From Dimargaris cristalligena (Eukaryota), in NCBI GenBank assembly GCA_003614675.1, contig ML002319.1:1-42247 (forward strand): a DNA stretch of 42,247 nucleotides, read 5' to 3'. Below are positions 1 through 42,247 of the stretch, in pieces. Below the pieces are notes generated by a model that made no database searches, was not told the DNA's origin, and saw only the letters and a list, made by a program, of their open reading frames with translations. The position numbers and the translations under genes were made by a program. Every line of letters starts with the position of its first letter. The stretch's first letter is position 1.

Positions 1-49
1 CAATACTTAGTCAAGGCCTTTGTATAGTACTCAATAAACCATTCTTCAG

Positions 50-1345
50 CACCAACTAGCTAGATGCCACGACGATCCCAAAATGATTTATTACATCGGT
101 GAAGACATTATGCAATCCTGGCAACACTTTATATACTACCAATTTGAAAGCAGTCTGTTCCAAACGGCCTACGACTATTGGGGATGGATCATTTTAATAC
201 TCCAACAAGATGATCCAGCCATCCGTGGCCTCTTGCGAGAACGCCGGTATCAACCTATCTTGAAGAACTTGTACCATTATTTGCACACAAACTATGAAGA
301 CCCGCTGTTTAATCCCGATACATGGGGGGTAGTGAATCCGGCTCAACTATCGCCTACCATGCGGGCTAAATACCTTCCGTTGATCGCGCTGGTGGATGCC
401 CAGCCGGATGCCTGTCATCTCCGTTGGATGCTAGACCAACTAACCAGCCCTATCATTCCCGATTTGGTCAATGGGAGTGGGGGTGGTAAGCGAAGAACCA
501 CCACTGCCCAATCGCACCGACTATCCAACCTGCTCCGACAGCCCTCGCAGGCCTTGTGGGAGTCCGTGGATGAAATGCCACCTTTTTTTGACCGCGTTTT
601 TCAAGCCACTGTTGTGACCGTGCTGGCCCGTCTGGCGACCACCCACCGGTTCACGGATTTGGCCGAGTTTATGGAGCAAGTCCAGGACTGGACCCAACAG
701 TATTGCGCCCCCTTACCGGTTCTGCATCCAATTCTGGAGAGTTTGGCGGAACACCAGTGCGATTCCGCAGGATTATACGGCAGCTTCAATTTATTAGCTA
801 TCATGTTGGCCGCAGGGGCCCAACAAGGGGCCCTTTTGGATAGATTTACTCTGTTAAATAGACCACCTTTCGCAAGTCCCGACTCAGCAACCGAGGTTGA
901 GGGGAACTCGGTAAGCGGGACGAACTGCGACTTGGTGTATTATATGGACGTGGCCCAACTCTACCAAGGGGCCCAATTCCTCAATAACCATTGGAATTGC
1001 TCCCTCCCTGTAAATGGTTCGCCAGAATCCAGCAGCCATTCACCGACTCACCCCGGGGAGCAGTCGTCCACTAGCGAAGCGGAGGCCAGTGGTGAGCCCA
1101 ACGGAGAGGACAGTCCACGGGATGTGACGTTTAAAAACATACATAATCTTTTACCGGACCTGGGTCAGTTGCATCTCACCGACCAAAACGAAATGGGCCT
1201 CACCATGTTGTTGGCGGAGATTGCACCCGAGGATAAGCGCCAGATTTCTACGGTAAAGCCGTGGGTACTTCACCCGCGTGACTTTAATATTTTCGCTTGG
1301 GCATTCGAACCCAAGAATGTACAACGCCTTCGAAAAATGTTTTAA
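50..1345 (+). CDS. Terminal exon of a lineage-specific protein, tandem paralog of the 2068..3828 gene; 5' exon lies outside the window
   Basis: ORF 83..1345 stays open back to an in-frame TAA at 35-37; candidate acceptor ttcttcAG at 48-49 (phase 0, as in the paralog; exact acceptor uncertain). Collinear blocks shared with ORF 2608..3828: SSLFQTAYDYW/SSLFLTAYDHW, LPLIALVDAQPDACHL/LPLLALVDAQPDACHL, VLARLATTHRF/VLARLATTRRF, GQLHLTDQNEMG/GQLRLLDNNEMG. Confidence 0.85.
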   Translation, partial: HQLARCHDDPKMIYYIGEDIMQSWQHFIYYQFESSLFQTAYDYWGWIILILQQDDPAIRGLLRERRYQPILKNLYHYLHTNYEDPLFNPDTWGVVNPAQLSPTMRAKYLPLIALVDAQPDACHLRWMLDQLTSPIIPDLVNGSGGGKRRTTTAQSHRLSNLLRQPSQALWESVDEMPPFFDRVFQATVVTVLARLATTHRFTDLAEFMEQVQDWTQQYCAPLPVLHPILESLAEHQCDSAGLYGSFNLLAIMLAAGAQQGALLDRFTLLNRPPFASPDSATEVEGNSVSGTNCDLVYYMDVAQLYQGAQFLNNHWNCSLPVNGSPESSSHSPTHPGEQSSTSEAEASGEPNGEDSPRDVTFKNIHNLLPDLGQLHLTDQNEMGLTMLLAEIAPEDKRQISTVKPWVLHPRDFNIFAWAFEPKNVQRLRKMF

Positions 1346-2067
1346 AAAAAGTTGTCGCTTGCCAGTCAGCCCCCTCAAAAAACTTGGCTCATCGATGGTG
1401 GAAATCGCCGGAGTCTTGAGGTAAACGCAGCCTGATTCATTCGCCATCATTCTAATTTCATTTAATAAAAACACCCCTTATAGACTCGTCTGATGAACCT
1501 TACCATGCCTCTCCCTATTTTTAGATATATCTTTTATATCTGTAAAAACCAAACCAAACCAAATCAAATAAAAAAGAGGGAACAGAGGGCATGAAGGGTG
1601 AACGAGGGGGTTTGGGATAGGGAAGCAAGGCAAGTGGAAGTACAAAGGCGGAAAAGTGCAAGTTACTCAAGCTGCCATGTACCACATCCTCCAAAATTCC
1701 GCTCGGCCACACACGCCTGAGTTGGGCCTAGTTGGCTGTTTTATACCGTTAGTGACGATTCACTGGGCTATTTTGGTCTGACAGTGTGCCTCAGGAAGAA
1801 TCGGGAAATACAACAACAGTATCTCTTGATATGTATAATGGTTGGGGAGGGGGCTCAATAAAGGATTTTTTATGTCTAAACACCCCAACTCATCGCTACG
1901 ATTCACCCTTTAAATAGACCCCACCATCCATGGACTGCGTTAAAGGAGACTCTCAATATCCGTTCTTTCTATATATTGTTATTTTTATCGGATTTTTAAC
2001 TTTTATTTAGTACTCTGGTTTTTCTATACATAATTTTAACCGGGAAAACGTGGTGTATAAGGGTGCC

Positions 2068-3828
2068 ATGAAGGGGCTTCTATGGGGTCTTGGTTTTGGC
2101 CTTTACATATCAGGGACATCCGCGGTATCCAGTTCTACTCTGGACCAGCCTGCTCACCCCCAGCCATCGTTGCCGGACCATAAACGTTTACTAGATTTGC
2201 CCCCCGAGATTCTTGACCTCATCGTGGATTATTCCTACCGAAGCTCCCGGGGGCCGATGGCCCTGGCGTGCAGACAACTGAACGCGGAGGTTTCAAATCA
2301 TCCCTCGAAGGAAATTCTAGTAAGCCCTTGCATGGATAGTGGTTAATCGATTATTAGGTTGTTTAAAGTCCCCATCTTTGGAGCATGGTGTGGCTCGAAT
2401 GGACCCTGCTAACCCAGTAGTACCAACTTAATAATCATCTGGACCGGTCTTTATCCTGAGTAGCTTTCTTTGGGTGGTTAGACTATGAACTAAACGTCAA
2501 TATTGCCAGCGTATTTTAGAATCCATTCTGAAATTTGAAATTTTGCGATTTTTACCTCATCTTTGGCCCCAAACCCACCCACCCCTCTCCGCTAGAAATT
2601 CTACTCGGTGTTTAGGAAAAATCTGGATAAATACAGGGAAGAATTCTACCTACCCATTCCCGATGCCCAGGGTCTAATGCAGGCATGGTCCCAGCTCCTT
2701 CACCACCAAATCAACAGCAGTCTATTCCTGACGGCATACGACCATTGGGAACAAGTGATCCATCCCATCTCGGCTTCCCTTACCCGGGGTACGAAAAATA
2801 CCCGACCCCCCTTGGTCACCCTGAACGCGGTGACGGGGTACTTTCTCAGTAATTACGAATCCCCCTTCTTTAAACGGGACGCCTGGTGGGTAATTAATCC
2901 GGCCCGCCTCTCCCGTACCCTCCTGGCCCAGCAGTTACCCCTGTTGGCCCTGGTGGACGCTCAACCGGACGCCTGCCACCTCCTCGACTTGATTGCCCAT
3001 TTAGCCGACCCCTCTCTACTGGATTTAAGCAGACGGGGCTGGGGCGCTACGGAACAAATCCAAGTGGAGGCTCTGCTCCGTACCCCTCACAGCGACCCGA
3101 CCAACCCGGTCAACCTTGGTCCTTTTTTTGACCACCTGTTTACGAATACTGTGTCGCTGGTTTTAGCGCGCCTGGCCACGACACGCCGTTTTAGCGAGCT
3201 GGGCGAGGTGATGCAGGGTCTAGAAGCCTGGGCCGAAAAGTATTGTGCGCCCCCCGCTTACTTGCACCCGGATATGTTTGCGGACACCGAAAGTCGGTGC
3301 AACCCGGTCGAGGTGTACCATAGTATCAACCGGCTGGCCCTCATGTTGGCCGCGGGGGCGCGGCACGTTCCTTTGTTGAAGGCCTTTACGGAAGTCTACA
3401 TTCGCCCTTCCTCGGCGATACCCGCCCACCGCATCGCCCAAGTTCAATGCGATTTCGTGCAATTGATGCGGCGGGCGGAATTGCCCCAAGCGGCCCAATT
3501 CTTGGTCCAGTATTGGGAGTGTTGTAAATCGCCGCCTGCTTCATCACCTCCGGAATCTGACCCGAACCCCGGCGGTGCTGAACAACCGGAAGAAGACCCG
3601 CCGATGATGTATAACTTTATCCCCCCCATGGGTCAGTTGCGTTTATTGGATAATAACGAAATGGGGGTTACGGTGTTTATATATGACTTTAAAAAAAGGG
3701 AAAGGGCCCGTACTTCGAATATGGGCCCGTGGTCCCTATTTGACTGGGATTTTAACCTGTTCTCGCCATTCGTGGAGCCCGATGGTTTGGACAGAATGTG
3801 GACGATGCACTCACCCAGTCTGCCCTGA
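2068..3828 (+). CDS. Putative secreted protein: signal peptide + F-box-like motif + lineage-specific domain (494 aa; exons 2068..2319, 2596..3828)
   Basis: ATG 2068 MKGLLWGLGFGLYISGTSAVSS (signal-like); LLDLPPEILDLIVDY...LACRQL at 2188-2292 fits the F-box pattern; donor GTAAGC 2320 and acceptor ccgctAG 2594-2595 join in phase 0 (..SKEIL|KFYSVFRK..); total 1485 nt. Confidence 0.85.
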
Positions 3829-4498
3829 GGGATGTTTGGGGTTTAAATGTCAGAGGTTTATAATAAATTTAGATACTAGTTCCTGGTTCAAAATTGCCAG
3901 TCACCTAGATTGATTGGCCAGTGGCGGCGCCCTTCCTATGTATACGAAGCGGTTCGATATCTGAACAAATGCGGGGCGTAGCTGCTAAACCCTATTTAGA
4001 ACAGCAAACCATATTTCACCGCCGATTCCTCCTTAATGGGCAAAACGCAATGGTTTCCGTAGCTTAGTGGCATACTTAAAGTATCTAAACTAATAATATC
4101 ACTCAGCAGCCTATTCCAGCCAACTCTGGCTGTCTATTTTATCTGACCAGGCTACCGTTGTGGGTTCTTAAGCCACAAGTATGTTACAGGATAAAAGAGG
4201 GGCTATGCAACCACTAAACAATAACACCCCGCGGCGGGAACCCAAAATTAGTTTCCCTTTTCCTTCCAAACTTTAAACTCTTAGGCCATTCCAACTTAAC
4301 TTCATTCATCTACCATTGGCCCTTTTCCTTTTCCTTATCCTTATCATTCAGTTGTATAAATACCTTCTTTTGTTTCACTCCAGTGGCTAGTCCATCGACC
4401 ACGCCTCGGCATTACCACTCCCTCACCGCACCAGCGACACCCATACTATAACCCCTTTACGTGAATCCACGCCACAACCCTGGTGCCCGATCCCTCCC

Positions 4499-6755
4499 AT
4501 GAGCGCATATGACGGTAAAATTCGCCCACTGGAGGCAATGCACTACCTCTCTTGTAAATAAACCGCCTAGCTCATTACCCCAACCCTATATGAGACCCCT
4601 CGAATTGATCCACCCTATGCCCATTTATTTTGTTTGTTGCTTTGCCTAACTATTCACTTGGCTTGCTTAAACCGCCCAACATGCACACCTCTCTCAATAA
4701 TAGTACCCACCCATGTGGGCCTACCCGCCCGGTATAGCGTAACCATGGCCGAAATCGATGGTCAATTGCGTAAGTAAGCCCGCTTAGGCAATGTTTAATC
4801 AATGCTCGCCTTACATCAGTCGGCCTCCGCCATTGTAGAATTATCCCGTTCATCTACCACTTTAGTCATCTCATTAATTGTTGGATATATACTACCACTC
4901 CCCATTATCAATCCAACCACTTCCCTTATCGCCAGTGCATCTCAATAACGGCCATGACTCCAAGGCTCTCCAATACATCCGCGCCGGTTGCCCGGCTTAC
5001 CCCCATTTAATGGTGCCGGAAAAACTCAATATGGAAACGTCAGATGCCCACGCGATGGCTCCCCAGTCCAGTCTAAGTTCGTCCTTCTCCATCTTCCGCC
5101 CCAACACCAAACGTAAACCCACGGCCGGCTCCACCAGCTGGATCGACTACGCCGGTGAGCAGCTTCTCCACTGGCTACAAGTCAAAGACGAAATCCTTAA
5201 CCGTTTTGAAGCCCTACAGAACCGTTACGTGACGCCCTACTTGAATATGCTTCAGCCGGCTGTACATGACCAGGCCCTGCCTAACCCACTGGTGGGCCCC
5301 GTTCGCCATTTGGATTGGCACCCCTACCGCCACTTGTTTAGCGTGTGTCACCAGGAGGACGTGGTTTTCATCTACGATATGGAACGCGAGGGTTGGTTCG
5401 TCAACGCCCTAGTACACCCCTTCCAAACCTATATCACCGGCCTGGCTTGGAAACCCAACGCCGGGAGTATTCTGGCCGTGGGGTGCCGCCAAGGGGTGGG
5501 TCTGTGGCGGGTGGAGTTGGATCAGGCGGTTAGTAACGGACCCCGCGAGACCCAGCCGTCCTTCGAGGGTGGTTCGCAATCCCTCCGGTTCCTACCCAAC
5601 GACGGCTTTAACCTTGATGATGGCGCATCTCCTCCACCCTCCACCTCAACCGGTCCTGCAAGAGGCGCTATCCATACGGGCCACGCCTGGCTCGACTTCC
5701 TCCAATTCCCGGGGTTTACCCACATCTCCTGCCTGGCCTGGGACCCCACTGGCCGGTACCTGGCCGTGGGCAGTTCCTCCCAGGCCACGATTTTGATCTG
5801 GGAAATAGCTACGGCCACGGCCACCCCACTCCGCCGCGTCCCTAATAGTACCACCGTCACGCTTACCTGGAGTCCGGACGGGATGTACCTGTGTTCGACC
5901 CACACCAACCGCCAGCTCCGCATCTGGGACGTATCCCGGTGGCAATCAGTGACCTGGTCAGATTTCCCCAGTTTTCCCCACCAGGTGGTATGGGCCCCCG
6001 ATTCCCGGTGCCTGTTCTTCGCTCTCCATAACCATAACGCCGTCTACCACCTGGTGTTGCATAAACCCCCGCCGGCGTTGGACGGCCAGGTCACTTGCTT
6101 GACCACGCTAACCCGCCAAAAGCTCGCGCCACCGCCGATAGTCACCAACGATGCCCAACTGCAGGCGATTGAATTGACCGCGTCCATTCAGGAAGTGGGT
6201 GGCTATATCCACTCCCTCGCCCTGGACCCGGCCTGCGGGGAACGATTGATCATTTCGTTTCGTCCCAATGACCGGGCCACCGAATACGAATCACGGCAGG
6301 ATAATCTGCGGCGGATTCGGCCCATTACCCAAGCCCCGGAACTCATCGCGGTACTACATGTCAAAAATCGGCTGGTCGGTTGGGTAGGCAATGTGGCCGA
6401 CCCCACTCTACCCTGTGGATTCATTCGGGGTCCGGCGGGTACGGAGGCTGCGGCCCACGAACAGGGTCGCGGTCCCATGGCGACTTGTCTGAGTTTCGCT
6501 AAACAGTTCGACCGCGGGGCCCTCTTAACAGTGGTAAGTAGAATCGCCTATGGAAAATGTGGACTTTCATCCATGCTTCCGGTCTATAGGGATAGTCGAT
6601 TGAATTAGCTATACTCTGAACCGTACTAACTCCGTCTGTAATAATTTTATCGATTTGCTTAATTAACCCGTTTACTTGAAAACAACTATATCTAGGCCTG
6701 GGAGAACGGCAAGATTTCGTTTATTCCGATGCTATTCAACAATCCGAGTCAGTAG
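4499..6755 (+). CDS. AAAS: Aladin-like WD40 nucleoporin (579 aa; exons 4499..4514, 4704..4769, 4936..6533, 6696..6755)
   Basis: WD40 repeats with Aladin-like features: LDWHPY, ITGLAWKP..LAVGC, ISCLAWDPTG..ILIWEI..TPLRR, LTWSPDG, GG.IHSLALDP..GERL, LPCGFIRG, C-terminal GALLTV|AWENGKISFIPMLF formed across intron 6534..6695; N-terminal SVTMAEIDGQL exon. All splice phases consistent (1740 nt). The two small 5' exons are less certain than the rest. Confidence 0.85.
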
Positions 6756-7932
6756 AGAATAGAACAAACAGTGCGAATTACCGGTTGCCCCTATGTGGAC
6801 TTGTCTTTCTGATTTATAGGGGGCCTATGGTGAAAACGAGCCACCTTAATGCCGCACTGGTTAAGACTCGGATTATATATAATAAATCATTCAAATTTTA
6901 TTTTAAAGGGCTCTTCGCCATGAGGGATAAGTTGGCAATTATCGTCAAAATCTACCGTTATTGATTGGACTTGCGACAATGGCTAGGTGCTTGGGGTGTT
7001 TATAATTGTTATTTGGTTAGAGGGTATGTGGACTTATTCAAGTAGAATATGCCAAGCTTCATTTTTCAACAGCAGTACGACGACTGATTAGTGTCTCTAT
7101 TATAAGATGAAGGCTATGATTTACTCATTAAGTCCACTTGTGGACGAGTGGCAAAGGTCCCGATTGTATACACTATCGTTGTCCACATGCATTGCAATTC
7201 TTAAGGATGGTTTACACATTCCTTTGCTAGCTCCCAACATTCACTTCGGAACTTCCGTTATTCCGCAAATCGTCGATACAGTTCCAATCACTTTGGCTTC
7301 CAACGTAGCCACTGCCCAATATAGAGATCCGCGGCTCCAACGAGACTGCGGTTGTTTTGGGCGTACTATCCCCAATATGCCACCGTAATTATTCCGCTAC
7401 TGACGCCCCGGCCTTCACGCATACCCCCCAACTAACACCAACCGCTCTGACCAGATTCTACTTTACACCTTATTGAGGGACATCTATACGTGCACGCTTT
7501 TGGTTCGGGTTCGGAAAACCGAGGGGGTTCCGTGAGGGGTTCCTTGGGTCTTATTATAATCAGGTGGATTCTACTTGTTGGCATCTAAACTAAATCAGGC
7601 GACCGCCTCTTTTCACACCATAGTTCCTGCCAGAGATACCCTCAAAGAGACGACATAACACCAAGGCCTGATTGGCTATAATTTCCTGGCGGGCAATCCC
7701 TTCTCTAGGTGATGACTTCAACAGTGCGTCGATTCCATTTATGTTCAAAAAGGAGGGGTGATCCATAGCAATGGATATCCCTCCGCATCATTAGACTCAG
7801 GTCAGTCTTGACTCACAACAATTGTACAGCTCATCCATGACCCGACTATTACTACATTTTCATTCTGCTCCTTTAACTCTTTCTATTTCGATACGAGATA
7901 TTTCATTTATGTAATTGTCCGAAGTTACTCTC

Positions 7933-8049
7933 GTAAGTGGTCTCTTCCGAAACCGTTTGAGTTACCCCGATTTTACTATTCACAGCTATACTCGCCTTTC
8001 CAATGACTAAGCTCTAAGTTTCTTATTTCGCACATTATCTTTTCTGTAG
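7933..8049 (+). other. Probable 5'-UTR intron of the first Kelch gene
   Basis: GTAAGT at 7933, CTAA branch-like motifs near 8007-8016, pyrimidine tract and tgtAG ending 8049; upstream of ATG 8183. Confidence 0.45.
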
Positions 8050-8182
8050 CCAACTGCACCTGCTCGTACGCGATTCTCACTCAGTACCGCTAGTCTACCA
8101 CGCGCGGGTATCCTATCTCTCTAGTATCCCTTTTCAACCACTGCCCTGTACATACGCGTACATGTATATATATATTTGTTTT

Positions 8183-9784
8183 ATGAAGGGTAATAACCAC
8201 CTCTGGTTCCTCCTAATTGGCTGGGCGGCGTTTGCAACCGCCGGTTGGGCGGCATCTGTTTGCAATCGGGCGTACCATACCACTACTTTTATCAGTCCCC
8301 GCCTCTACATCCAAGGTGGGACCCAATTCTGCAATGATACCGGTGCCTCCCACAGCGATCAGCTCCTTGACTTCAGCTCGGATATCGATGTGGACAACCT
8401 GACGTTTCAATCCATACCCGTCCTGAACGCTTCGAACAGCAATTGGGGCTCGTCAGTGGCCATGGTAGCGTCGTCCATCAGTGAAACGGTCATTTATCAC
8501 GTAGGGGGCGGTCGGGCCAGCTCGACCGATACGGTGTCAATACCCTTTATCCATACCTACGACACAATCGAGAACGAATGGCTGGCCAAAAAGGATAGCC
8601 TCGAGTCGTATAATCTCATTTACCACAGTGCGGTCTGGTCCCCCAAGGCCGCCAAAGTGTTCGTTTACGGTGGGCGGAAGTCCAAAGAGCACAACTTGAA
8701 CGTTACTCTGGATCAGTTTTACGAGTACGATCCGCAGGAGAATAAGTTGGCCACCTTTAACAAACAACCCGAATCACCACCGGCGATGGCATCGCATAGT
8801 GCTACCATGATAAATGGTACCCATATGCTCCTGTGCGGGGGCATGGGCGATACCAATCCGATACCAACCAATGCGGTGTACCTGTTCGATACCGTTGGCT
8901 ATAGCTGGAAACGGATTTCAACCACCGGTACACCGCCTAAAAGTCTAGTGGGAGCTAGCCCCGTTTGTAAGTCTTACCGGTTGATATCTATAGATGGCCT
9001 ATTTGGATTCTTAATGGGGTCTATTTTCTCATGCGCTGCATCGTCTGTGCTGACGTACTGAGTAGGGAAGCGGGAGTCATTAGTGTACCATATGTCGAGC
9101 AAAGGTAGTCCTGGTCCGAACCTCACCATTAACCCGGTACGCTATTTTACCATTGCCTGTACCTACCACACGTATAAAGTGGTTCATGATACACTCATGT
9201 TCTACGGATCCGAGAGTGTCGCCAAAGAGGCATTCGACGGCTTCCCCACACTGAAGATAACCGAAACGGCCTTCACGTGGTATAAAGTTAAGCTGCCCAC
9301 GTCGCACCCCTACAAAGCCTCTTACTCGACCGCCCTCGTGGGGAAATATCTCATCAGTACGTTCGGTTATACTTCCACCAATGAGCAGGAAAAGATGCGC
9401 ATTTACGACCTGGAGTCTATGACCCAGGTCACTCGGGTCAGCAGCCAGGAACTCCTCGCTCCTCTTCCAGACCACGTCTTCCCGTCCTCAGAAAAGAGGG
9501 GAAAATCGGGTCTGAGCACTGGAGCCATTGTTGGGATTGCCGTCGGTAGTGCGGTATTTGTGGGGTTAGTTATAGGGGCAGTTGTACTATTTTACCGCCG
9601 GCGAAAAAACCAGGAGGTTAATTATGACGGGCTTTCGCGTAAGGACCGCATGCGGAGGGCCGACACGATGCGTCGCACCATGAATGATTTGGGCATTCTG
9701 CCCGAAGACGTCGATGTTAGTTTTGATCCGGATAACCCCCGCCAACCGGTAAAATTCAGTCGTGCGAGCGACGCCCGTCGTTAG
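8183..9784 (+). CDS. Kelch-repeat single-pass membrane protein (462 aa; exons 8183..8966, 9180..9784)
   Basis: Signal peptide LWFLLIGWAAFATAGWAA; Kelch motifs RAYHTT..LYIQGG, IYHVGG, YHSAV..VFVYGG, SHSAT..MLLCGG; donor GTAAGT 8967 and AAG acceptor 9177-9179 join ORFs 8162 and 9083 in phase 1 (ASPVL-VHDTLMFYG); TM GLSTGAIVGIAVGSAVFVGLVIGAVVLFY followed by RRRK. Confidence 0.88.
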
Positions 9785-12275
9785 CGCACTCCGGTATAGT
9801 TTTATAGGACTTTTTTTTAATAGCCCGTAATATAACTAACGGATTCATGGGCGCCTATAATGTTTTTTCTTATATTCATAGTGGTAGCCATCTGAAGTCA
9901 TTAGCAAAATATACTTAAGAACAGAAAGGCCGTTATATTATTTTGATTGAGGCGCAGCGTCTTTACTCCATATATCCCTGTTTGCACGTAGAATGACGTT
10001 TTCTTGAATACTGGCCTTTTCTTTTAAGTTTTAATACCTAATATACCCCTTTTTTATAGTATAATCCATATTTCTTCGAATAACCTTCTACGGTATATTA
10101 AGCTGGACACTGACACCCAGTCAACTTGTTTTTCTACCCCACATAGCTCCCTAAACCCAAGAGCCTTCTCGTCATCACTATAATTAAATCCGGTTTACGG
10201 AGAGACCATATCAAGTGTAATTGGATAAACGACGGCAATGCCTTAGTAACGCTGATTGCGCCTTACTGATGGTATTTCGATATATTCATCTATCCCAAGC
10301 CAATTACACAGCCAGTGGGGGTGTTGTCCAGTTATGGATTTCAAGAAGAGCATAAGATGACTTTACCCGAAGACATCCATTGCTCCCGATTAGGGTAGCC
10401 CGTTTTTCCTCACGTTATTTTCTAGACGTTCCCAAACTTGTCAGGTGAAGTAAACAAGTTCCAATGTGGCCGTGTTAATGCTGGGTATTGTTCCCACCAT
10501 AGTTGGAATAGACCTGGCATGCACTGTTGTGGGGTCAAGGGCGATTGACGAGACTCACCATGTTGACTATACAGTCCAGACCAGATAGTATTGCGGCCCA
10601 TGGAAAGCCGAAGGTACACCGCTAGGGATCTATACCAATTGTTTTCAAGGCCGGAGTTTTTTCCAAGCGGCAGATTGATGCTGGCCCAGGTCTCCCTGAT
10701 ATATTTTTTATAAGATTGCCAATTCTTCCACCCCTCACCGAAAATAGACCTTGGCATCCCCGAGTTACTTGGCGTCTAAACATATGGGAGAAGTTCATTC
10801 AGGCTGTATAATGAAAAATCCGTTGGATGAGGCCAATATTACTGGTTAAAAGCTATTCTGACATATGTTCGCCCATACACGTATTATGTAAAGCCTTATA
10901 CAGCTGGTTTGAATTTCATCCATATAGAACCAAAGAAATAGACGAGTTATTATTTTGCTACCTTCCCCGGGAATCCCACGAGTATGTTCTTGTTAGCTGG
11001 CCGATACTATTCCAACCCGCTTAAACCCCAGGCCAACAACCCCCCACTATCGAACGCCCCGGACAGGCCTTCATTTGTTCACAAAAACCCAGGGTAAATA
11101 TGGCCAACTTGGCCTATTGTACTTTTAAGCTCTCTCTCTCTCCCCGTTCTTTTGTTGCGGCATTCACAGTCATCGCTGCACACACCCTTTTTTCTGTGCC
11201 ATGCAGGTATTTAGGTGACCTGTACCTATTTACCCACTCATCTGTACCATTTCATTCACTCGTTATCTCTTGTCTATTCCAACCCGCGTTTTTCGGCACT
11301 GTCCCCTGAGCGGTTTCTTACCTGCCACCAGTCTATACCTGCCAATTTGAACGACCATTTTAGACGTGACCACCAATTATATCCATCCCCGAGTTCAAAC
11401 AGCGGTGTGGTAGGAAAGAAAAGGGGGAAAGTGGGGTTTCCCTCGTACTGACTAAACCTCGGGTTATTTAATAAAAATTAAGGTAGGGACTGGTCCTCCG
11501 GAACTTTATACTCAACCACTGGCCCCCCAGGGTTCACCCCACCCGCGCGGCCCATCGGCCTGTTCGGACTTTATTTATAATTATAGCTGACGTCGTTTGC
11601 CAATGAGACCCACCGGTCCCCCATTGTTGGCCTATCCCACAGTTGGTCTGAATGAGGGGGTGGGGTGTTGTTTTCTCTCACCTTATGTGAATTAGGTCAT
11701 CCACACAATAGCTGCTGATGAATGTGAGGATACGCCAACGCCCAAACCAAGTATTCCCCGTATTTCAGCAAGAGTGATGTCTCATCAGCATTACAGGGTC
11801 GATAAAAAGGACACATCCCTTCGCCTGCTGTCGACCCTTTTCCTGCCGTTTTTTTCCTTCACCAAGTAAAGCTTTATTTTGATTATTAATTGTGCACTTA
11901 GCACCGTACTTACCCTTCGTCATCTTGATTCTAAAATAGCTCCCAATGGGCTGGCTCACTGTTTTTAAATAATAGTAAAGGTACATTCTATGTGGCCCAA
12001 CTACCTTTTAATATAACCGCCCCCATCCTTTTCATTTTGTTCGCCGTGTCCCTTTTAATACAATACTGTATAGCTTGTTGAATTACTTTTCCGCTTTGGA
12101 TGGATATGAGGGGGCAAGTGTTTCGCCTCCTCTCCAGGGGGGAGAACCAGTTCTCGTCTACTGGGCATCTAACAGACCGATTAATTAATACTTGACTATG
12201 ACTATGTTTCCCCGCCTTCCCACTGTATTCTGCGTTCCCCCCACTCATAGTGGTTCGTCATCCATGTATATTCTT

Positions 12276-14192
12276 ATGCGGAGACCAACCGGTGCCAGTG
12301 CTCGAGGTTTACGGAGACTGAGTACAATAGTCCTTCTCGCCGTTTACGGCTGCGTTTTTTTTGCAAGGGCATCGGACCTGGAGGGACGGTACGGCCACCA
12401 AACGATATTCCACAATGATACCCTATACGTTCTCGGCGGAACACTTGGTCTAAGCTCATCACTAACTTCCCGGGCGTCCGAAGAACTAACCCTCGACCTT
12501 CGTCAGCCTTTCAAAGTAAGCGAGGCGAGTTGGAACGGCCAAACATTCGCCACGGGGGGTGCCACCACCCTGGATAATTTCTCGGCGACGCTCGTCCAAA
12601 CCAGCACTGGATCACGTGATATTCTACTGTGCGGCGGAACCGATCCGAGCACCAATCGGCTGAATTCGCAACTATGGCAATATGACTTCACAACCCCTCA
12701 GTGGCAGGGCTCGAACGTGGCCATTTCGAACCAAAGGACGCACCATTCAACTGTCTATTCGCCCTCCGAGTCCGCACTGTTAATATACGGCGGCTTCGCG
12801 GAATGGCCAGTCGACCCGACGCGGACCGATCCCAGTAACCAGCTAACTCGCTACTCCTACGAATCGGATAATTGGGAAGTTATGAAAACCTCGGGGTCCC
12901 AGCCACCGAAGCTATACAAGCACTCGGCCGTGATGCTAAACAATACCCACATGGCGCTGCTCGGAGGATTAACGACCAATGGGGATTCTGCACCAACCAC
13001 GTATCTCTACCTCTATAACGTTACGGGCTCGGCCTGGTCCATCGTCAACGTGACCGGTACTCTACCCGATACCTCATCCACGAGCGCCGTTATGTGGGGC
13101 TCCACCATTATTCTCTACGGTGGTCTGAGTAAGTCCAAGAATAGTCCTACCGATGAAGTAACCCTGGTTAATACACGCGCGAGCCCATGGAGTAGCACAA
13201 CCCAAAATGTAAATGGTGTCCCCGGACCGCGCTACGGCCATACCGCCACTCTCGTAGGTAGTTACATGTTTATCGCTTTTGGCAATACCGGATCGGGCCC
13301 GGACAACACTCTGGCGGTCATGGACGTGGCTAAATTCCAAATGGTGGATAATTTCGATCTCCGGAATGCCCAAGCAACTAGTGATGGTGGTGGTGACCCA
13401 GTCGACGGCTCCGATCCTAGTTCGACCGGTGGCCAAACGTCCCAATCAGGCCGATCAAAAGACGGTGGCCTAAGCACTGGGGTAATCGTTGGTTTAGTGG
13501 TAGGTGTTGTCGTGGCCCTAGCGGTCGTCATAGCCGTGCTGTGGTTTTGTGTCCGCAAACGCAAGAAGACCCAGTACTCCTCATTTAAATCGAACACACC
13601 CCCACCAGGGCTCGGTGCTTCTAGTCCGGAAAGTTCGGGAAGTGGGCCCCTCTATAAAGAACACCAGGTATCCACCGAAAGGTCCCTGCCTAACCCAGCT
13701 ATCCCATCTTTTCCGGTCCCCATCGAGTCCACTAGTCGGGAAGTTGTTGTTCCCCCAGAACCAACAGTCCCTTCGCCGTTTGCGACGGCCCCTGCCCGTA
13801 TCCTACCCCGAGCAGCATCGGAAGGTAACGATACCAAACCCCGGGAACCCTTTTTTTCTATTGATCGCGGTGTGGCCCGGGGGAAATCACTCGATGCCCG
13901 TGATGCCTCGTGGCCTACCATGTCAGCGACGGCTCCGAGTGGCCATCGAATCAGTGGACTGTCGTTGCCCCGCACCCTTCCGGAGGGATTCAGTCTACCC
14001 GAAGGCCCTAGTTTCCAGCCGGTAACTAAAAGCGATTCTTATGGGCCCGACGATGGTAGTACCTGTCCCCTCGATGGCGTTGAAGTTCAGACCGTGGCTT
14101 TTCGGAAAGTTCGATTATATACCATGAGCTCCAACAATCCCAGACCTGAGCGAGTAATCCACGAAGGAGCTCCGCCAGCTTCCGTATCTTAA
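12276..14192 (+). CDS. Kelch-repeat single-pass membrane protein with long Pro/Ser-rich cytoplasmic tail (start could be 12264 or 12276)
   Basis: Signal IVLLAVYGCVFFARA; Kelch motifs RYGHQT..LYVLGG, ILLCGG, RTHHST..LLIYGG, YKHSAV..MALLGG, IILYGG, PRYGHTATLVGSYMFIAFG; TM GLSTGVIVGLVVGVVVALAVVIAVLWFCV followed by RKRKK; intronless ORF. Confidence 0.9.
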   Translation: MRRPTGASARGLRRLSTIVLLAVYGCVFFARASDLEGRYGHQTIFHNDTLYVLGGTLGLSSSLTSRASEELTLDLRQPFKVSEASWNGQTFATGGATTLDNFSATLVQTSTGSRDILLCGGTDPSTNRLNSQLWQYDFTTPQWQGSNVAISNQRTHHSTVYSPSESALLIYGGFAEWPVDPTRTDPSNQLTRYSYESDNWEVMKTSGSQPPKLYKHSAVMLNNTHMALLGGLTTNGDSAPTTYLYLYNVTGSAWSIVNVTGTLPDTSSTSAVMWGSTIILYGGLSKSKNSPTDEVTLVNTRASPWSSTTQNVNGVPGPRYGHTATLVGSYMFIAFGNTGSGPDNTLAVMDVAKFQMVDNFDLRNAQATSDGGGDPVDGSDPSSTGGQTSQSGRSKDGGLSTGVIVGLVVGVVVALAVVIAVLWFCVRKRKKTQYSSFKSNTPPPGLGASSPESSGSGPLYKEHQVSTERSLPNPAIPSFPVPIESTSREVVVPPEPTVPSPFATAPARILPRAASEGNDTKPREPFFSIDRGVARGKSLDARDASWPTMSATAPSGHRISGLSLPRTLPEGFSLPEGPSFQPVTKSDSYGPDDGSTCPLDGVEVQTVAFRKVRLYTMSSNNPRPERVIHEGAPPASVS

Positions 14193-17100
14193 GTCTCGAC
14201 CACGATTAGTCTGTCTTTGGTAAATTTTGGTTTATATGATGTTTATCTGTACTCTTTTCGTTTAATACAATTACTATTATAATTGCCTATACCTTAGGGA
14301 CGCTGACACTTCCCGCTCGTAATATAATTCAACTTATTCACAGTGTTTGGAAAATATACCACCTTTTGTCTTTAACGTGTCCGGTTATATTTAATAATGA
14401 CCGTCACTCTCTCTCTCCATCCCACCGTATTATTCCCTTAATTTTTTTTGGAAGGAGTGCCTCTTTAAATAGCACCTGGATGTTGGAATTGCGATTTTAT
14501 TGGTTAGGTATGCTATTGTAAGTTATTTTTTAGTCTGATATTATCCCCTAATGGTAACCAGTCGCATGGATTCGAAATAAGTAAAATAAGCCGAACTGAC
14601 TGCATCTTTAGCAATACCCATATCACAGTTTTTCAATTAATATACTAAATTGAGTAAATTACTTCTTCGAATACATACAGTCAAAAGTTGGGCATTAAAA
14701 ATGAGCGATTGGGGCCATGTCAGTAAGTTTGATGGCTGGAGTCAGGCCATCTTTTCTGATTTTTCTTTAAATCACGGGGCCACCGGTACACCTAAATTAG
14801 GCTAAAGCGCTTCCGTACGGTCCGTCCACTATTGGTCATGTACCAATAATTACACAACAGGCTGTGTTCAAGGACTCGGCCCTTCAAGGCGCTTACTATA
14901 GAATATCACACGAACCCGCAAGAAGGCCAGCTTCACTTTTCCATTGCCGCCCTAAAATTATCAATCATACGGTAGCCAAATGTTAAAAGTAAGATTGGTG
15001 CAGTTTTTCTTCAGTGAGTGTTAATTAATGTATCCACTACTCCGCAGCCGGCCTTCCCCGATGAACTGGCACGAGAATTGCTTAGACTCTGGCCGGAATT
15101 GGGGTAGTCGCCTTTATTATAAAGTAAACATATCATATATTTTATTAAATGAGTTCAACGGAATCGCCATTGGCATCGAATAGCTAGTTGTTACTAGTGT
15201 CCGTTCGTTTGTCGACCGAGTCGGGGGCGTATCCGACGGTGGCTCTATACATCCACACCATTACCACCCGGTGGGTGGGCATTTGGTTCGAATTTCCTAA
15301 TTCCTCAACCTCGGGCAGTATATGTGACCCTAGTTTATAATTAAAACGGAAAGTTCAACGAACTACTTTCCTTAGACACCACCACCAGCCGATTAAATCC
15401 AATTTAGCAACAGCCGATTTTACGCGATGCTGCGTGCAAGCTAACCTGTCAAACTATTAACTATGCCTTTCCATATGCTTTATTGTTTTTTTCACACGTT
15501 GAAATCCAAACTACATGGACCAAAGACTCAAGGGAATAGCTCCAGTCGAAGATGTATCGATAAGCCAAGGTTACACAGATGCAATCTCTAGTAGGCGAAT
15601 AGATTGGGGATAAGCCCAGGCAAGTAAGTATACATTTCAATAAGGAAAGGGGAGGTGCGGAGGTCCGCCGAAATTAGTGCAAGTCAGGCTGGCCTACAAT
15701 TGATTAGTGCATGTGTTCGAGAAGAGTGCAGAGTATTCTCCGAGGTGAAAGCATCGTCAACTGTCCCCGTTGGCCCAATGATAACGGAGGTAAGAAGTGG
15801 CTGACCCTAAAGTGAACAAAAGGGTGGGATTAGGGAGGTACAGATGGTGTGGTGGTTAATATAGGAAGGGAAGTTTTTTTAAAAAAGGCAGGTTACCATT
15901 GAATTAATTATCACCTCCCTGTCCCGCTTTTGGTTAAATTGCTGTGGATCCTAAGTATGAGTCTTGTACAAGGCGGATTTCTTCACTCAATGGCAGAGGG
16001 TGAGGGTGGGCTGCCTCTGGGGTTATATTGGTGTGGCAAAAGGCGAGACTGGAGGGGAGTATATCTAAAATAGATGAAAGAAGAGAGACCGCATGCAAAG
16101 TCCCCTTTTTTCAGCTAAATCAAGTAGGCCCGCATGGAGCATGGTCAAAGTGATGAGGCAAAAACTCGCCTCAGCTGATTGACCGTTCCAGCCAGGGAAA
16201 CTCACGGCGACCATGCCAATCTTCCCAAATCCCAGGGTAATGAATGGCCGAAATGATGTGCCCGGTCGATACGAAGGGCAGTTGTTCTCATAACAACATT
16301 CAGTCATGGGCCAAATATTCCTAGTGATGATCCATAATCCCAATACCGGCATATTTAAGGGTAAATCGTTAAATACAGATGGGCAAGGAATAGGGGTGAT
16401 CTTGTCGCGGATAGCCTCATGTGCCCACCGCTAGGATAATAAAAAAAACACGAGTTTAGCTGGGGGAAGAGAACTAGCCCAGTCGGAATTTTCAAGCGAC
16501 AACTTTGCATTGTTCAACACCATAAATGGTTGGGGTGATTCTTGAGAAGGGAGGCGGCTTATTCTGTGTTAAAATGGTTGATGGGCATGGCCATTCATCA
16601 CGGTCAATTTAGCCTTATCCATCTTCGTAACTCGCAGTTTAAAGCTATATTAATTTGCAGATTTCCTTTTTTTATATAATTATCATGAAGAAGACTGGCC
16701 TCACAGGTAATCTGGAAAACGACCGCCTCCTACGCGACTGGCATATGGGTGGGCGTGAAAGATAAAGTATGAAAAAACGGGTCTGAGGACGTTATTAAAC
16801 ATCTCTGTACATAAAAAACAATAACAAGATAATAACTGTGGAGACCCTGGGGTGTATATCACCAGTTCTAATCCGCCAATTCAATAGCGCTTGATTTTCT
16901 CCCAATAGTGGTATAGTATTCGTTTCAAAAAGGTTCTCGGCCCGAAAGTAGGCCGAGCCAGAGCCGAAAACAGTAACTGGCGCCACATGCCTGTCAGAAC
17001 CGAGGCCTTGGTAATAAATAAATGAAAGGGTACACCAGCGCTCCTCTAGGGATTGGCGTACCATAATTATATCTCTAGAGAAATGAAACAATCTGGCTCT

Positions 17101-20100
17101 AGAAGTGAGATGGCACAACCAGGAAAGGGGGGCGTGTGGATCCATCTGTCTTCCATAGGGTAAGCGGTCATTTGCCATATTTGTGTGCAATTTGAAACAT
17201 CTAGCCCCTTTTCTAGTAGAAGAAGGGGAAGGTCTAGAGCGTCTAGAAGATGAGAAAGCCCTTCTGGGCGATCCTTATTGCAATATTACTGTCCCGATTA
17301 TATTCCTGATGTTACTATCTTTTCCTATTCTATTTTAAACTACTTTATAGCGTTCTAGCACTTCATTTACTAGAACAGATTCAGCCGTGTACGATCTCTC
17401 ACGTTTTACTCTCCGGTTTACTTACGGTAATATATTTTAAAGGATAGTCCTGTTTCATAACAGAGATACTAGCCAAGGAACGGGCCTATTCAGCTAGAAT
17501 ATCCACACGGCAGTATGAAGGGGGCCTTGCATTATATGAACCAAGTGCTATAAACCGATCAATATATATGTAATCGTTAAATTGGGGCATGGTAAGTTCC
17601 CTCATTTCTACGTGTCGCCCCGTGATTGCAATTGTCTTCCAGTTTTAAAAAATATACATGGAAAATGGCGCCTCACCCCGGTGAACTATTGTCCATTGTA
17701 GTAGGCGGGGAGCATAACCCTTTAACCAAAAGCGACCTCAGGGTTTAGGAGCCCTCGAATAAAGGTGATGGGCAGACTCGCCGGCTTGAAGTAGCCGACC
17801 TTTAGCGCTGTAGAATTGACCATCACTGTAATGGATACCCTTAGCTTTCTCGTTTAATTTCTACTTGGGGTCCAGCGCGGAATCTATTGAATAAGTTTAC
17901 TCCCCTTAGGGGGGGTTACGCAATTCATCCGAGTATTTCCTTTATGTCTATTCCAACCCCCCCCCCTTTTTATAAAAACCCGTTGTTGTTTTTTTTTTGT
18001 ACTCACTCGACCGTTTTTAATATTCCCCTCCGTTGAAGCGGGCCAAAATTGGGTATAATCAAACCTGTAATACTTTTGCACCGCAATCACATCTTAAGTG
18101 AATGGTGTAGTGTATCGCTCTTCCAACTCCCCGCTTCACCCCCGTAGTGCCCTCAGACAGACTACCCGCTAAACCGGCTATACAGTGTACAAAGTAACGT
18201 AGGACCGGGCCCAAATTCTCGAGAAGGCCAACAGCATCCGTGCGCCATTTTGAAAATCAACAGACAGACAGTACTTCCTTTCGCCGCCCTTTCCCGCCGA
18301 CTAAACCCACTGTATTTTTTAGCCCACTTACACACTGCCCCTTTTCTGCTCCAAAACGGCGGCCCAGGACAGACCTATACTGTAGGCGACATGTAATACA
18401 GGAATAATCCGTCGCAAATGGAATAATAATGTATCCATTTTTTTGGTAAATGCCATGGATATTAAGAGAAACCCTACTCGGTGGACCTCTCCAAATGGGG
18501 TCGGCCATTCACTGTTGTAGGTCCTCCTCTGTCCATCGAAATTCCCCGTCAAGCCGAAATTCCCATGTCCAGATTATTTAATTAACCAATGAATAAGGCA
18601 GCCTTAGACATTCGCCCTCTGTACAACTACTCACGGAATGTGGTCATACCGCTCGCTCGGAGTAACACAAATAGTCAGCTGGTAGAACTTTAGTCTCCCA
18701 CCTATACTACTCTTCATACTCATTCATCCCTTTTTTTTAAAAAAAATGTCCGTTACACCCAACTAACTTAGCTTTGCCGATCTGGGCCTTCAGAAGGAAA
18801 CCTCTGGTAAGCCGTAGAACCACTGTATCGGGGTCGTATTCCTTGCCGACAACAACACGGTCTTAACTCCTGCGGCTCTTTCAATATAACCCGCAATTAA
18901 CATCACCAGCCAATAGCGGAGGTGACGTCAACCGCATACTAGAAATGAGGATGGGGGGAGGGGATTTGGCTTGGGCGGGCAACAACAATCTTAAGCTGGC
19001 AAATGTTTTGGGAGCAGGGAGAGGGTGAACCGCAGTGCCCGCTATATTCCCGCCCTGCTTCTTGACAATGGTAGCAAGATTGTTTTTTTGTGACGGAAGC
19101 GAAGCTCAGTCCAGTGCTGGCATTTAGTCCTAAAGTAAACCCCTTTTTATTTCTTTTTTTATATATATTCGTTCTAAAGTTTAGTATTCTAAAACTATGC
19201 GGGTGAGTGAGGCCAGGAAAGTGGTGCGTGTGTGCGTATGTGTGTGGGGCTGTGTGTAAAGTTATTCCCAGACTTGCATCAAAATCACAGCCGTCTGAGC
19301 GAAAGTGAGAGTGGTGATGGTAAGTCTGCGATTGAAGGCTCTCCGTATAGGGTTGCCGAGCGGAATGGGTAGTTTGGCGCAACCGCCTGTGCCGCTAAGA
19401 TTGCATCAGAGGCAAACAGTCCACTGAAATGTAAAATGAGTGACCCAGCGAATATCGTGATACCCACTCACTGGGCTTTTGGGGCGTAACCAAACCATAT
19501 TGGAGTGTTTTACTCACACATACTAGGGTGCTTGGGAAGCAGTAACCCATTGAATAAACACTTGCTACAATCCTAACTGACTCATTTTCATAGTAAAATT
19601 TTAGCAGTGTCTTGTTTAGTTTATGTATGGGCAATCTAGCCATATGCGTACAATACCATCAGCCTAAACCCTACACTGGGTTCAGTGTTGATGAAAGGAT
19701 AATTTATTACATTTTAGCATTCCTCCGGGACCATGACTCAGCTGATGTATATCCATCAGACCATACAAAAAGAGGGCTGCAATAAGAAGTACTCTGCGTA
19801 GGCTAAGCAAGTCATTTTCGAATCATCCATGGGTATTTTGGAATATCGAGAATGAAAAAGTCCGCCGCATGATTGTCTCTTCTCGAGGTATTATATGCGA
19901 TATACTCAACACGGGCATGCCCAAGTGCGGGTTAGTATGGGAAAGGCGTTCCTAAGGATATGGCGATCCCTTGCCACTTAGAGAGGAGGGTCATCGGAAA
20001 TACCGCTCATTGGCGGCCCACTATAGTTGGGTGCCGTTTAGCCGAGTCCGATGCGTCGAAGGGAAATAGTGAAACTACTGTACGTGTCGCACCTGAAGTC

Positions 20101-23100
20101 GACAAAAAGTATAAGGGTAGAGAGTACCTGGTCCTTATTCATTCGACCCCCCCCCCTTGCATAATCTTTAGAAGGAATTGGAGGTCACCCACCCTCTCAG
20201 TGGGAACAGTCACCCTGGAAATCCCCAAAGGGATACCTATTCCATTTCAACCAAAGTGGTAAGGCGAGGTTGATTAGTTAACGCGTTGATTTTCCAACCG
20301 GATTGATGGTCGCAATTTAATCTTTTTATGGATTAAGCCGGACCCCGAAATAATTTAATTAGCCATAGGGTGGGTAAAAGCCCAGGTCCGCATTGGAGTT
20401 ACCCATTACCCGTAGTCCACGTCGTCCACATGATCGTATCGATCCAGGTCACTTTCCTAATATTCGTCTGAGCATCTGGGTTACATTACGGATATCAGCA
20501 CCTTTTCTCCTGGATATCACCCTTCAGGTGGGGTACGTCTGTTTGAAAAAAAAAATAGCCAAAACCTTCTACTTACCATAAACATAATAATCTTAGTGCT
20601 TTTCCCTGGCCCACATTAGTTTGGGTGGGCAGGCGGGGGCACTCCAAGCAGTGTGAAGGGAAAGGGTAACTGTGGACCGGACTAAACTGGCTCCCGAACC
20701 AGCTAGAGTGTTAAAATGTATCGCTCCGCTTCTGGGGATAGTTCACTCGCGTCTAGTTTCGGTATTTTAGTGGGCTATTTCCCCTAAACCTGGTCGTCTA
20801 CGGAAAATCATTGATGTAATTAAACCGGGCCCGACTTTCTCATGAAACATACCCTTCGAATATTTTGGTAATGAGGCTCTTATTCAAAATAAAGTCAGCA
20901 TGAGTCAGGCCTGCTAGGTGATTGGACCTTAATAAAGAGCCAGATAGTGCCCACTGCTGTTACTATGAGTATGACATTTGACACTGATAGAAGAGCCAAA
21001 CAAAATTTACTGCTGCCCGCCAGTGACGTCTTACTACCAATGAACCTTCGATTACTATTAGCGTTTCAAAAACTCAGTTCGAGTAAGTGCTCCAACTCAT
21101 CCCCTACGACAATGGGAGGGAGGGGAGGGGTTCGAGAACACAGGGCCTAATAACATCGCCAGTGTGCCGCGTACGCGGCTAAGGTTACAGGAGGTTCCTA
21201 CATACGTTCCTTGTATTCATCACGGCGACTATTTTTAGCTAAGGCAACGTACAGAATGCACAGCCGTAAAAAAAAGGAAGGGGATACTTGACCAACCAAC
21301 CTGCGCGCCATAAATGGATAGGCAAGCTATGTTGTTCGGAATGGTTCTATTCTTTTAATTAGAAGCCATTGATACGTACTTTTCAATTAGGCGAAAACGA
21401 CATAAAAATGGCACACTTTCCTCGACTCGTTCCATCACAACCTACTCGTTCAGTTTGGATCATGTAATGGACATCTGGCGCGACATGAAAAATTACACAT
21501 AGGAAGGCGGTTCTTTAAACGAAGGGTTTAGTTACTGACTTCAATACTCCATGCAAGCAACTGAAGGACGGGGGCGTGATTACCTTTAGGTATATGTTTT
21601 GATTAACGAGGGACGTTGGCCAAAGACTATTTCCAAAATACTATGAGGTTGGAAGTAAAATTGACGCTCGGGCTGAGCAACCTTAATTTGATGGGCAGAT
21701 GGAGATAATCAACCCTCCAACCCCTCCCCGAGTCTTACCACACATTGTTATTAAAAATGTAGGGTCGTTGGCGACTAACCCAACCCGTTAACGCACTTGC
21801 CAATACCTGCCACAAGCTAGGCGCCAAGGATGGGAAAATATCCAGCTGGCTTTCCCTTTCACCATCCCCGTTGGGACTCGTAAATAAGTTCTTGGTACAA
21901 CAAAGTACGCCTCATTGCACCGTTGTGTAAGTAAGGACAGTGGGCTCTTGACGACGGTACTTTGATCACACCGATCAAGTCAAGTCGGACAGCCACCCTT
22001 TTCTACCCGCTCCCCTCTCCTGTCGACCAAACCGTAGCTAGCCTTTGGTCCCATGCAGCCCCATTCGTCCGCTATGGATATTCGCCACACTTGGGATATG
22101 AGAACCCTTGTATTTACGACCTGTTTTTCAATTTACATCATTTTATTTAAAAAAGTATATCGATAAAGGTGAAGAGCGGAGGGCTCCGTTGTTATTTTTT
22201 CTTTTTAATTTCGGAAATAATGGATTACGTGACTGAATGAAATAGGGAATTGGGAGACTGGTATGCGTGGTAAATGGAGGTTTTATCAGGAGGCATCGGC
22301 TTGTGGAGTGGGAAATTCAACCCAAATGGCATTATTGTGTTCCTCAGGCGACCTGGTATTCTCAAAGCCCTGGTGGGGTATATTTCGCGACCGACATGTC
22401 CAAAGCTACACTATGGTGATGAAATATTCCTCCGATATTGCCACTTATCTACCCGCTGTCGACTGTTCTAAGCGACTGGGAGGGGCAGGGTGCGCTAATG
22501 TACCCCCCAGCATAGTCCCGTTCAACCAAAAGCTGATTTCTTGATTAAGGTAACTCTTAGAATAGGGTCGGGTGGAAGGCGAAGAGGAGGAGGGAGAAGA
22601 GGGTAGGTCTCCGAAGAACAACACATCTGAATTCTTCGGGTCTTGGTTGCTGTGTGATTTAGCCCAAGAGCCACAAAAACCTATATGGGGTCGGATAGCT
22701 ATATTTGAACTAGGTGTTCCAGTCGCCCCCGCCTAGTGACATGGCGGGACCATGGATTCCCATCCTCCGCTCCCGCCTCTCAGTCCATACTAACATTGGC
22801 CCAAACTCAGCGAACATCCTGGTGGCCATTATAACTATTAAAAGCCATTTGTGTTCACAGTAGTGTGAATATGGTAATACTGAGCCCTTGTCTCCCTTTC
22901 TTTTCCTGTTTTTCCCTCCCTCACATACAGTTTGGAGGACGCGAGGCGGGAGTAGAATGGCGGAAAGGGAGGGGAGGCAAGGGGAAAGGGGTGGGGGGGA
23001 AGAGGACCGCGGTGCTTATGCCAAATTGGTCATATGAAAGGCTGGCCCCAGAGAGTCGGGGCGACAGGCGGGAAAGAGGGAGCAACTCGACTGGCGGACT

Positions 23101-23211
23101 TGTCTTGGCTCTTGCGTAGGACAAGGATCCATTGGTCAGGGTAGTCCATCTGGCCCTTCATTCCCCCACCCTCTTATTAAGACAGAGTAGTTGGGGCCCC
23201 CTCTTTTCCCC

Positions 23212-23219
23212 TATATAAG
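23212..23219 (+). promoter_or_regulatory. Putative TATA box of the HSF-like gene
   Basis: TATATAAG ~440 nt upstream of ATG 23651, followed by a pyrimidine-rich UTR-like sequence; a possible UTR-intron acceptor ends at 23590. Confidence 0.45.
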
Positions 23220-23650
23220 GATCGAGTATCGTGTCTCTTCCGAGAACTGAACACTGATGACTTCCACCCTTGGCCTACTCCGATTACCGATTATAAAACC
23301 CCTTACTTGCGCCCTACTGCTTTTTGCATTTTATGCTGATTCTGCTTTTCTCGCACTCCCTATTAAATACGTCTGTGCACGCTGACCCCAAACTGGTGTT
23401 GGTATAATAATCTACTCACTCTCTTTATTAAATTTACCCCGTGCACTTTTTAGATATATACTTGCCTAAATTGCTATACTACCTGCCCATTTTTACCTCC
23501 TTCCTCCGCGTTATCATTTGCCTGTGCGCATTGTAGTGTCTCTAGCTGGCACATTAAATTTTTTAATTTTTCATTTCTGCCACCCAACAGCCGAAATTTA
23601 CCCAGACCTTTTGGCCAAATCAATTTTTATTTTCACTATTTTCCAAAGAC

Positions 23651-42247: not shown

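Follow-up and report, generated by a model that had tools for sequence, protein, structure and literature searches.

A multigene family of Dimargaris cristalligena that combines signal-peptide-like N-termini, an F-box-like motif and a predicted helical domain

The stretch of DNA analysed here (the window) comprises 42,247 nucleotides of a contig of Dimargaris cristalligena, a haustorial mycoparasite, and its first four kilobases carry two tandem members of a gene family (Table 1). The first, P0004, has a reading frame that is open from base 38, and an upstream exon of the kind described below would fall past the contig end. The second gene, whose product we refer to as P0001, is predicted to consist of two exons, both open and free of frameshifts, that together encode a spliced product of 494 aa. 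Exon 1 begins with MKGLLWGLGFGLYISGTSAVSSS..., followed by a short linker and then by LLDLPPEILDLIVDYSYRSSRGPMALACRQLNAEV (residues 41–75); its N-terminus is Gly-rich and hydrophobic and leads into LLDLPPEILDLIV.... The intron contains stops in the frame of exon 1 and offers two branch point candidates of the yUnAy type, with the branch A at 2554 or at 2559. An earlier note made from the sequence of this locus had set out the same two exons and frames, and the translation, the coordinates and the open frames all agree with it.

Table 1. Positions of the two-exon gene, its sequence features and its tandem neighbour in the window.
Feature	Position	Strand	Details
Tandem paralog P0004	83..1345	+	420 aa as modelled; 37% identical to exon 2; tblastn
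Exon 1	2068..2319	+	252 nt, 84 codons, phase 0; ATG at 2068, GTAAGC directly after 2319; signal-like N-terminus, linker, F-box-like motif; translation and paralog HMM
Signal-peptide-like segment	2068..2127	+	Residues 1–20, MKGLLWGLGFGLYISGTSAV; Lys in n-region, Gly-rich h-region, small residues TSA/VSS
F-box-like motif	2191..2295	+	Residues 42–76, LDLPPEILDLIVDYSYRSSRGPMALACRQLNAEVS; sub-threshold matches to Pfam F-box-clan profiles
Predicted intron	2320..2595	+	276 nt; GTAAGC donor, C/T-rich tract, TAG acceptor at 2593–2595
Exon 2	2596..3828	+	410 codons plus stop (3826–3828); open throughout
First Cys of pair	3448..3450	+	Cys 285 of exon 2, residue 369 of the 494-aa product
Second Cys of pair	3520..3522	+	Cys 309 of exon 2, residue 393 of the product

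The best database match for exon 2 is a 269-aa D. cristalligena protein (P0003, 'hypothetical protein BJ085DRAFT_33160'), and exon 1 is found in no database protein of 148–2000 aa (66 candidates, none at E≤10). The splice was evaluated by scoring every in-frame, stop-free GT..AG pair with a donor between 2200 and 2346 and an acceptor between 2400 and 2760 (n = 20) against an HMM of 17 full-length paralogs, taken from the approximately 27 clusters with models that reach upstream and excluding the sequences from the window itself. There are four supporting observations. First, the 2319/2596 join that had been put forward earlier (donor 2320, acceptor 2595) scores highest of the 20 candidates at 371.6 bits, with the runner-up at 357.1 bits. 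Second, the spliced product gives a single continuous match across the junction, from residue 22 to residue 485 (HMM positions 64–508), such that its homology to the family is full-length and extends over both exons. Third, on this paralog-only HMM exon 2 alone scores 323.1 bits and exon 1 alone scores 32.0 bits, so that the resemblance of exon 1 to a paralog N-terminus is more than chance; in the family alignment exon 1 aligns to the N-terminal regions of the paralogs. Finally, the last residues of exon 1 (..NHPSKEIL) and the first of exon 2 (KFYSVFRKNLDK..) together align gap-free with, for example, P0031, P0011 and P0023. On this comparative evidence we consider the junction very probably correct. 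The public model P0003 begins in a different frame and treats as intron some blocks conserved across the family, among them LPLLALVDAQPD and QLRLLDNNEMGV; we rejected it, and comparison with the paralogs indicates that as an annotation of this gene it is wrong.

A search of 1.84 billion representative sequences with a profile built from exon 2 and two paralogs (E≤0.001) returns 37 representatives, so that the family comprises at least 37 clusters. All 30 clusters that were looked up contain records from D. cristalligena only, derived from two assemblies, and P0003, P0005 and P0006 are likewise named as D. cristalligena proteins, giving 33 of 33 named clusters (P0035, P0037 and P0038 are left out of this species count, and P0004 is the tandem copy in the window). 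As judged by these comparisons, the predicted 494-aa product belongs to a multigene family that we see in D. cristalligena alone, which is a stronger finding than the idea of a single-gene effector. The shared plan of the family appears to be a cleavable-type signal peptide, a variable and disordered linker, a divergent F-box-like module of about 40 residues with the consensus LPxE[LI]xxxI ... L..TSK, and an all-alpha domain of about 400 aa with a probable disulfide. The architecture reported in the earlier note (a signal-like N-terminus, an LPxEIL motif and a large uncharacterised domain) is thus real in the sense that it recurs in many paralogs.

To classify the clusters, the longest model of each was used; signals were called with our own hydropathy and charge thresholds (a strong signal having a 10-residue hydropathy of at least 1.75), and four automatic calls were corrected by eye. 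The 'signal' calls for P0027 and P0035 were rejected as they fell on a domain motif, and so were the 'motif' calls for P0056 and P0057, which correspond to an LPKG within the domain. Seventeen clusters have both a strong signal-type N-terminus and the LPxE motif, two (including the window gene) have the motif with a weak signal (hydropathy 1.46–1.55), and in another two the motif is present in a model that either lacks an N-terminus or has a truncated one. Six clusters have a signal and no recognisable motif, and in ten the model breaks off within the domain or at the end of a contig.

Of the 27 clusters with a model that extends upstream of the domain, 23 therefore have a strong signal-type N-terminus. 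In these 23 clusters the hydropathy ranges from 1.79 to 3.17, the uncharged runs are 11–15 residues long, the n-region is net positive, and the segment ends in small residues followed by A-P (VVS-AP, ATA-AP, ASA-AP). A short h-region behind a positive n-region is characteristic of cleaved signals rather than of membrane anchors, by the positive-inside rule and by h-region length, and since the paralog N-termini have both properties they look like cleavable signal peptides. The N-terminus of the window protein, MKGLLWGLGFGLYISG, sits at the equivalent position in the alignment and has an n-region charge of +1, an uncharged run spanning residues 3–25, and putative cleavage-type TSA/VSS sites. 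It contains five Gly per 16 residues, and its best 10-residue Kyte-Doolittle mean is 1.55, the second weakest in the family, compared with 1.8–3.2 for most paralogs; the description of this segment as Gly-rich and only moderately hydrophobic was accurate. The proposal that it is a signal peptide fares well for the paralogs, whose N-termini are of the cleavable type, and less well for the window copy itself. Likewise, secretion is inferred with good support for the family and with weaker support for the window copy. A Kex2 site at the dibasic KR (residues 39–40) just before the motif was also considered and was dropped, the paralogs having no dibasic pair at this position.

The motif that follows the linker had been described in the earlier note as F-box-like. 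Against Pfam, residues 42–76 of the window protein match positions 2–36 (of 47) of the F-box-like profile PF12937 (E = 0.011), at 15.9 bits and below the cut-off of 24.3, and residues 29–65 match F-box-like_2 (PF13013; E = 0.0025) at 18.3 bits, below the cut-off of 21.6. Among the paralogs, only the P0021/P0043 cluster scores above a cut-off (22.0 and 21.9 bits against 20.5 for PF00646, E = 1.4e-4), and there are sub-threshold F-box-clan matches in P0038 (E = 0.0021), P0019 (E = 0.0068), P0049 (E = 0.13) and P0051 (E = 0.18). The F-box-clan matches thus fall in six clusters, the window protein among them, and all of them begin at the LP, at profile position 1 or 2. The closest full-length paralogs, P0005 and P0006, have no Pfam F-box match even at E≤10, and the remaining scanned paralog models have no Pfam F-box match either. 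The only non-F-box Pfam match on the motif region is to UPF0223, in P0029 (E = 0.13).

The conservation and position of the motif are also informative. First, LPxE(L/I) occurs in 21 of the 27 informative clusters; in the family alignment P45 never varies and E47 and L64 reach a conservation of 90% or more, the Pro and the Glu being hallmark F-box positions. Second, the motif (residues 42–76) precedes a separate 410-aa domain, with the same layout in the paralogs; F-box adaptors are usually built in this order, with the F-box at the N-terminus and another domain after it. Third, eight clusters bear the automatic UniRef name 'F-box domain-containing protein'. Finally, the ESM Atlas neighbours of residues 36–84 include F-box clusters at 0.86–0.88, which is under the 0.9 level and is taken as a lead only.

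Searches of known structures return no F-box. A profile of the family N-terminus gives ten matches to PDB sequences at E≤10, none of them to an F-box protein, and P0001 and P0021 as single queries give one unrelated match each, the sensitivity of both types of search being low for so short a module; the whole-family profile has a single, unrelated match to PDB sequences (E = 0.23). An AF2 model of exon 1 (pLDDT 65.5 overall, 76–87 in the motif) contains helices at residues 46–57, 61–76 and 80–83, that is, two long helices and a short one, with no clear three-helix F-box. Foldseek finds no match to this model in the PDB, and in a VIA wide search its best matches have Z≤4.0 with no F-box among those listed. 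In the AF2 model of the paralog P0005 the motif region is formed by a 20-residue helix (89–108) and a second helix (112–119). Taken together, the LPxE motif and the F-box-clan matches stand, while the Pfam scores of the window protein remain under the cut-offs and the PDB and fold searches are negative for an F-box. We consider the motif probably homologous to the F-box. The membership of the window protein in the F-box family is not proven, and it should be called F-box-like rather than an F-box protein. Skp1 binding by the module is a candidate activity only, and we rate it well below F-box homology.

Exon 2 has no Pfam match, and the 50 paralog models contain no significant C-terminal Pfam domain other than a P450 fragment in one fused model. 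There are no leucine-rich repeats detectable by Pfam in exon 2 or in these 50 models, and ESM Atlas returns nothing useful for exon 2. The UniRef name 'DUF1800' carried by P0039 finds no confirmation in Pfam at E≤1 and was set aside. The AF2 model of P0005 was computed from a 37-row alignment (P0003 and P0038 left out, and P0029 and P0033 replaced by the longer P0045 and P0046) and is almost entirely helical, with a pLDDT of 78.4 and a pTM of 0.74. Foldseek comparison of this model with the PDB finds nothing at E≤0.001, and both VIA searches with it were filled by matches to a hairpin at residues 121–216, an insert with no counterpart in the window gene, so that the core of the domain was barely tested. 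In the light of the P0005 model, exon 2 is predicted to encode a family-specific all-alpha domain without a recognised fold, the core of which has been tested only weakly.

Two Cys residues located in the C-terminal helical hairpin of this domain covary within the family. In the 35 rows of alignment A2 that have residues in both of the corresponding columns (731 and 760), Cys occupies both columns in 25, neither in nine, the first alone in one, and the second alone in none (Fisher p = 1.4e-7, a value that ignores relatedness). The nine losses of the pair are spread over several subgroups. P0005 is one of the proteins without the pair, and in its model the equivalent residues, 451 and 475, lie in and just past two adjacent antiparallel helices (443–459 and 463–473). 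A disulfide between the two Cys is probable, and it would lend indirect and independent support to passage through the secretory pathway. A structural disulfide suits an extracellular protein at least as well as one in the reducing cytoplasm of a host cell.

To our knowledge, very little has been learned about the ways in which biotrophic mycoparasites gain control of their fungal hosts. The Dimargaritales, including D. cristalligena, are described in the main text of PMC9866270 as parasites of fungi that use an appressorium and a biotrophic haustorium. Given this lifestyle, an effector delivered to the host is a sensible idea, and the features of the family can be arranged into a chain of four steps, each more speculative than the one before. 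The protein would first enter the endoplasmic reticulum and be secreted, which is well supported for the family and less so for the window copy. At the haustorial interface it would then reach the cytoplasm of the fungal host, a step suggested purely by the haustorial lifestyle. There its F-box-like module would bind host Skp1, as the weak profile similarity hints, and finally the variable helical domain would select host proteins for SCF-dependent ubiquitination, in keeping with the layout of the proteins and the divergence of the family; the size and divergence of the family would mirror many different targets. We put forward this complete chain, in which the gene product is a candidate effector, secreted and acting as a mimic of an SCF adaptor, as a tentative reading with somewhat less than an even chance of being correct. 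We regard as unlikely the furthest-reaching version, in which the family would be without precedent both as a fungal set of secreted SCF-adaptor mimics and as one that a fungus turns on another fungus. In this version about three dozen diverged paralogs, each built of a minimal F-box and a new disulfide-stapled helical domain, would be delivered from haustoria into Mucorales cells and mark different host proteins for degradation.

The strongest of the competing explanations accepts secretion and dispenses with the SCF adaptor. The LPxE(L/I) helices would be an F-box-derived or F-box-resembling cap, or a dimerisation or uptake module, in a protein that acts in the haustorial matrix or the cell wall, outside the host cell, or that acts inside the host without a route through Skp1. 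The signal peptides and the Cys pair fit this explanation equally well, and it accommodates both the sub-threshold F-box scores of most members and the lack of any F-box in the PDB sequence and fold searches. It also draws on the six clusters that retain the signal and the domain and have no motif, from which it follows that the domain may work alone. It accounts less readily, however, for the fact that the weak matches of six clusters are all to the F-box clan and all in the same register, or for the invariant Pro and near-invariant Glu at F-box hallmark positions; moreover, apart from the UPF0223 match in P0029, no other Pfam family is found on the region. We view this explanation as a real if doubtful possibility.

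In a second explanation the protein is not secreted at all, its N-terminus being a membrane anchor or non-functional, and it serves as an SCF adaptor in the fungus's own cytoplasm, for example at the surface of the endoplasmic reticulum or of an organelle. F-box proteins are established as normally cytosolic or nuclear, and the moderate hydrophobicity of the window N-terminus (1.55) is compatible with this role. The hydrophobic runs of the paralogs, however, are too short at 11–15 residues to span a membrane, a positive n-region would direct the remainder of the chain to the lumenal side, and the segments end in small residues of the AxA type. The covariation of the Cys pair fits an oxidising compartment, and a highly divergent family restricted to one species would be unusual among housekeeping adaptors. 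We consider an adaptor of this kind improbable. Least probable is an incorrect gene model or an inactive locus (exon 1 being a separate small ORF, the splice lying elsewhere, or the gene being a decaying paralog), for while exon 1 is absent from database proteins and from the public P0003, it is homologous to paralog N-termini (32.0 bits), its join to exon 2 is gap-free and the best-scoring of the 20 candidates, both exons are open, and it is the public model that drops conserved blocks such as those noted above.

Returning to the proposal of a secreted SCF-adaptor mimic, a secreted-type family of about three dozen clusters with an F-box-like module makes the hijacking of a host ubiquitin ligase a testable hypothesis. 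If the proposal is correct, F-box mimicry, for which bacteria, viruses and a gall midge already provide examples, would also operate in the parasitism of one fungus by another, there with a novel fold for target binding. Should the module fail to bind Skp1, the proteins would still represent an unannotated secreted family with a new domain. In either event, the gene models now public for the D. cristalligena genome miss signal-peptide exons. We found no literature that links D. cristalligena with F-box proteins and none on haustorial effectors of mycoparasites with an F-box; the term 'F-box' does not occur in the main texts, supplements aside, of PMC9866270, PMC6784888 and PMC9391592. At the level of main texts, supplements again aside, we likewise found no published account of a Dimargaris family with a signal, an LPxE motif and a helical domain.

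Three groups of proteins offer points of comparison. The first is the ordinary F-box proteins of fungi (PF00646, PF12937, PF13013), which share with the Dimargaris family the LPxE(I/L) start of the motif, its helical nature and its location N-terminal to a substrate-binding domain. They reside, however, in the cytosol or nucleus and lack a signal peptide, whereas a signal-type N-terminus lies ahead of the module in 23 of the 27 Dimargaris clusters that have an informative model, and the Pfam scores of the Dimargaris proteins are under the cut-off in all clusters but one. The second group is formed by the F-box effectors of bacterial pathogens, which include Agrobacterium VirF and Legionella AnkB. 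These effectors (GALA/RipG7, VirF, AnkB) are exported by type III or type IV secretion, in contrast to the eukaryotic signal peptide for the endoplasmic reticulum predicted here; they carry leucine-rich repeat or ankyrin domains, and their F-boxes are found by standard profiles, whereas that of the window protein is sub-threshold.

The third group is the SSGP-71 proteins of the Hessian fly (Mayetiola destructor), which carry a secretion signal. Passages of PMC4617103 describe SSGP-71 proteins as F-box effectors that bind host Skp1-type proteins, and Ralstonia solanacearum RipG7 as an effector that binds host SKP1-like proteins and whose N-terminal F-box is needed for virulence. As far as these passages portray it, the SSGP-71 family resembles the Dimargaris family in belonging to a eukaryotic parasite, in being a large lineage-specific expansion, and in placing an F-box at the N-terminus, ahead of a variable C-terminal domain that binds targets; some of its members, moreover, have no F-box, just as some Dimargaris proteins have no motif. 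On the same portrayal there are three differences. First, the C-terminal domain consists of leucine-rich repeats in SSGP-71, whereas in the Dimargaris family it is an unrelated and predicted all-alpha domain without a Pfam or leucine-rich repeat match. Second, the host is a plant in one case and a fungus in the other. Third, Skp binding is shown for SSGP-71 and is a candidate activity in Dimargaris. By analogy, the SSGP-71 proteins would be the nearest counterpart of the Dimargaris family in the proposed way of working, with bacterial effectors of the RipG7 type next.

The gene has a paralog, P0004, lying in tandem with it, and the family is thus arranged in tandem at least in part. As the reading frame of P0004 is open from base 38 of the window, its signal and F-box-like exon is expected past the left end of the contig. 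The other neighbors (see table) look like ordinary housekeeping genes, and the first of the two Kelch-repeat genes is divided between neighboring reading frames, pointing to either a frameshift or a short intron. The tandem pair aside, no neighbor has the look of an effector cluster.

Features in the window around the signal/F-box-like gene
Feature	Position	Strand	Remark
P0004, tandem paralog	83-1345	+	37% identity to exon 2
Dibasic KR, residues 39-40 of the product	2182-2187	+	four residues N-terminal of the motif LP
P0003 (BJ085DRAFT_33160)	2687-3828	+	public model of the gene, 269 aa
Aladin-type WD40 propeller (apparent)	4878-6608	+	
Kelch-repeat protein (apparent)	8018-9784	+	first of two
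Kelch-repeat protein (apparent)	12189-14192	+	second of two
Adenylate kinase (apparent)	26911-28170	-	
YCII-domain protein (apparent)	35221-35769	-	
Class-V aminotransferase, cysteine desulfurase-like (apparent)	40818-41930	+	

The dibasic pair ahead of the motif was considered as a Kex2-type processing site and dropped, because most paralogs have a single R or K rather than a pair at roughly the same spacing (DRLxTLP, NRLTTLP). One subfamily (P0005, P0006 and P0047) carries an additional long helical hairpin of ~100 residues (about residues 121–216), inserted after the F-box-like motif and ahead of the core domain; this hairpin dominates the structure-search results and is lacking in the window gene.

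Within the family, UniRef gives P0060 (718 aa, in the P0028 cluster) the name 'Cytochrome P450'. This model has a P450 fragment match at residues 622–683 (E=1.8e-7), probably an artefact of gene fusion during modelling. For P0039 the UniRef name is 'DUF1800 domain-containing', and there is no DUF1800 match in Pfam at E<=1.

The deposited model P0003 starts in a different frame from our reading of the gene, and two blocks conserved in the family are spliced out of it as introns. N-terminal truncation is also seen in many paralog models in both assemblies, as in P0007 (373 aa, against 629 aa for P0047) and P0010 (374 aa, against 501 aa for P0049). Secretome counts for D. cristalligena have probably overlooked a large share of the family.
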